Shown here: positions 1-64,000 of the stretch, in pieces
How positions within the stretch are numbered: position 1 is the first letter of the stretch
Layout: each line of letters begins with the position of its first letter
IMG/VR virus record: IMGVR_UViG_3300027708_000024
Strand: one strand, 5' to 3'
Length of the DNA: 64,000 nucleotides
DNA from: a virus
The notes under the pieces: generated by a model
The model's input: the letters and a program-made list of their open reading frames with translations, nothing else
Told to the model about the DNA's origin: nothing
The model's database searches: none
Translations under genes and position numbers: made by a program

Positions 1-199
1 TGAAGATAGGAGAGAAATAGTTGAGAGTTTGAAAGAAGTAGATGAAGTGTTTACATATGATGATCGAATTGATAATGTGCAATTGATAAAGTTAGTTAAG
101 ATATGTTACCCAAATTCAGAAATATTCTATATCTGTGAGACACCAGAAGAAGATGCAGAAATGAAGTTAAAGGGTATCAAACGGGCATACATCAAATAG
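1..199 (+). CDS. Partial ORF (5' truncated), cytidyltransferase-like C-terminal part
   Basis: Frame from nt 2 reads EDRREIVESLKEVDEVFTYDD...AYIK*; R.EI..SLK.VDEV resembles TagD/RfaE-type nucleotidyltransferases. Confidence 0.45.
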   Translation, partial: EDRREIVESLKEVDEVFTYDDRIDNVQLIKLVKICYPNSEIFYICETPEEDAEMKLKGIKRAYIK

Positions 200-209
200 G
201 AGGAAGAAA

Positions 210-389
210 GTGTCCAAGAAAGTAGGCAAATTTATAGAAGAAGATGATTATGATGATTATGAATATTCTCGTCAAAAGCAAAAAATGAAAAATGCAGAAA
301 TGAAATTGAGAAACAAAAAACAACATCGAGATGACCATTATGATGAGTATGATAGCAAGAGGCTTAAAAACTCACCAGATGCTTGGTAA
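210..389 (+). CDS. Small charged hypothetical protein (59 aa, GTG start)
   Basis: AGGAGG SD upstream; MSKKVGKFIEEDDYDDYEY...DAW*. Confidence 0.6.
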   Translation: MSKKVGKFIEEDDYDDYEYSRQKQKMKNAEMKLRNKKQHRDDHYDEYDSKRLKNSPDAW

Positions 390-394
390 ACAAA

Positions 395-446
395 TGTTGT
401 ATTAAAACAACTCATGATTGACAAGTGAGTGTGATCCTGTCATAAT
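395..446 (+). promoter_or_regulatory. Early sigma70-type promoter with upstream palindrome
   Basis: TGTTGT-ATTAAA-ACAACT 395-412; TTGACA 418-423; 17 bp; CATAAT 441-446. Confidence 0.75.
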
Positions 447-477
447 AGAAGTTCTGTAACAAACATTTGTTTCTATT

Positions 478-828
478 ATGATAATTTACACAAATACCAA
501 ATCTAAAGTTAAACCCAAACTCAAATCCAAAACGGAAAGAGATGAGTATGCTGCATGGTGCGCAAAATATGAAACGATTGACACAAAAAGTGCCAAACGC
601 AAAACGACATTTGCTCCCATGAAAAAATACAAATTAGAAATTCCTCGAGGAAGAGAAACTCCCAAATATCCAAGTCTTAATCCCGATAACATGGGAGCAG
701 CGGTAGCACCAAAGCGAAATGTTTATACTGGTGACAAGATGTTAGGTATAGGCACTTTACATAAATCCAATGCTGTGCCTGTGTTTTCTGCCGAAGAGGC
801 TCAAGATATTGCAAAGATGAGGCGATAA
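478..828 (+). CDS. Conserved T4-like phage hypothetical protein
   Basis: C-terminal YTG..MLGIGTLHKSNAVPVF...DIAKMRR motif typical of T4-like aquatic phages. Confidence 0.75.
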   Translation: MIIYTNTKSKVKPKLKSKTERDEYAAWCAKYETIDTKSAKRKTTFAPMKKYKLEIPRGRETPKYPSLNPDNMGAAVAPKRNVYTGDKMLGIGTLHKSNAVPVFSAEEAQDIAKMRR

Positions 829-1016
829 TGGAATTAAGCACAATGAGAAAAATAGTCTCAAAAAGAGAACTAGTTAATTATGGTGAATGCGATGAATTGA
901 GTATATTAAACTGGAAACCAGGAAGATATATTCCTGCTGCACAAACAGACATTACAAAAACCTTTGAAAAATATGGTTTTAAACCACCATCTAAAACTCA
1001 AAATAAATCAAAATGA
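828..1016 (+). CDS. Hypothetical protein
   Basis: ORF coupled to both neighbours (TAATG and ATGA overlaps). Confidence 0.6.
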   Translation: MELSTMRKIVSKRELVNYGECDELSILNWKPGRYIPAAQTDITKTFEKYGFKPPSKTQNKSK

Positions 1017-1660
1017 TATACAATGAAGATTGCCTAGACACATTAAAACGTGGTCTAGAATATGATTACATCATAACTTCACCTCCTGATTTGGATGAAA
1101 TTGGCTACACAACAACACCATCAGGCATCGAGGAATATTATCGATTCCTAGTTAGTCGAATTTCATTGTTTGCACCTAAGAATGGTGTTGTTACAATAAT
1201 CAACCGAGACCGAAAGGCAAACGGAACAGTTATTCGCAAACACAATATTTTCTGCAATGCAATGGAAAAAAGTGGTTGGGTGTTAAAGTCACAAAGAGTA
1301 TGGGTGAGGTCATACAAGGCAAACCTATATCGATACAACTATTCATTCATTCAAACATTCAAAAAGAATGCAAGTAGTTTTAAAGGTGAACAATCGATAC
1401 CTGATGCATTCTTTTATGAAATTGAACCGTTAGAGAATTATAAGGATAATTATCCACCCGAACTAATAAAACAATTTATTGAAGTATATTGTCCAAGTGA
1501 AGATGGTATTATATTTGACCCGTTTATGGGTTCAGGTTCTACCGCAATTGCAGCAATAAATTCAAAAAAGAAGTATGCCGGTGCAGAAATAGTAAAAGAA
1601 GTGTTTGAATTATCCCAAAGTAGGTTATCCACCATTAATGATGAAGGAAGTGAATTATGA
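1013..1660 (+). CDS. DNA N4/N6 methyltransferase-like protein (beta class), atypical motif IV
   Basis: IYNEDCL start, IITSPPD (motif IV normally SPPY), DPFMGSGSTA motif I near the C-terminus. Confidence 0.8.
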   Translation: MIYNEDCLDTLKRGLEYDYIITSPPDLDEIGYTTTPSGIEEYYRFLVSRISLFAPKNGVVTIINRDRKANGTVIRKHNIFCNAMEKSGWVLKSQRVWVRSYKANLYRYNYSFIQTFKKNASSFKGEQSIPDAFFYEIEPLENYKDNYPPELIKQFIEVYCPSEDGIIFDPFMGSGSTAIAAINSKKKYAGAEIVKEVFELSQSRLSTINDEGSEL

Positions 1661-1978
1661 TTGAATATACAGATGAACAACTAGATGAATTTGAAGAATT
1701 AGGAGAATTAATCGAATTGATGTCTCCAGAAGAACTCAAGGACTTTATATCGTCAGTTGAGATTTTAGGTAATGCAAAGAAAAAAGGCTGTCTCATAACT
1801 AATAGTGGAAACTATTATAACTAAGAATATATCATGAATACAAATAATACAAATAACCAAGATATCCACGAAAATTGTGGTACTGCATTATCCGAACTTG
1901 AGCGTGTTTTGTTTAGTTGGGTAGTTTTACGAAAATGGAAAGAAGAACAATCGGAATACCAAAAACTAAAAGAATACT

Positions 1979-2191
1979 ATGCTTAAATCATATACGGTAA
2001 CTTTACTTCCTGCGGATGATGGTTCGGAGGAATTGATACTACCAATACCAGATGAATTGATGGCAGAACTAGGATGGCAAACTGATGATGTTATTGATTT
2101 TGCAACAAAAGAGAATAATTCTATTTTGCTAACAAATCTTAGTAGAAAATCAGGTGTTGTGGAAATACAACACATTCCTGTTAAGGATTGA
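1979..2191 (+). CDS. AbrB/MazE/SpoVT-like DNA-binding protein
   Basis: LILPIPDELMAELGWQTDDVIDF pattern. Confidence 0.65.
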   Translation: MLKSYTVTLLPADDGSEELILPIPDELMAELGWQTDDVIDFATKENNSILLTNLSRKSGVVEIQHIPVKD

Positions 2192-2216
2192 CATATTGTT
2201 GGCTTTATGCGATAAT
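2155..2216 (+). promoter_or_regulatory. Early promoter with palindrome embedded in the upstream CDS
   Basis: TGTTGT-GGAAAT-ACAACA 2155-2172; TTGACA 2188-2193; 17 bp; GATAAT 2211-2216. Confidence 0.75.
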
Positions 2217-2246
2217 ATGTGTTCTTGATTAATTTTAGGCGAAATC

Positions 2247-4391
2247 ATGCTAATCGATTCAAAATCACAACTTGCCAAATTGATGGCGACCGAAAATATT
2301 TTCGTAGAACAAAAAAATGTTCCTACGGCATACTTTAACACAAAAACCCGTCAATTAGTTATTCCTGAATTAGATAAAAATATCTCGCCTGATCTTTATG
2401 ACCTTTTATTTGGTCATGAGGTCGGTCATGCACTATTCACACCAGAAGATGGATGGCATCATGCTATCGTTGGTGATATCAAAGTAAATAAAACAATTCT
2501 TAATGTGTGTGAAGATGCCCGCATTGAGAAATTAATCAAGCGCAAATATCCTGGTTTGAAACACGGTTTCTTTAAAGGTTACAAAGAATTAATCGATAAA
2601 GATTTTTTCCGTACCCGCGGTGTAGATATGAATTCGATGAACCTTGTTGACCGTATTAATATGTACTTCAAACAAGGTACAGTATCAAATATCAAGTTTG
2701 AAAAAGATGAAATTGGTTTTGTTGATGAATTGACCAATGCTGAAACTTTTGAACAAATTGTTGATATTGCAAAACGTATTCAGGCCAAAATGAAACAGCA
2801 GGCCGAAGAAAAGCAAAAACAAAAAGACCAAGATTCTGATGAGGATAATGAATATGAGGATTCTGATGATAAGGAATTCGATGATTCTTTACCAAAAGAA
2901 TTTCAAGATTCTGATGAGGATAATGAATTCGATAATTCCGTTGACCAGTTTGATGATGAATTTGGTGATGAATCATCAGATGGATCTATTGAAGAAAAAA
3001 CTCCAGAACAGAAAATTGAAGAATCTTTAAAATCTTTCACTGATGAAGCATTCCGTGAAAAAGAGAAAGAACTTTTTGCTAACAATGATGTTGAAAACGT
3101 GTATGCCAATATTCCTGTTGTTGGTGAAGAATTTATTGTTGACTACCGTTATCTATTGAATCGTATCTTTGGTGATGCTGGTGCACCAAGTGAACAAGGT
3201 ATTGAAATGTTCCAACATTACCGCAAAGACTCAAATAAGGTTGTTGGTTATCTTGCAAAAGAATTTGAATTGAAGAAAAATGCCGATCAGTTGAAACGTG
3301 CATCAGTTGCCAAAACTGGCGAATTGAACATGAACCGCATTTATCAATATCAATTCTCGGAAGACTTGTTTAAGAAAATTTCTGTCGTGCCTAATGGTAA
3401 ATCACACGGCCTAATCATGTACCTCGATTGGTCTGGCAGTATGACTGACCATTTGACAAGTACAATCAAGCAATTGATTAGTATTGCATTATTCTGCCGC
3501 AAAGTGAATATTCCATTTGAAGTGTATGCATTTAGTTCTGATTATTGGGATGTAGATAATAGAAAATGGAATCATGGATTAGATGCATTCAAAGAACGAT
3601 CAAAACCTGGTGATCTGCATATCAAAGCAGGATCATTCAGTCTATTGAATTTGTTTTCTAATCGTATGAATAATGCCGAGTTTAGTCGCATGGCACAATA
3701 CCTACTAGCATGGCGTTACTTGCCTAGTTACATGGGATTATCCTCTACACCATTGAATGAGGCAATTGTATCTGCATTTACACTTATTCCTAAATTCAAA
3801 GAAAAGAATAAATTGCAGATTGTCAATGCTGTATTCTTGACAGATGGTGAAGGTCATAACCTAAATGAAATTGTTGAAGTTGATGAGAATGGAAGAAAAT
3901 CTACACAAAGTGTTAGTGATAGACGTTTCGGTAAAAAGTCTCGATTAGTATTCCGTGATCCAAAGACTGGTGCTCAACTTGCCCATGATAATAGTAGCAG
4001 AACAAATTGGTCAGTAACGCCTAGTTTGTTGAGTTTGCTAAAACAACGTACTGGTGCAAATCTGATTGGTTTCTATTTGTTGTCATCAAAAGAATTTGCG
4101 AGTGCATGGTCAAGAGTACCAAACAGTGAAGTAATGAATCGTGATGAATTGCGTTCCAAATTCACAAAAGAAAAATCAATTGTTGTTACCTCTGCTGGTT
4201 TTGATGAATACTATTGGTTGCGTACAAAACGTGTATCTTGGCGTGACCAACTAGAAAATCTTGATGAGGATGAAGAATTCGAAGTAAAATCGAATACAAC
4301 CCGTGGACTTGTTACTGCATTTAAGAATTACAATAAAGGTCGTTTGCAAAGTCGTGCCGTGTTAAATAGATTCGTCAATCTAATTACATAA
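2247..4391 (+). CDS. HExxH metallopeptidase-like / vWA-domain protein (CobT-like partner of MoxR ATPase)
   Basis: GHEVGHALFT, NVCEDARIE, acidic linker, MIDAS LDWSGS, FLTDGEG. Confidence 0.85.
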   Translation: MLIDSKSQLAKLMATENIFVEQKNVPTAYFNTKTRQLVIPELDKNISPDLYDLLFGHEVGHALFTPEDGWHHAIVGDIKVNKTILNVCEDARIEKLIKRKYPGLKHGFFKGYKELIDKDFFRTRGVDMNSMNLVDRINMYFKQGTVSNIKFEKDEIGFVDELTNAETFEQIVDIAKRIQAKMKQQAEEKQKQKDQDSDEDNEYEDSDDKEFDDSLPKEFQDSDEDNEFDNSVDQFDDEFGDESSDGSIEEKTPEQKIEESLKSFTDEAFREKEKELFANNDVENVYANIPVVGEEFIVDYRYLLNRIFGDAGAPSEQGIEMFQHYRKDSNKVVGYLAKEFELKKNADQLKRASVAKTGELNMNRIYQYQFSEDLFKKISVVPNGKSHGLIMYLDWSGSMTDHLTSTIKQLISIALFCRKVNIPFEVYAFSSDYWDVDNRKWNHGLDAFKERSKPGDLHIKAGSFSLLNLFSNRMNNAEFSRMAQYLLAWRYLPSYMGLSSTPLNEAIVSAFTLIPKFKEKNKLQIVNAVFLTDGEGHNLNEIVEVDENGRKSTQSVSDRRFGKKSRLVFRDPKTGAQLAHDNSSRTNWSVTPSLLSLLKQRTGANLIGFYLLSSKEFASAWSRVPNSEVMNRDELRSKFTKEKSIVVTSAGFDEYYWLRTKRVSWRDQLENLDEDEEFEVKSNTTRGLVTAFKNYNKGRLQSRAVLNRFVNLIT

Positions 4392-4403
4392 AGGAGCAAA
4401 CGT

Positions 4404-4631
4404 ATGGCTACAGAAATTCTAAAAGAAATGTCAAAATTCTACGGTGAAAGTAAAGTTGCCACTGTATATAAAATAACACTTGGTAATGTAATGCCTTACA
4501 AAGTGGTGGTTAATAATAATTTTGGTACTATTCTTGCTACGGCATTATTTGCTACTGAAGGTGAGGCAGACCAATTTGCGGAAGATTTTGTTCTCTCAAC
4601 TAGTGGAACAAGTCAACTATTAAGAGAATAA
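4404..4631 (+). CDS. Hypothetical protein
   Basis: AAGGAG SD; ends F.TEGEADQFAEDFVL. Confidence 0.65.
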   Translation: MATEILKEMSKFYGESKVATVYKITLGNVMPYKVVVNNNFGTILATALFATEGEADQFAEDFVLSTSGTSQLLRE

Positions 4632-4804
4632 AATGCGTGAACTTGTGATTATGGCAGTTTTTTTTATTGGATGGTGTTTACTCTCAAATGATGACTATTT
4701 GGTGAAAGTTTCTGATGAGAAAAAATATTGTAAAGAAGTGAACACCAATACTTTTTTTATAGGTGGAGATACTGGATCATGTAATACTACTCTAAAGGAG
4801 TTCC

Positions 4805-5113
4805 ATGAGTAGGAAAAAGACTCCAGTACCAGATAAACCGGTAAATATTGAGGACTTTACCGAAGATGTTGTATTGGAACAACAAACACCAGAAGTACCA
4901 AAAGAAAAACCGAAAAAAGTTGACAACAATGCCTATTTTCTGTTAGAATCTAAGTATGGTGAAAAAACAATATACATGACATCCCGTGGTTATAGATTGA
5001 AGTCTTGGTTAGACTTTTTAAAATCTCTAAACGTAGAACATGTATATCGTGAAGTTACCGAATCTGAATATCTTGAGCATCATTGGACACATCCTAAATG
5101 GAATATAAAATGA
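4805..5113 (+). CDS. Hypothetical protein
   Basis: AAGGAG SD, ORF track. Confidence 0.6.
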   Translation: MSRKKTPVPDKPVNIEDFTEDVVLEQQTPEVPKEKPKKVDNNAYFLLESKYGEKTIYMTSRGYRLKSWLDFLKSLNVEHVYREVTESEYLEHHWTHPKWNIK

Positions 5114-5685
5114 AAAAGCATATTGTAATGGCAAGTCTTGTTTTACTCGCATCCACATCGGCACACTCTGCTGGTGTAGGACTCTTGTCAATGATACTTG
5201 GTGATAAAAATGTTCAAGTTCAATACGCATCCAATTCTGGTGTATACTCACCATTGCCGCAACAAATATTCTTCCCAGATGGTCGAGATACAGTCTATGA
5301 GGAATACTATCGAATGGATGATGGTCGAGTGGTAAAAAAAGTATTACAACCACGTGGGTGTCAAGTTGCCTATACTGGCAATATGGTATGCTTACCACCA
5401 GTAGAACATATCTACTATGTCAAAGATATACCGCAGATGCCTGTAGCACCCGGACAACCTGTTACAGTGTATCCTACAGAGATTGTTCCTGTTGCTGTAC
5501 AAGCACCCCCACCGCCACCAAAGTCAACCAGAAACAAACATGTTGATCCGGAAGAGATTCCTGGTAAACGCAGAGAAGAAATTGATGGTATACCAATTCA
5601 GTATGGTAACGAACGAGTTGGTGATTCACCATGTGTAGGATCCGCAAAAGACTGTGCAAGGCGCATAGACGGTATTGTTAATTAG
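5110..5685 (+). CDS. Secreted proline-rich hypothetical protein
   Basis: Signal peptide MKKHIVMASLVLLASTSAHS; ATGA overlap with the previous ORF. Confidence 0.6.
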   Translation: MKKHIVMASLVLLASTSAHSAGVGLLSMILGDKNVQVQYASNSGVYSPLPQQIFFPDGRDTVYEEYYRMDDGRVVKKVLQPRGCQVAYTGNMVCLPPVEHIYYVKDIPQMPVAPGQPVTVYPTEIVPVAVQAPPPPPKSTRNKHVDPEEIPGKRREEIDGIPIQYGNERVGDSPCVGSAKDCARRIDGIVN

Positions 5686-5693
5686 GAATTGCA

Positions 5694-5897
5694 ATGAAAA
5701 AAGAATTTAAAGTCGAAACCTATGGTGCACCAGATGCATTGATTGTCAATCTCAGTCGAAAGCAGATTGAACATATGGCAGAGGTGATTGCTAACTTTAA
5801 AGAAATCGATAACTTTCAGTTGCGAGTTAGTAACAGTAATGGTATTGGTCAAAGTATACATTTTACCTTTGATATGGATCTAACGGTGATATCATGA
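5694..5897 (+). CDS. Hypothetical protein
   Basis: AGGA SD, ORF track. Confidence 0.6.
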   Translation: MKKEFKVETYGAPDALIVNLSRKQIEHMAEVIANFKEIDNFQLRVSNSNGIGQSIHFTFDMDLTVIS

Positions 5898-6283
5898 ACC
5901 CAGAACTAGACAAGAAGATTTGCAGCGATTTTCCAAAGATGTTAATTAACCGCAACGCCTCTATAACGGAGAGTTGCATGTATTGGGGTTTTGACTGTGG
6001 TGACGGATGGTATGATTTAATCTATACACTCTGCGACACCATCCAACGATATATCGATCAAAACCCTCACAAAGAGATTCCTCAGGTGGTTGTTGACCAA
6101 GTCAAAGAAAAATTCGGCACTCTACGGTTTTACACTAGTGGTGGTGACAAAATGACTGACGGAATGATTTGGTTTGCAGAGAGTATGTCAGGTAAACTCT
6201 GTGAGACTTGTGGTGCACCAGGAGAAGTGCAACGTAATGGTTGGCACTATACAGCATGTGAAAAACATATTAAGGAATATTGA
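5894..6283 (+). CDS. Conserved phage hypothetical protein with C-terminal Zn ribbon
   Basis: FDCGDGWYDLI...QVKEKFGTLRFY...CETCG...C..H. Confidence 0.75.
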   Translation: MNPELDKKICSDFPKMLINRNASITESCMYWGFDCGDGWYDLIYTLCDTIQRYIDQNPHKEIPQVVVDQVKEKFGTLRFYTSGGDKMTDGMIWFAESMSGKLCETCGAPGEVQRNGWHYTACEKHIKEY

Positions 6284-6285
6284 TA

Positions 6286-6417
6286 ATGGGTGTATATAAA
6301 CGATTAGTCGAAACAATCATTGAGAGTTACAAAGAAGGTGAGAGCATATATGAGATTGCACTGGCACTCCGTATCTCACCAGAAGAAGTTCAGCAGATAA
6401 TCAGGGAGTTTGCATAA
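6286..6417 (+). CDS. Mini helix-turn-helix protein (43 aa)
   Basis: MGVYKRLVETIIESYKEGESIYEIALALRISPEEVQQIIREFA*; below the track size cutoff. Confidence 0.6.
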   Translation: MGVYKRLVETIIESYKEGESIYEIALALRISPEEVQQIIREFA

Positions 6418-6788
6418 TGGCAATGATGATGACAGATACAACGTATACGTTAGACCCAACGTATTATCACCTGATTGATCCGAGTAAACCACCAACGACT
6501 GACAATATACTGTCAACCGTTCAAGGTGAGATGGTCTATACGGAAATAACCATGTCTGAGTTTATGTCAGATAAAATCAAAGGTGATATGACAGATGATG
6601 AATTCAAAGAGTCTATCAAAAAAGAATTATGCCATCAACTAGTTCAAGAACTGTACGAATCAAAAATGGTGGAATTCACACAAGAGCAAATAATTCGTAA
6701 CAATGAGTTTGTGTTTCGTGCGAGAATCTTTGCAACACCCGACAATAAGGTTCAACTGATACGACAGGTTCATCAGAGTATCAAATGA
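6417..6788 (+). CDS. Hypothetical protein
   Basis: ORF track, coupled to neighbours. Confidence 0.6.
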   Translation: MAMMMTDTTYTLDPTYYHLIDPSKPPTTDNILSTVQGEMVYTEITMSEFMSDKIKGDMTDDEFKESIKKELCHQLVQELYESKMVEFTQEQIIRNNEFVFRARIFATPDNKVQLIRQVHQSIK

Positions 6789-6958
6789 ACACCAAGTTAA
6801 TCCGTCGAATGATTGATCTGAACTATACTAATGACGAAATTATTGGTAGACTACGTTGTACGGAAGATGCTATTGAATCTATCAGAGAATTGATACGATT
6901 GGAACAAATAAAGAAACCGATTATTGAAGAAGAAGAATGGGATTGGGACAATGAATAA
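6785..6958 (+). CDS. Small HTH-like hypothetical protein (57 aa)
   Basis: MNTKLIRRMIDLNYTNDEIIGRLRCTEDAIESIRE...*. Confidence 0.5.
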   Translation: MNTKLIRRMIDLNYTNDEIIGRLRCTEDAIESIRELIRLEQIKKPIIEEEEWDWDNE

Positions 6959-7117
6959 TGATTATAATGTTGTATTTCGCTCTCTTCCTGAACCAAATTT
7001 AAAAATAAGTTTTGGTGAGAATTCTAATACACACATACAATTCTATTCTAAGAAGAAACCAAACAAGTTTCAACGATGGATGATGAAAAAACTACTCGGT
7101 ATAGTAATGGAGGTTAT

Positions 7118-7324
7118 ATGAACGAACGAATCCAAGAACTTGCCGAACAGGCTACAACGTTGAAGTTTGATGGGACTGGCACAGATACTGGTAAGCCCGT
7201 CTTTGATAAAGAAAAATTTGCTGAGTTGATTATAAAAGAATGTGCTAAAGTTGCACATGAATGCATAGATGATGAATGGTTTGATGTTGGTGGTGCTATC
7301 AAAGAACACTTCGGAGTCAAATAA
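7118..7324 (+). CDS. MNERI...KFAELI..EC...HFGV family protein, copy 1
   Basis: GGAGG SD; paralogous to 12514, 12861 and 14218. Confidence 0.75.
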   Translation: MNERIQELAEQATTLKFDGTGTDTGKPVFDKEKFAELIIKECAKVAHECIDDEWFDVGGAIKEHFGVK

Positions 7325-7415
7325 CTGATATTATGAAATAAAATAAAACACACATGTGCATTTGCAACATTTTCTTTCTATATAACTGTGTATAGTTAAA
7401 AAGAAAGGTAATAAT

Positions 7416-7562
7416 ATGTTTAAGAAAATCATAGAGTGGTTTGCTAATAAACAAATGAACGAAATTGATCGATATATCTCCTCACGTAACCCCACCTGTA
7501 CTGCTGACATTGACAGAATCATCAATGAATTCAATTATAAGAGAAGTCTGCATTGGTTTTAG
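7416..7562 (+). CDS. Small hypothetical protein (48 aa)
   Basis: AAAGG SD; MFKKIIEWF...EIDRYISSRNPTCTADIDRII...HWF*. Confidence 0.55.
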   Translation: MFKKIIEWFANKQMNEIDRYISSRNPTCTADIDRIINEFNYKRSLHWF

Positions 7563-7570
7563 TATAAATT

Positions 7571-7623
7571 CGGAATTCCAAGGGTAACGCTCCAGAAAAA
7601 AATTTGGATTCCTTGGGATTCCG
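7571..7623 (+). other. Long RNA hairpin in a GC-rich intergenic region
   Basis: CGGAATTCCAAGG 7571-7583 pairs with CCTTGGGATTCCG 7611-7623 (one G-U); inner TCCAGA/TTTGGA stem. Confidence 0.6.
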
Positions 7624-7713
7624 CTTTGGGGTTTTCAGTTACTATCCCCTGGGTCTGATCCTACTTGCACTTTTACTAATATACCCTCAAAAACACCCCC
7701 CGCTATCCCTTTC

Positions 7714-7837
7714 CGTTGTCTTTTTGACAACAAAACCCTATTCCCCCTGGATATTTCCCAAAAATCTCCCTTTTTCCGTTGTTTTTACGCAACAAAACCG
7801 GATTAACCCTTGCATTTTCTGCCGATCCGAGTATAAT
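7714..7837 (+). promoter_or_regulatory. Early promoter with two palindromes
   Basis: CGTTGT-N7-ACAACA 7714-7732; CGTTGT-TTTTAC-GCAACA 7777-7794; TTGCAT 7810-7815; 16 bp; TATAAT 7832-7837. Confidence 0.7.
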
Positions 7838-7869
7838 AGAATCATTGAGAAACGCAAAGAAATACTAAA

Positions 7870-7965
7870 ATGTACACAAAAACAGAAAATATCCTTTTTG
7901 CAATAGTTGCAATCGCTGCAATTGTTGTTATGTTACTTGACCTACTTGTATGGAGAACCATCTAA
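7870..7965 (+). CDS. Small single-TM membrane peptide (31 aa)
   Basis: MYTKTENILFAIVAIAAIVVMLLDLLVWRTI*; first ORF after the promoter. Confidence 0.6.
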   Translation: MYTKTENILFAIVAIAAIVVMLLDLLVWRTI

Positions 7966-8261
7966 TGACTAAGATCCAATTCCTCAAGGCAGATATCGCT
8001 GCCGCTGTTGCAAACCTCAAGACCTTGAAGGTCCAACTCGCTGCTGCTAAGGCTGACGACAAGGAATTCCGTGCTACGCAAAAGGCCACTAAGGCTATGC
8101 AAAAAGCACTGAAAGTCCAAGACCGTGATGCCAAACGCCTCGCTCGTATCGCTAAACTTGAGGCGAAACTTGCCGAAATGAAAGCACCAAAAGTTGGCAT
8201 CAAAGCAAAAAAAGCAGCAAAACGTCCTTCTAAGGCTGTCGTTACTACTGTAAAGGCTTAA
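7965..8261 (+). CDS. Lys/Ala-rich basic coiled-coil protein
   Basis: GGAG SD, TAATG coupling, KAKKAAKRPSK tail. Confidence 0.7.
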   Translation: MTKIQFLKADIAAAVANLKTLKVQLAAAKADDKEFRATQKATKAMQKALKVQDRDAKRLARIAKLEAKLAEMKAPKVGIKAKKAAKRPSKAVVTTVKA

Positions 8262-8263
8262 TT

Positions 8264-8431
8264 ATGTTCAATAATAAAGTTTTACCCGCATATGGGTTAG
8301 GGTATTATGATGGTAGAGTGATCGGTGTTTTTAATCGTCCCGAAAATTATAATGACCAAGAAAAGGTTTTGTATAATCAAGGCTACGATAAAGGTTGTGC
8401 CGATTTTTGTGATTTAGATTCTGAGGCTTAA
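8264..8431 (+). CDS. Small hypothetical protein (55 aa)
   Basis: MFNNKVLPAYGLGYYDGR...YNQGYDKG...SEA*. Confidence 0.6.
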   Translation: MFNNKVLPAYGLGYYDGRVIGVFNRPENYNDQEKVLYNQGYDKGCADFCDLDSEA

Positions 8432-8432
8432 T

Positions 8433-9182
8433 ATGAAATTACTCTCCACAGGGAACCCCAAAGTCCTCAAAGGTATGAAACAAGGTTTCAACACCTATAT
8501 CCTACACCTTGCTCCTGCTAACGTGAGTGGGTACGAAACCTGCGCTATGCGTACTGAAGGCTGCACTATTGCCTGTCTCAATATGGCAGGTCGTGGAGGT
8601 ATGATGAAACGTGGTGAAACCACCAATGTCATACAAGAGGCACGTAAACGCAAAACCCGTTTATTCTTTGAGAACCGTGCTGCCTTTATGGAAATGATGG
8701 TAAAGGATATCGAATTGGGTCTTAAACAATCCATCCGTTTAAACCTGATTCCTGTTTATCGCCCAAATGGCACTAGTGATATCGCATGGGAAAAGTATGA
8801 GTGCATCCGTAATGGTGTGACATACCCTAACATATTCTTTGCATTCCCTGAGGTTCAATTTTATGACTATACCAAAATCCTTGGTCGTAAAGTAAAGCAT
8901 ATCCCTAATTACCACCTGACTTTTTCTGCCGCAGATGGTAATGACGCTGACGTCCTCAAGGCTATCGAGCAAGGTTACAATGTGGCAGTAGTGTTTGGCA
9001 TCAAAAAGACTCAACCCATGCCTGAATATTATCTGGGCCGTCCTGTTTTCAATGGTGACGAATCCGACTTGCGATTCCTCGACCCGAAAGGTGTTGTCGT
9101 AGGCTTGTATGCAAAAGGCAAAGCAAAAAAAGATACCACTGGCTTTGTCAAGTACCCAACTATTATGTTAAAGGCTGCTTAA
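8433..9182 (+). CDS. GP88 family protein (mycobacteriophage L5 gp88-like)
   Basis: LHLAPA, C-x6-C-x3-C-LNMAGRG, RPNGTSDI, FYDYTK, NYHLTFS, GDESDLRFLD, GLYAKGKAKKD. Confidence 0.85.
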   Translation: MKLLSTGNPKVLKGMKQGFNTYILHLAPANVSGYETCAMRTEGCTIACLNMAGRGGMMKRGETTNVIQEARKRKTRLFFENRAAFMEMMVKDIELGLKQSIRLNLIPVYRPNGTSDIAWEKYECIRNGVTYPNIFFAFPEVQFYDYTKILGRKVKHIPNYHLTFSAADGNDADVLKAIEQGYNVAVVFGIKKTQPMPEYYLGRPVFNGDESDLRFLDPKGVVVGLYAKGKAKKDTTGFVKYPTIMLKAA

Positions 9183-9183
9183 T

Positions 9184-9378
9184 ATGTCAATTCAATTAAT
9201 TACTGATGGCATCAATGGTCGTGATGAGCGAGTGGTGCTATGGCGAACAGGTGAGTATACCTATGAAATTGAGATAGGTACAGGAATTCACAAAAAGTCC
9301 ATCAAATTTTATGATGAGGAATACAATGGGGCATTAGAGGAATTTAATGCCGTGCTTAATAATTATTCGGAGATTTAA
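9184..9378 (+). CDS. Hypothetical protein
   Basis: ORF track. Confidence 0.55.
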   Translation: MSIQLITDGINGRDERVVLWRTGEYTYEIEIGTGIHKKSIKFYDEEYNGALEEFNAVLNNYSEI

Positions 9379-9379
9379 T

Positions 9380-9565
9380 ATGGCTATTGATATGAATGCA
9401 TTGCGTGAGGCTTATGCCACTGAAATTGTAGAAGGTATGGATATTGATGCCTTAGGTCAATTTGTTTATGAAAAAATCATGGAGAACCTCGATGACTATA
9501 ACGACATTGAGCTGATTGACAGGATTAATGAATTCGCACCCCACCTTTTAAAGGAAGAGGAATAA
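9380..9565 (+). CDS. Small acidic hypothetical protein
   Basis: GGAG SD; MAIDMNALREAYATEIVEGMDID...APHLL. Confidence 0.65.
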   Translation: MAIDMNALREAYATEIVEGMDIDALGQFVYEKIMENLDDYNDIELIDRINEFAPHLLKEEE

Positions 9566-9566
9566 C

Positions 9567-9833
9567 ATGAAAAAATATATCGCAAAACCAAGGTTGGCAA
9601 ATACACTTGACCAACAAATATTTGATGACCCAATCAGTGCATTGGAGTACCTGAATAGTAAACTGGCAATGAATGAGGATGATGAAGAAAAATTGGATTA
9701 TCGCTTTGCTACACCTACACTGCCACGTGCCATTGCTAATCGAGACAAGTTTTCCACTGAGCGTGCCAATAAGCAAATCGCTATCGCTATAGAGGATTAT
9801 GTCAATATTGGCAAACTTATTATAGTAGAATAG
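9567..9833 (+). CDS. Hypothetical protein
   Basis: GAGG SD, ORF track. Confidence 0.6.
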   Translation: MKKYIAKPRLANTLDQQIFDDPISALEYLNSKLAMNEDDEEKLDYRFATPTLPRAIANRDKFSTERANKQIAIAIEDYVNIGKLIIVE

Positions 9834-9836
9834 GCT

Positions 9837-9890
9837 GTGTTGTTTTTATACAACACTGGTATTGACAAAGGTACCAAAACCTGTTATACT
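9837..9890 (+). promoter_or_regulatory. Early promoter with palindrome
   Basis: GTGTTGT-TTTTAT-ACAACAC 9837-9856; TTGACA 9862-9867; 17 bp; TATACT 9885-9890. Confidence 0.8.
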
Positions 9891-9918
9891 AGCTGTTAAA
9901 TGATGATGAAAGGAATAA

Positions 9919-10068
9919 ATGAGTAAATTCAAGGATTTGATAATTGACATTGAGGCTGCTATCGAAGCAGGCAAAATGTCATTCCGTGAAATTGCGGATT
10001 ACTACGGTGTTTCGTATAATGACGTAAACCTTATTGCAGAATACATGATGGAGAATTATGATGAGTAA
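9919..10068 (+). CDS. Mini helix-turn-helix protein (49 aa)
   Basis: AAGGA SD; MSKFKDLIIDIEAAIEAGKMSFREIADYYGVSYNDVNLIAE...*. Confidence 0.65.
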   Translation: MSKFKDLIIDIEAAIEAGKMSFREIADYYGVSYNDVNLIAEYMMENYDE

Positions 10069-10291
10069 AGCAATGCAGGATTATTATGATGCCATTGACG
10101 ATGGATCATACGCTGCATGGCAAGAGGAAATTCTAATGCAGGAGAAGGCTATCGATGACCTATTGGAATCGATTCGCATCCTGGGTGTAGAATTTACTGC
10201 CAACCTGTTAGTAAAGCACTGTCCTACCGATGCCGTGAATCTTGCTGATTCGCTTTCCTTTGCAATATTTGATGATAATGAGGCAAAATGA
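10058..10291 (+). CDS. Hypothetical protein
   Basis: GGAG SD, ORF track. Confidence 0.6.
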   Translation: MMSKAMQDYYDAIDDGSYAAWQEEILMQEKAIDDLLESIRILGVEFTANLLVKHCPTDAVNLADSLSFAIFDDNEAK

Positions 10292-11463
10292 TGAATAGTA
10301 ATGCAATTGCTTTTGTGAAGGCTGCCGAAAGCATATTCTCCGAAGGTGCAACCTTAACCCGTGCTGGTGTACAACGGGTAGTCGATGAAACAGGTGTTCC
10401 TTATCCGTTCTGGTTTGTTTCACGTTCCCAGTACCGTGTGGGTCGTGGTGAGTACAAGTTACCTCGCATTGGTGGTGCTAAACCTAGTCTAGGTCCTAAC
10501 CCTGCTGAGTCCTTGAGTATTCGTAAAGCACCTGAACCTGAGGTTGCAGTAGTGGAACAAGTCCTTTCATTCCGTCAACCTAAATTGATTGATGAATCTG
10601 AACCTGCTATTCCCAGCAAGTATCCTGATTATGTACCGTTTGGATTCTTTAAGGATATGAAAAACATTTTATCCTCTAAGCAATTCTATCCTATATTCGT
10701 TACTGGTCTATCAGGTAATGGCAAAACCTTAATGATTGAACAGGTATGCGCTGAACTCCAACGTGAGTGTATCCGTGTCAATATCTCTGTGGAAACCGAT
10801 GAGTCTGATTTACTTGGTGGTCCTACACTGGTTAATGGTAATGTGATTAACCGTGATGGTCCTGTGATTCTTGCCATGAAACGTGGCGCTGTGCTACTGA
10901 TTGACGAAGTGGATCGTGGATCCAATAAACTCATGTGCCTACAAGGTATTCTCGAAGGCAAACCATACTATAACAAAAAGTCTGGTGAAGTAGTATACCC
11001 AACCAATGGATTCAATGTCGTTGCCACTGCCAATACAAAAGGTCGTGGTTCCGATGAAGGTAAGTATCTATCGCAAATCCTCGATGATGCCTTCCTTGAA
11101 CGCTTTCCTATTACAGTAGAACAAGAGTATCCAGACGTAAGAACTGAAACAAAGATTCTTACCCCATTGATTAATGATAAGGCATTCGTTGATAACCTAG
11201 TCAAGTGGGCAGATATTGTCCGTAAGACCTATGAGGAAGGTGCTATTGATGAAATTATCAGTACCCGTCGCCTAGTACACATTGCAAAAGCCTACACTAT
11301 CTTTAATGATAAGATGAAAGCAATCCAATTGTGCGTTAATCGATTCGATGAGATTACCAAATTGAGTCTATTAGACTTGTACAGTAAAGTGGATGAGACA
11401 GTGCAATCGGCAAACACCGTGACTTCTGCCAGTTCACCTATTGACTCAGAGCAACCTTTCTGA
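10288..11463 (+). CDS. CobS/MoxR-type AAA+ ATPase
   Basis: Walker A GLSGNGKT, Walker B LLIDEVD, ATANTKGRG, LDDAFLERF, ISTRRLVHI. Confidence 0.9.
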   Translation: MMNSNAIAFVKAAESIFSEGATLTRAGVQRVVDETGVPYPFWFVSRSQYRVGRGEYKLPRIGGAKPSLGPNPAESLSIRKAPEPEVAVVEQVLSFRQPKLIDESEPAIPSKYPDYVPFGFFKDMKNILSSKQFYPIFVTGLSGNGKTLMIEQVCAELQRECIRVNISVETDESDLLGGPTLVNGNVINRDGPVILAMKRGAVLLIDEVDRGSNKLMCLQGILEGKPYYNKKSGEVVYPTNGFNVVATANTKGRGSDEGKYLSQILDDAFLERFPITVEQEYPDVRTETKILTPLINDKAFVDNLVKWADIVRKTYEEGAIDEIISTRRLVHIAKAYTIFNDKMKAIQLCVNRFDEITKLSLLDLYSKVDETVQSANTVTSASSPIDSEQPF

Positions 11464-11515
11464 TAGAATTATTACTGTAGTGCCATATACCATATAACTG
11501 AGAAAGAACTATATC

Positions 11516-11833
11516 ATGAAACAAAAAGTCCATAACAAAATTCTAGTAGTATTGAAGTCTGGTAATGCTGTTACCGTTGATGAGATCAAAGCATCCTTTG
11601 CTAGTGATATCAAAACCTCTGCATTGATGTATAGATTGTCCACATATATCTACGATGCCCGTAAGTATGATAAGGCAGTTATTCGTGTATTAAAAGATGG
11701 TCGTAAGGTTACTGGATACCAATTAGTTAACCCAAATGACTTTGATTCCAATGGGTTTTTTACAGGGTCATCAAAACCCTCTAAGACCGATCAAACGGCA
11801 CCAGTTGAAGAAAAACAATCGGAAACCGTATAA
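11516..11833 (+). CDS. Putative winged-helix DNA-binding protein
   Basis: KILVVLKSG..VTVDEI...RLSTYIYDAR...GRKVTGYQL. Confidence 0.5.
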   Translation: MKQKVHNKILVVLKSGNAVTVDEIKASFASDIKTSALMYRLSTYIYDARKYDKAVIRVLKDGRKVTGYQLVNPNDFDSNGFFTGSSKPSKTDQTAPVEEKQSETV

Positions 11834-11973
11834 AACCGCTGAGAGAATAGTTAGAATTGCTCTGGATTAATCTCCGGAGCAAACTAAGACCCAAACCCAT
11901 CGAACCGTAGCGCAGCATCCTGCGACACTTTTTCACACAATTTGACACTTTTCTACACCAATCTGAAACTATT

Positions 11974-12198
11974 ATGAAAACATACGAAACCTTTGAGAAA
12001 ATTGACGGTATGACGAGTTGTATGAAGCGTCCTATCATTATCCATTGTATGCAAATTGATGAACCATTTCGAGTGAATACACTAGAAGGTGACTATAAGC
12101 AAGGTAAAGCAGGTGATTATCTTATGCGTGGTATTGATGGTGAACTCTATATCTGTGATAGAGCAATCTTTGAAAAGACTTATGATAGGTTTGATTGA
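11974..12198 (+). CDS. PGDYG-like phage protein
   Basis: TLEGD...GDYLMRGIDGELYIC...IFEKTY. Confidence 0.7.
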   Translation: MKTYETFEKIDGMTSCMKRPIIIHCMQIDEPFRVNTLEGDYKQGKAGDYLMRGIDGELYICDRAIFEKTYDRFD

Positions 12199-12325
12199 TG
12201 ACTGACCAAGACCGAATACAAGCATTACAGGAGTATATTGCATATCTAGAGAATCGTTTACATCATTCTGAAAAGATGCACGAACATGCTATGGCAATGC
12301 TAACAAAACTGATAGGAAAGTTTAA

Positions 12326-12514
12326 ATGACTGAACATATCATGAAACAACGATCCGTAGCATTGGTTATTGCTATGGTAGGTGATGCACTTGCTGATACA
12401 TGGTGGAGTAGTCCAAACAAAGCATTCAACGGAATGACACCTGCTGGTCAATGGATCAAAGATCACGAAAGCGTATATACCTATCTAATGCAACATAGTC
12501 AAGGTGGATGGTAA
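12326..12514 (+). CDS. Xre/MbcA/ParS antitoxin C-terminal (toxin-binding) domain-like protein
   Basis: A..WWSSPNKAFNGMTP motif. Confidence 0.65.
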   Translation: MTEHIMKQRSVALVIAMVGDALADTWWSSPNKAFNGMTPAGQWIKDHESVYTYLMQHSQGGW

Positions 12515-12864
12515 TGGATAAACGAATACAACAACTCTTTAAAACAATTAGAAAGCATAAGCACACACATAATTTGATGAGTAACCCACCTCAGGTTAAA
12601 TACAGCTATACAATCGAAGAAGAAGATATAGAAAAATTCGCTGAGTTAATCATTAAAGAATATGCTGATAATGACTACGTTTTATGCATATCACGACCAT
12701 TGACCAATGACCAACTGGCTGATATGTACAAGAGAACCACTGGTTTATCTGCACGAACAGGTCCTATACATGCCGTAGTTGAATGGGCAAAGACTCAACC
12801 ATGGTGCTATGTCGATTACATTGACGGAACGATACACAAGAAAGGTTATGCAAAACCACTATGA
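12514..12864 (+). CDS. MNERI family chimera (copy 2) with an unrelated C-terminal half
   Basis: MDKRIQQL...EKFAELIIKEYA followed by different sequence. Confidence 0.65.
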   Translation: MDKRIQQLFKTIRKHKHTHNLMSNPPQVKYSYTIEEEDIEKFAELIIKEYADNDYVLCISRPLTNDQLADMYKRTTGLSARTGPIHAVVEWAKTQPWCYVDYIDGTIHKKGYAKPL

Positions 12865-13094
12865 ACCCACGAATTAAAGAATTGATGATTCAGGCAATGA
12901 CTGAAACTGGTAGACTTGAAGATGGTGTGCAAGTTAGTTATCAACGATTTGCGGAGTTGATTGTTCGGGAATGTGCAACCATTGCACTCAGGGAAGAACA
13001 TGACCCATACGAATGCATTTTGAGTCATTTTGGGGTTGACACCATTGATGGTCAATTAAGAAAAAGAAGCACTTACTTCGGAAACAATCCATAA
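12861..13094 (+). CDS. MNERI family protein, copy 3
   Basis: MNPRIKEL...RFAELIVRECA...ILSHFGV. Confidence 0.7.
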   Translation: MNPRIKELMIQAMTETGRLEDGVQVSYQRFAELIVRECATIALREEHDPYECILSHFGVDTIDGQLRKRSTYFGNNP

Positions 13095-13106
13095 AACGGA
13101 GAAATC

Positions 13107-13634
13107 ATGGCAGCAACCTTATCAGAGAATGGAATCAACGGTGATATTCTCATTATTAAAGAACTATGCAAGAATCTGAAGTTTTCTAAACAAAAAACAA
13201 ATTTCTATATTGATGCCGCAAAGCATGGAGTCATTGCAGTCGAATCACTCCTAGAATATGCTATTTCTAAAGTGGGTAAACTAGAACGATCAAACAAAGA
13301 CGGACAAGACTTCAAAGACGGATCCGATGCCAAGAAAGCAATTGTTACAGCAAGATCGGAAGTTGTCATAAAAAATTTAAAGAATAAGAAAGGCATTCTT
13401 AGAATTATGATTGCCAATCCTTATGCTGAAGGATATCCTGATGTTGAGACTTTATACTATTTTAGAGTTCCTTATTCTTTATATGGTGGTACAGGAGGAT
13501 TAAACATAACTTTTAAATCTTTTGAATTTTTCAGTAAAGTCAATGACCGCAAATACAGACATGGCAAAGTCACGAAAGCATGGAAAATATGGAACAAATA
13601 CCGAGTGTATTCATTTAAAGAATTGTGCGAGTAA
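13107..13634 (+). CDS. Basic hypothetical protein, possible PD-(D/E)xK-type endonuclease
   Basis: GGAG SD; E..LE, GQDFKDGSDAKK. Confidence 0.4.
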   Translation: MAATLSENGINGDILIIKELCKNLKFSKQKTNFYIDAAKHGVIAVESLLEYAISKVGKLERSNKDGQDFKDGSDAKKAIVTARSEVVIKNLKNKKGILRIMIANPYAEGYPDVETLYYFRVPYSLYGGTGGLNITFKSFEFFSKVNDRKYRHGKVTKAWKIWNKYRVYSFKELCE

Positions 13635-13635
13635 T

Positions 13636-14004
13636 ATGAACGAAACTTACGAACCAAAACTATTACACAAACGATATGAAATCGAACAAGAACAGAAATG
13701 GAGAGAAGAAATCTCTGCCATACCTGCTATTCGTTTTCCTGCTGACTGGTTAGTACAAATCATACCACCATTTGGTGATGCTGTGGTGCGCTTTCGTGTC
13801 AAGTTACCATCAGGTAAAGAAAAGTCTATCTATCTGGACCGCCGTAACTCATTGGGTTACTGGGAGAAAACTAATTCATTGGGTTACTGGGAGAAAACAG
13901 ATGAACCGTACTGGGAAGTCTATCCATACCAAAGTGATGTCGGTCGTTGTGGCATCAATGAGGTCGAGACTTTGCTAGAAATGATTGGCAATGAAGAGGA
14001 GTAA
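13636..14004 (+). CDS. Hypothetical protein with a 9-aa tandem duplication
   Basis: ATG directly after the previous stop; NSLGYWEKT x2. Confidence 0.7.
   Translation: MNETYEPKLLHKRYEIEQEQKWREEISAIPAIRFPADWLVQIIPPFGDAVVRFRVKLPSGKEKSIYLDRRNSLGYWEKTNSLGYWEKTDEPYWEVYPYQSDVGRCGINEVETLLEMIGNEEE
13845..13898 (+). repeat. 27-bp in-frame tandem duplication
   Basis: TAA(C/T)TCATTGGGTTACTGGGAGAAAAC twice, 26/27 identical. Confidence 0.9.
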
Positions 14005-14006
14005 AA

Positions 14007-14045
14007 ATGAACGAACGAATTCAACAACGTATTGGAGTCAAATAA
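14007..14045 (+). pseudogene. Empty MNERI cassette (12-codon remnant)
   Basis: MNERIQQRIGVK*; both ends match copy 1 at DNA level; GAGGAG SD. Confidence 0.65.
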
Positions 14046-14221
14046 TGAAAGATACAATAATTAATTGGTTAACTACCTATAGAACACCTATCGGATGTTT
14101 TATTGGTGGCATCAACATATTGAGTGGTGTTACAGATATTGTTATAGGCAATAATTTTTTCGGTGTATTTTGGATTGCTCTTGGTGCTTTGATAATCTTT
14201 GATCTGAGACCAACAAAATGA
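14045..14221 (+). CDS. Small two-TM membrane protein
   Basis: TAATG coupling; two hydrophobic segments. Confidence 0.65.
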   Translation: MKDTIINWLTTYRTPIGCFIGGINILSGVTDIVIGNNFFGVFWIALGALIIFDLRPTK

Positions 14222-14436
14222 ACGAAAATATACAAGCCTTGATGATAAACCATGGTCTACATAAACATATTTCAAGTGATTGTCACTCAAGAATGGTAAT
14301 GCTTGCTGATATCATTGTCAAAGAATGTGCGAGACTGGCCAGAGAACACACCTTAGAGAAATCTGGATTGGATTCCTCTTTTGATGGTAAAGTTCTTGTT
14401 GAAGAAGTAATTAAAAACCATTTTGGAGTAATATAA
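14218..14436 (+). CDS. MNERI family protein, copy 4
   Basis: MNENIQAL...LADIIVKECA...IKNHFGV. Confidence 0.7.
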   Translation: MNENIQALMINHGLHKHISSDCHSRMVMLADIIVKECARLAREHTLEKSGLDSSFDGKVLVEEVIKNHFGVI

Positions 14437-14618
14437 TGAATTATGCATTAATACTTTATACTGTAGTTGCTATGTCTGGTCACAATTCAACATTAACCAA
14501 AGCATATGATTGGCGTTATCTCACCACGTTTGCTAATCATGAACGGTGCGTTGATGCTGCAAATTTGATGGGTATCTCATCCGAACGGTATCGTTGTGTG
14601 GCAGTGGTAATGAAATGA
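14436..14618 (+). CDS. Small exported protein with two Cys
   Basis: Hydrophobic N-terminus, F...ERC..AA...RCV. Confidence 0.55.
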   Translation: MNYALILYTVVAMSGHNSTLTKAYDWRYLTTFANHERCVDAANLMGISSERYRCVAVVMK

Positions 14619-14767
14619 TTATTGTCACCGTAATACTGGCAATTATGTTCTGGGTTATGTCTGATGTTGCATGGGCAGAAGATCGTATGTTCTGGGCGCA
14701 TACCTATTTGTTTTTGTCTGCATTAAACGGTGCATTGGCAATGTCTGTTGTATTTTAAGGAAAACAA

Positions 14768-15010
14768 ATGAAAGACCTGCTAAACCTATTACCAAAATTA
14801 TTGGAAATGATGCCGGGAGTTGTCAAGTTCCTGAAGTATATTCCTATTATTATGATACTAGCAGGTGTTGGTTATGGTGCGTACCTCATTACATTAAACT
14901 ACAAAGACCCGTTTAAATGCGTAAACAATGAAATCTACCAACAAGTACGAGTGGATTCCAATGTCTACCAGTTTAAGGGTGGTTATTGTGTAGATGGCAA
15001 TAATAAGTAG
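14768..15010 (+). CDS. Membrane-anchored hypothetical protein
   Basis: AAGGA SD; one TM segment, two Cys. Confidence 0.65.
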   Translation: MKDLLNLLPKLLEMMPGVVKFLKYIPIIMILAGVGYGAYLITLNYKDPFKCVNNEIYQQVRVDSNVYQFKGGYCVDGNNK

Positions 15011-15011
15011 G

Positions 15012-15064
15012 TGTTGTATTGGCACAACAATGGGATTGACATACTCACCATATTCTGTTATCAT
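15012..15064 (+). promoter_or_regulatory. Early promoter with palindrome
   Basis: TGTTGT-ATTGGC-ACAACA 15012-15029; TTGACA 15036-15041; 17 bp; TATCAT 15059-15064. Confidence 0.8.
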
Positions 15065-15084
15065 TATGTCTGTAGTGTAAATTA

Positions 15085-15285
15085 ATGGAAAATTTTATGA
15101 AAATACATGATTTTTTTTCTTGGGTGTTTCTCGCCACTGTTTGGTTTCTTGTATGCGTTACCATATACGGTGAATGGCACACCTATCAAATGAACAAAGA
15201 GTGCCGTGCCGATGGTGGTACGTTGATAAAGGAATACGGGTATAACCAATATATCTGCACTATTCTACCAATTGATAGAGGTTAA
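15085..15285 (+). CDS. Small membrane protein
   Basis: TM segment followed by C...GG...C. Confidence 0.6.
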   Translation: MENFMKIHDFFSWVFLATVWFLVCVTIYGEWHTYQMNKECRADGGTLIKEYGYNQYICTILPIDRG

Positions 15286-15290
15286 TTATT

Positions 15291-15695
15291 ATGATGCCAG
15301 CAGGAAAATACTATGTGGGTGATTTGGCTTATGTGATGACAGATGGAGAATGGGAAGAATTTTGTTCTCTTACCATCAAGAACAACAAATGCCTAGATGG
15401 TGAATTTCAATTCAAAGATGGTCGCAAATTTGCCACATATGGAACAAAGTGGGGTGATGGTGTATATCATGACTATTATGGATATTCATATTCAGTTGAT
15501 TCCGGTTCCATTGGTTGTATCTTGGTAGATGATATTCGTGCCAACAAATACGATGACCTGTTGCAATTAGGTGCCATCATGGAATTCAAAATTGATTTTG
15601 TTACTGGTGGTGGCAGAGAAGATGGTGGTTGGCATGGCACAATTCAGTTTGGTCATGTGGTAATCGAAACTGATCCACAATATGAGGACAATTGA
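15291..15695 (+). CDS. Conserved phage hypothetical protein
   Basis: MPAGKYYVGDLAYV...TKWGDG.Y...VDSGSIGCI. Confidence 0.7.
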   Translation: MMPAGKYYVGDLAYVMTDGEWEEFCSLTIKNNKCLDGEFQFKDGRKFATYGTKWGDGVYHDYYGYSYSVDSGSIGCILVDDIRANKYDDLLQLGAIMEFKIDFVTGGGREDGGWHGTIQFGHVVIETDPQYEDN

Positions 15696-15958
15696 TGAGA
15701 AAGCGTGAAATTCAAAACCGAATGAAAGTGCCAGAACAGATGGTTAAACTGACAATGGATCAAATTGATTCGATTGTGGTTTCCGAATTGCAGTTCGCAT
15801 TAGAGGTTGCCATCGTTCCAAACAGAGATGAAGGTGGGTATGATTTGGGTATCGATGAGGATTTGGTCGAAGCCCTTACTGTAACACTGAAATATTTCAT
15901 GGATGCTAACAGTTATCAAAATTACATGAATTATGTTACTAATTTGACTATACGTTAA
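15692..15958 (+). CDS. Hypothetical protein
   Basis: ORF track; exact start uncertain. Confidence 0.55.
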   Translation: MMRKREIQNRMKVPEQMVKLTMDQIDSIVVSELQFALEVAIVPNRDEGGYDLGIDEDLVEALTVTLKYFMDANSYQNYMNYVTNLTIR

Positions 15959-15989
15959 AAATTGTTTCTATAAATGAAACAATCCAGGG

Positions 15990-16051
15990 TGTTGTATTTA
16001 CGCAACACACCTGGATATCCGCTTGACCAAAACCATGGATTTTGCTAGAAT
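15990..16051 (+). promoter_or_regulatory. Early promoter with palindrome
   Basis: TGTTGT-ATTTAC-GCAACA 15990-16007; TTGACC 16023-16028; 17 bp; TAGAAT 16046-16051. Confidence 0.75.
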
Positions 16052-16080
16052 AACGTATTGATTGATTGAGAGGAATCTAT

Positions 16081-16941
16081 ATGTCGCAAATTCAATTCGT
16101 AGGTGGCAAGTTTCAGGCAGTTATTAATGGCAAAATGGTCAAACGCTCACATGAGTCTGACCTGAAAGCATTAATCAAAAAAGCACAATCCTTTGCTGCA
16201 CCAATTCCTACTACACCATCAAAATACGATATTAATAAACGATTCGATTTTGTTGAAAAACTAGTAAAGATGGTTGCTGGCGAAGTACAACCTTCTGCAA
16301 TTATTACTGGTCGTGGTGGTCTTGGTAAATCCTATACAGTTACCAAAACGCTCGAATCTCAAGGTTACAAAGATATATCAGACCTCGAGGAATTCGTAAT
16401 TGTCCCAGGCAAAAAAGTATTCCGTGTTGTCAAAGGTTATTCTACTGCCAAAGGTCTGTATCGTACCCTATACGAAAACAGTAATGGCGTTATTGTGTTT
16501 GATGACACCGATGCCATTTTGCGTGATCCTGTTGCATTGAATCTATTGAAGGCAGCACTTGATTCCTATTCAAAGCGTTACATTACATGGAATGCCGAGA
16601 ATATGAATGATGACCTGCCATCCTCATTTGAGTTTAAAGGTCGTGTTATCTTTATTTCAAATATGGATCAAACTAAAATCGATCAGGCAATCCGTTCACG
16701 CTCGATTATGATTGACTTGAGCATGACCACGGATGAAATTATCTCCCGCATGGAGTATATTGTAAAGTCCAAAGAATTCATGCCAGATACCAGTATCCGT
16801 TTCAAAACTGATGCCATCGAATTCCTGCGTGAGAAAAAAGATTCGGCAAAAGAATTGTCATTGCGTACACTTATCTCCGTTGTTAAGATTCGCTCTGCCA
16901 ATACAGATTGGAAAGAAATGGCAGATTATGTATTGTCGTAA
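16081..16941 (+). CDS. P-loop AAA-type ATPase
   Basis: GAGG SD; Walker A GRGGLGKS, Walker B IVFDDTD, LKAALDS, FISN, AIRSR. Confidence 0.85.
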   Translation: MSQIQFVGGKFQAVINGKMVKRSHESDLKALIKKAQSFAAPIPTTPSKYDINKRFDFVEKLVKMVAGEVQPSAIITGRGGLGKSYTVTKTLESQGYKDISDLEEFVIVPGKKVFRVVKGYSTAKGLYRTLYENSNGVIVFDDTDAILRDPVALNLLKAALDSYSKRYITWNAENMNDDLPSSFEFKGRVIFISNMDQTKIDQAIRSRSIMIDLSMTTDEIISRMEYIVKSKEFMPDTSIRFKTDAIEFLREKKDSAKELSLRTLISVVKIRSANTDWKEMADYVLS

Positions 16942-16980
16942 TTTCTATATACAGTATGATAACCCCACACCGTTAGGAGC

Positions 16981-17154
16981 ATGATGAGGTACCTACTGAT
17001 ATCAAATAATGGAAAAAAGAGTTTATTTTATATCAAAGAATGTGCCGAGATGTATCGAACCGCATATGGCGGAGTTATTATAGAGGTGAATGAAAATGAA
17101 AACGAACCAAAACGAATTGAAGAAACACCGAAACCACTTTATCCTGTTCTGTAA
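16981..17154 (+). CDS. Small hypothetical protein (57 aa)
   Basis: AGGAG SD; MMRYLLISNNGKKSLFYIKECAEMYRTAYGG...*. Confidence 0.55.
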   Translation: MMRYLLISNNGKKSLFYIKECAEMYRTAYGGVIIEVNENENEPKRIEETPKPLYPVL

Positions 17155-17239
17155 GGATACCCCATTCAAGCCTAAACAGGTAAAATTGAAAACCTTGTAT
17201 ACCCGCAAGGATAAGCATAAGTCCCAAGAATCTTACTAA
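17096..17239 (+). CDS. Small basic protein, possibly ArfA-like (47 aa)
   Basis: GAGGTG upstream; ...LFCKDTPFKPKQVKLKTLYTRKDKHKSQESY*. Confidence 0.5.
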   Translation: MKTNQNELKKHRNHFILFCKDTPFKPKQVKLKTLYTRKDKHKSQESY

Positions 17240-17424
17240 TCTGACAATTATCATTCTGATATGTGTCAAAAAAACAACATCGAAATTAGGGGTCGAACCA
17301 TGGTACCACAGTCTACTATGACCGACCCGAGAAAACCTCCTATAACCCTTCCTAGAGTCCCCGAACCCCTCGATTTTGCTGGGTTTTGGGGGTCTGAACC
17401 CATGGATCCGTTGTCAAAATGATA

Positions 17425-17487
17425 TGTTGTACAGATACAACAGATACCAAAATAGTCCTTGACCTAGGTGCCATTTTGCCCTATAAT
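17425..17487 (+). promoter_or_regulatory. Early promoter with palindrome
   Basis: TGTTGT-ACAGAT-ACAACA 17425-17442; TTGACC 17459-17464; 17 bp; TATAAT 17482-17487. Confidence 0.8.
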
Positions 17488-17519
17488 CGTATGCATACGT
17501 TGATTAATTAAGGGAAGTT

Positions 17520-17813
17520 ATGAAGTTGCTTATTTTGACACAAGTTTACGAGAATTATGGCGATGCCACGAATCCACACTGGAAAGCAAAAGGTGGTGAT
17601 GATTACATTGTGCGTAATGTCAAAAATGATTCTGATGCCACAACAACCGTAATGGCAGTGCGTGACCAGATAGAAGCAAATACCGATTACTTGCGTGAAA
17701 CAATTGTTGGTTGGAAGTTAGTTGCCGACGATTATTTGACAGAATTTGAGCGTTCCCAGTTAGAGTATGATGGTGCAATTGTGTATCCATCAAAAGAAAT
17801 TATTTGGAAATAA
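17520..17813 (+). CDS. Conserved T4-like phage hypothetical protein
   Basis: TQVYENYG....HWKAKGG..Y...TEFERSQLEYDG. Confidence 0.7.
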   Translation: MKLLILTQVYENYGDATNPHWKAKGGDDYIVRNVKNDSDATTTVMAVRDQIEANTDYLRETIVGWKLVADDYLTEFERSQLEYDGAIVYPSKEIIWK

Positions 17814-17823
17814 GGAAAATATT

Positions 17824-18096
17824 ATGAGAAAAAAATCTTTTGTTGTGAATGTCGGCGATATTATCCGTTCTTATGATTTTAAACCAATGGTTGGTCGTGA
17901 GGATTGTTTCGTTGAAGGTATGGTTATCGAGCAAGATCAAAAAGAAGTTTATTTTGATTGTTGGAAAATCCGTGTTACCAAAGATTCTTGGAGTGATGCA
18001 ACCGACAAAGGTCGCTTTGGTCAGATAGTTTTTGTTCCAAAACAAGTTTCCTACAATGAGTATCCTGGTCGTGTTATGAATTTATCGAGGGTTTAA
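17824..18096 (+). CDS. Conserved phage hypothetical protein
   Basis: AAGGA SD; VGDIIRSYDF....GREDCFVEG. Confidence 0.65.
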   Translation: MRKKSFVVNVGDIIRSYDFKPMVGREDCFVEGMVIEQDQKEVYFDCWKIRVTKDSWSDATDKGRFGQIVFVPKQVSYNEYPGRVMNLSRV

Positions 18097-18098
18097 TT

Positions 18099-18314
18099 AT
18101 GAATGAATATATTGTTGCAGATTACGGCTCTGTCCGTACCATCAAAGAAGGACATGATATTATTGTCCAAAAACGTGAGAATGATGCATGGGTGCGAGTT
18201 GCCAGTTATCATGAAATATCCGATGACTATGCATTCACCAATGCCAGAAACCGAGCATTGGCAGTTAAGGAAGAGATGTCCAACTTTTCATTGTATCCTG
18301 TGGAGATAGATTAA
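18099..18314 (+). CDS. Hypothetical protein
   Basis: GAGG SD, ORF track. Confidence 0.55.
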   Translation: MNEYIVADYGSVRTIKEGHDIIVQKRENDAWVRVASYHEISDDYAFTNARNRALAVKEEMSNFSLYPVEID

Positions 18315-18868
18315 AATGGAAAAAGTGTTTATTGTGGTAGAAAGCCGACACTACGAGGGATGTACTGTAATGCGAGTATTTGCCAAGTATGATGATGCCA
18401 TTGCCTATGCGAATGAATTGGAGGCAAATATGACTGCACCAGGGTTATATTCGTATGACGTACTTGAGCGAGAGGTGTACTAATGCAATTTCTAATCGGT
18501 GTGATTTTTGGTATCGTTGTATCTGTGGTTGGATTTAGCGGTGTGGCGAAAATATTAGACAAAGTGGTAGTGCCAATCAAAGAAACGGCAATCAAGGCAT
18601 CTCAGGAGAATTGATATGGGTAAAGTAAAAGAATTTCTGTATGTAAAACCAGAGGATGCATTTGTGTTAGAATATGCAACCGAGTTATTGCAAACCACAT
18701 TACCGTTCCTAACCAAACGTGCTGGTGAGAATCCAGAACCCGACTTGGTAAAATTAATTAATGCCATTGAAAATTTTATTAAATCAGCATAAGTTTGCCA
18801 TATTGCCTATTGACACCAACCTGTTTTGGTGTTAATATATGTATGTCCTTTGTTATGGAGAATTGAAA

Positions 18869-19186
18869 ATGAAGTTTAAATTGTTGTCTATTGCACTAGT
18901 CCTTGCTGTTACTGGTTGTTCCTCTACAAAACCACCAGAAATTAAACCAGAAGCAAAAGCAGAACCTGATAAGAGTTTTCCTAAACTTGCCGATCAGAAA
19001 GACCTGCCTAAGTTGAGTGGTTACGAAGGTCCTATTGCAATGAGTCGTATTGAGGTTATTCAAGGTCAAAAAGAATGCATGTATGCAAAACTCAAACCAA
19101 ATGTTGAGTATGTCATTCAGAAAACTCAAAGTGGTAAAGTACTAGTACCAATCAATATTCATTGTGATCCTGTGATGGAGAAATAA
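18869..19186 (+). CDS. Lipoprotein
   Basis: GGAG SD; MKFKLLSIALVLAVTG-C lipobox. Confidence 0.7.
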   Translation: MKFKLLSIALVLAVTGCSSTKPPEIKPEAKAEPDKSFPKLADQKDLPKLSGYEGPIAMSRIEVIQGQKECMYAKLKPNVEYVIQKTQSGKVLVPINIHCDPVMEK

Positions 19187-19429
19187 TTGAACGCATCATA
19201 CCATCGTAAAATTGTATCGGATGAATTCCGTGAGACGCTTATATTCTGTGGTCTAGTAGATAACTATCATTGCAAGACCAAAGAAAAAGACAAGAAAGGT
19301 GTTACTCGGTATTCGTTTGATACTAAACTTGGCAATATCTATGTGTATTCCCCTAAGGCAATCTATATACACGACAAGAAATTGAATTCGTTACATGCTG
19401 CCAGACAATACTTGGTTAATTACCTATAA
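19187..19429 (+). CDS. Hypothetical protein
   Basis: TTG start after GGAG; ORF track. Confidence 0.55.
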   Translation: MNASYHRKIVSDEFRETLIFCGLVDNYHCKTKEKDKKGVTRYSFDTKLGNIYVYSPKAIYIHDKKLNSLHAARQYLVNYL

Positions 19430-19443
19430 CATAGGAGTGAATT

Positions 19444-19767
19444 ATGATTAATACCTACAGAGGATTACTTACATTGATTGTTGACCACAATCGCCAATTT
19501 GAAATGGACCTGATGGCACACATTAGGAAAAATTGCGTTGATCTTACAATTAGTGATATGGGTTTTCTTGAGTTTTGGAACTTCCTATTAGAGATAGTGA
19601 TGGTTCTTTTTGCAAAGTTTATATTTGTCTCTGGTATAATTCTAATTACATTCTTAATTATTTTATTCTTTCCTTTCTATTCTTTAAGTAGAGGAATATC
19701 ATTTGTTGTGCGAGAAGAAAAACACATCAACCAACCATCAAAAGAAACCAAGCAATCTAAGAATTAA
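19444..19767 (+). CDS. Membrane protein
   Basis: AGGAG SD; long hydrophobic stretch. Confidence 0.6.
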   Translation: MINTYRGLLTLIVDHNRQFEMDLMAHIRKNCVDLTISDMGFLEFWNFLLEIVMVLFAKFIFVSGIILITFLIILFFPFYSLSRGISFVVREEKHINQPSKETKQSKN

Positions 19768-19769
19768 AA

Positions 19770-20453
19770 ATGATTATATACAAATCAAATTACCGTAGTC
19801 ATTGGCTTTCTCCATATACAATACTGGAGAAAGCTTTCTTTTGGCGTGAGATTGAATATGATGAACCCATCATTAAAAACCTTGTCAAGGTACTTAATCC
19901 ATTTTCTGTAGCATGGATGAAGTTTTTGGATGTTGTGCATCCACAAATTAATTACATAAAAATTCATCGGTACGATACTTGGAACATGGATAGCACATTG
20001 GCAGATATTATTCTACCGATGTTAAAACAACTGAAGGAAACAAAACACGGTTCGCCTTATGTTGAGGATGAAGATGTGCCAGAAGAACTGCAAGTTACTC
20101 GCTATGTGGAATGGTCAGAGCAATTACGATTTACATTCGAAGATGACGAGAAGTATATAAACGATTCGTGGAATTTAACAGAACGCCGTTGGGATTATAT
20201 TCTTAATGAAATGATTTTTGCCTTTGAACACCATGTTGATGACACATGGGAAGAGGCATATAGTTCTGGTAAAATTGACATTAAACATGTGCCGTGTGAA
20301 TGGGATGAAAATGGTAAACCTAAACTCTATGCAACCGAACATGGTCCTGATCATACCTATCAATGTGACCACGAAGGTTTGCGTGAGGTACATGCCCGTA
20401 TGACAAATGGATTCCGTTTGTTTGGTAAATACTATCAAGGCCTGTGGGATTGA
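19770..20453 (+). CDS. Conserved T4-like phage hypothetical protein
   Basis: DTWNMDSTLA.II.PMLKQLK..KHG.P; W..IL.EMIFAF; GFRLFGKYYQGLWD. Confidence 0.75.
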   Translation: MIIYKSNYRSHWLSPYTILEKAFFWREIEYDEPIIKNLVKVLNPFSVAWMKFLDVVHPQINYIKIHRYDTWNMDSTLADIILPMLKQLKETKHGSPYVEDEDVPEELQVTRYVEWSEQLRFTFEDDEKYINDSWNLTERRWDYILNEMIFAFEHHVDDTWEEAYSSGKIDIKHVPCEWDENGKPKLYATEHGPDHTYQCDHEGLREVHARMTNGFRLFGKYYQGLWD

Positions 20454-20454
20454 G

Positions 20455-20483
20455 TTGACAAAGCATGATAATTGAGTTACAAT
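20455..20483 (+). promoter_or_regulatory. sigma70-type promoter without the palindrome
   Basis: TTGACA-17 bp-TACAAT. Confidence 0.65.
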
Positions 20484-20508
20484 GATAGAACTTATTGATA
20501 GGAGAACT

Positions 20509-20761
20509 AATGAACAAAGTATTGGCACATTTCAGTCGGTTTAAAACTGAGTATCTTGGTGTTATTCTTGGTGGTATTTTTATTGTCACCATTTATGCAA
20601 CACAAAAACTTGCACCAAAACCGTTATCAATTACTGATGAGTTGAAAACAGGTATACAAAATCATCTAGTTTGGAATATGAAAGGTGAATGCTACTTTGT
20701 TCGACCAACTGTTGATGAACGTATATACATGATTAGAGTTGAAGATTGTGATAAAAAATAA
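20509..20761 (+). CDS. Membrane-anchored hypothetical protein
   Basis: AGGAG SD; one TM segment; start approximate. Confidence 0.55.
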
Positions 20762-20769
20762 GGAATACT

Positions 20770-20955
20770 ATGTCAGATAATAAAACAGTTAATTACAACA
20801 TGAAGAAAGAAACCAAACGTGCGCTTGCTACTATGTTGCCAAGTGATCGTAAATCATTCTTTAAAGAAACAATGATCTCTGCTGAAATTTCAGAAAAGAG
20901 AGCAAAGAACGCACCCCTCAAACGAAACAAAACTGAAGATAAGGATGAATCATAA
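20770..20955 (+). CDS. Hypothetical protein
   Basis: AAGGA SD, ORF track. Confidence 0.6.
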   Translation: MSDNKTVNYNMKKETKRALATMLPSDRKSFFKETMISAEISEKRAKNAPLKRNKTEDKDES

Positions 20956-21242
20956 TGGCCACATTTGTTGAAGTGCAAGACATAGAAAAAAGAATCCCTG
21001 TTATCATTAATATGGATAACGTAATGTATCTTGAACCAATGATTGGTCAACAAACAGGAACATTGATTTGGTTCAATAACGGTAAACTGCAAAAAGTATC
21101 TGACAAATATGATATGTTTAAACAACTTGCAATTCAAACTGTATCGGCAGAAGATATTGCAAGAGTAAATGGCAGAACAGCAAAAGTTGTAAAAGAAAAA
21201 GCACCAGTTGGTGATATATCAATTCCTAAATTTGGAGAATAA
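20955..21242 (+). CDS. Hypothetical protein
   Basis: TAATG coupling. Confidence 0.6.
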   Translation: MATFVEVQDIEKRIPVIINMDNVMYLEPMIGQQTGTLIWFNNGKLQKVSDKYDMFKQLAIQTVSAEDIARVNGRTAKVVKEKAPVGDISIPKFGE

Positions 21243-21243
21243 T

Positions 21244-21645
21244 ATGGCAAACTTTACATTCACATCCTACGAAGAAGATAATACAACTTCATCTTTGAGT
21301 TTTGATGCTGACTTTATGGGTGAAATTTTAGAAAAATTTGAACAGTTTCTAAAAGGTTCTGGTTATCATTTTGAAGGCAATCTTGAATTTGTTACAAATG
21401 ACTATGATGAATTTGATGATGAGTATGACGATGAAGAACCAGTTCATGACTATGCCGCAAAATCTAGTTATGCATATGACAATGTAATGACACCAAATTT
21501 TACTATCAGTGAAGTTAGACCTTTGACTACATCTGATGTTGCGGCACTTCAAGTTTCTGGTGGTACAATTATGCAAGGATATGGCGCTGTACGACCAACA
21601 ATGGCACCATTACAACCATTGACGCCAAATGATATCAATCTCTGA
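21244..21645 (+). CDS. Conserved hypothetical protein
   Basis: GGAG SD; F.AD....ILEKFEQFLKGSGY.F. Confidence 0.65.
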   Translation: MANFTFTSYEEDNTTSSLSFDADFMGEILEKFEQFLKGSGYHFEGNLEFVTNDYDEFDDEYDDEEPVHDYAAKSSYAYDNVMTPNFTISEVRPLTTSDVAALQVSGGTIMQGYGAVRPTMAPLQPLTPNDINL

Positions 21646-21661
21646 TTAATATAATTATATA

Positions 21662-22222
21662 ATGAATATTTTTTATCTTAGTAATGATCCTATTGAATGC
21701 GCTCAATTTCATAATAACCGCCACCTGGTAAAAATGGTTTTAGAATATGCTCAACTACTTTCTACTGCACACCGTATTCTTGACGGTGTTCTTTCTACTG
21801 GCGTCAGTAAATCTGGTCGCAAGAAAACTGTATATGCTCTTGCCGACGACCGTGATTCCGTTCTCTACTCTGCTACTCATGTTAACCATCCATCTGCGGT
21901 ATGGGTAAGACAATCAGATAAAAACTATGATTGGCTATTCAGTTTGTTTCAAGCATTGATGGATGAATACACTTATCGTTATGGTAAAGTTCATGCATGT
22001 TCTAAATTGGAAATGCATCTTGCTAGGATACCAAATAACATTCCGCAAGCACCTTTTACTGAACCAACACCTGCTATGCCACCTGATCTAAAAGTAAAAG
22101 GTGATTCGATTGCATCCTATCGAAACTACTATGTAAACAACAAAGCACATCTTGCAAATTGGAAAAAACGAGATGTTCCTATGTGGTATTCTCAGGGAGA
22201 CCATATTGTTTTACATGGATGA
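21662..22222 (+). CDS. denV: Pyrimidine dimer DNA glycosylase / endonuclease V family
   Basis: MNIFYL..DP..CA..H...H..KM.LE.AQLLSTAH; ATH.NHPSAVW; EY..RYGK.H; PAMP; YRNYY. Confidence 0.8.
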   Translation: MNIFYLSNDPIECAQFHNNRHLVKMVLEYAQLLSTAHRILDGVLSTGVSKSGRKKTVYALADDRDSVLYSATHVNHPSAVWVRQSDKNYDWLFSLFQALMDEYTYRYGKVHACSKLEMHLARIPNNIPQAPFTEPTPAMPPDLKVKGDSIASYRNYYVNNKAHLANWKKRDVPMWYSQGDHIVLHG

Positions 22223-22381
22223 TGAGGACCGTGATAAATATATAAAATTAGTTAAGGAAGAACAACGTAATAGGCTAGTCAAAAAACTAGTCCTATTTAC
22301 GTTGGTTTTTGGTATTTGTATTACATCATATTATGTTATTCCTTTATTTTTCAATAACCAACTTACTTGTACATTTACACG

Positions 22382-22660
22382 ATGATCTATACTTTTAGAA
22401 ATACTGAAACTGATGAAATTACAGATGTCACGATGCGATTATCAGAATATGATGAATATGTGAAAAGCAATCCCCACCTAGAACGATACTTTTTGGTTGA
22501 AAACTTCCCAGGATACGGAGACGCTATGCGTATGTCTGTTCCTGGTGTTGGTCAGCCTGACGGACGATTTGAACGAGAGATTATTGGAAGAATTAAGGAG
22601 AAAGTACCAGGTAACACCGTGAAAGATTTCCATAAAACGAAAGCACCTAGAGAATGGTAA
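22382..22660 (+). CDS. Conserved T4-like protein upstream of phoH (FmdB-like, Cys-less)
   Basis: YTFRNTET.E....M..SEYD.Y...NPHL; synteny with phoH. Confidence 0.65.
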   Translation: MIYTFRNTETDEITDVTMRLSEYDEYVKSNPHLERYFLVENFPGYGDAMRMSVPGVGQPDGRFEREIIGRIKEKVPGNTVKDFHKTKAPREW

Positions 22661-22717
22661 TTCAACCAGTACAGAAAATCCCAGCCTTATTACAACAACA
22701 ACAAAAAGGTGGCAATT

Positions 22718-23422
22718 ATGGCGGCAACAAAGGCAAAGAAGTCTCCGGCGGACGAAGCGGTAAAGCAACACTTCTTTCTGAAGGAAATAGAACCACTAAC
22801 GAAAAACCAACAAAAAACATTTGAGGAGTTTGACAAAGGAAAGCATTTAGTTCTTGCAGGCTCAGCAGGTTCAGGTAAGTCGTTTCTTGCTTTATATTTG
22901 AGTTTGAAAGAGGTATTGTCGAAAGGTTCGTACTATAAGAAGGTTATTATTATCCGATCGGCAGTACCATCAAGAGATTTAGGTTTTGTTCCTGGTACAC
23001 TGGAAGAAAAAGCAAAAATCTACCAAGAACCGTACATGAATATTGTAAATGAATTGATTGGTCGTGGTGATGCATGGCATTTTTTGATGAATAAAGAGAT
23101 TATTGAATTTCAGACTACCAGTTTTCTACGTGGCTTGACATTTAGAGATTGTATCATTATATTTGATGAGTTTCAGTCGTCAACGTTTCATGAAACAGAC
23201 TCGGTACTGACTAGAATTGGTGATAACTGTAGATTTTTGTTGTGTGGGGATTCTGCACAAAATGATTTGAATATGAAGAAGGAAAGAAGTGGATTTGCTG
23301 ATGCGGTGTCTATTTTGGAAAAAATGAAGGAAGTGAGTATTGTGAATTTCACTATTGATGATGTGGTCAGATCAGGGTTTGTTAAAGATTATTTGATTGC
23401 AAAGCAAAAACAAGGATTATAA
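22718..23422 (+). CDS. phoH: PhoH-like ATPase
   Basis: GSAGSGKS, RSAVPSRDLGFVPG, FLRGLTF, DEFQ, GDSAQND, DVVRSG. Confidence 0.95.
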   Translation: MAATKAKKSPADEAVKQHFFLKEIEPLTKNQQKTFEEFDKGKHLVLAGSAGSGKSFLALYLSLKEVLSKGSYYKKVIIIRSAVPSRDLGFVPGTLEEKAKIYQEPYMNIVNELIGRGDAWHFLMNKEIIEFQTTSFLRGLTFRDCIIIFDEFQSSTFHETDSVLTRIGDNCRFLLCGDSAQNDLNMKKERSGFADAVSILEKMKEVSIVNFTIDDVVRSGFVKDYLIAKQKQGL

Positions 23423-24600
23423 ACTGAAAGTTATTAATATGATTAAAGAAGCTAAATTATTTGAACAACAAGGTTATGTGCATCTTAAAGGTTTTTTGAA
23501 TGTAAATAATTGTCAAGAACTAGTAGATGAGCTCTTCAGATATGTAGAGCAGAAAAAAACAGTGAAAGATCCACAATGTCCTGCATCTGAGGCAATTCAT
23601 GGTGCTGCTGTTTTTGACTCACTATTAGAACAATTATTACCAAATTTTGAACTGGCATCTGGTAAAGAACTTCTACCCACTTATAGTTATGCTAGATTAT
23701 ACGCTCCTGGTGATGAACTTCACAATCATACAGACCGAGAGTCTTGTGAGATAAGTGCTACTATTACTTTAGGTTTCGAAGGCGATAGTTGGCCTATTTA
23801 CATGGATGATGATATAAACAAGTCTAATCCATCTAAAATTAAGATGAACGTTGGTGATGCTGTTTTATATAAAGGCATGGATAAACACCATTGGCGTGAA
23901 AAGTACACTGAAGGTAAATGGCATGCACAGGTATTCCTTCATTATGTGGATGCGAATGGACCATATAAAGATCATATCTACGATAAACGAGGTAAATTAA
24001 ATTTAGTGCAACAAGATTCAGTAAAACAAGAATCTCAACAAAAAATCAATTTTATTCAGCACTGGTATTATACTGACGTTATTACTTCAGATGAGTGTGA
24101 TACTATTATTTCTACATATACTAAAGATTTTATAAAGACGGAACCTCCTGAGCTTGCAGATGGGGCAATAAATACTAATATTCGTAATGTTGAACGTGTT
24201 ATGTTACCCCCATACAAAGACCTTGGTGGTAAGTTAGCAGCTGCAGGTTTCAATGCAAATAACCAAGCTTGGAAGTTTAACATAACTCATGCTAATCAGG
24301 CAGAGTTTTTAAAGTATCCTGCTAATGGAAGATACACAGCACACATGGACACAATGTTAAACCCTAATGATACAGAATGCCGAAAACTAACTATTTTAGC
24401 TTTTTTAAATGATGATTTTGAAGGAGGAAAGTTCTTTATTCAAGATGGTCACGAAAAATGCTACCCGCCGCAAAGCAAAGGCACCGTATTAGTTTTTCCT
24501 TCTTTCTTGGTACATGGTGTGGAAGATATTATATCTGGTGTCCGATATTCAGCTGTTTGTTGGTTAGTTGGTCCGTTCTTTAAATAAAAACAAGGATTAT
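23406..24600 (+). repeat. 15-bp direct repeat bracketing the 2OG oxygenase gene
   Basis: AAAAACAAGGATTAT at 23406-23420 and 24586-24600. Confidence 0.8.
23439..24587 (+). CDS. Tandem two-domain 2OG-Fe(II) oxygenase
   Basis: Domain 1: YSYARLY, HTDRESCE, HWRE, QVFLHYV. Domain 2: HMD, RKLT, FEGG, FPSF..HGV, RYSAV.W. Confidence 0.9.
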   Translation: MIKEAKLFEQQGYVHLKGFLNVNNCQELVDELFRYVEQKKTVKDPQCPASEAIHGAAVFDSLLEQLLPNFELASGKELLPTYSYARLYAPGDELHNHTDRESCEISATITLGFEGDSWPIYMDDDINKSNPSKIKMNVGDAVLYKGMDKHHWREKYTEGKWHAQVFLHYVDANGPYKDHIYDKRGKLNLVQQDSVKQESQQKINFIQHWYYTDVITSDECDTIISTYTKDFIKTEPPELADGAINTNIRNVERVMLPPYKDLGGKLAAAGFNANNQAWKFNITHANQAEFLKYPANGRYTAHMDTMLNPNDTECRKLTILAFLNDDFEGGKFFIQDGHEKCYPPQSKGTVLVFPSFLVHGVEDIISGVRYSAVCWLVGPFFK

Positions 24601-24651
24601 GAATACTCCTAAAGTTACTAAATACTTCATCCATATAGGAGAATAATAAAA

Positions 24652-25533
24652 ATGGCAATTTCAATAGATTCAACAACACTAACCTTTAATGATGCAACGA
24701 CAATGACAACGGCCGCGACACCTACAGGTGGTGTCGTACAATCAGTAACACTCACGGATACAGGCACTTGGACTAGGCCTACTCCACCATCCGGTCAGAT
24801 ATATCAATGGATGAAAGTGCAGCTATGGGGTGGTGGTGGATCTGGAGGTAAAAATACATCAAACTCCGGAGGCGGCGGTGGTGGCGGTGCTTATTTTGAA
24901 GGAACATTTCCATTTGCCTGGTTAGGCGCCACTGAAAGCTATGCGTGTGGTGCCGGAGGTGCAGCTGTTAGTGCAAGCGCTGCCGGAAATGCTGGAGGAA
25001 ATACGTATTTTAATTTTACATATTATCCACCAGCAGTTCTGACACTATATGCCTACGGTGGTGCAGGCGGTGGTGGTGGCACTGGTCAAGCTCAAGGCGG
25101 TGGAGGTGGCGGTGGTGAGTTTGCAGCAGGATCAGCAGCAAGTGGTACATCTGGTGGATCTGGTGGTAAGGTATCGGGTGGCGCTGGTGGTCTTAGCGGC
25201 GGCACTTCAACGGCAGGTTCACCTGGTGGCACCACGATCTACGGAGGAGGTGGAGGAGGTGGAGGAGGTGCACCCGGTGCAGTAGGAACAGGAGCAGGAG
25301 GATACTCACTCTGGGGAGGTGGAGGAGGAGGTGGTGGCAACAGTTCAGCAGGAACATATAGTATGAACAATGGCGGCCAATCAAAATTTGGTGGTGATGG
25401 TGGGTACGGCGTAGGTAATGGTTCAATTAGTGCCCAAGATGGAGGTTCTCCAGGTGGTGGAGGAGGTGGTCTCAGAGGAGGTCCTACGTCAGGCGCAGGT
25501 GGTTCAGGTGCAATAATTTTAACTTGGTGGTAA
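24652..25533 (+). CDS. Glycine-rich virion fibre/adhesin-like protein
   Basis: AGGAG SD; late-promoter-like ACTAAATA 24617-24624; WGGGGSGG, GGGGGG runs, GAGGSGAII end. Confidence 0.75.
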   Translation: MAISIDSTTLTFNDATTMTTAATPTGGVVQSVTLTDTGTWTRPTPPSGQIYQWMKVQLWGGGGSGGKNTSNSGGGGGGGAYFEGTFPFAWLGATESYACGAGGAAVSASAAGNAGGNTYFNFTYYPPAVLTLYAYGGAGGGGGTGQAQGGGGGGGEFAAGSAASGTSGGSGGKVSGGAGGLSGGTSTAGSPGGTTIYGGGGGGGGGAPGAVGTGAGGYSLWGGGGGGGGNSSAGTYSMNNGGQSKFGGDGGYGVGNGSISAQDGGSPGGGGGGLRGGPTSGAGGSGAIILTWW

Positions 25534-25535
25534 TT

Positions 25536-25757
25536 ATGGAAAATAAAAGATACGCTGTAATAAACAATTATACAAATATTTGTGAAAATATTGTCGTGTG
25601 GAATGGTCAAAATAATTGGCAACCACCAACAAATACTCATGTTATTTGTATAGAAGATTTAGAAGTTGGTATTGGTTTTAAATATGAGAATGATACATGG
25701 ACGGATGTTCGTTTCGAATCTGAAAATACATCTAACACATCTAATACATCTACATAA
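25536..25757 (+). CDS. Small fibre-associated protein
   Basis: RYAVI....CENIVVW.G...W.PP...IG..Y pattern, typically found after Gly-rich fibres. Confidence 0.6.
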   Translation: MENKRYAVINNYTNICENIVVWNGQNNWQPPTNTHVICIEDLEVGIGFKYENDTWTDVRFESENTSNTSNTST

Positions 25758-25774
25758 CAGATCAACTCATTATT

Positions 25775-26428
25775 ATGTTTACATATTGCACACCAAAAGA
25801 ACTTCAAGACTTACAATCTCAAACCTTTCCTGATGGAAAAAGATACTACAAGTTACCAGATGGCACTAAACTGCCATCGGTAACTACAGTCATTGGTGCT
25901 CAGAAAAAAGCAGCCATCATGGCATGGAGAAAGCGTGTAGGTGAAGAAGAAGCAAACAGAGTCTCTAAAAAAGCAACATCACGTGGTACTAATGTTCATA
26001 CTTTATGTGAGCGTTATCTCAACAACGATAAACTCGGTGATATCATGCCAGATGCTAAAGAGATGTTTATTGATCTAGTACCATTGTTAGATAGAATAGA
26101 CAACATACATTATCAAGAACAGGCGTTATGGTCTGTACAGTTAGGTCTAGCGGGTCGTGTTGATTGTATTGCAGAGTTTGATGGTGTGCTTTCTGTGATT
26201 GACTTTAAGACTTCAAAGAGAATCAAACAACGTGACGATATTCTAGATTATTTTTGGCAAGAAACTGCCTATGCGTTGATGTATGAAGAACTAGTTGGTC
26301 AACCAATAAATAATTTAGTTACGATTATGGCAGTCGAAGGTGCATCACCTGCTTTGTTTATTGAGAAAACTGAAGATCATATTGATGGTCTTGTGAATGC
26401 AATCAAATATTATAAGGAACAACAATGA
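25775..26428 (+). CDS. Cas4-like PD-(D/E)xK exonuclease
   Basis: RYY, PSVTTV, WRKRVGEEEAN, RGT.VH, AGRVDCIAE, IDFKTS, Q..AYA. Confidence 0.9.
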   Translation: MFTYCTPKELQDLQSQTFPDGKRYYKLPDGTKLPSVTTVIGAQKKAAIMAWRKRVGEEEANRVSKKATSRGTNVHTLCERYLNNDKLGDIMPDAKEMFIDLVPLLDRIDNIHYQEQALWSVQLGLAGRVDCIAEFDGVLSVIDFKTSKRIKQRDDILDYFWQETAYALMYEELVGQPINNLVTIMAVEGASPALFIEKTEDHIDGLVNAIKYYKEQQ

Positions 26429-27240
26429 AAAAATTATTAATTGGTTTGTTATTTGTATCATCATTTGCACACGCATGGACACAACGACCACCACAAAATC
26501 CACAAACATGTAAAGTACATGCACAATATGGATTTCCACAAACTACTGGTATACAACCAATCTGCCGTCAAGCATATCTTGTAGGTTATGATGCTGCTGC
26601 AAAACTACCAAAGTATGTAACATATCAATTGTTACCACAGAATGCAATTGGTTGTGTTGCACGTACCAATGCATTTGCTGCTGACCAATCTGTACCCAAT
26701 GGTGCAAAACCAGATGACTATGCAGGTACAGGTTACGATAAAGGACATATGGCACCTGATGGTGATTTGTCATGGGATACACAAGTAGAATTTGAATCGT
26801 TTCTAATGACTAACATGAGTCCACAAGCAGGATCATTGAATCGTGGTATTTGGAAACTATTAGAAACATCTGTACGTGGTTGGGCAGTACAATTGAATCA
26901 ACCATACACTGTTTACGTTGGTAGTTTATACAATGCACAAGATAAGAAAATTGGTAATGGTGTTGTTGTACCACACTCATTTTATAAGATTGTGATAAAT
27001 AATACTACAGGACAGGCAGCAGGTTGGATGTTTCCACATATTGCACCATACCCAAATCTAGGTAATGATTTGAATGCATTTCGTGCACCGATCATGACTA
27101 TTGAAAGTGCAGCAGGTGTTAAGTTTAGTTATCCAGCAAAAGTACAAGAACTACCAAAAGGTCAAATGTGGCCAGTAGATTTTGGTGCATTGACTAATGC
27201 CAAACGTGCCAAATGTGGTGCAAACGCAAAAGACGATTGA
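26425..27240 (+). CDS. Secreted DNA/RNA non-specific endonuclease (NucA/NUC1 family)
   Basis: Signal peptide MKKLLIGLLFVSSFAHA; GYDKGHMAP, SFLMTNMSPQ, LNRGIWKLLE, VP..FYKI. Confidence 0.9.
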   Translation: MKKLLIGLLFVSSFAHAWTQRPPQNPQTCKVHAQYGFPQTTGIQPICRQAYLVGYDAAAKLPKYVTYQLLPQNAIGCVARTNAFAADQSVPNGAKPDDYAGTGYDKGHMAPDGDLSWDTQVEFESFLMTNMSPQAGSLNRGIWKLLETSVRGWAVQLNQPYTVYVGSLYNAQDKKIGNGVVVPHSFYKIVINNTTGQAAGWMFPHIAPYPNLGNDLNAFRAPIMTIESAAGVKFSYPAKVQELPKGQMWPVDFGALTNAKRAKCGANAKDD

Positions 27241-27265
27241 CAGATAACAGTTGATGGTGTATACT
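27237..27265 (+). promoter_or_regulatory. Promoter of the tmRNA precursor
   Basis: TTGACA-17 bp-TATACT. Confidence 0.8.
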
Positions 27266-27271
27266 CACTAT

Positions 27272-27620
27272 TGACTTGAAGAATTGTTGTATGAAGTAGA
27301 ATGAAAGGTGTTCTGGACCCGGCTATCGTATGCCGGCATCTCCACCAAAAGGACTTTTATGTTTGAAAATTGGTATTGGATTTATATGTGGGGCATTTTA
27401 GTTACAGTGAACTATATGTTCTGGATTATAAAAAGTCTTTTTGATGGGGATGACAGGATTCGACAGGGCAATAAGTAAGGATATGGACAACACGGCAGAT
27501 GACGACCGTAAATCGCATAAAACTAGTAAATGCAAACGATGCATATTTTGGAGAAGAACGCCTAGCGGCTTAATTCTCTTGGGGTTTCGCAAGGTGTCCT
27601 TATTACCCAATCACCTTGCA
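27272..27620 (+). ncRNA. ssrA: Circularly permuted two-piece tmRNA; tag (A)ANDAYFGEERLAA
   Basis: Acceptor piece ends CCGGC-TATCGTAT-GCCGG-CATCTCC-ACCA at 27347. Coding piece starts GGGGATG..GGATTCGAC at 27446. The 7-bp acceptor stem has G3-U. Tag ORF 27532-27573; terminal pseudoknot 27579-27619. 5' end approximate. Confidence 0.93.
27359..27478 (+). CDS. 39-aa hydrophobic peptide starting in the tmRNA intervening sequence
   Basis: AAGGA SD; MFENWYWIYMWGILVTVNYMFWIIKSLFDGDDRIRQGNK*. Confidence 0.55.
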   Translation: MFENWYWIYMWGILVTVNYMFWIIKSLFDGDDRIRQGNK

Positions 27621-27711
27621 TTTTAATGGTTTTAATTATTACATTTGCGTTACGTTATGAATATATAATTATAGTCGTAGTATTTCGCTATGACACATCA
27701 AGGAGAATGAT

Positions 27712-27786
27712 ATGAAATGGACTACACCTTCAGCACAAGATATGCGTTTTGGTTTTGAAATTACACTTTATATCGCAAATCGCTAA
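27712..27786 (+). CDS. pqqA: Coenzyme PQQ precursor peptide PqqA
   Basis: AAGGAG SD; MKWTTPSAQDMRFGFEITLYIANR* with W..P and GFE-x3-Y core. Confidence 0.95.
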   Translation: MKWTTPSAQDMRFGFEITLYIANR

Positions 27787-27788
27787 TA

Positions 27789-27828
27789 TATAAATAAATC
27801 AAGAGTTAGAGTTCTCTATAAAAACTCA
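27789..27828 (+). promoter_or_regulatory. T4-type late promoter plus leader, copy 1
   Basis: TATAAATA 27789-27796; 27790-27828 is repeated at 29285-29323. Confidence 0.8.
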
Positions 27829-27928
27829 ATACACATAATAAGAATAAGTAAAATTAATATGATACCCTATGAGATTTTTTTGAACTTTTTCTGATCCAAA
27901 ATTAAAAAATTAAAAGAAGGTAACATCA

Positions 27929-29014
27929 ATGACTTTGCCGGCAAGTGGTGCGATTTCCTTATCTAATGTTAATGTAGAGTTAGCGTTATCATCAACTGCG
28001 GTGATTAGTTTAAATGATACCGTAGTACGTTCACTATTTGCTGTGCCTTCTGGTGCTATCTCCATGAGTAATGGTTATGGAAAATCATCTAGCTCATATA
28101 CAAATGTGGCCATTTTTATAGGAACAACCAGAACATCTTATACGTTAGATACCGCAGCAGTAACTGGATACTCAGCAGGTCAAACTAATGTAACCTTAAC
28201 TATAAATGCATCAACATATCTGTACTCCACTAACGCTAACGTTGCCGCATTAACAGTAGGAACATTTGCAGCTGGTGATACCATAACAATTGTCAACAAA
28301 GGATTCGTTATGGGTGCAGGAGGTAATGGAGCAACTTATACTAGTACAATACCAGCTGGTTTAAAAGCTAATAATGGAGGATCAGCTATTAGTCTAGGAT
28401 TCCCTGTTACCATAGATAATTCACTTGGTTATATGGGCGGCGGCGGTGGAGGAGGAGCTGGTGGCTTTGGTAGTAAAACCGGAGGTGGTGGAGGGGCTGG
28501 TGGTGGAACTGGTGGTGGTTCATATTATTCTGGTGGACTTCCAGTGGGTACAGGAGGAGCAGGAGGTGCAACTGGATCTTCTGGTGGTGCAGCATCAGGA
28601 AATGCTCAGAATGCAGCAAGTCCAATAAGCGCAACCATTTTTTATGGATCGGGTGGAGGTGGTGGGCGAATTTTAAACAGTCCAGGTGGAGGCGCCGGCG
28701 GTATAGTATCACCAATCACAGGGGCACAAGGTGGCCGACAAGGTGGCGGAGGAGGTTATTCTATTAGAGGCCCCTCGCCCACTCAGCAGTTTAACGGTGG
28801 TACTGGAGGAGCTCTTGGTGCTACTGGCGGCCAAGGCGGTGATGGTACTGACTCCGGCGCAGCAGGTGGTGGTGGAGGTTTTGGTGCATCAGGTGGTCCG
28901 AATGGTCCGTCGACTAGTTTGCCTGCTGGGACGGGTGGAAAATTGATAGCACTCAATGGATTTACAGCAACCTTTACTGGACCAGTAGGAATACGGTACG
29001 GTTCAATAGCTTAG
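27929..29014 (+). CDS. Glycine-rich adhesin-like protein (T-even gp38-like polyglycine domain)
   Basis: MTLPASGAISLS N-terminus; IVNKGFVMGAGGNG; repeated GGGGG motifs. Confidence 0.75.
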   Translation: MTLPASGAISLSNVNVELALSSTAVISLNDTVVRSLFAVPSGAISMSNGYGKSSSSYTNVAIFIGTTRTSYTLDTAAVTGYSAGQTNVTLTINASTYLYSTNANVAALTVGTFAAGDTITIVNKGFVMGAGGNGATYTSTIPAGLKANNGGSAISLGFPVTIDNSLGYMGGGGGGGAGGFGSKTGGGGGAGGGTGGGSYYSGGLPVGTGGAGGATGSSGGAASGNAQNAASPISATIFYGSGGGGGRILNSPGGGAGGIVSPITGAQGGRQGGGGGYSIRGPSPTQQFNGGTGGALGATGGQGGDGTDSGAAGGGGGFGASGGPNGPSTSLPAGTGGKLIALNGFTATFTGPVGIRYGSIA

Positions 29015-29021
29015 GATAAAT

Positions 29022-29279
29022 ATGCAAACAGTTTATAGAATTTCAAACCCTGCACAGGGACTATATATAGAAACAGATTCAATTGAATCTGCTAAAGAGG
29101 CAATGATTAAACAAGCATTAGAATTCTACTTGCAGCATACACATCAAAACCCAATTTCTGTAGTGGAAATTGATGATGTTGGAGCAGAAACTTGGAGAAA
29201 TTTGTCGAGTGATGAAATGCGAAGATTACCATATGAAGAATATTTAATATCTTTAAGAAATCTGCTTAATGCTAGTTAA
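29022..29279 (+). CDS. Small adhesin-associated hypothetical protein
   Basis: AGGA SD; follows the Gly-rich gene. Confidence 0.6.
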   Translation: MQTVYRISNPAQGLYIETDSIESAKEAMIKQALEFYLQHTHQNPISVVEIDDVGAETWRNLSSDEMRRLPYEEYLISLRNLLNAS

Positions 29280-29283
29280 TTAA

Positions 29284-29323
29284 GATAAATAAATTAAGAG
29301 TTAGAGTTCTCTATAAAAACTCA
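29284..29323 (+). promoter_or_regulatory. Late promoter plus leader, copy 2
   Basis: GATAAATA; 38/39 identity to 27790-27828. Confidence 0.8.
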
Positions 29324-29355
29324 CTACACACAAACACACAACAAGGAGAAGTAAA

Positions 29356-29637
29356 ATGAGTAATCTCTCACCGTTCGAGATTCGCCTCGAACTTTTAAAA
29401 ATGGCACAAGGACTTTTGTTAGAAGAATATCACTCTAATAAAGATCGTCTAACCAATGAATGGCACGTTAAGGTAGAGTCCGCAAAACTAAACGGACATC
29501 AAATACCTGAACATCCTGCATTCCCAACATACCCCTCAGAAACAGACATCATTAACAAGGCACAATCCTTGAACGGGTTCGTTTCTAATATCACACCAGA
29601 AAAGACTATCACTAAAAAGTCTACCTCTAATTCGTAA
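29356..29637 (+). CDS. Conserved T4-like phage hypothetical protein
   Basis: AAGGAG SD; PFEIRLELLKMA...P.E.DII.KA..LN.FVS. Confidence 0.8.
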   Translation: MSNLSPFEIRLELLKMAQGLLLEEYHSNKDRLTNEWHVKVESAKLNGHQIPEHPAFPTYPSETDIINKAQSLNGFVSNITPEKTITKKSTSNS

Positions 29638-29695
29638 TTGGGGAAAAAGAGGCCAGCGTATTTTCGTTGGTCTCCAATCAACAAGGAGAAATAAG

Positions 29696-30202
29696 ATGAC
29701 AAAATTAATTTCATCTGCATTACTATTACTATTGGCGTTCGGTATCCAACTTTCAATACATGCACAAGAACCACAAGTGGAAACGAAAGAAGTTGTACGA
29801 GAACTCTTAAACAAAGAAGTATTGTGTCTTGCTAAGAACATATACTACGAAGCAGCAAGTGAACCATATGAAGGTAAACTTGCAGTGGCGCAGATTACTT
29901 TGAATAGAACAAATGATCCTAGATATCCAAAAGATATTTGTGGTGTGGTATACCAAAAAACAAATTATAATGGTAAAGTAACTTGCCAATTTACATGGAC
30001 ATGTTTTAAAGAATATGCCATTAGAAGCAAATATCTCTGGGAAGAATCTTTGTTGGTTGCTAGGAGAGCATTGACAGAAAGTGTTCTACATGATAAGATA
30101 GCACAGACTAATGCCTTACACTACCATGCAGTATATGTTGATCCTAAATGGTCTAAAGGTAAGATTGTCGCCCGTATTGGAAACCATATATTTTATTTGT
30201 GA
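29696..30202 (+). CDS. SleB-like cell wall hydrolase (Hydrolase_2)
   Basis: CLAKNIYYEA, GKLAVAQ.TLNR, ICGVVYQ, CQFTW, HYHA.YV.P.W, IGNHIFY. Confidence 0.9.
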   Translation: MTKLISSALLLLLAFGIQLSIHAQEPQVETKEVVRELLNKEVLCLAKNIYYEAASEPYEGKLAVAQITLNRTNDPRYPKDICGVVYQKTNYNGKVTCQFTWTCFKEYAIRSKYLWEESLLVARRALTESVLHDKIAQTNALHYHAVYVDPKWSKGKIVARIGNHIFYL

Positions 30203-30211
30203 TTGATTAAA

Positions 30212-30433
30212 ATGCCTACGAAGGATGAAATGAGAGAGTTTAGTTTAATGATTGAGAAGTTGGCCAAAGAAAAAGGTTTAACGTACATGGAGGCAATTCT
30301 TTATCATTGTGAACAAACTGAGTTTGAAATTGAAGTTGCTGCCACACTAATCAGTCAAGCATTAAAGGCAAAGATTAGTGAGGAAGCACAAAAGTTGAAT
30401 ATGATTAAGAAACAATCTAGATTACCTATATGA
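30212..30433 (+). CDS. gp33: Late transcription coactivator gp33
   Basis: FS..IE......YMEAI..CE...EIE.A..LIS..LKAKI..EA..LN...RLPI; synteny 33-59-32. Confidence 0.85.
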   Translation: MPTKDEMREFSLMIEKLAKEKGLTYMEAILYHCEQTEFEIEVAATLISQALKAKISEEAQKLNMIKKQSRLPI

Positions 30434-31032
30434 CAGAAACAAATGGTTTTGATGCGTATTGCCTTTATAATTCATTGAGATTGCATTTTACCAGTCCTAC
30501 TTATGATTTCGTAAAGTACAATGGTAAAACAAATGTGAGCAAAGATAGTTTTATGGTGAGAAAAGATAAATTCTCATTCTATAAACTGGCAAGGCAGTAT
30601 TATATCGAGGACTTAAAGTATTTCATTATTGCTAACTTTCTGGTTGGCAAAACTCGATACATACAGGAACTTATTGAGCAGGACGCTGTCGATACATACA
30701 CCGCATGGTTGAAACGTACACAGGCCCTCTCCTACAGGTTCAAGGAGGATTTAGGTGCATTATTCGAGCATTCTCCAGCACAGTTGCTAAAAGTGAAAGA
30801 TGGACAATTGCCATTAGTTGTCAATTTGACAATGAGGAATGTTGTTACCATTGAGACACTGGTTATCTTGGATGACCTGATTGGATTGTTTAATGCATGG
30901 GATGGAAAGATTGATGATGATATTGTATGGCCAGACTTTAGGAATAAATGTCTCAAGTACAAACCATTTTTAGATTATGATAAAGAAGCATTTAAAAAGA
31001 TGTTTATGGAAACAGTTAAGTCATGTCAGTGA
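30430..31032 (+). CDS. gp59: Helicase loader gp59
   Basis: Y..Y.SL.LHF....YDF.KY.GK; RKDK..F.KL; IETLVIL; KYKPFL. Confidence 0.9.
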   Translation: MTETNGFDAYCLYNSLRLHFTSPTYDFVKYNGKTNVSKDSFMVRKDKFSFYKLARQYYIEDLKYFIIANFLVGKTRYIQELIEQDAVDTYTAWLKRTQALSYRFKEDLGALFEHSPAQLLKVKDGQLPLVVNLTMRNVVTIETLVILDDLIGLFNAWDGKIDDDIVWPDFRNKCLKYKPFLDYDKEAFKKMFMETVKSCQ

Positions 31033-31034
31033 TA

Positions 31035-31122
31035 TTGACATCGACTAAATATTATGATATCATGAGTAGTCAGTGGACAAGTCGTTTATATACCGTTTAT
31101 ACACCGTTAATAAGGAGAAAGC
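31035..31122 (+). promoter_or_regulatory. gene 32 promoter and repetitive leader
   Basis: TTGACA-17 bp-TATCAT 31035-31063; three 11-nt repeats running into the AAGGAG SD. Confidence 0.65.
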
Positions 31123-31986
31123 ATGTCATTTGCAAATTTGAAACGAGAATCAGGTAATCTCGATAAACTTACCAAAGCAATCGAAGCACTTAATACCACA
31201 TCAGAAGGTTCTTCAAGCAAAGAAAACTTCTGGAAACCTGAGATTGATAAAGCAGGTAATGGTTATGCAGTGATTCGTTTCTTACCTGCACCTCCCTCAG
31301 AAGAAGATGGTCTCCCATGGGTCAAACTATTCAATCATGGATTTCAAGGTCCTGGTGGATGGTTGATCGATAATTGTTTGACCACAAAGAACGAAAAGTG
31401 TCCAGTATGCGAACACAATTCGACTCTTTGGAATTCAGGTATCGAAGCAAATAAAGAAGTTGCACGTAAACAAAAACGTAAACTTTCCTATATTGCAAAC
31501 GTCTATATTGTTGAAGATAGCAAACATCCAGAGAACGAAGGTAAAGTGTTCCTGTTCAAGTTTGGTAAGAAAATCTTTGACAAAATCAGTGAAGCAATGA
31601 ACCCACAGTTTGAAGATGAGAAGGCAGTCAATCCATTTGATCTATGGAAAGGTGCTAACTTTAAACTGAAGATTCGTAAAGTTGAAGGTTATCAGAACTA
31701 TGACAAGTCTGAATTTGAGACAGCAGCACCACTGTTAGACAATGATGATGAACTTGAAAAAGTTTGGAAGTCTGAGTATTCGTTGAAAGAATACTTGAGT
31801 GATGGTGAATTCAAATCATACGACGAGTTGAAAGATCGTTTGACTAAAGTGTTGGGTGAAGCAAAACCAAAAACTACAGTTGAACAAGCAAGGTCTGCAC
31901 CAAAAGCACCAGTTGTTGAACCAGACTTGAGTGAGACTGAAGATGATGATTTGTCTTATTTCTCTAAACTTGCAGAAGAAGATTAA
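31123..31986 (+). CDS. gp32: ssDNA-binding protein gp32
   Basis: WKP..DKAGNGYAVIRFLP, HGFQGPGGW, CPVCE, GKKIFDKI, NFKLKI, NYDKSEF, acidic tail. Confidence 0.97.
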   Translation: MSFANLKRESGNLDKLTKAIEALNTTSEGSSSKENFWKPEIDKAGNGYAVIRFLPAPPSEEDGLPWVKLFNHGFQGPGGWLIDNCLTTKNEKCPVCEHNSTLWNSGIEANKEVARKQKRKLSYIANVYIVEDSKHPENEGKVFLFKFGKKIFDKISEAMNPQFEDEKAVNPFDLWKGANFKLKIRKVEGYQNYDKSEFETAAPLLDNDDELEKVWKSEYSLKEYLSDGEFKSYDELKDRLTKVLGEAKPKTTVEQARSAPKAPVVEPDLSETEDDDLSYFSKLAEED

Positions 31987-32010
31987 AACAGACTAGACGG
32001 TCGAGTTTTT

Positions 32011-32033
32011 ACCCCGCCATGTGCGGGGTTTTT
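32011..32033 (+). terminator. Rho-independent terminator
   Basis: ACCCCGC-CATGT-GCGGGGT followed by a T tract, at a convergent junction. Confidence 0.85.
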
Positions 32034-32036
32034 GCT

Positions 32037-33770
32037 TTATACATATCGAACAAATGTTTTTTGAATTCTATTCAATGTCATATCTTGATTTCTTACTGCT
32101 GCCGAATCAAAGGTGAACGTTTGATCTGTACCATTAGTATTAATTACTTTTGAATTATTCAGTGAAATAGGTTGTGGTGCTGCCTGAACATCATTTTGCA
32201 TCGAATTATTTTCATTCATTGCACTTGACATTCTATCACCAAGTGCATTAGACATAGGCATAGGTAAAGGTTTTGATGGTCTACTATCATTATCTTGTAG
32301 ATTGACTCCTGCAGGTAATGGTTTATTTTCTGGTGCGGCAGCAGGTGCAGCGGTCGGAGTTTCTTTTGATGATTCGGCCGTTGGTGGTGCCGCGGGTGTG
32401 GCCTTCTTCTTACCATACTCTAGAGCCTCATCTGCAAGTTTTTTACTTATTCTTTCTTTTCCAAATCCTAAAAATCCTGTGTCTTTCTTAGTGGCAAGAT
32501 AAACACCACCTTCATCAACTTCATAACCTTTACCTTTTAAGTATTCTGCTGCATATGCACTAGTGCGATCTTCAACATCCATTTGTTTCAATGCATCTTT
32601 TGCTTTTTGTGATCCTTTGCCTGCTGCTGCTTTAAGTTCTTTTCTGGTCTCATCTCTTGCGTCCGAAAACTTCATAGGTTCTTGAAATTCAGCACCTAAA
32701 GCAGATTGTGCAGCAGGACGTTTCATAATTTCTGTAGTGGTTGTACCTATATCACCTTCTTTCGCAGCAGTTTCAATTTTTTTCTCAACTTCCGATGTTA
32801 GATATAATGACGATGCTATTGAAGCCGCGGCGATGAAACCTGGAGATGATAATATTCTAGTTAACCAAGATGCCTTATCGATGCTACCAAGAGCATTTTC
32901 AATGGCCTTATTAATCATATCAGCAATATCAAATCCTTTACTTTCTGCTTTTGGTTGAGCAGAAACAGTACCGCCAGTTATTCCTAATAATGCTTCAATA
33001 AATTCTTTGTGACGACGAGCGGCTTCTTCTTTTCTTTCACCTTCAAAATTCTTTTCGAGTTCCATTTGAAGTTTTTTATCCTCATATGATTTTCTCAATA
33101 ACGAAAATAATTTTGCAGCAACATCTGATACGGAATCATTCTTGCGAAGTGGTAATGGTCTGCTACCTGCACCAATGGTAGTGTTTAATGGATTTTTGTT
33201 TTTACCTTTTTTAGTCACTACATCATATGATTTTTTCTCATCTTTTGTATTTTCTTTAGGTTCTTTTTTTTCCATTCCAGTAAAATATTCAAGATCCTTT
33301 TGATCACGACCAAATGTTTTACCATATAGTGCTGCACCCAGGTTACCACCAATAGATTTTGCCATGTTCATAGGATCAAATTTTTCTTTGATTCCTGTGC
33401 CAATTGCTTTTATTTTGTCAGTAACACCACCTTTAAATGATTCACCAATACCTTTACCTTCAACTAGATTTTTTGCAATCAAATCACCAATAGATGTTTT
33501 TCTTATGGCCTCTGCTTTACCGTACTCATGTTCCTTACGTTTTTCTTTTTTATTTTTTGCTTTACCTTTAGAATCTTCTTCAGATTCATATACTTTAGGC
33601 GATTCAGGTAATACATCTTTATCACTTGGTTTACCTAATGTTAGTCTTTCTGTTTTACTTGCTGCACGACCAAGACCACCTTTTGAACCAAGAACATACC
33701 AGTAACCTTTACCACTAAAGGCATTAGGGTCCCATGCAAAAACTATACTATTTAATTTTTTAGTAACCAT
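32037..33770 (-). CDS. Baseplate hub / tape-measure-like protein B (gp29-like position)
   Basis: Downstream of gp26/51; N-terminal half paralogous to 33774-35630. Confidence 0.55.
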   Translation of the reverse strand: MVTKKLNSIVFAWDPNAFSGKGYWYVLGSKGGLGRAASKTERLTLGKPSDKDVLPESPKVYESEEDSKGKAKNKKEKRKEHEYGKAEAIRKTSIGDLIAKNLVEGKGIGESFKGGVTDKIKAIGTGIKEKFDPMNMAKSIGGNLGAALYGKTFGRDQKDLEYFTGMEKKEPKENTKDEKKSYDVVTKKGKNKNPLNTTIGAGSRPLPLRKNDSVSDVAAKLFSLLRKSYEDKKLQMELEKNFEGERKEEAARRHKEFIEALLGITGGTVSAQPKAESKGFDIADMINKAIENALGSIDKASWLTRILSSPGFIAAASIASSLYLTSEVEKKIETAAKEGDIGTTTTEIMKRPAAQSALGAEFQEPMKFSDARDETRKELKAAAGKGSQKAKDALKQMDVEDRTSAYAAEYLKGKGYEVDEGGVYLATKKDTGFLGFGKERISKKLADEALEYGKKKATPAAPPTAESSKETPTAAPAAAPENKPLPAGVNLQDNDSRPSKPLPMPMSNALGDRMSSAMNENNSMQNDVQAAPQPISLNNSKVINTNGTDQTFTFDSAAVRNQDMTLNRIQKTFVRYV

Positions 33771-33773
33771 TTT

Positions 33774-35630
33774 TTAAAATCCAGTTTGTTCTTGTATCAG
33801 TGCGGGGCCAGTAACACCATCTTTTTTCGTTATGTTGTTTGTTACTGTTCCTGGTTTGTTTATCACTGTTAATTGTTTATTTAATATAATTGTATCTGGT
33901 GCTTGATTATTTTGTTTCTTTGCATCTGAGACAGAAACAGAACCAGAATCCACTTTACTTCCCATTTCGTTTGCTTTTGGTGCCGGTGTGGAACTTACTT
34001 GGTCAGAAGAACCAGACGCATGAACCACACCACCTTTTCTATTTACCCGCTTTGCTAGTATCGATTCAAAATCTTTTACTCTAATTTCATATAATTCTGG
34101 ATTATCTTTACCTGGTGCTTTGTATCCAGCATCAATTATTGCTTTTGCAACTGTAATATCTTTTCCTGATTGTACTGCCTTATAAACCGCAGTAGCACCA
34201 CCAGGACCAACATAGTGTGCCATATATTCATAACCAGGAGTAATTGGAACATTATTTTTTTTGAGTATGGCCAGTGTTTCGCCTCTAAGTGATTGATAAA
34301 GTTTTTCTTGTGTATTTTTATCAAATTTTGTAGTTTTAATATCAAGACCTAATTTTTTTACATGGTCATCTAGTGTGGCTTTAACGAATTGATAGGCACC
34401 AACTGCACTCCCACCACCTGACTTTATTCTTGCCTGTTGGAATCTTGAAACTTCTTCTAATGTCATTTCTGTTAATTTTTTTTCAGTTCCTAAATTTGCT
34501 TTTGACCATTCTTCAGGTGTAATATATTTTTGACTTGTTACTTTATTGTTTTTATCTCTTTTTTCTCCAAATGTAATATCATAATTACCACCAGATTCTG
34601 CGGCACCAACACCTGTTGTTGCAGTCGCAACAGCAGCACCAACTGCAACAGTCGCAAGCGCTCTACCTGCTGTTACACCTGCTGCTGGTGGCGCTGCCGG
34701 TGTTGAAGTTTTTCCTGGTTTTACATTTCTAGTAGCACCTTTTGGTTTTGTTCCTTTAGGTGTTGTGGTTTTCTTTGCCGTTTTTCCTTTACCCGAAACT
34801 TTTTCTGTTTTTTTAGAAGTAGGTTTTTCTTTACCTTCAGTTTCTTCTTTAATTTTTTTTACTTCATCTTTTTCTTTTTTTGTTTTATTTGTTAATATAT
34901 CAATAATTTCTTCGTGTCTTTTTTTCTCATCGTCCTCTGCTAATTTTTTATTAGTGTGCATCAATTCATCATGTATTTTTTCTTCCTCAGTGTGACCTTT
35001 TATTAATTCGTAGAGTTTACCAAAAACATCTGCAAGACCATCTCTACCTCTTACATTTTGCACACCTGTTACTAACATATTCACGAATAAAGGATCTCTA
35101 TTTTTTTTACCTTTTTTTGTTTTCTTCATATCGGAGAAATATTCAATCTCCTCTTGAGAACTACCTATCATTCTACCAAGTAATGCTGGCCCCAAAGAAC
35201 TTCCACCAGTGACTTTCTTAGCAATGTTTAGTGGGTTAATTGCCTCTTTAATTCCAGTAATTCTTGCTTTTGTTTTTTCTTTAAATGCAGATTTTATTGC
35301 AGAACCTACTGATTGACCTTGTACTATATTTTTAGCAGCAAGATCAGATATTGATTGTTGTCTTGTTTTTGCTGCTTTTTGATAGGTTAGTTTGATGTTT
35401 GGTGCTTTTGGTTGTTGAGGTGTTTCTGCTGGTATTTCAGCAGGAGTTTCCAACATTGGAATAATTGGTTTAGGTATACCAACAGATTTTGCGAGTTTGG
35501 GATTTAATGACTCAATAGAAGTTTCACCCGAAAGTACCTTTGCAATAGTCTTTGGGTTGAATTTGGTTTTTAATCCTAGTAGATAACGTTCAAATTCTTT
35601 CGTTAATTGTTTTTGTTCTTTAGTTGTCAT
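33774..35630 (-). CDS. Baseplate hub / tape-measure-like protein A with lysozyme-like domain
   Basis: AESGGNY, LTEMTLEEV, SAVGAYQF...TL, YMAHY.GPGGA. Confidence 0.65.
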   Translation of the reverse strand: MTTKEQKQLTKEFERYLLGLKTKFNPKTIAKVLSGETSIESLNPKLAKSVGIPKPIIPMLETPAEIPAETPQQPKAPNIKLTYQKAAKTRQQSISDLAAKNIVQGQSVGSAIKSAFKEKTKARITGIKEAINPLNIAKKVTGGSSLGPALLGRMIGSSQEEIEYFSDMKKTKKGKKNRDPLFVNMLVTGVQNVRGRDGLADVFGKLYELIKGHTEEEKIHDELMHTNKKLAEDDEKKRHEEIIDILTNKTKKEKDEVKKIKEETEGKEKPTSKKTEKVSGKGKTAKKTTTPKGTKPKGATRNVKPGKTSTPAAPPAAGVTAGRALATVAVGAAVATATTGVGAAESGGNYDITFGEKRDKNNKVTSQKYITPEEWSKANLGTEKKLTEMTLEEVSRFQQARIKSGGGSAVGAYQFVKATLDDHVKKLGLDIKTTKFDKNTQEKLYQSLRGETLAILKKNNVPITPGYEYMAHYVGPGGATAVYKAVQSGKDITVAKAIIDAGYKAPGKDNPELYEIRVKDFESILAKRVNRKGGVVHASGSSDQVSSTPAPKANEMGSKVDSGSVSVSDAKKQNNQAPDTIILNKQLTVINKPGTVTNNITKKDGVTGPALIQEQTGF

Positions 35631-35830
35631 CTACGTCTTTCATTGTTCCTTTGTTTTATTTTTTCATTCTCTTCCTCAATGTGTTGAATCAACATAGAAA
35701 CATAAATGTCTCTTTCCCATGGTATCATATTCTCAAGTTCAAACAAACTATATTTGTGATGCTGCATCAATGAAAAGTTTGTTTTATAATAATTTCTTAA
35801 ATTATCATGACAAAAGGTTAGACGAAAAAA
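35627..35830 (-). CDS. gp51: Baseplate hub assembly protein gp51-like, probably made as a -1 frameshift fusion to gp26
   Basis: RLTFCHDNLRNYYKTNFSLMQHHKYSLFELENMIPWERDIYV.ML...EEEN...*; not in the ORF track. Confidence 0.85.
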   Translation of the reverse strand, partial: FFRLTFCHDNLRNYYKTNFSLMQHHKYSLFELENMIPWERDIYVSMLIQHIEEENEKIKQRNNERRR

Positions 35831-36543
35831 CTTTCAAGTCCTTCCACATCAATCTTATGATCAAATCCACATTTGCCACATTTTACATCAATATTCTTAT
35901 TTAATTTTGGAAGATTTGTAAAGAATTCTTCTAACTTTTCAAATTGTGCTTGACTCAATGATTCAACAAATTCAATCAATTCTGATGGGTCTGCTTCTGA
36001 TGCATAGAAAAACTGTTCTCCGTCATAGATGTATTCGATTGATTCTGCAATCACATCAAATGCCAATTGTGTAGTCGATTCACTCTTGCTGGCACGTTTT
36101 AGTAAAGAGAATTCTGGATATTTTAATTTTACAGATAGTTTATCTGTCAGTTGAATCGTATCTTTAATATCATCATTCTTTTCTACTTTGATATCCAAGA
36201 TATTCACTTCAACATCCATCAGATTACCACATTCTTTATTCTCAACAATATTATTGCACTTGTATCTGTTCTCTACAACCTCACCAACTGATCTTGCACG
36301 AAGGTTTAAGAAGTAATATTCAATGTCGATAATAGGAAGTGCCTCAAAATTTATACCATCAGTCAATGTACAATTAATCAACACTTGTTTGATATTATTT
36401 TCGATTGTCTCAGAATCATCAGATTCGAGTGCCATCAATAAATTTCGTTGTTCTTTGACCAAGAATGGTCTAAACTTAATTTTTTTATTCGATAACGGTA
36501 AAGTCAATTCATATGTTGGTGCGTCAATTTTTGGTAATGCCAT
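35818..36543 (-). CDS. gp26: Baseplate hub assembly chaperone gp26
   Basis: MALPKI..PTYEL.LP, FRPFLVKE, DIEY.FL.LRARSVGE, CGKCG, EGLESFF. Confidence 0.9.
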   Translation of the reverse strand: MALPKIDAPTYELTLPLSNKKIKFRPFLVKEQRNLLMALESDDSETIENNIKQVLINCTLTDGINFEALPIIDIEYYFLNLRARSVGEVVENRYKCNNIVENKECGNLMDVEVNILDIKVEKNDDIKDTIQLTDKLSVKLKYPEFSLLKRASKSESTTQLAFDVIAESIEYIYDGEQFFYASEADPSELIEFVESLSQAQFEKLEEFFTNLPKLNKNIDVKCGKCGFDHKIDVEGLESFFV

Positions 36544-36566
36544 TATTTTCTCCTAGTAATAAATCA

Positions 36567-37154
36567 TTAAATTCCTAAATCCATATTTGGATTAGCAATT
36601 CGTACTCTTTCTTGTGTATTTTTCCAAGATTTGTACACAAAAGTCACAACTAATTTATGATGCCCGTCTGCACTCCAATCTAAATCTAACTGATTGATAG
36701 AAACTGGATATGCTTGTTCTAATAAAACATCATATGATAAAGTATTGGTTAAATCATATTGTCTGATGCTGATATCTGTTGCGTATTCTTCTTTATATTT
36801 AAAATTGTATGTGTTGTTTGGGTTGATATAATTCATCCACCCATCAAAGAATGATTTTACTTGCATATCATCATTAACAATAAAGGTTAAATTCAAGTCA
36901 TTGTATGATACATGATAAGGAAACTTCTCAGTTGGTCCATATATCTTCTGTTCTGTCGTTGCAAATGTTCTTCCGGGAAGTTCTGCATTCTCACATCGTA
37001 AAGATAATACTTGATTTGTGATTTTACTTTCAAATCCCCGATCTAGCAAAGATGATAGCAATTCTGGTCTAATTGGAATATCAACATCAAATTTATTTGG
37101 GCGTGCCAATTCACTCTTAAAACTATCTCTAAATGCCTGTATGTTCCCTGCCAT
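36567..37154 (-). CDS. gp54: Tail tube initiator gp54-like (tube-protein fold)
   Basis: ARPNKF.V, CE.AELPG, FFD.W, Y..EY, AYP.SI, L.VTF.Y. Confidence 0.75.
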   Translation of the reverse strand: MAGNIQAFRDSFKSELARPNKFDVDIPIRPELLSSLLDRGFESKITNQVLSLRCENAELPGRTFATTEQKIYGPTEKFPYHVSYNDLNLTFIVNDDMQVKSFFDGWMNYINPNNTYNFKYKEEYATDISIRQYDLTNTLSYDVLLEQAYPVSINQLDLDWSADGHHKLVVTFVYKSWKNTQERVRIANPNMDLGI

Positions 37155-37750
37155 TATTGATTCCTTATTTGTTCTACGGATTCAGTCCAAACTTTCTTTG
37201 CCGTTGCTTTCTTAAATTGATGCACCGGTAAGAATGCCGCAACGTCCCATTCGTTTGGTTGGACTGCCACTATTTTGGATTCTATATGACTATAAAGATA
37301 CTTCTTAATGCACGGCTGCATTGCTTTAAACCGCTTAGAGGCGTTTAAAATGTTATAGGTGATTCTGAGTCGCACAGGTTCATCCGCATCGTTATACGAG
37401 GCATAGGACATCAATTGATCCAGAAAATTTAACCTGTAACCTAATGGCAAATAGTGCAGATTCATGCCAATAAACCCATCACCTTCTTTTTTTAATGGAA
37501 TTACCATTGGAAATACATCATAATAATCCAACGTATCTTTTGTTTTTGGATCATAATAAAAGTAATATAATCCACCTGTAACAAATTTTGTGGTTTGCCT
37601 AGATTTTTCTCTTGCAATCCCTTTAGACATGCTAGAAGAATTACGCAACCCGTTAGCGTTCTTCATCAACCATCGATATGCCTCTTTAGACATAGTTTCT
37701 AGTTGAAGGTCTGATTTTTGTTGCGCCAGTTTAGTTAATATAGAAGCCAT
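37154..37750 (-). CDS. gp2: DNA end protector protein gp2
   Basis: YDPKTK..L.YYD.FP, GF.G.NLHYLP, C.K.YL..H, W..A..LP..QF. Confidence 0.9.
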   Translation of the reverse strand: MASILTKLAQQKSDLQLETMSKEAYRWLMKNANGLRNSSSMSKGIAREKSRQTTKFVTGGLYYFYYDPKTKDTLDYYDVFPMVIPLKKEGDGFIGMNLHYLPLGYRLNFLDQLMSYASYNDADEPVRLRITYNILNASKRFKAMQPCIKKYLYSHIESKIVAVQPNEWDVAAFLPVHQFKKATAKKVWTESVEQIRNQ

Positions 37751-37762
37751 GATATATTTATG

Positions 37763-38197
37763 TTAGATTCCTAAGTGTTTTTCTGTAATAATCTTGAATT
37801 CCCAACCACGATCAAGGCAGAATTCTTCTGCTGCTTTCCATTTTGCGGTGTTGATTCCGTAAGTCACGACCTCATTGATATAGTGCTTTGTGACTCTTTT
37901 CTTCTTTTCTGGTGCAAGCGTTTGCCGTTCTGGTTTGACTTCAATTACCATAGTTCTTGTCTTTCCGTCTCTTGTTTTTACTTTAATTACAAAATCAGGG
38001 AAATATCGGTGAGTTCTTCCATCAACGGGAGATACATATGGTATGATTAATTCCTCTGACGCCCAGGACAGAATATCGTTATTGTTATCCAACCAAGTCA
38101 TAACTCGACATTCCCAGGATGAACGGTAGACAATATTATTTGCATCACCTACGTATTTCTGCGGGTTTTTTGGTTTGTATATTCCTCTATAAGCCAT
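37763..38197 (-). CDS. gp4: Head completion nuclease gp4
   Basis: KY.GD...IVYRSSWE, W.SEE..IPY, HRYFPDF, EVKP, N.AKW.AA, F.I.TE. Confidence 0.95.
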   Translation of the reverse strand: MAYRGIYKPKNPQKYVGDANNIVYRSSWECRVMTWLDNNNDILSWASEELIIPYVSPVDGRTHRYFPDFVIKVKTRDGKTRTMVIEVKPERQTLAPEKKKRVTKHYINEVVTYGINTAKWKAAEEFCLDRGWEFKIITEKHLGI

Positions 38198-38204
38198 ATA
38201 AATA
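38197..38204 (+). promoter_or_regulatory. T4-type late promoter for the baseplate operon
   Basis: TATAAATA 28 nt upstream of gp48. Confidence 0.7.
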
Positions 38205-38232
38205 TGTATATTCCTTCTTTTAAAGACAAATC

Positions 38233-39207
38233 ATGGCAACTAAGTACACGGGAAATCAAGGTCCATTAGGAAAACTCTATAGTAAAAATATTTTCTCATT
38301 TCTGAGTTATCCTAGGGATGTGCAAGATAAACCTCATTCTATTAAATTTTCTATATTATTACCTAGCAATAGTTCATATCAGAGTGTTGCGGCTTCAACT
38401 TCTTTAGAAACAGGGTTTGATTTTCTTGATGGTCAAAGAAAAACTAATATAACTGATGGTGGTCGTGCTTTTGGTATTGCTACAATAAAAAACACAAAAA
38501 GTGTATTGCAAGCTGCGATTACATTATATATGCCCGATACAGTCAATATGACTTATGGAGCAAGTTACCAAGAAGATAATCTTTCAGATTATAAATTACC
38601 ATTTTATGGACAATTAGGACTTAGTGCAAAAGATCAAATTATGAACCCAACTCAAGACTTCTTGTCGAATTTGGGATCGGCAGCACCAGAATCTTTGGCA
38701 GGTTTTCAACGAGCAAATCCGGGTCTGCCATTAGTAGGAAGTTTCAATGAGAACGTTCCGGTTGATATTCTGTTGCGAGAAAAAGGATTAGCAATCAACC
38801 CTCAAGTTCAAGTATTGTTTAAAGCTGTCGCACTGAGAACATTCCAATTTGAATTCTTGTTTACACCATATTCACAAGAAGAGGCAGCAAATGTTCAAGA
38901 AATCATAAAAGCATTTAAATTTCATGCTGCACCTGAAATTGGAAGGCCTGCTGGCGCAACAAACAATCCAAAAAATGCTGTATTCTTTGTTGTTCCTTCA
39001 ACATTTAAGATTGAATATCAGTTTAATGGTAAAATAAATGAAAACATCAATAAAATTGGTGAGTGTGTTTTGGAAAGCGTGACTGTCGATTATGCAACAA
39101 ACGGTTGGGTAACGTTTGAAGATGGTTCTCCTGTGCAAACAAGAATGACTTTACAATTTAAAGAAATCGAAATTGTTGATAAAGCAAAAGTTGATCAAGG
39201 ATTCTAA
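38233..39207 (+). CDS. gp48: Baseplate tail tube cap gp48
   Basis: LYMP, NP....LF....RTF.F.F.F.P.S.EEA..V..II..FK, C.L..V.VDY, P....MTL.F.E. Confidence 0.85.
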   Translation: MATKYTGNQGPLGKLYSKNIFSFLSYPRDVQDKPHSIKFSILLPSNSSYQSVAASTSLETGFDFLDGQRKTNITDGGRAFGIATIKNTKSVLQAAITLYMPDTVNMTYGASYQEDNLSDYKLPFYGQLGLSAKDQIMNPTQDFLSNLGSAAPESLAGFQRANPGLPLVGSFNENVPVDILLREKGLAINPQVQVLFKAVALRTFQFEFLFTPYSQEEAANVQEIIKAFKFHAAPEIGRPAGATNNPKNAVFFVVPSTFKIEYQFNGKINENINKIGECVLESVTVDYATNGWVTFEDGSPVQTRMTLQFKEIEIVDKAKVDQGF

Positions 39208-39209
39208 TA

Positions 39210-39824
39210 ATGAAATATTTTAATACACTACCCGTAATATTAAGTTCAGACAATGCAGGTAACGTAATTGCCTTAAAAAATCTATTGACCAGAGTTCACT
39301 TAAACAAAGATACTATTAAGAATCCTTTACTTTTTTATTCTTATGACATACAAGAAGGCGATACACCAGAAATCGTTGCACAAAAATATTATGGTTCTGT
39401 AGATTATTTTTGGGTTGTTATGTTTGGTGGTCAATTAATAGATCCAGAATGGGATTGGCCAATGAGTTCTAGAGTGTTTAGTGAGTTCATCATCGACAAA
39501 TACGGTTCAACCATTGCCGCCAATTCATTAGTCGATCATTATGAAAAAATTATTACCATTTCATCATCATTGAATAATGACCATACAACAGACATTGTCG
39601 TTATTGATGCAAATACATATACAAATACTATTGTGGAAACACATTCATATAGTGTCCCAACAGGAGAAGTAGTAACAATATCTACTGACAAACGACCAGT
39701 TACGGCATATGAAAACGAAACACTATTAAACGAAAAAAGAAGAAGCATTAACTTGATTAACGAAACCTATGTTTCCGTTTTAACACAACAATTTCAAACA
39801 CTTATGAAACCACCAATAAAATAG
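39210..39824 (+). CDS. gp53: Baseplate wedge gp53
   Basis: YF..LP, Y.I.EGDTPE.VA.KYYG, DWP, Y..E..LNE.RR.I. Confidence 0.9.
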   Translation: MKYFNTLPVILSSDNAGNVIALKNLLTRVHLNKDTIKNPLLFYSYDIQEGDTPEIVAQKYYGSVDYFWVVMFGGQLIDPEWDWPMSSRVFSEFIIDKYGSTIAANSLVDHYEKIITISSSLNNDHTTDIVVIDANTYTNTIVETHSYSVPTGEVVTISTDKRPVTAYENETLLNEKRRSINLINETYVSVLTQQFQTLMKPPIK

Positions 39825-41183
39825 ATGCAAAACGCACAACAATACAGCATTGAGAATGTAACTCTCATACAAAATGATGGTCAATTAAGAGAATTAAAAT
39901 ATTTGATAGTTGAATTATCAATATATGAAGATTTGTTTTCACCAACAATGACTGGTCATTTTACACTAACTGATGCTCAAGGTTTTATAGAAACTTTTGA
40001 TATTTCTGGTTTTAATTTTATAGAAATAACTTTTAGCAAAACGGGAGTAGATGATTTAAATAAAATTAAAAAAACATTCAGGGTGTATAAGATTGGTGAC
40101 AGAAAACAAAGTACAAGAAGTAGTGAAATATACACTATATTTTTCTGTTCAGAAGAATTGTTTATTTCCGAACAAACAAAAGTTGTAAAATCATTCAAAG
40201 AAAAACAGATTAGTGAAATAGTAAATTCAATACTTACCAATAATCTATCAGTATCTTCAAATAAAATTGGAACGATTGAACCAACAACTGGTGTTTATAA
40301 TTTTATTATACCAAATTTGAAGCCATTTGAAACAATCAATTGGTTATCAACATACGCAAAGTCAGCAGAAATTATAGAAAACAGAACAGGTGCCGATTTA
40401 TTGTTTTTTGAAAATAATAAAGGATTCAATTTTAGATCAATACAGTCAATGATGTATGAAGATTCCGTTGGAACGTATCATTATGATCCTCAAGGTCTTC
40501 CAAATCAAACCAGAGATTTAGAATATTTAATGACACGAATACTTTCGTACAAATTTGTAGAGACATTTGATACATTAAAACACATAAATTCTGGTTCTTT
40601 TGCAAACAAATTGATTGCTTTGGATCCAATATTAAGAACATCAACAATATCAGAATTTAAGTATGATGACTATTTTCCAAATTCAATATCATTAAATAAT
40701 TATGGTGTTACATCAAATTATAAAAACAGATTTAATAAAAGTGTTAGTGATACAACCGATGCCGTAGTTAAAGTTGCCACTTCAAATGCACAACAAAGAA
40801 ATTTTCCTTTGATTAAAAATGATTCTGTTGCATATGCTACTATTGCACCAAACATAGATATAGAGACCTATGTTCCATATAGAACAGCTCAATTATCACT
40901 AGCAAATTACACAAAAATTGAATTCAATATACCAGGTGATCCAAAATTAAAAGTTGGTGATGTTATTGAAATATTATTGCCGTCTTTATCCAACAGGGAA
41001 CAAAATGCAATAGATGCTATCGAAGATCCGTATTATTCTGGTTATTATTTAATTTCGGGAATAAGACATATGCTAGATGGAAGAGGTACTTATTTGTGTG
41101 TAGTCGAAGCAATAAAAGATAGTGTTTCAAGGGCACATATTGTTTATAATAATAGTGGAATGAAATCGGTGAGGGAAGCATAA
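39825..41183 (+). CDS. Baseplate hub protein (gp27-like)
   Basis: IYED.F...MTG, IPN..PF..I.WL, FFEN..GFNF.S, PGD..L.VGD, YSG.YLI. Confidence 0.75.
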   Translation: MQNAQQYSIENVTLIQNDGQLRELKYLIVELSIYEDLFSPTMTGHFTLTDAQGFIETFDISGFNFIEITFSKTGVDDLNKIKKTFRVYKIGDRKQSTRSSEIYTIFFCSEELFISEQTKVVKSFKEKQISEIVNSILTNNLSVSSNKIGTIEPTTGVYNFIIPNLKPFETINWLSTYAKSAEIIENRTGADLLFFENNKGFNFRSIQSMMYEDSVGTYHYDPQGLPNQTRDLEYLMTRILSYKFVETFDTLKHINSGSFANKLIALDPILRTSTISEFKYDDYFPNSISLNNYGVTSNYKNRFNKSVSDTTDAVVKVATSNAQQRNFPLIKNDSVAYATIAPNIDIETYVPYRTAQLSLANYTKIEFNIPGDPKLKVGDVIEILLPSLSNREQNAIDAIEDPYYSGYYLISGIRHMLDGRGTYLCVVEAIKDSVSRAHIVYNNSGMKSVREA

Positions 41184-41557
41184 TGTTAGAAAAGAATTTT
41201 ATAGGTAAGAATGGATTCATCTGGTGGATGGGAGAAGTCGTAAATCGATTAGATCCATTAGGTATAGGTAGATGTCAGGTAAGAATATTTGGTTGGCATG
41301 GTGATGGTTCACCAGAATCAAAAGCAAACATTCCTGATACAGATTTGCCTTGGGCTCATGCAATGCTTCCATTAAATTCATCAAAATCAATGTGTTCTCC
41401 GTGTGTTGGAGATTGGGTTGTTGGTTTCTTCTTTGATGGTGAATCAGCACAGGCACCATGTATGATGGGTGTACTTCCTGGGTTTAGTCAAGTAACATCA
41501 GGTGTTGGTGCAAACACTAAAGTTTATGGTACCTTACCTATAGGTTTTACAATTTAA
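41183..41557 (+). CDS. gp5: gp5 N-terminal OB-fold domain (stand-alone)
   Basis: F.WW.G.V..R.DP...GR..VRIFGWH, DLPWA, G.WV.GFF.DG..AQ.P..MG. Confidence 0.9.
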   Translation: MLEKNFIGKNGFIWWMGEVVNRLDPLGIGRCQVRIFGWHGDGSPESKANIPDTDLPWAHAMLPLNSSKSMCSPCVGDWVVGFFFDGESAQAPCMMGVLPGFSQVTSGVGANTKVYGTLPIGFTI

Positions 41558-41567
41558 AGGAAGGAAA

Positions 41568-42392
41568 ATGTCAAATTTCGTTAATTTAGCAGCAAGTGTA
41601 AACGGTGTCGAGACTGATCCACCACAAGCATCTACATATGGTGATGCAACACTAAAAGGTTTACCAACAACAACAAATGTTGGAAGAGGTATATATTATC
41701 AAACTGGCATTGGTGTTAGTAACAGTGCAAAATTTCATATTTGCGAACCTTTTGGTGCACCAGTAGCAAGAAATAATTACAAATATTTGGGTAATGGAAA
41801 AAGAATTCCCAACGTATCGTTAGGTGCACCAGGATTAGAAATAGGAGTGCTATTAAAGAGTGCTGCGATGCAAGAAATAATTGGTAAAATAAGAAAAGCA
41901 ATCGAAGATGCATTAGTATCTGATGCATTATCGCCCGTTCTTAGTCAAATTAAAGCGGCCGCCAAATATATTGTAGATGTATTAAAAGACATCAATTTCT
42001 TTTTGACACAATACATAGAAGCAGCAGCGCTTTTAATTGCCGCAGAAAGATATATTAATGGTCTAATTACTTTCATCAAATCACTACCAGCATTACTTGC
42101 AGATGCGTTAAAAGAATGTTTAGATGCATTAGTAAATTCATTGTCGTATGCATTGACATCGAATAGCACAATAGATAGTGGTGGTGTATTACAACAGGTT
42201 AGAGATTTACAAAGTAATCTTGCATTAGCAGAATCCGCAACACAACAGGTAATTAATGGGGCAAATGAAATTGTCAATAATTTTAATACTATTCCACAAA
42301 GTATAAGTGCAGGTTCAAATGCACTTATTAGTGCGATAAAAAATATTAAAAATAATCCACCAAAACCTATAGTGAACGTAAACATTATTTAA
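41568..42392 (+). CDS. Helical hypothetical protein between the gp5 fragments
   Basis: AAGGA SD; amphipathic helical C-terminal half. Confidence 0.65.
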   Translation: MSNFVNLAASVNGVETDPPQASTYGDATLKGLPTTTNVGRGIYYQTGIGVSNSAKFHICEPFGAPVARNNYKYLGNGKRIPNVSLGAPGLEIGVLLKSAAMQEIIGKIRKAIEDALVSDALSPVLSQIKAAAKYIVDVLKDINFFLTQYIEAAALLIAAERYINGLITFIKSLPALLADALKECLDALVNSLSYALTSNSTIDSGGVLQQVRDLQSNLALAESATQQVINGANEIVNNFNTIPQSISAGSNALISAIKNIKNNPPKPIVNVNII

Positions 42393-42401
42393 GGATATAG
42401 T

Positions 42402-43298
42402 ATGGCAAATCAATTACCTATCGGTAGTGTTTGGTTAACCTCAGAACAAAAACCAGGATCATATCCATATGTAAATGTTACACAAACGGAATCTGGTCAT
42501 TTTCTGATGATGGACGATACACCAGGAAACGAAACAGTACGATTGCAACATGGAAAAATACAACAGTTACAACTATCGGATTCAGGACCAACGACAAACG
42601 CAGCAACATATTTACGAATGATGCCTGATGGATCAATGGAAACAATTGTTACTGGAAATAATTTTACAGTAGTTGTTAATGACCATAACGTTAATGTTAT
42701 TGGTGTATGCAATATTACGGTTAATGGTGATTCTAAATTACATGTGTATGGTGACTGTTTTTCGCAAATTGATAGAAATTTAATTGCAAATATCAACGGA
42801 CAAACTAAAATCCATGCAGAAAAAAACGTCGATATGTCTTGTGCGGGAACAATAGCAATTTCAGCAGGAAATCAAAGTAGTTTACTTGGTGGAGATATTC
42901 GTCTGTCAGCATCAGGAACAGTTCAGGTAAAAGGCGACTTAAATGTAAGCGGTTCGATTACTAGTGCATCAGCAATTAATGCAGCAACAAACTTGACTGC
43001 TGGTTACAAATGCTATGCTATTGGTGGTTTAGAAACACTAGGTGGTGCAAATATTGGATTCTCGACACCAGGACAATATATTCCTACTGGCGTTCTAACT
43101 GCTTCATCATTAGTACAAGCACCACAAATTATTGCTGGTATAGGTAATGTAGGTTTGATGAAAACTATAATGACCAGTGATATGGGTGGATTCTTGTCTC
43201 AATTTAGAACAATATTTAATATTCATAGCAATCGTGGATATGGAAACGATATACCTGATGTAGGTACAGGACCAGCACCGATAGGTTTTACAATTTAA
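42402..43298 (+). CDS. gp5 C-terminal beta-helix spike domain (stand-alone)
   Basis: YPY.NVT.TESGH....DDTPG.E..R..H; V.G repeats. Confidence 0.85.
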   Translation: MANQLPIGSVWLTSEQKPGSYPYVNVTQTESGHFLMMDDTPGNETVRLQHGKIQQLQLSDSGPTTNAATYLRMMPDGSMETIVTGNNFTVVVNDHNVNVIGVCNITVNGDSKLHVYGDCFSQIDRNLIANINGQTKIHAEKNVDMSCAGTIAISAGNQSSLLGGDIRLSASGTVQVKGDLNVSGSITSASAINAATNLTAGYKCYAIGGLETLGGANIGFSTPGQYIPTGVLTASSLVQAPQIIAGIGNVGLMKTIMTSDMGGFLSQFRTIFNIHSNRGYGNDIPDVGTGPAPIGFTI

Positions 43299-43317
43299 TG
43301 TATATTATAGGGAATAA

Positions 43318-44163
43318 ATGATGGCAACAAATACATTTGACAGGTTTCATTATAATTTTGATAGCACTAAGTTTGGTGATGCAATTAATTTGTCTGACCA
43401 AAGTGTTAATGTATTGAATCAAATTACAACTAGCAGTCCAATTTCAGAATGGCAAAAAGTTGCATTGGCTAACGGTCCACTGAATAGGCGTGATTACTTT
43501 AAGAATCCTGTTGCTAATGTGACTTCTGATTTGATCGATACGTTGAATAGTTTAGCAAATACAGCAAACGGAGCAGTTTTTACCAATGATAGTGGAAATT
43601 TGCAATATAATCTTACGGGTCTCGGTGCAGAGAAAAGAATAAAACTATTACAGGCATTTTGGTCACATACAAATAATGTTTCTGGATATTCAGCAAATGT
43701 GGGGTCACAACTTTCTCCAGTTTATGATACGATAAAAGGTTTAGGAACTCAAACGACTATGATCCTAAATACAACAGATGGTGTATCCAATGCAATTGGC
43801 ATGTTAGGTTGTATGACTAGTTTATTCATTGGTGGTGAACTCACTGCAAATGTGGTTCAATTTCAACAGGCCAATACAGATATTGCAAATGGGTTAATTC
43901 AAACATTTTTTCCATCAGGTGTTAGTTGCAATATTTCAGCAGAAATGTGCAATAGTATTAATGTAGCATTGAATGGATTGAGTACAATGGTATATGACAG
44001 AATAAATGGTGATTGGTATTTTTATCAATCAGCAGGTTCAGTTAGCAAAGACAGTTCTTTTTTGAATCAGTTTTCAAGTTTGAGCAACACTCAAGAATAT
44101 TTGATTAAAAATCTGATTGGAACAGACAAATTGAAGGCAAATGTCATTACAAATGCAGCATAA
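43318..44163 (+). CDS. Hypothetical baseplate-associated protein
   Basis: Between gp5C and gp25. Confidence 0.6.
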   Translation: MMATNTFDRFHYNFDSTKFGDAINLSDQSVNVLNQITTSSPISEWQKVALANGPLNRRDYFKNPVANVTSDLIDTLNSLANTANGAVFTNDSGNLQYNLTGLGAEKRIKLLQAFWSHTNNVSGYSANVGSQLSPVYDTIKGLGTQTTMILNTTDGVSNAIGMLGCMTSLFIGGELTANVVQFQQANTDIANGLIQTFFPSGVSCNISAEMCNSINVALNGLSTMVYDRINGDWYFYQSAGSVSKDSSFLNQFSSLSNTQEYLIKNLIGTDKLKANVITNAA

Positions 44164-44170
44164 ATAACAT

Positions 44171-44563
44171 ATGGCAAACTTAACAAAAATATACTCAGAC
44201 ATCGATTTAACGTTTACCCGTGTTCCTGGGACCAATGATGTGGCCTTGAGTTATGACGAACAAGCAGTAATTCGTTCTGTTAGAAACATTTTATTGACTA
44301 ATCGGTTTGAGAGACTATTTCAACCTGATATTGGTTCTGCTGTTCAATTAATGTTGTTTGAGAATCTGTCTCCTTCTATAGCAAATACGCTTGAATTGGA
44401 GATAAAAACAACATTAGAAAATGAAGAACCTAGAGTATCATCTACGACTGTTAAAGTGACACCCGACTACGACAAAAACGGATATTATGTAAATTTAACG
44501 TTTTACATAGGAAATAATACGCAACCTACAGTGGTGGGTTTTCTTTTAGAGAGGTCTAGATAA
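44171..44563 (+). CDS. gp25: Baseplate wedge gp25
   Basis: YSDIDL.F, A...SVRN...T...ER.FQP..GS, EPRV; CATAAATA at 44159-44166. Confidence 0.93.
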   Translation: MANLTKIYSDIDLTFTRVPGTNDVALSYDEQAVIRSVRNILLTNRFERLFQPDIGSAVQLMLFENLSPSIANTLELEIKTTLENEEPRVSSTTVKVTPDYDKNGYYVNLTFYIGNNTQPTVVGFLLERSR

Positions 44564-46638
44564 TGGCAACGGCCAACAATAATTTGCAGATTTCGGAATT
44601 AGATTTCAATAATATCAAAGCAAGTCTTACAAGCTTTCTAAAAAGTCAGGACACATTCAAGGACTATAATTTTACAGGTTCTGGTCTAAATGTACTTCTT
44701 GATGTTTTAGCATACAATACTCAATATAATGCATACTATCTGAATATGGTGGCAAATGAGATGTTCTTAGATAGTGCAACACAAAGAGAATCTGTAGTTT
44801 CTCACGCAAAAGAATTGAATTATATACCAAGATCAGTGATTACACCGACTGCAACAGTAGATGTGGTAGTAACAGGACTCAGCACAAATTCATTAACATT
44901 ACCAAAATATTCAACATTTATTTCTGAAAATATTGATGGAAAAAATTATCCTTTCGTAAGTATTGACAATCAGACAGTTAATGTTGTTGCCAATACAGCA
45001 ACATTCAGTAACCTAACAATCAAACAAGGTATTCCTGTAACGTATAGTTTTACTTATAATCAGACATCAAATTTAAAAGCAATGTTTGATTTACAAGATA
45101 TGAATGTGGATACAACTACACTGGAAGTTGAGGTATACCCCAATTCTTCAAATAGTGAATATGATGTATATAATCTATCTAATGACTATCTGACATTGAA
45201 TGGTGAATCTAAAGTATATTTTCTACAAGAAGGAATAAATGGTAAATATCAAATATATTTTGGCGACGGAGTTTTGGGTAAACAATTAGAAGATGGTAGC
45301 AAAGTATCAGTATCGTATATCGTGACAAAAGGTATGGCGGCCGCTGGTGCAAATAATTTCACTCTTACAACATCACTAGGTGGTACTGCGGTAGTCAACT
45401 CTTTGACTTCGGCAACATCTGGTTCAGACAGAGAATCAATCGATTCGATTAAGTTTCAAGCACCAAAAGCGTATTCTGCACAAAATCGTGCAGTCAGTAA
45501 AAATGATTATATTACTGCAATTCAACAAAATAATTTAGGTTTCTCTTTTGATTCTGTTAATGTATGGGGTGGAGAACAAAATGATCCACCAGTGTATGGC
45601 CAAGTCTTTATATCAATGAAACCTGCAGGTGCGTATGTATTTACAGAAACGCAAAAACAACGAATTATTTCTGAAGTTATTAAACCTGTTAGCATTCTTA
45701 CGGTAACACCAACGATTGTTGATCCCGACTATATCTATATTAAATTAAATATAACTGCTTATTATGATCCAACAAAAACTAATTTAACTGCGGCACAATT
45801 AGAAAATGGAATAAAAAATTCTGTTCAGAATTTTGCAGCAAATACATTAAATACATTCAATTCAACATTTAATTCGTATGAATTATTAACTACAATTCAA
45901 AATTATGACCAGTCAGTCATTACGAGTGAATTTAAAATAAATTTGCAGAAGAAGTTTTTTCCAAATTTGACAGGACCAACTACATATAATTTGTATTATA
46001 ATACTCCACTAGAAAAAGGAATATTATTAAGTGGTATAAGTAGTTCGCCAGGATTACAATTTAGAGATCCTTTAACTCCAACACTCATAATCGATCAAAT
46101 TTATATCGAAGAAGTCCCATCTTCAACGCATGGAGTTGAGTCTTTGTCGATTTTGAATCCAGGATTTGGATATCAATATGCACCAACAATAACAATATTA
46201 GGTGATGGTACAGGAGCAACAGCACATGCAGTCATCGTTGCTGGTTCAATTTATAGTATTGTTATCGATACACCAGGTGATGGATATACAAGTGCGATTG
46301 CAACAGTCACACCACACCCTGGAGATACAACAGGTAAATTAGCATCATTAACAGTGAATCTTGCCGGTAGATATGGTACACTAAGAACATATTATAATAA
46401 TACAAAAAATGTCAAGACAATATATAATTCTAATATCGGAACAGTAGATTATCAGACTGGACTTGTAACTTTAAATGGATTTAATCCAATTAACGTCGAT
46501 AATGATTTAGGTCAACTTGCAGTGACAGTCACGCCAACATCATCTATTATTTCATCATCATATAATAGAATAATTACAGTTGATCCTTATGATCCAACAG
46601 CAATTACAGTCAGTCTCATAGCAAAAACTAATAAATGA
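44563..46638 (+). CDS. gp6: Baseplate wedge gp6
   Basis: LDF..IK..L..FL, DYNF.GSGL..LLD.LAYNT, FGDG.LG, ESIDSI...AP, QNRAV...DY, WGGE.N.PP.YG. Confidence 0.95.
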   Translation: MATANNNLQISELDFNNIKASLTSFLKSQDTFKDYNFTGSGLNVLLDVLAYNTQYNAYYLNMVANEMFLDSATQRESVVSHAKELNYIPRSVITPTATVDVVVTGLSTNSLTLPKYSTFISENIDGKNYPFVSIDNQTVNVVANTATFSNLTIKQGIPVTYSFTYNQTSNLKAMFDLQDMNVDTTTLEVEVYPNSSNSEYDVYNLSNDYLTLNGESKVYFLQEGINGKYQIYFGDGVLGKQLEDGSKVSVSYIVTKGMAAAGANNFTLTTSLGGTAVVNSLTSATSGSDRESIDSIKFQAPKAYSAQNRAVSKNDYITAIQQNNLGFSFDSVNVWGGEQNDPPVYGQVFISMKPAGAYVFTETQKQRIISEVIKPVSILTVTPTIVDPDYIYIKLNITAYYDPTKTNLTAAQLENGIKNSVQNFAANTLNTFNSTFNSYELLTTIQNYDQSVITSEFKINLQKKFFPNLTGPTTYNLYYNTPLEKGILLSGISSSPGLQFRDPLTPTLIIDQIYIEEVPSSTHGVESLSILNPGFGYQYAPTITILGDGTGATAHAVIVAGSIYSIVIDTPGDGYTSAIATVTPHPGDTTGKLASLTVNLAGRYGTLRTYYNNTKNVKTIYNSNIGTVDYQTGLVTLNGFNPINVDNDLGQLAVTVTPTSSIISSSYNRIITVDPYDPTAITVSLIAKTNK

Positions 46639-49400
46639 TAGAAACTAGTCAAAAAACATCGTTACTTGTCAAGTATCAACTTCCTGAATTTATTCGGGAT
46701 AATCCTTCATACTCTAAATTTGTAGAATTTTTGCAAAAATATTATGAGTGGACGGAGCAGAATGACAACATCTATGACAGATCAAAGAATCTTTTAAATT
46801 ATCAAGATATTGATAATACATCAAATGAATTTCTACAATATTTTTATAATGATCTACTGCCTTATTTTCCAACTAAGATTGCCGCAGACAAACGAAAAGT
46901 ATTAAAGATAGCAAAAGAATTATATAAAACAAAAGGAACACCAAATTCATATAAGTTTCTTTTTAGAGCATTTTATAATTCAGATGTTGATATTTTCTAT
47001 ACAAAAGATGCCGTTCTTAGGGCATCTTCAGGTAAATGGTACTTACCTAAAAGTTTAAAACTTGCCACGGAAGATAGAAATTTTTTAAAAACAAACAATC
47101 TTAGAATATTTGGTGAAACATCAAAATCAATTGCAACAATCGAAAATTCAGTTGTTGCTGGAACAAAAACAGAAATATTCATTTCCAATATTGAACGTCT
47201 GTTTCAGTCAGGTGAAACGGTTCGTATTGTTGATAATAATAATCAATCTGTTTATTTTTTAGATGGAAAAATAGTTCAACCAGATACACCAGGCGCAGAA
47301 ATACTAAGAGCAAAACTTGTTGGTCAAATTAGTTCAGTAAATATTGATCCAAAAAATAGAGGAACACTTTATCGTGTTGGTGATCCTGTTGTTTTTTATG
47401 GTGGATTAAATTCAATTACAGGTTATGGTGCGACCGCATTGATTGGTTCAGTAACCTCTGGTTCTATTCAACGTGTTCTTGTTGCTACTGGTGGGTATGG
47501 GTACACCGAAGCACCAAATACAGTTATTGATGTGACAAATGCGCCTGGAGCAATACTGACTGTTGGTAGTGTGGATACAACGAAGCCAGCAAATGTAACT
47601 TTTCTTCCAAGTGATACTATTGCTTTATCTGTATATACAACAATTGGTAATACACAATATTCATTCTTTTCAAACAACATGACCGCAAATGCAAATACAA
47701 AATTGTCTGATGCATTTGAATTTTTATCATATACAACATATCCAATTTCTTCGGTTATTGTACAAAATGGTGGTGGAGGAATTTTTGATATTCCAGTTGT
47801 TACTGCTCGATCTTTATTTTCAAATAATATTTCTCGCCTCGCAGGATTTCCACCAGAAAATAATTTAGCAGCATTAGGTATTCTTGCACCAATGATTATT
47901 CAAAATGGTGGTTTGGGCTATGTTGCAAATGATAAAATCATTATCTCTGGCGGTTCGGGAACAGGTGCATTTGCAAATGTAACAAATGTCTCATCAAATG
48001 GTACCATAACTCAAGTCGATTATGTTTATGATGGAGATATTGTTGATTATCCATTAGGTGGGTTTGGATACAAAATAGATAATTTACCAAGATTGAGTGT
48101 TGTTTCTGCAAATGCACAAGCATATGGTGCGTCTATAGCAGTTCGCGGAATCTTGGGTGCGGGTGCAACATTCTCAGTTCAAACAGATCGTGTTGGTGCT
48201 ATTACCACAATTAATGTATCAGATTTTGGTGAAGATTATGTTGCTGCACCAAACGTATCGTTAAGAATTCAAGATATGGTAGTTTCTAATTTGAGTATTA
48301 GTTTATTACCACAAAAAGATGACATTGTGTATCAAGGCACATCATATAATACCTCAAGCTATCATGCAAATGTTGCATCAGTCACGTTACTTGTTCCTGA
48401 TGATGATCCTAGAAAGAGTTTATATAATCTTAGAGTATATAATTATACATCAACACCAAATACATCATTAACTCTGAATACAAATTCTGGTGTTGTGATG
48501 AACACATCTTCGTATCCATATGCAAATACTGTTGGTTATAATTTAGATGGTTTAAAAACTTACGGTGATGGAACAGCAAAAGCAGCTGCAAAATTTTTAA
48601 ATGGCTTAACAATTGGTCAAGGTCAATACCTAGATACAACGGGACAACCCAGTTCTTTTGATGTTTTGCAAAATCAAGAATATAATAATTACACATATAA
48701 ATTGACAGTAGAAAAAGAAATTGCAAAATACAGAGAACCATTACTAAACTTGTTGCACCCAACAGGAACACATGTTATTGGTAGATATGCTGTTAAATCT
48801 TCTGCTAATGTTACGCCATATGTGACAAATACAATGACAAGAGGTCACACGTTAGCATATTACGTTGATGCAGTAGGTTCATATGCAACAATGCAAGCAG
48901 ATTTTACAAATCAAAGTAATAATATAATTACTTTGCATAATCTTAAACCAACAACAAATATTGCAGCATTTATAAATTCTAATAATTGGATTGAATTAAA
49001 TTCTGAAACTGGACCAAATGTATACTCTCAAGTCATTTCAGTTGATGCAACATCGAACACCATAATTATTAAAGATAATGTATGGTTAACTTTTGCTAAT
49101 GTTGCTTATGTTACAGGAAACTCTGGTTCTAACGTCATAAATATAACATCACTGACAGGATCATATGATATCATAAACAATGGAAATTACAGTAATACTG
49201 CGTATCCATTACATGATATTGTTTTTGCTGGAGATATAATTCTAGTTGCTAATAATACACAAAAGACAGTATCTGGTGTTGATTATGATGCAGGATTACT
49301 ATTCTTGAGTTCAAACTTAACAGCAGATGCAAATTCGGTAATGTCTGTTAATAGAACGGCAAATACAACAAATGTTAAAATATTCGCAACCAATCAATAG
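46635..49400 (+). CDS. gp7: Baseplate wedge initiator gp7
   Basis: QLPEFI, F..FL..YYEW, LY..KGT..SY..LFR, LLHPTG; synteny 6-7-8. Confidence 0.85.
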   Translation: MIETSQKTSLLVKYQLPEFIRDNPSYSKFVEFLQKYYEWTEQNDNIYDRSKNLLNYQDIDNTSNEFLQYFYNDLLPYFPTKIAADKRKVLKIAKELYKTKGTPNSYKFLFRAFYNSDVDIFYTKDAVLRASSGKWYLPKSLKLATEDRNFLKTNNLRIFGETSKSIATIENSVVAGTKTEIFISNIERLFQSGETVRIVDNNNQSVYFLDGKIVQPDTPGAEILRAKLVGQISSVNIDPKNRGTLYRVGDPVVFYGGLNSITGYGATALIGSVTSGSIQRVLVATGGYGYTEAPNTVIDVTNAPGAILTVGSVDTTKPANVTFLPSDTIALSVYTTIGNTQYSFFSNNMTANANTKLSDAFEFLSYTTYPISSVIVQNGGGGIFDIPVVTARSLFSNNISRLAGFPPENNLAALGILAPMIIQNGGLGYVANDKIIISGGSGTGAFANVTNVSSNGTITQVDYVYDGDIVDYPLGGFGYKIDNLPRLSVVSANAQAYGASIAVRGILGAGATFSVQTDRVGAITTINVSDFGEDYVAAPNVSLRIQDMVVSNLSISLLPQKDDIVYQGTSYNTSSYHANVASVTLLVPDDDPRKSLYNLRVYNYTSTPNTSLTLNTNSGVVMNTSSYPYANTVGYNLDGLKTYGDGTAKAAAKFLNGLTIGQGQYLDTTGQPSSFDVLQNQEYNNYTYKLTVEKEIAKYREPLLNLLHPTGTHVIGRYAVKSSANVTPYVTNTMTRGHTLAYYVDAVGSYATMQADFTNQSNNIITLHNLKPTTNIAAFINSNNWIELNSETGPNVYSQVISVDATSNTIIIKDNVWLTFANVAYVTGNSGSNVINITSLTGSYDIINNGNYSNTAYPLHDIVFAGDIILVANNTQKTVSGVDYDAGLLFLSSNLTADANSVMSVNRTANTTNVKIFATNQ

Positions 49401-49407
49401 ATAAGTT

Positions 49408-50829
49408 ATGGCAAATCAATCTCTCTTTACATATGCAGGAAAAGTAGCAGAAGTAGAACACGTTTACTTCTCACCTATTGCAACTCTGCCTGCACCAATT
49501 AATCAAGTAATTGGTACAACATATTGTTTTTTGTCAAAAGTTCATCCTTGGTTCAATGAAAACGATCCTCCGGTACCACAACAGGATCAGAAATACATAA
49601 AAAATGTGTTCAAGAACATGTTTGTAGCAAAAAGAGTACGAGCTAATAATATATCTCCAGTTGCAGAAAGAATAGACTGGACAACAGGCACAGTGTATGA
49701 TTATTATCAAGATGACATTGATCTGTTTCAGACAGATTCCAATGGTAAATTAATTTATAAATTTTATGTAAAAAATAGGTACGATCAAGTTTTTAAATGT
49801 CTTTGGAACAGTTATAATACAACGTCAGTAAACGAGCCATTTTTTCAACCCGGAACATATGGAACAAATAATATCTTTACTGGTGCTGATGATGGATATA
49901 AATGGAAATATATCTATACCGTAGATTTAGCATCAAAACAAAATTTTATGGATGCAAATTATATGCCTGTTCCAGTTGGGGCATATACACCAAACGGACT
50001 GCAAACCAATCCAACTTCAAAAATTAAATGTGGATATGGAAGTATTGATGTAATTAACGTACTAGAGAATGGCAGTGATTATGATCCAGTAACAAATGTT
50101 GTCTCTGTAGTAATTACTGGAGATGGAATTGGTGCATCAGCAACAGCAGAAGTTGCCAATGGAGCAATAAGCAATATTATTGTCACAAACCCAGGGATGA
50201 ATTATACTACTGCAACAGCGACTATCGTATCAGATAACGGTAGTGGTGCAGTATTGTATGCGCCTACATCACCAATAGGTGGTCATGGATTTGATGCGGT
50301 GTCAGAACTTGGTTGCTCAAAAGTTATGTTTGTTACTGAATTCAACGGTTCAGAAGGTGGACTCATTCCAACAGATATGGAATATAGACAATTAGGATTA
50401 GTAATTAATCCTGTTGCATTGAGTACCTATGTTGAAGCAACAGACACGGCAAATCCAGCAGAAGGAGTAATATATAAAACAACAATGGATTTTGTAGTAT
50501 CATCTGGATTTGGAATATATGTTAGTGATGCACTAGTATTTCAGGTACCAATAGGTGCACCAGTAGACATAAACAATGCATGTTTTATTGGAACAGTTTT
50601 GAGTTTCAATCAAACAACAAATGTAATCAAGTTAATAAATACTACAGGAACGTATATAACTAATGCTCCAGTATACGGAAATACATCTAAGACAACTCGA
50701 ACTTTGTTATCAGTAAGTTTACCAGATTTTCAAGTATTGTCTGGATATTTATCATATATTGAAAATCGATCAGGCATTCAAAGAAGTGCAGACGGCATAG
50801 AACAAGTAAAAATTGTATTACAATACTAA
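49408..50829 (+). CDS. gp8: Baseplate wedge gp8
   Basis: R.DW..GT.YD.Y, FYV....QVFKCL.N, DGYKWKY.YT, GGHG.D...ELG, YRQ.GL, Y.ENR. Confidence 0.9.
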   Translation: MANQSLFTYAGKVAEVEHVYFSPIATLPAPINQVIGTTYCFLSKVHPWFNENDPPVPQQDQKYIKNVFKNMFVAKRVRANNISPVAERIDWTTGTVYDYYQDDIDLFQTDSNGKLIYKFYVKNRYDQVFKCLWNSYNTTSVNEPFFQPGTYGTNNIFTGADDGYKWKYIYTVDLASKQNFMDANYMPVPVGAYTPNGLQTNPTSKIKCGYGSIDVINVLENGSDYDPVTNVVSVVITGDGIGASATAEVANGAISNIIVTNPGMNYTTATATIVSDNGSGAVLYAPTSPIGGHGFDAVSELGCSKVMFVTEFNGSEGGLIPTDMEYRQLGLVINPVALSTYVEATDTANPAEGVIYKTTMDFVVSSGFGIYVSDALVFQVPIGAPVDINNACFIGTVLSFNQTTNVIKLINTTGTYITNAPVYGNTSKTTRTLLSVSLPDFQVLSGYLSYIENRSGIQRSADGIEQVKIVLQY

Positions 50830-50838
50830 AGGAATAAA

Positions 50839-53800
50839 ATGAAGAATTTTAATGTTGATCCGTACTATGATGATTTTGACCCAAGTAAAAATTTTCATAG
50901 AATTTTGTTTAAACCAGGATATGCTGTTCAAGCAAGAGAATTAACACAGGCTCAAACAATATTACAAGATCAAATTTCTAAATTTGCGGATAATATTTTT
51001 AAACAAAATACACCAGTAACTGGTGGTAAGGTAACTGTAAATCTTAATGCATATTATGTACAACTGAATACACAGTATAACGGTCAGAATGTTGTCGCAC
51101 AAGATTTTCTTAATAAAGTAATTGCTGATTCTACAGGAACAATTTTAGCAAAAGTTATCGCAACCGCAGAAGGCACTGGTACTTCTGTTGTGGCTGGAGA
51201 TCCACCAACACTAATTCTTTCGTATCTATCAGGTGTACATTTTTCTGATGGTGATGTTTTAGTTCCTACAGATGGTACCAATATTGGTGCCACAGTTGCA
51301 ATTTCAATAGCAAATGCACCATCAACAGGAAAATCATCCGTTGCATCGATTTCTGATGGTGTTTTTTATGTTGTCAATGGATATTCACAATCTTCAGTAC
51401 AAAATCAAGACGGAAGTTATACAAAATATTCTATTGGTAATTTTGTATCTGTCCAACCACAAACTATTATTCTTGACAAATATAGTAACACACCATCATA
51501 TCGTGTTGGATTATCAATAACCGAAACAATTGCAGATTATATTAATGATCCTTCATTATTAGATCCAGCAATCGGCGCATCAAATTACCAAGCACCTGGT
51601 GCAGACAGATACCAAATTATTTTATCATTAATTACATTCCCTCTGACAGTGGGTAACGATGATGCATTTATTGAATTAGTTAGAATAGATCAAGGTAATG
51701 TAATCAAACAGGTAAATGGAACAGTTTATGCTGTAATTGATGATTATTTTGCAAAACGTGATTATGAAACAAATGGTGACTATGTTGTTGATGAATTTAG
51801 ACTAACGCCATCCGCAAACACACTGTATACATCAAAATATGATTTAAGTGTTAGTAAAGGTGTTGCATATGTTCATGGTTATAGAATTGAGAATCAAGCA
51901 AGCATAACATTAACAAGTGATAGAGCCCAAACAACAACAGCAATTGATAATAATGGTGTATATATTGATTATGGTTCATATTTTTATGTTGATACCGTAA
52001 CTGGCACGTTCGATGTTACCACAATGCCAACAGTTGATTTTCATTGTGTTTCGGCATCTGATATTGTATCATCTAATGTAAAAAATTACACATCAACATT
52101 AGTTGGCACTGGTTATATTAGAAATCTAAATTTTGATTACAATATGTCTGGTGATGCAGATACAGATTATTATGTCTATAAAGCATATGTTTGTGATATT
52201 GTTACAAATACACTGACAGGTAATGCTGCATCGGGAACAACAAATACAATCACATTTAATAATACAAATCATAAATTTTCTCGTTCAGCGAATGCATACT
52301 ATGGAGCAACAATTACAATTACTGCCGGAACGAGTGTCGGTGACTCTAGAAAAATTGTATCATATAATGGTAGCACAAGAGTTGCTACAGTAGATCAACC
52401 GTTCAGTGTTGTTCCCGATTCAACAAGTGCATTTAGTCTTGCATTTACGATAGGAACAATAGATTCAATAGCAAAAGCAAACAGCACTTATGCAGTTCTT
52501 GCTTCTGCAAATATTAATGCACAAAGTAAACTCAGAAATATTGTAACAAACGATACAATATTAGGAAATGCAGGTTATCCAGAAATGTTGTTTAAGATTG
52601 GATATCCATATGTTGCATCAATTACTGATTCTAATTATAGTTCAACAAAAGTATTTCGTTCAAAAACATTTACAAACTCCAGTGGTACACCAACAATAAC
52701 AATCAGCATACCATCAGGCACACCCTTAAAGTTCTTAGGAACAGGTACGTTACATAGTGATACCATTAAACAGAATTATACGGTTATTGATCATGCTACA
52801 GGTAAAGTTTTAGATTTATGCACAACAGGGAATACTGTTACGGTTGCTGCGAATAGTTCAACTGTAACATTTACTTCTACTGAATATAATGGTAAAATTG
52901 TTGATATTATTACAAATGTTTCTGTTGCAAATGCAGATTATCAAACAAGTGGTCATGTATTAAAAATTAAAAATTTAGTTTCTGGCAATACAACAGATCC
53001 TATTGCACATACTTCTGGTACAGTAATTAGAACAAATACATATGTTGATACGGCAGACGGTCAAGTCTATATTAAAAATGCAGCATTGAGTACAAATAAA
53101 ATGTCGTTGTATGTTGCTGACGTAAAGAAAATTAAAAAAATTATTGACACAAGAAGTCCAACTGCAATACCAACAGCATCAATGATGTTAAATTCAACCT
53201 ATGATGTAACAACATCTTTTAGATTGGATAATGGTCAACGGGACAATATGTATGATCATGCATCAATTCAATTGATTCCTGGTGCACCTATGCCTGTTGG
53301 TAATATTTTGATTGTGTTTGATTACTATTCGCACACAGGCGGTGATGGATATTTTAGTGTTATGTCATATCTTGCACCATTGTCTAGTTCACCAGAACCA
53401 ACAATTGCAACAATTCCTTCATATACAAGTAGTCATGGCACATTATATAATCTTGAGGATAGTTTAGATTTTAGACCATCAAGAAAAAATGCAGTAACAT
53501 CCTACACGTTTGAAACAACAGGCACACCAAGTGTAGATGATACTGGTATTTTAATTCCTTCTAATCTGAGTCAATTCACACACAATTATTCATATTATCT
53601 TGGAAGAAAAGACAAATTAATCTTAACCAAAGATCAATCATTTAAGATTATTAATGGCACACCTTCGACAAATCCACTTTTACCCAAAGAACCAGACGGG
53701 TCGTTAGTTCTTGCAGAGTTGAGTCTTGATCCATATACCGCATATGTTCCCGGTGAAGGACCACCTGGAGTAATATCAAATTTATCAATTAATAAAATTC

Positions 53801-55974
53801 TGCATAAACGTTGGGCAAAAAGTGATATAACTGATTTACAAACGCAGTTAAATAATCTTGAATATTATACATCATTGAATATGCTTGAACAGAGAGCATC
53901 CGCATTACAAGTATCAGATGTCAATGGGTTAAACCGTTTTAAAAATGGTATTCTTGTTGATGATTTCTCATCTTATTCTACTGCCGATACATTTAATCCA
54001 GATTATTTTGCAAATATTAATACACGAACGAAACAACTATCGCCGACAACAATTGTTAATAATTTTCAATTGCAAAACCCAACAGTTCTTAGCACATTAG
54101 GAACACTAGCAAATACAACAGGATATAGTGTTAAAAGCATCGCAGGAACACAAACTAATATTTTTACATTACCATATACCACTGCCAATGTTGTAACACA
54201 ACAACTTGCAAGTAATACAGTCAGTGTTAATCCATTCAATGTTACAATTCAAGAAGGTATTGGTACATTAAATCCACCTATGGATAACTGGGTGGATAAT
54301 ACAAATGCACCTGCAATTCTGATTACCGATCCTGCGATGCAAGTTTTTCAACAAAGTGCTGGTGTTAACCTAACAAATAGTGGTGATTTTCAAACTATTC
54401 CTGGAACAACATCAACCTCAACATCATCTGTTAGAACTGGTAGAGTAGTTGCATCGACTACATCAACATATGGTTCGCAAATTCAAAATCAATCTACTAC
54501 TGAAGGATATAGTCCAGTATCATCAACATATGCTTCAAACAATGGGTATTTGACAAATGTTGCAGTATTACCTTATATTAGACCACAGCAAATAATTGTT
54601 AGTTCTAAAGGACTTTTAGTTAATACACCAGTAAGTGCATGGTTTGATGGTCAAGATGTGAGTGCATATATTACTACACCAAATACTATTGAGTTGACTG
54701 ATGTTTCTGGTAAATTTTTAACGAATGATGTTGTTGGTTTCTATCTTGCTGACAATGATACATTTTATCCTATTGGTAGAGTTACTTCAGTATACACATA
54801 TCCAAAAGTAACAGGCCAATCGACAAAAGTAAGATTGTATATGGGAACGTTTATTGGTTTACCCGCAACAGTTGCAACTACTACATTGAGAAATGCACAC
54901 TTTGATTCAAATGGTAATTATATTAATTATGCTTCTGATTCAAAAGCAGCAAGTGGTAAAACTTTAAACGATGCAATTATTTCATTGAGTAGGTCTGGAA
55001 ATATTACTGCCGCGGGTGGTAGTTTTACAATATCAGGAAATACTGTTGCTCAATCAATGTACAAGACTCCAACATACAGTACATATTGTTCGTTCTTAAA
55101 TCAATATGGTGTTTGGGGTACACCAAATAATTCATCAACATACAATGCATCATTTATTATAGAAAATATACCAGCAGATACGTATACATTTACATCATCC
55201 GCACATACTGGCGCTGTCATAAAGGCGAACGGAAGACCTATAGTAAATGTTTCAAGTTGGACAACAACAACAACAAACACAGTATCTCTTCCGGAAGGAA
55301 CAGCCAACCTATCGATTTCAGCAACTAATAGTTCTGGTGGTGCAGCAGTTGCAGTAACGGTTGCAAATTCAAAAGGTAATATTGTGTGGACATCATTAAA
55401 TCCACCAGGATTAACCCGATCAAATGTTAAAACGGAATTAGTGATGCCTTTAGGTGGCGCATGGTTTGAAGGTGTGACTGCTGTACAGTTAGACTCAAAT
55501 GCATCTGCAAATAATGAGTATTACACAGGAACAACTATCAATATTACATCAAAGTACATTTATAGTTTCACTTATGGTGCAACGTATGTTCCACCAAAAA
55601 AGAAAAGTAGTTGCTGTGTCGTTGCAACTGCAATGACTAATAGTGGAAATATGTCGCTTATGAAATATGCAAGAATTAATGCATGGGCGACCAATAAATT
55701 AGATAAAAGTTGGATAGGCGAACGTTTTCATAGAGGTTATCATATTATAGGATCAAATATTCTTATTCCTATGATGAGACAAAATAATATACTATCAAAA
55801 TATGTACAATGGTCATTTAGTAATGGTACCAATATGCTGATGGGTAAAAAATATAATAAATGGTCTATACCAAATAGCATACCTTGGTTAACCGCAATGA
55901 TGATAACTGGACTATTTGTGAGTAAAGAGTATGCAGAGAAAACATGGAATTCTTTGTATAAAAAAAAGCAATAA
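50839..55974 (+). CDS. Large virion structural protein (DUF4815/VrlC-like), N-terminal part plus appended Cys-initiated domain
   Basis: PYYDDFD...FHRILFKPG.AVQARELTQ.Q, APGADR, LDFRP, LEYYTSL, RFKNG..VD.F. Confidence 0.85.
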   Translation: MKNFNVDPYYDDFDPSKNFHRILFKPGYAVQARELTQAQTILQDQISKFADNIFKQNTPVTGGKVTVNLNAYYVQLNTQYNGQNVVAQDFLNKVIADSTGTILAKVIATAEGTGTSVVAGDPPTLILSYLSGVHFSDGDVLVPTDGTNIGATVAISIANAPSTGKSSVASISDGVFYVVNGYSQSSVQNQDGSYTKYSIGNFVSVQPQTIILDKYSNTPSYRVGLSITETIADYINDPSLLDPAIGASNYQAPGADRYQIILSLITFPLTVGNDDAFIELVRIDQGNVIKQVNGTVYAVIDDYFAKRDYETNGDYVVDEFRLTPSANTLYTSKYDLSVSKGVAYVHGYRIENQASITLTSDRAQTTTAIDNNGVYIDYGSYFYVDTVTGTFDVTTMPTVDFHCVSASDIVSSNVKNYTSTLVGTGYIRNLNFDYNMSGDADTDYYVYKAYVCDIVTNTLTGNAASGTTNTITFNNTNHKFSRSANAYYGATITITAGTSVGDSRKIVSYNGSTRVATVDQPFSVVPDSTSAFSLAFTIGTIDSIAKANSTYAVLASANINAQSKLRNIVTNDTILGNAGYPEMLFKIGYPYVASITDSNYSSTKVFRSKTFTNSSGTPTITISIPSGTPLKFLGTGTLHSDTIKQNYTVIDHATGKVLDLCTTGNTVTVAANSSTVTFTSTEYNGKIVDIITNVSVANADYQTSGHVLKIKNLVSGNTTDPIAHTSGTVIRTNTYVDTADGQVYIKNAALSTNKMSLYVADVKKIKKIIDTRSPTAIPTASMMLNSTYDVTTSFRLDNGQRDNMYDHASIQLIPGAPMPVGNILIVFDYYSHTGGDGYFSVMSYLAPLSSSPEPTIATIPSYTSSHGTLYNLEDSLDFRPSRKNAVTSYTFETTGTPSVDDTGILIPSNLSQFTHNYSYYLGRKDKLILTKDQSFKIINGTPSTNPLLPKEPDGSLVLAELSLDPYTAYVPGEGPPGVISNLSINKILHKRWAKSDITDLQTQLNNLEYYTSLNMLEQRASALQVSDVNGLNRFKNGILVDDFSSYSTADTFNPDYFANINTRTKQLSPTTIVNNFQLQNPTVLSTLGTLANTTGYSVKSIAGTQTNIFTLPYTTANVVTQQLASNTVSVNPFNVTIQEGIGTLNPPMDNWVDNTNAPAILITDPAMQVFQQSAGVNLTNSGDFQTIPGTTSTSTSSVRTGRVVASTTSTYGSQIQNQSTTEGYSPVSSTYASNNGYLTNVAVLPYIRPQQIIVSSKGLLVNTPVSAWFDGQDVSAYITTPNTIELTDVSGKFLTNDVVGFYLADNDTFYPIGRVTSVYTYPKVTGQSTKVRLYMGTFIGLPATVATTTLRNAHFDSNGNYINYASDSKAASGKTLNDAIISLSRSGNITAAGGSFTISGNTVAQSMYKTPTYSTYCSFLNQYGVWGTPNNSSTYNASFIIENIPADTYTFTSSAHTGAVIKANGRPIVNVSSWTTTTTNTVSLPEGTANLSISATNSSGGAAVAVTVANSKGNIVWTSLNPPGLTRSNVKTELVMPLGGAWFEGVTAVQLDSNASANNEYYTGTTINITSKYIYSFTYGATYVPPKKKSSCCVVATAMTNSGNMSLMKYARINAWATNKLDKSWIGERFHRGYHIIGSNILIPMMRQNNILSKYVQWSFSNGTNMLMGKKYNKWSIPNSIPWLTAMMITGLFVSKEYAEKTWNSLYKKKQ

Positions 55975-56003
55975 ATAATTAATTGAACATTTTAGGAAAA
56001 TAA

Positions 56004-58166
56004 ATGGCAAATCCAGCAATAACATTATCGAGTTTGTACACATATACTGCAAACATAGTTTCATATGACGGTACAACAAAACTTGCACAGTTAGATACGC
56101 CGGTTAGTATTTCTTTGGGACAAAATGAGCAAGAAGGAATGATAAGTTCTAAATATTCAATTATCGGAAATGCTACAAATATTTCTAGAGCAATATCGTC
56201 TGGAAGACCAGCTACATTATCAACCGACGAATCTGGTAATTTTGTTGGTATTTTTAATGTTCCGCTAGCTACATTTCAAACCGGACAAAGAGTATTTCGT
56301 ATAGATAATAGAACAGTACCGAATGATCCAGCATCAGCAACTACATATAGTGAGGCAACATTTACTGCATCAGGACTTTCAACAGTATCACAAAAATTAA
56401 ATTTTGGACCGTCAGTTGATGCATCAGGAACAACATTTACCCAAGTAAATCAAACACCAAGACACTTGCTGAGTTCAGTCACAACATATTTTAAAGTTGA
56501 TCCAATTGCACAAACATTTATTATTGATAAAGATAACTATCCAAATGGTTTATTTTTAAGTTCGGTTAAAATATTCTTCTATTCAAAGCCGGCAACCGAT
56601 ATTCCTATTCAATTATCATTATTAGGAACACTTAATGGGTACCCAAACGGAGTAACACTAGATCATTCTAAAGTGATGTTAAATTCAAGTCAGGTTGTTG
56701 TATCAAGAAATCCGCATTATTTAGATTCAGCAACATATACCGAATTTATGTTTGAGGCACCCGTATATGTAGAGTCTGGCGTTTTATATGCAATCATGTT
56801 GCATTCCAGTTCAGCTGATTATCAAGTTTATTTTGCTCAACAAAATGCTATAGCAAAACCCTCAACAGCAAAAGCATTACCCACAGATGCTAATCCTACA
56901 GATACTACAAAAATTAATGGTACACCTTATGTTGGTGCATTATTTGAATCACAAAATGGAATTACTTGGACAGCAGATCAGACAAAACAAATGATGTTTG
57001 TTATTGATAGATGTGTGTTCAACACAAATGTGTCATCAACTATTCCATTTGTTGTGCCTAGAAATTTACCATTTAGAAAATTAGGTACTGATGATATTCA
57101 ACATAGACTAGATGCAAATAGTGTATCGAATTTATATGGAAATTATAGTAGAGAACTTGTTATGGATGCGTTGAACATATCAACTACGCAGTATTTGCCA
57201 ACAGAAACAAACGTTGACTATTCATATCAGGCGGTTATAAAGAACGGTAACAATTTAGATAGCATACAGTCAGTTCATCCAGGTCAATATGGAACACCAA
57301 CATCCGATAACATATATTTGGATGATGGTTTGGGAGAACGAATTTTATTAAAAAATAGAGACGCAGCGTTTACTCTATATGCAACTCTATCATCTAACGA
57401 CCCCAACGTCAGTCCAATTGTTTCTGATGATGGTATTACCTTATATAATATTCAATATGTAATCAACAATATGGGGATAGGAAATAATGTAATTTCTATT
57501 AGTGATGGTGGTTTAGGATATAATATTGCAAATACACAGGTTATTGTGAGTAATCCAGATATTGGATCCGATGCTGCGATTTTTGGATTAACCGCAAATT
57601 CATCCGGAACAATAACAGATGTATATACAGTATATCCCGGTTCTGGTTACATAACAACACCGACAATTAGTTTATATGATCCAAATGCGACAATACCGGC
57701 AGTTGCAACTATTCATGGAGAAACATCATCAACTGGTGGTAATTCATTTGCGAAATATTTTACGAAGAAAGTTGTTTTAACTCCAGCAAATGATTCTGGC
57801 GATTTAAGAGTATTCTATACTGCATATAAACCATTAGGAACAAATATTTTTGTTTATTACAAAATATTGAATAGAAATGATAGTCAACAACTTGAAGAAG
57901 GTAATTGGCAATTAATGACACAAATGGGAAATCAAACCGTATACTCAACATCAAGAACAGATTTAATTGAATTTGAATGTGCTCCCGGTGTATATGGCTC
58001 AGGTCAAGCAGACAATTTTATATCATACACAAGCAATAATGGAACAACATACACAATATTCAGTCAATTTGCAATTAAAGTTGTAATGGCAACAAATGAT
58101 AATACGAATGTTCCGTTTTTAAGTGACATTCGAGCATTAGCATTGCCTTCAGGAACAGGAATTTAA
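56004..58166 (+). CDS. Large virion structural protein (DUF4815/VrlC-like), C-terminal part
   Basis: DPIAQTF, G.FL.SV..FF, G.LF.SQNG.TW...Q, F.QFAIK.VM, P...D.RA.AL; AATAAATA at 55970-55977. Confidence 0.85.
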   Translation: MANPAITLSSLYTYTANIVSYDGTTKLAQLDTPVSISLGQNEQEGMISSKYSIIGNATNISRAISSGRPATLSTDESGNFVGIFNVPLATFQTGQRVFRIDNRTVPNDPASATTYSEATFTASGLSTVSQKLNFGPSVDASGTTFTQVNQTPRHLLSSVTTYFKVDPIAQTFIIDKDNYPNGLFLSSVKIFFYSKPATDIPIQLSLLGTLNGYPNGVTLDHSKVMLNSSQVVVSRNPHYLDSATYTEFMFEAPVYVESGVLYAIMLHSSSADYQVYFAQQNAIAKPSTAKALPTDANPTDTTKINGTPYVGALFESQNGITWTADQTKQMMFVIDRCVFNTNVSSTIPFVVPRNLPFRKLGTDDIQHRLDANSVSNLYGNYSRELVMDALNISTTQYLPTETNVDYSYQAVIKNGNNLDSIQSVHPGQYGTPTSDNIYLDDGLGERILLKNRDAAFTLYATLSSNDPNVSPIVSDDGITLYNIQYVINNMGIGNNVISISDGGLGYNIANTQVIVSNPDIGSDAAIFGLTANSSGTITDVYTVYPGSGYITTPTISLYDPNATIPAVATIHGETSSTGGNSFAKYFTKKVVLTPANDSGDLRVFYTAYKPLGTNIFVYYKILNRNDSQQLEEGNWQLMTQMGNQTVYSTSRTDLIEFECAPGVYGSGQADNFISYTSNNGTTYTIFSQFAIKVVMATNDNTNVPFLSDIRALALPSGTGI

Positions 58167-58167
58167 T

Positions 58168-58389
58168 ATGTCTCTAGTTAAAGTTACTAATTCAAATTTT
58201 GTAAGAGATACTCAAAGTATGGCATTAATGAATACAGATGATACGGCCAGAAATGAGTATTACTCTAAGGTTCGCATGTTAAAGACTCAGAAAGATGAGA
58301 TAAATACTGTGAAACAAGAGATAGATGGCATCAGAAACGAAATGTCTGAAATCAAACAATTGATGCTCAAATTAATAGAAAAAGGTTAA
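58168..58389 (+). CDS. Small conserved coiled-coil virion-associated protein
   Basis: KV.....VRD..S.A..N; EIK.LM. Confidence 0.7.
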   Translation: MSLVKVTNSNFVRDTQSMALMNTDDTARNEYYSKVRMLKTQKDEINTVKQEIDGIRNEMSEIKQLMLKLIEKG

Positions 58390-58390
58390 A

Positions 58391-61300
58391 ATGGCGAATA
58401 CCGTTACTTTATTAAGTTATGCCAATACTTTTGGTGATTGGGTTACTACTACCAATCAGGTAGTAAAAGAGAATAATGATCTTGCTGCAAATAACTACAT
58501 TAAACCCACAGGAACATTATACTTAAATGATCCAACAACAGGATTATCTGTTTTAACTGGCGCAATATTTCAAGGTACATTTCAAGTTGCTGGCACTGGA
58601 TCTTCTGCATATGTTCAAAATAATCTTAGTGTAGATAGACAAGTATATTTTACAAATACAACTTTAGGTTTAACTAATTCTGGACAAGCAAATATCAATG
58701 GTCTTTTAATTGCACAAGGACCAGGTTTGAGTTTGTATGTTGCAAATAATGCAAATATCAAAGGCGTATTGACCGTCAGTAATAATGTAACAATTACAGG
58801 TAATACCAATTTACAAAACACATTGTATGTTACGGGCAATACCACGTTAAGTAATACACTATCTGTTGTTGGTAACACAGCACTGGAAAGTGCTTTAGAT
58901 GTAACAGGTAATACAAGATTAGCAGATAAATTATATGTTTCTGGTAGTGTAACAATTAGTAATGATTTAAATGTTACATCAACTGGAATAGTTCATATTC
59001 TTCAAGCAAATACGGCAGTCAATACAGCAACAGTTTCGGTTGTTGGTAGAACAATCACAGATACTTTGGTAGCAAATACTTCATCAAGAACACCAATTGT
59101 TTATACCGAAAATGTAAAGGCAAACAATTCAGTAAATACGGCCGTAGCGTCGATTGTGGGGACAACATATACAAACAGACTACAAGCAAATGCCACAGTC
59201 AATACAGCGACTTCTAGTGTCTCTGGTACATCATATACAAATATACTTCAGGCGAACTCGGTAGTCAATACTGCCACATCCAGTGTTACTGGCACAAATT
59301 ATGCAAATGTTACTCAGGCAAATACTGCGGTAAATACAGCAACACTATCTGTTGTTGGTACATCATATACAAATATCATAAAAGCAAATACTGCTGTAGA
59401 TGTGAGTGGAAATGTGTACGCAGATGTGGTTTCTGCGAATTCAAGTATAAGTGTACCAACATTATCTGTTACGACTAGATTAAATGGTAATTTAGCAAAT
59501 ATGTCTGCAAATTCCATGGCAATTGGTACTGGTGGTTTGAGTGTCGCAGGAAATTTTATTATTAATGGTCAGACAGTTTATAATGTGGATACATTTACAT
59601 TAAGTGCAGGTGCCACTGTTGGAATAAATGGATATTTTCAGAATTATAGAGGTGCTAACACAGCGAATGCAGTTATTCGTTGGAATGAAGATAGCAAGTA
59701 TTGGGATTTAAATGATGTCAACAATTTAAATCAGGCAACAACATATTCAAAAATTTTAACTGCTAACTTAATCAGTGACTCAGTATCGTCATTATCGTCA
59801 AGTACACTTGCATCATCTAAAGCAGCAAATACATTAAATGATAGTATTGTTACCGCAAATACAAACTCAAAATTATATACTGATGCACAAATAGCTGCAA
59901 ATGCAGTAAGTGCAAACAGCGTAATTACTACTGCAAATAGTAACATGAAGTTATATGTAAATTATGTAGTAACGGATAATGCAACAAGTGCCAATGCATA
60001 TACTGATGCACAAATAGCTGCAAATGCAGTAAGTGCAAACAGCGTAATTACTACTGCAAATAGTAACATGAAGTTATATGTTGACGCCAACGTATCATCA
60101 TTGCAAACACAAATATCATCAAATGTAACTTCGTTGCAAAGTCAAATTACTGCTAATGTTAATACCATTTCAAGTATTAATTCATATCAAAATACCAATA
60201 TAACAATTACTGGTTCGTATGCTAACTCTGCATACAATAGAGCAAACGCAGCAGCAAATAGTTTCACAGGCACAACAGGTACCGCAACACCTACAAATGG
60301 AAATATTACATTTGCAAGTAATAATGGTGTTATTATTTCCGGTCAAGGAAGTACCTTATATGTTAATACATCACAAGATTTAAGAACAACTGCATCACCA
60401 ACATTCAACTCATTAACATTAACCAATCCTCTTGCAACAACACAAGGTGGTACTGGATCAGCAACAACTAGTGGTGCGATTCAAAATCTGTTAGGAGGAT
60501 TAGGATCAGGATCAGCAGGTTATGCTGTTCTTACGAATGGTGCGGGTTCATTCTATTTAGGTTCTAGTGGTGGTGGTGGTGCAACTACTGCCGTTGGTAC
60601 ATTAATTAATATTTCAAGTAATACACAAACGGCACCAGCAGCACAAACATTATTTTATTCTGCAAACGTTGCAACCAATACCCCATACACACCGGGATTG
60701 AACCAATTAAAAGTTTTCATTAATGGTATAAGACAAACATTAAATGATTACACAGAATATTCAAATGGTGCATTTAGATTGACTAGTGGTGCAACTGCTG
60801 GAGATGTGGTTTTGTCTGAGGTATATGGTCAATACACATATGATAATTGGGCAAATGCAACAGTATTCACAGTTAATAGTAATATTTCTTCAACTGCAAA
60901 TACTGTTCAACTTGCTATTGATGGATTGACAAGTAAACTCACCACATATTATGCAAACACCAGTTCTTCATACTCAAATCCAAGTTGGATTACATCACTA
61001 GATGCTACCAAGATTAGTTCTGGAACATTACCTAGTGCTAGATTATCTGGTTCTTACACTAGTATAAGTGGTGTTGGTACATTAACAGCAGGTTCAATAC
61101 CAACAACTTTAATTACTGGTCTTGCTACATCAGCAACAACAGATACAACTAATGCAAGTAATATTACTTCTGGAACATTAGCAAATACAAGATTTGGAAC
61201 AACAAGTAATGTTCAATTCTTCTCAATTGGCGCTGGAACTGCCGCATCTGCATCTATTGGTGAGATTCGTGCAACGGGTAAAATTACTGCTGGTTATTCT

Positions 61301-61597
61301 GATGATAAATTAAAAACTAAATTAGGTAGCATTGAGAATGCACTAAGTAAGGTGATGGATTTAAATGGTTTCTACTACGAAGCAAACAAAACAGCACAAG
61401 AACTTGGCTATAAAGTAAACCGTGAAGTTGGTTTGTCAGCACAAGAAGTCAAAAAAGTGTTACCTGAAGTAATTGTAACAGCACCAATAGACGATAAATA
61501 CTTGACTATTCAGTATGATAGAGTTGTTCCTTTATTAGTTGAGGCAATCAAAGAGTTGAAACATGAAATAGATATGTTAAAAGGAAGTAAACAATGA
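58391..61597 (+). CDS. Long tail fibre with C-terminal intramolecular chaperone (peptidase S74-like)
   Basis: ANTF..W...TN start; beta repeats; YSDDKLK, VGLSAQEV..VLPE, YDRVVPLLVEAIKEL. Confidence 0.88.
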   Translation: MANTVTLLSYANTFGDWVTTTNQVVKENNDLAANNYIKPTGTLYLNDPTTGLSVLTGAIFQGTFQVAGTGSSAYVQNNLSVDRQVYFTNTTLGLTNSGQANINGLLIAQGPGLSLYVANNANIKGVLTVSNNVTITGNTNLQNTLYVTGNTTLSNTLSVVGNTALESALDVTGNTRLADKLYVSGSVTISNDLNVTSTGIVHILQANTAVNTATVSVVGRTITDTLVANTSSRTPIVYTENVKANNSVNTAVASIVGTTYTNRLQANATVNTATSSVSGTSYTNILQANSVVNTATSSVTGTNYANVTQANTAVNTATLSVVGTSYTNIIKANTAVDVSGNVYADVVSANSSISVPTLSVTTRLNGNLANMSANSMAIGTGGLSVAGNFIINGQTVYNVDTFTLSAGATVGINGYFQNYRGANTANAVIRWNEDSKYWDLNDVNNLNQATTYSKILTANLISDSVSSLSSSTLASSKAANTLNDSIVTANTNSKLYTDAQIAANAVSANSVITTANSNMKLYVNYVVTDNATSANAYTDAQIAANAVSANSVITTANSNMKLYVDANVSSLQTQISSNVTSLQSQITANVNTISSINSYQNTNITITGSYANSAYNRANAAANSFTGTTGTATPTNGNITFASNNGVIISGQGSTLYVNTSQDLRTTASPTFNSLTLTNPLATTQGGTGSATTSGAIQNLLGGLGSGSAGYAVLTNGAGSFYLGSSGGGGATTAVGTLINISSNTQTAPAAQTLFYSANVATNTPYTPGLNQLKVFINGIRQTLNDYTEYSNGAFRLTSGATAGDVVLSEVYGQYTYDNWANATVFTVNSNISSTANTVQLAIDGLTSKLTTYYANTSSSYSNPSWITSLDATKISSGTLPSARLSGSYTSISGVGTLTAGSIPTTLITGLATSATTDTTNASNITSGTLANTRFGTTSNVQFFSIGAGTAASASIGEIRATGKITAGYSDDKLKTKLGSIENALSKVMDLNGFYYEANKTAQELGYKVNREVGLSAQEVKKVLPEVIVTAPIDDKYLTIQYDRVVPLLVEAIKELKHEIDMLKGSKQ
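59875..60081 (+). repeat. Perfect 84-bp direct repeat (period 123 bp) in the tail fibre
   Basis: 59875-59958 identical to 59998-60081. Confidence 0.9.
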
Positions 61598-62037
61598 CCA
61601 CAAAAGTCACACCATCAGTATTGCAAAATACTGCGGTAAGCGCAGGATCATATGGTAATACCACACAACATGTTGCAATAACCGTCGATGCTCAAGGACG
61701 ATTAACCTCCGCAGCAAATGTAACACCAAGTATAGCAAATACACAAATTACTGGTGTGATGACTGCATCACAATTAGCAAGCACTGCGGTTACTGCTGGT
61801 TCATATGGTAACTCTACAACATCTATAAGTTTAACAATTGATGCACAAGGTAGAATAACATCAGCAGCAAATGCAGCAATATCAGTTGCAGGTGGTGTCA
61901 TATATGAAAATAATCAAACAATAACATCAAACTATACTATGACTAGCGGTAAATCAGGAATGTCCGTTGGACCAATCACACTAAATACTGGGGTAACAAT
62001 AACATTACCTACTGGTTCTCGCTGGGTTATTTTATAA
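61594..62037 (+). CDS. Tail fibre-associated repeat protein
   Basis: Two TAV.AGSYGN....T.DAQGR.TSAAN repeats; YEN...I..NYT...S.GPIT...G...T...GS.W. Confidence 0.7.
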   Translation: MTTKVTPSVLQNTAVSAGSYGNTTQHVAITVDAQGRLTSAANVTPSIANTQITGVMTASQLASTAVTAGSYGNSTTSISLTIDAQGRITSAANAAISVAGGVIYENNQTITSNYTMTSGKSGMSVGPITLNTGVTITLPTGSRWVIL

Positions 62038-62048
62038 AAGGATAATTT

Positions 62049-62636
62049 ATGAGTAGTCTTATTTTAACTTCAGAAGCATTAGCAGGAAGTCCTTCAGTTG
62101 GACAAATAGAATATAACGGTCAGTTTTATGGAACTGACAGCAACTCTGCTAGAGCGCAGATGCAGAGAATTACTTTAAGAACTGTTCAAGCAACTACATC
62201 AGGAACAGGACCATTTACTTTTACTGGAATACCTGCTTGGGTTAAGAGAATTACTGTGCAGTTTAGCGGCGTTTCAGCAAGCGCAAGCAATCTAGGAGTT
62301 CAAATTGGATCAGGTTCGTACAGTACGTCTGGATATGTGGGCGGCGGTGTTATTCTTAACTCTAGTGGAAATACATTAGTGTCAACTGGAAATCAACTTG
62401 GTTTTTACGGAAGTGTTACTTTATCAACAGGTACAAACAGCGGGATTATTGTACTAACAAATATAACTGGAAATACTTGGGTGGGAACAGTAAATGCAAG
62501 TAGATCAGATGGAGTATCATTAGTACATAACGCAACTATTACACTTGGTGGCGTTTTGGATAGACTTCAAGTTACTACTTTTACTGGCACGGCGACTTTT
62601 TCTGCTGGGCAAATCAATATTTTATGTGAGGGTTAA
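62049..62636 (+). CDS. Tail fibre-associated protein
   Basis: TTSG...FTGIPAWVKRITV.F.GVS. Confidence 0.65.
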   Translation: MSSLILTSEALAGSPSVGQIEYNGQFYGTDSNSARAQMQRITLRTVQATTSGTGPFTFTGIPAWVKRITVQFSGVSASASNLGVQIGSGSYSTSGYVGGGVILNSSGNTLVSTGNQLGFYGSVTLSTGTNSGIIVLTNITGNTWVGTVNASRSDGVSLVHNATITLGGVLDRLQVTTFTGTATFSAGQINILCEG

Positions 62637-62638
62637 AC

Positions 62639-63055
62639 ATGGCAGGCACATTAGTAGTAGATACAATACAAAGTGGTGCGAGTCTTACACCACCAACTAT
62701 CACAGATAGTGCAGGAACACAAATTGGTACGTTGTGCAGAGCGTGGGTAAACTTTGGTTATGTATCTTCCGCCATAACTGTTCGTGCCTCATTTAATGTG
62801 GCTAGTGTCACAAGAAGTGCGGTTGGCACTTATTTAATTACCTTTACTAATGCAATGCCAGATGCAAACTATTCTGTTTGTTTTGGAAATGTAAGTTCTG
62901 GCGCAACTAACTTAACTATCACTACTGTTTTGCAAGGTGTATATACCACAGGTGCTACAGCCAAAACAGCGGCATCAGTAGGCATTTATACTGGATCATC
63001 AGCGGCGGCTTCTATTGTTGATGTAGCCGATGTTTCAGTCAATATTTTTCGATAA
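62639..63055 (+). CDS. Tail fibre-associated protein
   Basis: CRAWVNF, RASFNV.SV....GTY...F..AMPDANY. Confidence 0.65.
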   Translation: MAGTLVVDTIQSGASLTPPTITDSAGTQIGTLCRAWVNFGYVSSAITVRASFNVASVTRSAVGTYLITFTNAMPDANYSVCFGNVSSGATNLTITTVLQGVYTTGATAKTAASVGIYTGSSAAASIVDVADVSVNIFR

Positions 63056-63064
63056 GAGGACAAA

Positions 63065-63469
63065 ATGAAAGTAATTATTTTTACAAACGACAACGGTGGT
63101 GTATCTGTCTGTACTCCATCAGGTGAAGTAGATATTGCAACTGTTAAAGCAAAAGATACACCAGCAGGTTCTATTATCGTTGATGCATCGACTCTTCCAA
63201 ACGCAGACAATGATTTCTTTGATGCATGGGAACTGAGTGGTGAAACAGTATCAGTCAACATCAACAAAGCAAAAAATATCACAAAGAACAGACTTCGTGC
63301 TGAACGTGAACCATTATTGGCAGCACAAGATGTATTGTTTCAACGTGCATTGGAAACTAATTCAGATACAACTTCAATCGTTGCAGAGAAAAACAGATTA
63401 CGTGATATCACAAAACTTGTTGATACATGTACTACAACAGAACAACTGAGAGGTCTAAAATGTCAATGA
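63065..63469 (+). CDS. Tail fibre assembly chaperone-like protein
   Basis: KD.P.G...IVD...LP...FF.AW; R..R..LL...DV....A.E; K..LRDIT. Confidence 0.7.
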   Translation: MKVIIFTNDNGGVSVCTPSGEVDIATVKAKDTPAGSIIVDASTLPNADNDFFDAWELSGETVSVNINKAKNITKNRLRAEREPLLAAQDVLFQRALETNSDTTSIVAEKNRLRDITKLVDTCTTTEQLRGLKCQ

Positions 63470-63948
63470 TTTTAGATGGTAGTGCAGGAGTTACATTTAA
63501 CAATGCCACATCACAAAATAGTGGTGGTGTAGCACTGCAAGTTGTAACTAGTAATACTAAAACTCAAATTTCAACAACCAGTGCTACTTATGTAAATACT
63601 CCATTATCACTTTCTATTACGCCATTATTTTCTACCAGCAAAATTTTAATAATGGTGAGTGGTCAAATGTTTGGGGGCGCGGACAATGCCACCATGGGTG
63701 CGTTGGGCATTACAAGAAATTCAACACTTATCTTTGATGACCAAAGAGCACTTATGGATAGTGTAAATGCTATTGTAGGTATTGGTTATAGAACTAATAT
63801 TATTTATTTAGATTATCCTTCAACAACAAGCGCAACAACTTATACTGTACAACTAGCTAGATCAGCTACAGCAGGAACAAGTTATCCGATTTACTTTACT
63901 TATGGTGTCAATTCCATTTCAACAATTATTTTGATGGAGATTGCATGA
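63460..63948 (+). CDS. Tail fibre-associated protein
   Basis: GAGG SD; LQVV, SITP..STSKILI, P.TTSATTY..Q, S.I.LMEIA. Confidence 0.65.
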   Translation: MSMILDGSAGVTFNNATSQNSGGVALQVVTSNTKTQISTTSATYVNTPLSLSITPLFSTSKILIMVSGQMFGGADNATMGALGITRNSTLIFDDQRALMDSVNAIVGIGYRTNIIYLDYPSTTSATTYTVQLARSATAGTSYPIYFTYGVNSISTIILMEIA

Positions 63949-64000
63949 TGATTACTTTACATGACGCTATTTTTGCACTTAATTTACCTATTGTAACTAT
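63945..64000 (+). CDS. Partial ORF (3' truncated)
   Basis: GGAG SD, ATGA overlap, open to the window end. Confidence 0.45.
   Translation, partial: MMITLHDAIFALNLPIVT

Follow-up and report, generated by a model that had tools for sequence, protein, structure and literature searches.

A complete, circularly permuted tmRNA gene from a virus very probably holds a conserved gene for a small peptide within its intervening sequence, the spacer that is removed when the tmRNA matures. The spacer would then be a small messenger and a slot for small genes, and the peptide would be translated from the tmRNA precursor only. The locus lies in the IMG/VR virus record IMGVR_UViG_3300027708_000024, of which we have analyzed a stretch of 64,000 nucleotides (the window). 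Table 1 lists its features.

Table 1. Features of the tmRNA locus and its surroundings in the window (positions counted from the first nucleotide of the window)
Feature	Position	Strand	Evidence
DNA/RNA non-specific endonuclease gene, secreted type, directly upstream of the tmRNA promoter	26425-27240	+	Pfam PF01223, 141.6 bits
Sigma-70-like promoter, TTGACA-17 nt-TATACT	27237-27265	+	consensus match only, 11/12 positions
Circularly permuted (two-piece) tmRNA gene	27285-27573	+	Rfam RF04321 (tmRNA_permuted)
Acceptor piece: inter-piece helix strand, T-arm, acceptor-stem 3' strand, discriminator A27344, CCA 27345-27347	27285-27347	+	RF04321 model positions 1-63
T-loop, 8 nt	27323-27336	+	
Closing stem, 5' arm, contains SD AAGGA	27346-27358	+	13 pairs with 27431-27443
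Intervening sequence (spacer), 98 nt, not in mature tmRNA	27348-27445	+	insertion between the model's CCA and GGGG
SD of the peptide gene, AAGGA	27349-27353	+	
Peptide gene, 39 codons and TAA	27359-27478	+	sequence and comparison with relatives
Closing stem, 3' arm: codons 25-28 (K-S-L-F) and first base of codon 29	27431-27443	+	pairing
Coding piece, acceptor-stem 5' strand (GGGGATG) to end of tag frame	27446-27573	+	RF04321
Tag reading frame, 13 codons ending L-A-A, then TAA	27532-27573	+	sequence and RF04321
24-codon ORF with strong SD	27712-27786	+	Pfam PqqA, 35.4 bits (cut-off 21.1)

The tmRNA itself is well supported by covariance models. RF04321 matches it with 114.5 bits, against a gathering score of 47, and over the full model (positions 1-213). 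The beta_tmRNA model RF01850 also aligns with it full-length, at 27234-27625, which would place the end of the RNA at 27625; its score of 76.3 bits (E = 4e-23) is below the gathering score of 84. Since the tmRNAs of sister phages with the same peptide reach 113-134 bits with beta_tmRNA, the tmRNA of the window appears, by resemblance, to be of the betaproteobacterial type, though it stays under the curated RF01850 threshold. ARAGORN detected no tmRNA in the window, whereas Rfam did. The promoter-like site precedes the first position of the tmRNA model by about 20 nt. The acceptor stem has 7 bp (GGGGATG with CATCTCC), and the third pair is a G-U (G27448-T27341). The T-loop, TATCGTAT, is one nucleotide above the consensus length; relatives keep the usual 7-nt TTCGANT type. 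In the maturation of tmRNA, RNase P cuts just before the first G of the acceptor stem to give the 5' end, and tRNA-type 3' processing releases the CCA end. By this established route the RNase P site would fall between 27445 and 27446.

The ORF in the spacer was noticed in a first-pass annotation, made from the letters of the window. It had described a 98-nt spacer running from the CCA to the GGGG at 27446 and including AAGGA and an ATG at 27359, a frame for a 39-residue peptide with its stop 33 nt inside the mature tmRNA, and a stem in which the SD is buried. All of this anatomy is confirmed. The ATG lies 5 nt downstream of the SD, the frame translates to exactly the peptide described, its TAA (27476-27478) ends 33 nt into the coding piece, and the two arms of the stem form 13 consecutive pairs, one of them G-U. 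Codons 1-28 make up the conserved core of the peptide; in codons 29-39 the frame runs on through closing stem, acceptor stem and tmRNA body. Taken alone, the ORF of the window is not beyond chance: when the ATG is kept fixed and the interior is shuffled, 12% of the shuffled sequences have no stop before the spacer ends. Only the comparison with relatives makes the ORF significant.

Two other frames were considered and rejected. A longer version of the same frame would start at GTG 27308 (56 aa), but copies of the gene that lie outside the spacer begin at the ATG, and the sequences upstream of those copies are unrelated to tmRNA, which fixes the ATG as the start. A minus-strand ORF at 27398-27610 is overlap noise on the tmRNA.

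To collect relatives we used two scans. The first, of viral contigs, used only parts of the tmRNA (the 3' acceptor strand and CCA, a gap of 70-100 nt, and the start of the coding piece) and returned 120 loci, six of which, besides the window, have the same peptide in the spacer. The second searched for residues 1-12 with a degenerate codon pattern, so that codons 1-12 are ascertained, and the unbiased part of the family sample is codons 13-28 together with the six sequences of the tmRNA-only scan. The second scan found 37 viral loci, or 38 with the window, encoding 21 distinct peptides, with the frame intact in all; many of these loci are close relatives, and the counts are not independent events. 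The family, which we name MFENW here, has the core M-F-[ED]-x-W-x-W-x-Y-x-W-G-I ... N-Y-x-F. Ten columns of the alignment are invariant (M1, F2, W5, W7, Y9, W11, G12, I13, N18 and F21), and at the remaining positions I, V, L, A, F and M replace one another. The peptide of the window belongs to this family by its core, its N18 and F21, and the SD ahead of it.

The pattern of substitution in codons 13-28 is that of a protein. We observe a pN/pS of 0.32 in frame versus 0.70 and 0.87 off frame (from pairwise counts, uncorrected for phylogeny), and 15, 10 and 20 changes at codon positions 1, 2 and 3, so that third positions are the most variable. As an example, between the closely related L023 and L144 five of the changes are synonymous and the other two conservative. 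The first-pass annotation had suggested a test of whether homologous spacers keep SD and ATG in one frame relative to GGGG, with no stops; random frames and stops would have refuted its reading. The homologous spacers do keep the SD, the ATG and an open frame, and the changes in it are mostly synonymous or conservative; GGGG is entered in two frames. Judged by these comparisons, the spacer ORF is a genuine conserved phage peptide gene.

The family was also searched for in sequence databases. A profile of it compared with 5.8 billion proteins has 25 matches (best E = 3.5e-21), all of them unnamed, metagenomic and without a Pfam domain; with HMMER, run exhaustively on 1.84 billion representatives, only a few further short relatives came to light. 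The exact peptide pattern is absent from 185,579 prokaryote species, represented by one genome each. A tblastn search with the peptide in 50,697 GenBank phage records gives no match, so that no cultured carrier is known, and when the locus was compared with GenBank phages by blastn, the one match was to the pqqA ORF of phage Melnitz. The peptide of the window has no Pfam match at E <= 1 and no match in PHROGs; the sole PHROG match in the family is a weak one (E = 0.007), to a 33-aa relative from locus L124. Neither the protein atlas, where a 33-aa relative (P0002) was looked up, nor the cluster names gave an informative name or structure match.

The peptide gene occurs in three genomic contexts. 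In the first, that of the window, it is inside the spacer of a permuted tmRNA. With spacers of 97-98 nt the frame enters GGGG in phase 0, and the core is followed by K-S-L-F-D-G...; variants with spacers of 80 or 89 nt enter in phase 2, and there the core is followed by F-M-M-G-M.... In the second context (L124, L127/L133, L136/L146, L145 and L147) the gene precedes the tmRNA and has its own stop, 4-5 nt from the first base of a full permuted tmRNA (89-138 bits); its tail consists of K-S-L-F and then about five residues. In the third (L138 and L151) the gene is found without a tmRNA, with a different short tail and a protein gene directly downstream. Locus L151, of 10.4 kb, lacks a tmRNA altogether; locus L138 extends only 42 nt past the peptide gene. 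Overall, the copies outside the spacer end at an ordinary stop 2-9 residues beyond the core, and the tmRNA is tightly linked to the peptide gene in 36 of the 38 loci. That the peptide survives these changes of context is the strongest argument for a gene.

The ends of the gene are also of interest in themselves. Ahead of the tmRNA (L124:2416-2545, L143 and L138, plus strand) the peptide gene is bracketed by a direct repeat, AAGAGTAAG, with which both the upstream gene and the peptide gene end, and the 3' end of the peptide gene there (AGTCTTTTTGA) is identical to the right-hand end of the spacer slot. The bracketing repeat and the shared end suggest cassette exchange by short-homology recombination. 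In some metagenomic relatives (P0013, P0017, P0019, P0020, P0022, P0024 and P0025) the peptide frame is open as far as the stop of the tag frame, so that translation of the precursor would yield a peptide with the degradation tag attached (A-L-A-A or L-A-V ends).

The spacer is closed by a stem. Together with the acceptor stem it folds into a long hairpin that extends the acceptor stem, with -34.1 kcal/mol and z = -4.3 relative to 200 shuffles. Among 15 unique spacers of the family, 13 keep the closing stem at 12-14 pairs and the other two have one T-T mismatch. Compensatory changes are present, such as ACTTTT/AAAAGT in the window versus GTATAGT/ACTATAT in L007, or an A-U to U-A swap in six sequences. 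A similar stem (CAAAAG.../...CTTTTG) closes the non-coding spacers of the sister tmRNAs L127 and L136, in which the peptide gene is upstream; thus the stem belongs primarily to the tmRNA precursor, and the SD has been fitted into it. Where the peptide gene lies upstream of the tmRNA, its SD shows no clear masking (z of the fold between -0.9 and -2.4), which ties the masking of the SD to the spacer context and not to the gene. As the SD is paired once the precursor has folded, there may be little translation or none.

This peptide family is one of many that occupy such a spacer. We sampled tmRNAs with a spacer that starts CCA-WAAGG[AG], a pattern blind to ORFs, and obtained 44 unique spacers of 80-376 nt. 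In 43 of these there is a start codon +8 to +23 after the CCA (+8 to +15 in all but one), and the ORF reaches within 13 nt of GGG or beyond, save in the two-cassette spacer of L145; the exception is L213, with ATC where the other spacers have ATG. The probability of such an ORF in shuffled sequence is about 0.2-0.4 per spacer for those of 80-100 nt and goes down to at most 0.001 for those of 284-376 nt. The slot has a left end, CCA-WAAGGA-(5-7 nt)-ATG, and a right end, TCTTTWTGATGGG, which pair with each other, and the exchangeable genes between them have 22-101 codons. More than 15 unrelated families are found there: several hydrophobic peptides of 22-29 residues, a Cys-rich 38-mer, acidic helical 52-60-mers, and proteins of 68, 87 and 101 residues, of which the 87-residue one has a Pfam domain (PF03692, CxxCxxCC, 29.4 bits against a cut-off of 23). 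In all 11 slot loci checked, a permuted tmRNA spans the ORF, with 83-150 bits; 10 of these match the full model, and the match in L163 is cut by the end of the locus.

Termination in the slot is mostly internal. Of 22 other slot families, 17 have their stop within the spacer (12 use the TGA in TGATGGG, 1 nt before GGG, and five stop 12-13 nt earlier), and the remaining five read through, like the family of the window. An unbiased sample of 108 unique spacers of 70-100 nt contains the combination of SD, start codon and filling ORF 9 times, versus 3.9 +/- 1.9 in shuffles. As seven of these nine belong to the family of the window, coding spacers are almost restricted to the CCA-WAAGGA lineage and are not a property of all permuted tmRNAs. 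Within this lineage the spacer is, as its sequences read, a general slot for exchangeable small genes.

Some individual spacers are worth describing. At L195:2967-3227 (minus strand) the 87-codon ORF with PF03692, a zinc/iron-chelating domain, fills a 284-nt spacer, on a contig where more than 25 tRNA genes form an array. At L145:6930-7320 (plus strand) the 376-nt spacer has two tandem ORF cassettes, of 62 and 60 codons, each with ATAAGGAAGTTT ahead and AAAGTTTCTTTA or AAAACTTCTTTA behind; since a copy of the window's peptide gene lies 5 nt ahead of this tmRNA as well, there are three small genes on one tmRNA gene. The 142-nt spacer of Melnitz (L002:1565-1706; MZ577097 46077-46218) contains GGAG and an ATG, from which a basic frame of 54 codons runs in phase into GGGG. 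We do not count it as support, because a tblastn search with this frame finds only four near-identical Melnitz isolates.

What the peptide of the window might do has to be read from its composition. The core is rich in Trp and other aromatic residues, with four Trp codons in 28. AlphaFold2, given the family alignment, predicts one helix over residues 3-29 (pLDDT 77-92) and assigns low values to the tail (54-57). The Kyte-Doolittle maximum over 19 residues is 1.39, under the usual transmembrane threshold of 1.6, and a rough estimate on the octanol scale strongly favours the membrane. A membrane peptide is plausible on these predictions. Its role could be that of a small membrane-inserted phage accessory protein, for instance in the host envelope, in exclusion or in lysis timing, which is a guess from composition only.

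We propose that the peptide would be made only from the nascent or unprocessed tmRNA precursor. A ribosome would load before the 3' arm of the closing stem has been transcribed, or where the stem is open; later, the SD would be locked in the 13-bp stem. Cleavage by RNase P before G27446 would separate the frame from its stop, and a ribosome that reads to 27478 would have to unwind the acceptor stem, so that one molecule could be either translated or matured. The 11-residue tail from the body of the tmRNA would be an unselected by-product of the frame that is tolerated. The first-pass annotation had proposed a precursor of dual function in which translation and maturation compete. The first half of this proposal stands, as the segment lost on maturation does contain a conserved gene; mutual exclusion of translation and maturation would follow from the anatomy of the locus.

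The same annotation went further and proposed that the excised spacer is a non-stop message and itself a tmRNA substrate, which would give a feedback loop on the peptide. If the lack of a stop were a designed feature, ribosomes would run off the cleaved spacer, the tmRNA of phage or host would tag the peptide for degradation, and the level of the peptide would then report the activity of tmRNA, as ArfA does in E. coli. All 15 unique spacers of the family are indeed without an in-frame stop before GGG, in both frames, five other slot families read through as well, and with the stop 12-70 nt inside the mature RNA the RNase P cut would necessarily part ORF from stop. Against this, two of the three frames are open across TGATGGG, so that read-through in two variants has a chance probability of about 0.44, and the SD-burying stem survives the RNase P cut (its 3' arm ends 2 nt before), so that new initiation on the cleaved spacer would be disfavoured. 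Moreover, the tail has neither conserved length nor conserved sequence and is read in two different frames, copies of the gene ahead of or without a tmRNA end at ordinary stops, and termination inside the spacer is the rule in the other slot families (17/22). These observations do not support a designed feedback, and we consider it unlikely. Just as doubtful is the bolder version in which the missing stop is functional, such that the balance of maturation and trans-translation would set how much peptide is released and how much is tagged (a self-referential sensor), and spacers would offer small effectors a slot of "one pioneer round only".

Two further explanations do without a functional peptide. 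In one of them the ORF is a cis-acting leader whose translation would open the closing and acceptor stems and time or throttle maturation; its Trp codons might sense translation capacity, and the peptide would be irrelevant. The ORF does overlap both arms of the stem and the acceptor stem, and both the density of Trp codons and the linkage to tmRNA (36/38 loci) would be expected of such a leader. However, G12, I13, N18 and F21 are as invariant as the Trp residues and the substitutions are conservative, unrelated genes of up to 101 codons take the same slot, and the peptide is kept ahead of the tmRNA or, in L151, without one, where an effect on the spacer is impossible; we give this explanation very little credence. 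In the other, the ORF is an untranslated relic, conserved by RNA structure or by recent common descent. A paired SD, a well folded spacer hairpin (z = -4.3) and a single-sequence ORF probability of about 0.12 would all agree with it, and there is a precedent in the S23p ORF of Coxiella, which is apparently not made in vivo (PMC4990558). A relic would not be expected to have an in-frame excess of synonymous change, or to keep its ORF through length changes of 9, 10 and 19 nt and in three contexts with unrelated flanks. Nor would it explain that the stem arms covary while the core of the peptide is constant, or that ORFs fill 43 of 44 slots, one of them with a Pfam domain. A relic is thus highly improbable, and a peptide gene translated from the precursor is the reading that we prefer.

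The surroundings of the tmRNA bear on the host. The DNA of the downstream PqqA ORF is 84% identical to a stretch of Methylophilales phage Melnitz, where a hypothetical protein has been annotated on the opposite strand; no further pqq gene is seen near this ORF. On the other side, the gene of the PF01223 endonuclease is preceded by that of a PD-(D/E)XK nuclease. From the beta-type tmRNA and the adjoining PqqA gene we infer that the host may be a methylotrophic betaproteobacterium.

Few stable RNAs have been studied as well as tmRNA, and in two-piece tmRNAs the intervening sequence has been treated as disposable. If it carries genes, then annotation pipelines that mask tmRNA genes would miss a class of phage small proteins. 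The locus would also be a natural case in which protein synthesis and the maturation of a stable RNA are mutually exclusive on one molecule. In addition, the combination of promoter, SD within a stem, and RNase P cut would be a compact natural cassette for the study of the expression and exchange of very small, often membrane-active phage genes, one in which the ArfA-like non-stop idea becomes directly testable.

How does this compare with known systems? The locus has the organization of the permuted tmRNAs of betaproteobacteria and aquatic phages (RF01850, RF04321), namely acceptor piece, CCA, spacer and coding piece, with the third pair G-U and a tag ending L-A-A, and like them it has an intervening sequence that is closed by a stem and removed on maturation. 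The paper on Melnitz counts 53 two-piece phage tmRNAs among isolate genomes and mentions no ORF in the intervening sequence (PMC9004378), and for intervening sequences the 2025 tmRNA database paper gives only a tRNA-Ala gene and a repetitive element (PMC11915505). In the literature we found no description of a protein gene in a tmRNA intervening sequence. Whereas the spacer of known permuted tmRNAs is described as discarded, here it has a conserved protein gene and is an exchangeable slot.

The nearest analogue in arrangement is the intervening sequence of the Coxiella burnetii 23S rRNA, whose ORF, S23p, is apparently not made in vivo (PMC4990558). There too an ORF lies in a stem-closed segment excised from the precursor of a stable RNA; the difference is that excision is by RNase III and there is one ORF family, versus many unrelated cassettes here. 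S23p has no sequence relation to the peptide of the window (no Pfam match at E <= 1). Group I introns in the T-loop of tmRNA, some with genes for LAGLIDADG homing endonucleases (PMC11915505), are alike in having a protein gene nested in the part of the precursor that is removed. Those introns are self-splicing and mobile, with an ORF that aids its own spread, whereas here there is no intron fold, processing is of the tRNA type, and the ORFs are tiny and unrelated to nucleases.

In its proposed logic the peptide gene would be closest to arfA. There, a processing cut in a hairpin parts the stop codon from the ORF, and the product is a tmRNA substrate; here, by analogy, the stop would likewise be parted from the ORF by a processing cut. 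Unlike in arfA, the cut would be made by RNase P and the ORF is on the tmRNA precursor itself. The arfA message is made non-stop by RNase cleavage and repressed by trans-translation (PMC10107115).

Finally, there is a likeness to RNAs of dual function. The comparison with type I toxins (Hok/TisB-like) found no Pfam or PHROG match, and what is shared is a small hydrophobic peptide and a masked SD only. In SgrS/SgrT, RNAIII/hld and hok, one transcript is a functional RNA and also encodes a small, often hydrophobic peptide, and in hok the SD is masked by pairing between both ends of the message, much as the SD of the window gene is masked by end-to-end pairing. The peptide of the window differs from these in being encoded in the discarded part and not in the functional RNA. 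By its arrangement the locus belongs with other protein-coding sequences that lie in the excised segment of a stable-RNA precursor, here that of a tmRNA.

Follow-up and report, generated by a model that had tools for sequence, protein, structure and literature searches.

Introduction

In phage lambda, the slippery sequence is G GGA AAG. A conserved -1 frameshift in tail assembly chaperone genes, as for lambda gpG/gpGT, was reportedly described by Xu, Hendrix and Duda (Mol Cell, 2004). For T4, the hub assembly chaperones listed include gp26 and gp51, of which the latter is not found in the particle (PMC3004832), and in cyanophages and marine vibriophages gp51 has about 20% of its T4 length, with the first ~200 residues missing (Sullivan et al. 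2010, PMC3037559). As represented in the papers that cite it, the work of Vladimirov, Gautam and Davidson (2022) places poly-T -1 signals in the TAC-N genes of T4-like phages and describes other phages in which a short gene is accompanied by a fused long one, and the idea of a gp26/gp51 frameshift appears to have been published there already. Searches of the full-text literature for such a frameshift found nothing direct apart from this study, which was reached through its citing papers. Given this prior description, as far as the citing papers convey it, what we report mainly corrects annotation. In the isolate phage records that we examined gp51 stands alone, with 29-63 aa and arbitrary starts, or is unannotated; a joined CDS is given in none of them, and a long product of ~300 aa is absent from protein databases. 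Here we describe a gp26-like gene from an uncultured phage related to T4 which, with high probability, encodes the tail (hub) assembly chaperone and gives two products by way of a -1 slip.

A gp26-like gene with a gp51-type ORF in the -1 frame

The gene lies on the minus strand of the 64,000-nucleotide stretch of viral DNA analysed here (the window), with the following elements at its 3' end:

35818..36543, minus strand: gp26-like ORF, short form (TAC-N), 241 aa; PF12322 T4_baseplate, phrog_150; C terminus ...EGLESFFV and stop
35836-35834, minus strand: TGA closing the -1 frame directly 5' of the heptamer; TGA or TAG at the same place in many relatives
35830-35824, minus strand: slippery heptamer T TTT TTC in X XXY YYZ register; zero-frame codons AGT TTT TTC
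35820-35818, minus strand: TAA that ends the short form, one codon 3' of the heptamer, as read from the sequence
35627..35833, minus strand: -1 ORF, Gp51_C-type extension; 65 aa added after the shift, RLTFCHDNL...ERRR; TGA at 35629-35627
35627..36543, minus strand: predicted long form (TAC-NC), 305 aa, pieced together from its parts with one -1 shift at 35830-35824

The gp26-like protein matches PF12322 over residues 9-240 in a profile search (E 3.8e-61) and phrog_150 (E 1.6e-66). Its gene ends, on the minus strand, with ...GGA CTT GAA AGT TTT TTC GTC TAA, and our reading of that strand agrees with the first-pass annotation on both this end and the position of the heptamer. The TGA in the -1 frame sets the 5' limit for a possible shift and the TAA in the zero frame sets the 3' limit, confining the shift to the 13 bases 35833-35821, with the heptamer inside. 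The heptamer by itself is not rare, in-frame NNT TTT TTY occurring 7 times in the ~20,700 codons of the window.

Translation of the -1 frame, which had been said to open after the TGA at 35836-35834 and to run to 35627, does so, giving KFFRLTFCHDNLRNYYKTNFSLMQHHKYSL...ERRR and a stop at 35629-35627. The gp51-like character ascribed to this ORF is likewise borne out by its match to phrog_634 (E 6.5e-30) and its alignment with residues 200-244 of T4 gp51 (E 7e-6); it also matches the C-terminal positions 230-277 of phrog_150. The earlier reading that it holds no ATG, GTG or TTG ahead of TTG 35770 and ATG 35767 proved correct as well, these codons lying 21 codons in and past the conserved first 20 residues. 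In the alignment of Gp51_C-type extensions, where mean column identity is 73%, the invariant L12, N19 and F20 precede any start codon, and N14, Y15, Y16 and T18 are nearly invariant. A single -1 shift would join residues 1-240 of gp26 to 65 further residues, for a total of 305 aa and a predicted junction peptide of ...GLESFFRLTFCHDNLR, and only after such a shift does the Gp51_C domain adjoin the PF12322 domain in the window. Structure prediction gives the Gp51_C part a low-confidence fold (pLDDT 42-78).

Conservation of the junction across relatives

Comparison of gp26 3' ends among relatives, as the first-pass annotation had proposed, revealed NNT TTT TTY together with a gp51-type ORF in the -1 frame at 93/93 related loci. 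These amount to 66 distinct junction sequences and include cyanophages as well as Pelagibacter, Methylophilales, Sinorhizobium, Vibrio, Pseudomonas and Paraglaciecola phages. The heptamer is TTTTTTC in 63 of the distinct junctions and TTTTTTT in the other 3, always after a T-ending codon, and the stop of the short form follows 0-3 codons 3' of it in 66/66. Across all loci the T run is 6-8 T long (8 in HTVC008M and Melnitz, 7 in phiM19). Synonymous sites in the surrounding codons vary freely, while the Phe-Phe pair is never TTC-first and the codon before it is never C-ending; among other Phe-Phe pairs of the related loci, only ~8% are coded T TTT TTC. At one locus (L009) a TAG lies in the -1 frame immediately 5' of the T run, and in HTVC008M a stop lies immediately 3' of it, which leaves the heptamer as the sole stretch shared by all genomes in which a shift could take place. 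With all 93 related loci carrying it and all six of the two-gene phages considered below lacking it, the whole arrangement of heptamer and -1 gp51-type ORF is, on comparative sequence grounds, far beyond chance.

More widely, the gp51-type ORF was matched in 549 phage records (tblastn), and the gp26 family comprises >7,800 protein clusters in a metagenome database. One-frame fusions were absent among the 120 best-scoring of these >7,800 relatives, and only 21 singleton proteins of this kind were found. One of the one-frame fusions (P0127, 300 aa, 40% identical to gp26 of the window) reads ...GLGSFFRISMAH..., with the same junction pattern, and PF28602 Gp51_C is recorded on fused relatives.

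The surroundings of the heptamer were also searched for signals that might assist a shift. A conserved downstream RNA structure was not found by RNAalifold over the 66 junctions and five spans (energy 0.0), and the best hairpin in the window is AU-only, at -4.0 kcal/mol and z -1, starting 15 nt downstream. Upstream, there is the following element:

35839..35845, minus strand: weak Shine-Dalgarno-like GGAAGGA, a partial match, 8 nt 5' of the heptamer

GGAGG is present 10 nt 5' of the heptamer in 32/66 junctions. An upstream Shine-Dalgarno-like motif is a possible frameshift stimulator, for which the evidence is weak since GGAGG also encodes a conserved Glu-Gly. No terminators were found between the ORFs, where promoter-like sites occur at chance level.

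Comparison with T4-type two-gene phages

The heptamer is found at the 3' end of gp26 in 0/6 phages with a full-length separate gp51 (T4, RB69, Ac42, avDM1, GAP161 and Makalu_003). T4 gp26, which matches PF12322 with E 8.8e-64, retains the Phe-Phe pair, though as G TTC TTT G. T4 gp51 matches PF12322 over residues 1-201 (E 3.9e-52) and continues in frame into the extension that aligns at 200-244, and judged by this domain order T4 gp51 is the in-frame equivalent of the predicted fusion. Both T4 gp26/gp51 and the window present PF12322 and a Gp51_C extension, as a short and a long form with a common N-terminal domain (the long form of the window being predicted); the two differ in that T4 has two divergently transcribed genes without the heptamer, whereas the window has one gene and a -1 ORF. 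T4 has 2 copies of PF12322 per genome, and S-PM2, HTVC008M, phiM19 and Vibrio D490 have 1 each; a second copy was not found within the 64 kb of the window. In an unrooted tree of the PF12322 domain, three well-separated groups are seen, namely the frameshift type, the N-domain of gp51 and gp26 of Straboviridae.

The short 'gp51' of Sullivan et al. 2010 (PMC3037559) is the same ORF as the -1 ORF of the window. There it was described as a reduced stand-alone gene, whereas in the present reading gp26 would supply the missing ~200 residues by way of the predicted shift, so that a frameshift would account for the 2010 puzzle of a cyanophage gp51 of "20% length".

A chaperone-like fold of the N-terminal domain

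Modelling of the gp26-like N-domain of the window (pLDDT 86.9) yielded 3fgx, 3klu and 2ob9 as best PDB matches, with Z 8.2 for 3fgx_B (rmsd 3.2, 85 aligned), 7.2 for 3klu_A and 6.9 for 2ob9_B, the first unrelated row standing at 4.0. A second model, from a relative of 40% identity, recovered the same three chaperones with Z 7.4/6.9/6.7; in both models these three solved tail assembly chaperones take ranks 1-3 among 48,161 chains, with 83-86 residues aligned. Fold scores of Z 7-8 are moderate, and they come from predicted models. All three matched structures are named tail assembly chaperones (PMC9603447), and the gp26-like N-domain superposes on each of them, that is, on HK97 gp13 (PDB 2OB9), YqbN and Rbstp2171. 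Foldseek alone against the PDB gave nothing at E <0.001 (2ob9_B at probability 0.54), a sequence search of the PDB gave no match, and hmmscan of 63 members gave no match to the Phage_TAC families at E up to 10. The Pfam chaperone families thus show no sequence similarity to gp26 of the window, which differs from these chaperones in being ~2x as long, with an extra ~140-residue domain bearing two Cys pairs.

Gene order may offer a further parallel. In the lambda G/GT type, the chaperone gene comes after the tube-fold gene and before the large tail proteins; in the window the gene follows a tube-fold gene and precedes two large proteins that are tape-measure-like by position. The slippery sequences differ, T TTT TTC in the window as against G GGA AAG in lambda.

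Proposed mechanism and alternative explanations

The first-pass annotation had proposed a fusion of about 305 aa following the logic of lambda G/GT, and the conserved heptamer, the apparent in-frame equivalent in T4 gp51 and the modelled chaperone fold all point the same way. From these we infer the slip itself, its rate and the binding partners of both forms as follows. Most ribosomes would produce the 241-aa short form by terminating at TAA 35820-35818, while a minority would slip back by one base, with two tRNA-Phe on UUU UUC (35830-35824), and add the 65-aa Gp51_C domain, to end the 305-aa long form at the TGA that overlaps the next ATG. The short and long forms would be the counterparts of T4 gp26 and gp51, respectively. 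By analogy with lambda G/GT, the common N-terminal chaperone domain may hold the tape-measure/hub protein while the Gp51_C extension recruits another tail part, and both forms would be excluded from the finished virion. The T4 group would then conform to the frameshift rule that is near-universal among tail chaperones.

An identical 305-aa protein could also arise through transcriptional slippage, if RNA polymerase inserted one extra U at the T run, placing both ORFs in a single frame in a fraction of the mRNAs, and no ribosomal event took place. One added mRNA base yields the same product, every locus carries a homopolymer of 6-8 T and no downstream RNA stimulator was found, and ribosomal and RNA polymerase slippage are inseparable from sequence alone. 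Efficient polymerase slippage, on the other hand, usually requires runs of ~9 or more, whereas in 63/66 junctions there are only six T and then a C, and selection on run length would favour TTT TTT T over TTT TTC. The run is, furthermore, always in the X XXY YYZ register, a regularity that the conserved Phe-Phe in part imposes, and in the citing papers, as far as these convey the matter, poly-T motifs of this kind in T4-like phages are termed -1 frameshift signals. We therefore regard polymerase slippage as improbable.

Still less probable are two independent genes, in which a gp51 of 46-47 aa would start from TTG 35770 or ATG 35767, perhaps by re-initiation following termination at the gp26 stop, and no fusion would be made. 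This would fit the separate small gp51 annotated in public records (GenBank) and the presence of the in-frame TTG-ATG pair, but it leaves the 47 bases from the gp26 stop to the first start, which encode conserved residues, otherwise untranslatable. There is no Shine-Dalgarno motif 5' of 35770, annotated starts are discordant among records (29, 45, 57 or 63 aa, or no gene), both S-CAM4 and the window are without a start codon ahead of the conserved block, and the same domain is fused in frame in T4 gp51. That the split reflects a broken gene or assembly error, a single 305-aa gene having been interrupted by a one-base homopolymer error, can scarcely be credited: homopolymers are indeed error-prone and rare fused versions are present in databases, but the same split recurs across many samples (93/93 loci) and also in isolates with finished genomes. 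Moreover, two of the rare fused versions were read at the DNA level: the first differs by one inserted base, in an error-prone, Pilon-polished assembly whose adjacent genes are broken, and the second has lost 2 nt from the T run. A -1 ribosomal frameshift at the heptamer is thus the explanation that we favour.

Neighbouring genes

The chaperone gene is flanked by the following ORFs:

36567..37154, minus strand: upstream neighbour, 195-aa tail-tube-fold protein, probably gp54/gp48-like; PF23849 E 1.5e-7, phrog_45 E 2e-36
33774..35630, minus strand: downstream neighbour, 618 aa, tape-measure-like by position only; start codon (ATG) overlapping the TGA of the -1 ORF
32037..33770, minus strand: second downstream protein, 577 aa, tape-measure-like by position only; paralogue of the 618-aa protein

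A tube-fold gene is found at the same position in 54 related loci, in the order tube gene and then chaperone gene, and in GAP161 the gene order is gp54, gp51, gp26. A complex prediction for the 195-aa tube-like protein with Gp51_C scored 0.00 in a run without controls, a value that says nothing either way.

Such overlaps as that between the -1 ORF and the next gene are frequent in compact phage genomes. The first-pass annotation had placed the stop of the -1 ORF over the ATG of the next gene, and the TGA and ATG indeed share ATGA at 35630-35627; across relatives, the distance from the Gp51_C stop to the ATG that follows falls between -11 and +7 nt in ~56/66 junctions. On the basis of this spacing, translation of the long form and of the 618-aa gene might be coupled, with shifted ribosomes ending on ATGA 35630-35627 and restarting there, although we consider this rather unlikely. 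Were it true, output of the low-copy tape-measure-like protein would depend on how much long chaperone is made.

The locus had also been described as lying ahead of tape-measure-like genes, which holds for position and not for similarity, the 618-aa protein having been rejected as a relative of T4 gp29 (E 0.24). Neither it nor the 577-aa protein has a Pfam match, and the 577-aa protein likewise shows no similarity to T4 gp29. The two are 35% identical to each other over ~170 N-terminal residues (E 1e-26), and in HTVC008M the second gene downstream carries the annotation 'putative tail tape measure'.

Organization of the gp26/gp51 junction

The first-pass annotation had proposed that the gp26-like gene is joined to a gp51-type ORF by -1 ribosomal frameshifting ahead of tape-measure-like genes, and the gp26 3' end, the slippery heptamer, the TGA preceding it, the late start codons and the stop/ATG overlap are all present where it had placed them:

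35818-36543, minus strand: gp26-like ORF, 241 aa, with the 3' end ...GGA CTT GAA AGT TTT TTC GTC TAA
35836-35834, minus strand: TGA in the -1 frame ahead of the heptamer, read from the sequence
35830-35824, minus strand: slippery heptamer T TTT TTC in the X XXY YYZ register
Ending at TGA 35629-35627, minus strand: -1 ORF, open in translation for 68 codons after the upstream TGA

The gp26 gene directly follows a tube-fold gene, and its product is a clear member of Pfam PF12322 (T4_baseplate, E 3.8e-61) and, among PHROG families, of the gp26 "baseplate hub" group (E 1.6e-66). The earliest ATG/GTG/TTG of the -1 frame occurs at 35770/35767, 21 codons in; residues 2-66 of this ORF match the PHROG gp51 family (E 6.5e-30), and the ORF additionally matches C-terminal positions of the PHROG gp26 profile. 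Slippage on both Phe codons would yield 240 + 65 = 305 residues with the junction ...GLESFF/RLTFCHDNL, in line with the fusion of about 305 residues originally suggested. The -1 ORF terminates on a TGA that shares bases with the start codon of the following gene (ATGA, window 35627-35630). Of 66 distinct related junctions, about 56 place the ATG of the long ORF that follows between -11 and +7 nt of the Gp51_C stop, an arrangement that could reflect translational coupling or just tight gene packing.

Directly after gp26 and the -1 ORF come two large paralogous proteins of 618 and 577 aa (window 32037-35630, minus strand), which have about 170 N-terminal residues in common (35% identity, E 1e-26). 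Residues 381-446 of the 618-aa protein match a PHROG 'virion structural protein'; neither protein has a Pfam match or similarity to T4 gp29, so the "tape-measure-like" designation holds by position only. Elsewhere in the window, the product of 37763-38197 (minus strand), a head completion (head closure) protein of the gp4 type, matches the TnsA-like endonuclease N-terminal family (PF08722, E 8.8e-25), and PF08722 is likewise recorded for the equivalent gene of related contigs.

Conservation of the slippery site

We compared the junction with those of 80 related IMG/VR loci, four isolate cyanophages and eight distant T4-like phages, the latter from Pelagibacter, Methylophilales, Sinorhizobium, Vibrio, Pseudomonas and Paraglaciecola hosts together with two freshwater or coastal Synechococcus phages. 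With the window counted, 93/93 loci carry NNT TTT TTY, in frame with gp26 and separated from its stop by 0-3 codons, together with a gp51-type ORF in the -1 frame. The heptamer alone is not rare, at 7 in-frame NNT TTT TTY per ~20,700 codons in the AT-rich window; the complete arrangement, by contrast, goes far past what chance would give. Among distinct junction sequences (n=66) the run reads TTTTTTC in 63 and TTTTTTT in 3, and is preceded by AGT, AAT, GAT or TCT, never by a C-ending synonym. The junction Phe-Phe pair is never TTC-first, the Leu, Gly and Glu codons immediately upstream are freely variable, and only about 8% of other Phe-Phe pairs in these loci are T TTT TTC, the commonest form being TTC TTT. 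A -1-frame TAG immediately 5' of the T run in one related locus (L009), and a zero-frame stop immediately 3' of it in HTVC008M and Melnitz, together confine the frame-change stretch common to these genomes to the heptamer.

Within the region, conservation is highest in the gp51-type peptide (mean column identity of 73% vs 44% in alignment A1, a mixed set of mostly gp26 sequences), and the strongest DNA similarity to cyanophages falls on this segment, with the match starting at the heptamer. Its invariant residues L12, N19 and F20 are encoded in the 47 bases after the gp26 stop, ahead of any start codon, and could only be translated by ribosomes coming from gp26 in the -1 frame. As for stimulatory elements, a search for a conserved downstream RNA stimulator found none; GGAGG occurs 10 nt 5' of the heptamer in 32/66 junctions, though it coincides there with the codons for a conserved Glu-Gly; the window itself carries just GGAAGGA, 8 nt upstream.

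Two-gene and single-frame arrangements

T4 genes 26 and 51 are transcribed divergently, so no frameshift can join them. Like gp26, T4 gp51 (249 aa) has a PF12322 domain, at residues 1-201 (E 3.9e-52), and its residues 200-244 align to the window -1 ORF (E 7e-6); T4 gp51 thus corresponds, in a single frame, to the predicted fusion. In whole-record searches T4 contains two PF12322 copies, and S-PM2, HTVC008M, phiM19 and Vibrio phage D490 one each. The heptamer is absent from the gp26 3' end in 6/6 phages with full-length gp51 (T4, RB69, Ac42, avDM1, GAP161, Makalu_003); T4 and RB69 retain a C-terminal GLKEFF, but coded G TTC TTT G. Among the genomes compared, the slippery run is therefore retained only, and always, where the extension sits in the -1 frame. 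In Cronobacter phage GAP161 (L099, 10-2194), gp54 (tube initiator) is followed on the same strand by full-length gp51 and then by gp26, an order that looks like an intermediate between the frameshift type and the T4 layout.

Single-frame fusions were absent from the best 120 of >7,800 relatives, and a search with the extension as query returned only 21 singleton fused proteins. We read the DNA for two of these: one shows a single inserted base, in a Pilon-polished assembly whose neighboring genes are broken, and the other (P0134, 297 aa; L095:2200-2225, JGI 3300049043, 236-kb contig) is 2 nt short in the T run, reading TCT TTT TGG vs TCT TTT TTC GG in others, so that the ORFs are permanently fused; it represents either a phage making the long form only or an assembly error. 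According to a 2022 paper (Vladimirov, Gautam and Davidson), as summarized in PMC10274946, some T4-like phages do without frameshifting and instead encode a short and a fused long version as two genes. For the window, we consider it very probable that recoding at the heptamer produces the long form, and favor ribosomal over polymerase slippage as its source.

Relation to previous work

Cyanophage and marine vibriophage gp51 was described as about 20% of the T4 length, with the first ~200 residues missing, in a study that does not mention frameshifting (Sullivan et al. 2010, PMC3037559). GenBank cyanophage records (L001-L004, L101-L103) give gp51 as 29, 45, 57 or 63 aa or leave it unannotated, and none holds a joined gp26/gp51 CDS. 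The label "tape measure protein assembly chaperone" is already given to gp51 in one phage record. A full-text literature search found no direct description of a gp26/gp51 frameshift; we nevertheless consider the finding to be known already in its essentials on the basis of the 2022 paper, which citing papers summarize as describing poly-T -1 signals in the short tail-chaperone (TAC-N) genes of T4-like phages. Added here are the codon-level statistics, presence/absence control, copy-number test and structural match. Overall, the original observation is confirmed, and its interpretation is supported by sequence anatomy, conservation, the T4 equivalent and a chaperone-like fold.

Predicted chaperone fold

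T4 gp26 and gp51 are listed as "hub assembly chaperones", gp51 being needed for assembly and not found in the particle (Leiman et al. 2010, PMC3004832). We modeled the naturally fused relative P0127 (pLDDT 81) and the window's own gp26 (pLDDT 86.9) and compared both in an all-against-all structural search against 48,161 PDB chains. For both models ranks 1-3 go to one set of entries: Rbstp2171 (3FGX; Z 8.2 for window gp26 and 7.4 for P0127), YqbN (3KLU; 7.2 and 6.7) and the HK97 tail assembly chaperone (2OB9; 6.9 and 6.9), each with 83-86 residues aligned, all on model residues 1-96. PMC9603447 identifies each of the three as a phage tail assembly chaperone. The Z values are moderate, the first unrelated row for window gp26 lies at Z 4.0, and Foldseek alone gave no significant match; even so, that these three chaperones head both lists is difficult to attribute to chance. 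Unlike canonical tail assembly chaperones, window gp26 has a second domain of ~140 residues (88-237) with two Cys pairs, which in structure resembles DnaJ/Hsp40 C-terminal and zinc-finger regions only weakly (Z 3.3-4.0). The fourth-best match to the window gp26 model is ORF19 of a Vibrio cholerae PICI-like element (PDB 5ir0_B; Z 5.5, 84 residues aligned), a satellite protein that may share a tail-assembly-chaperone-like fold.
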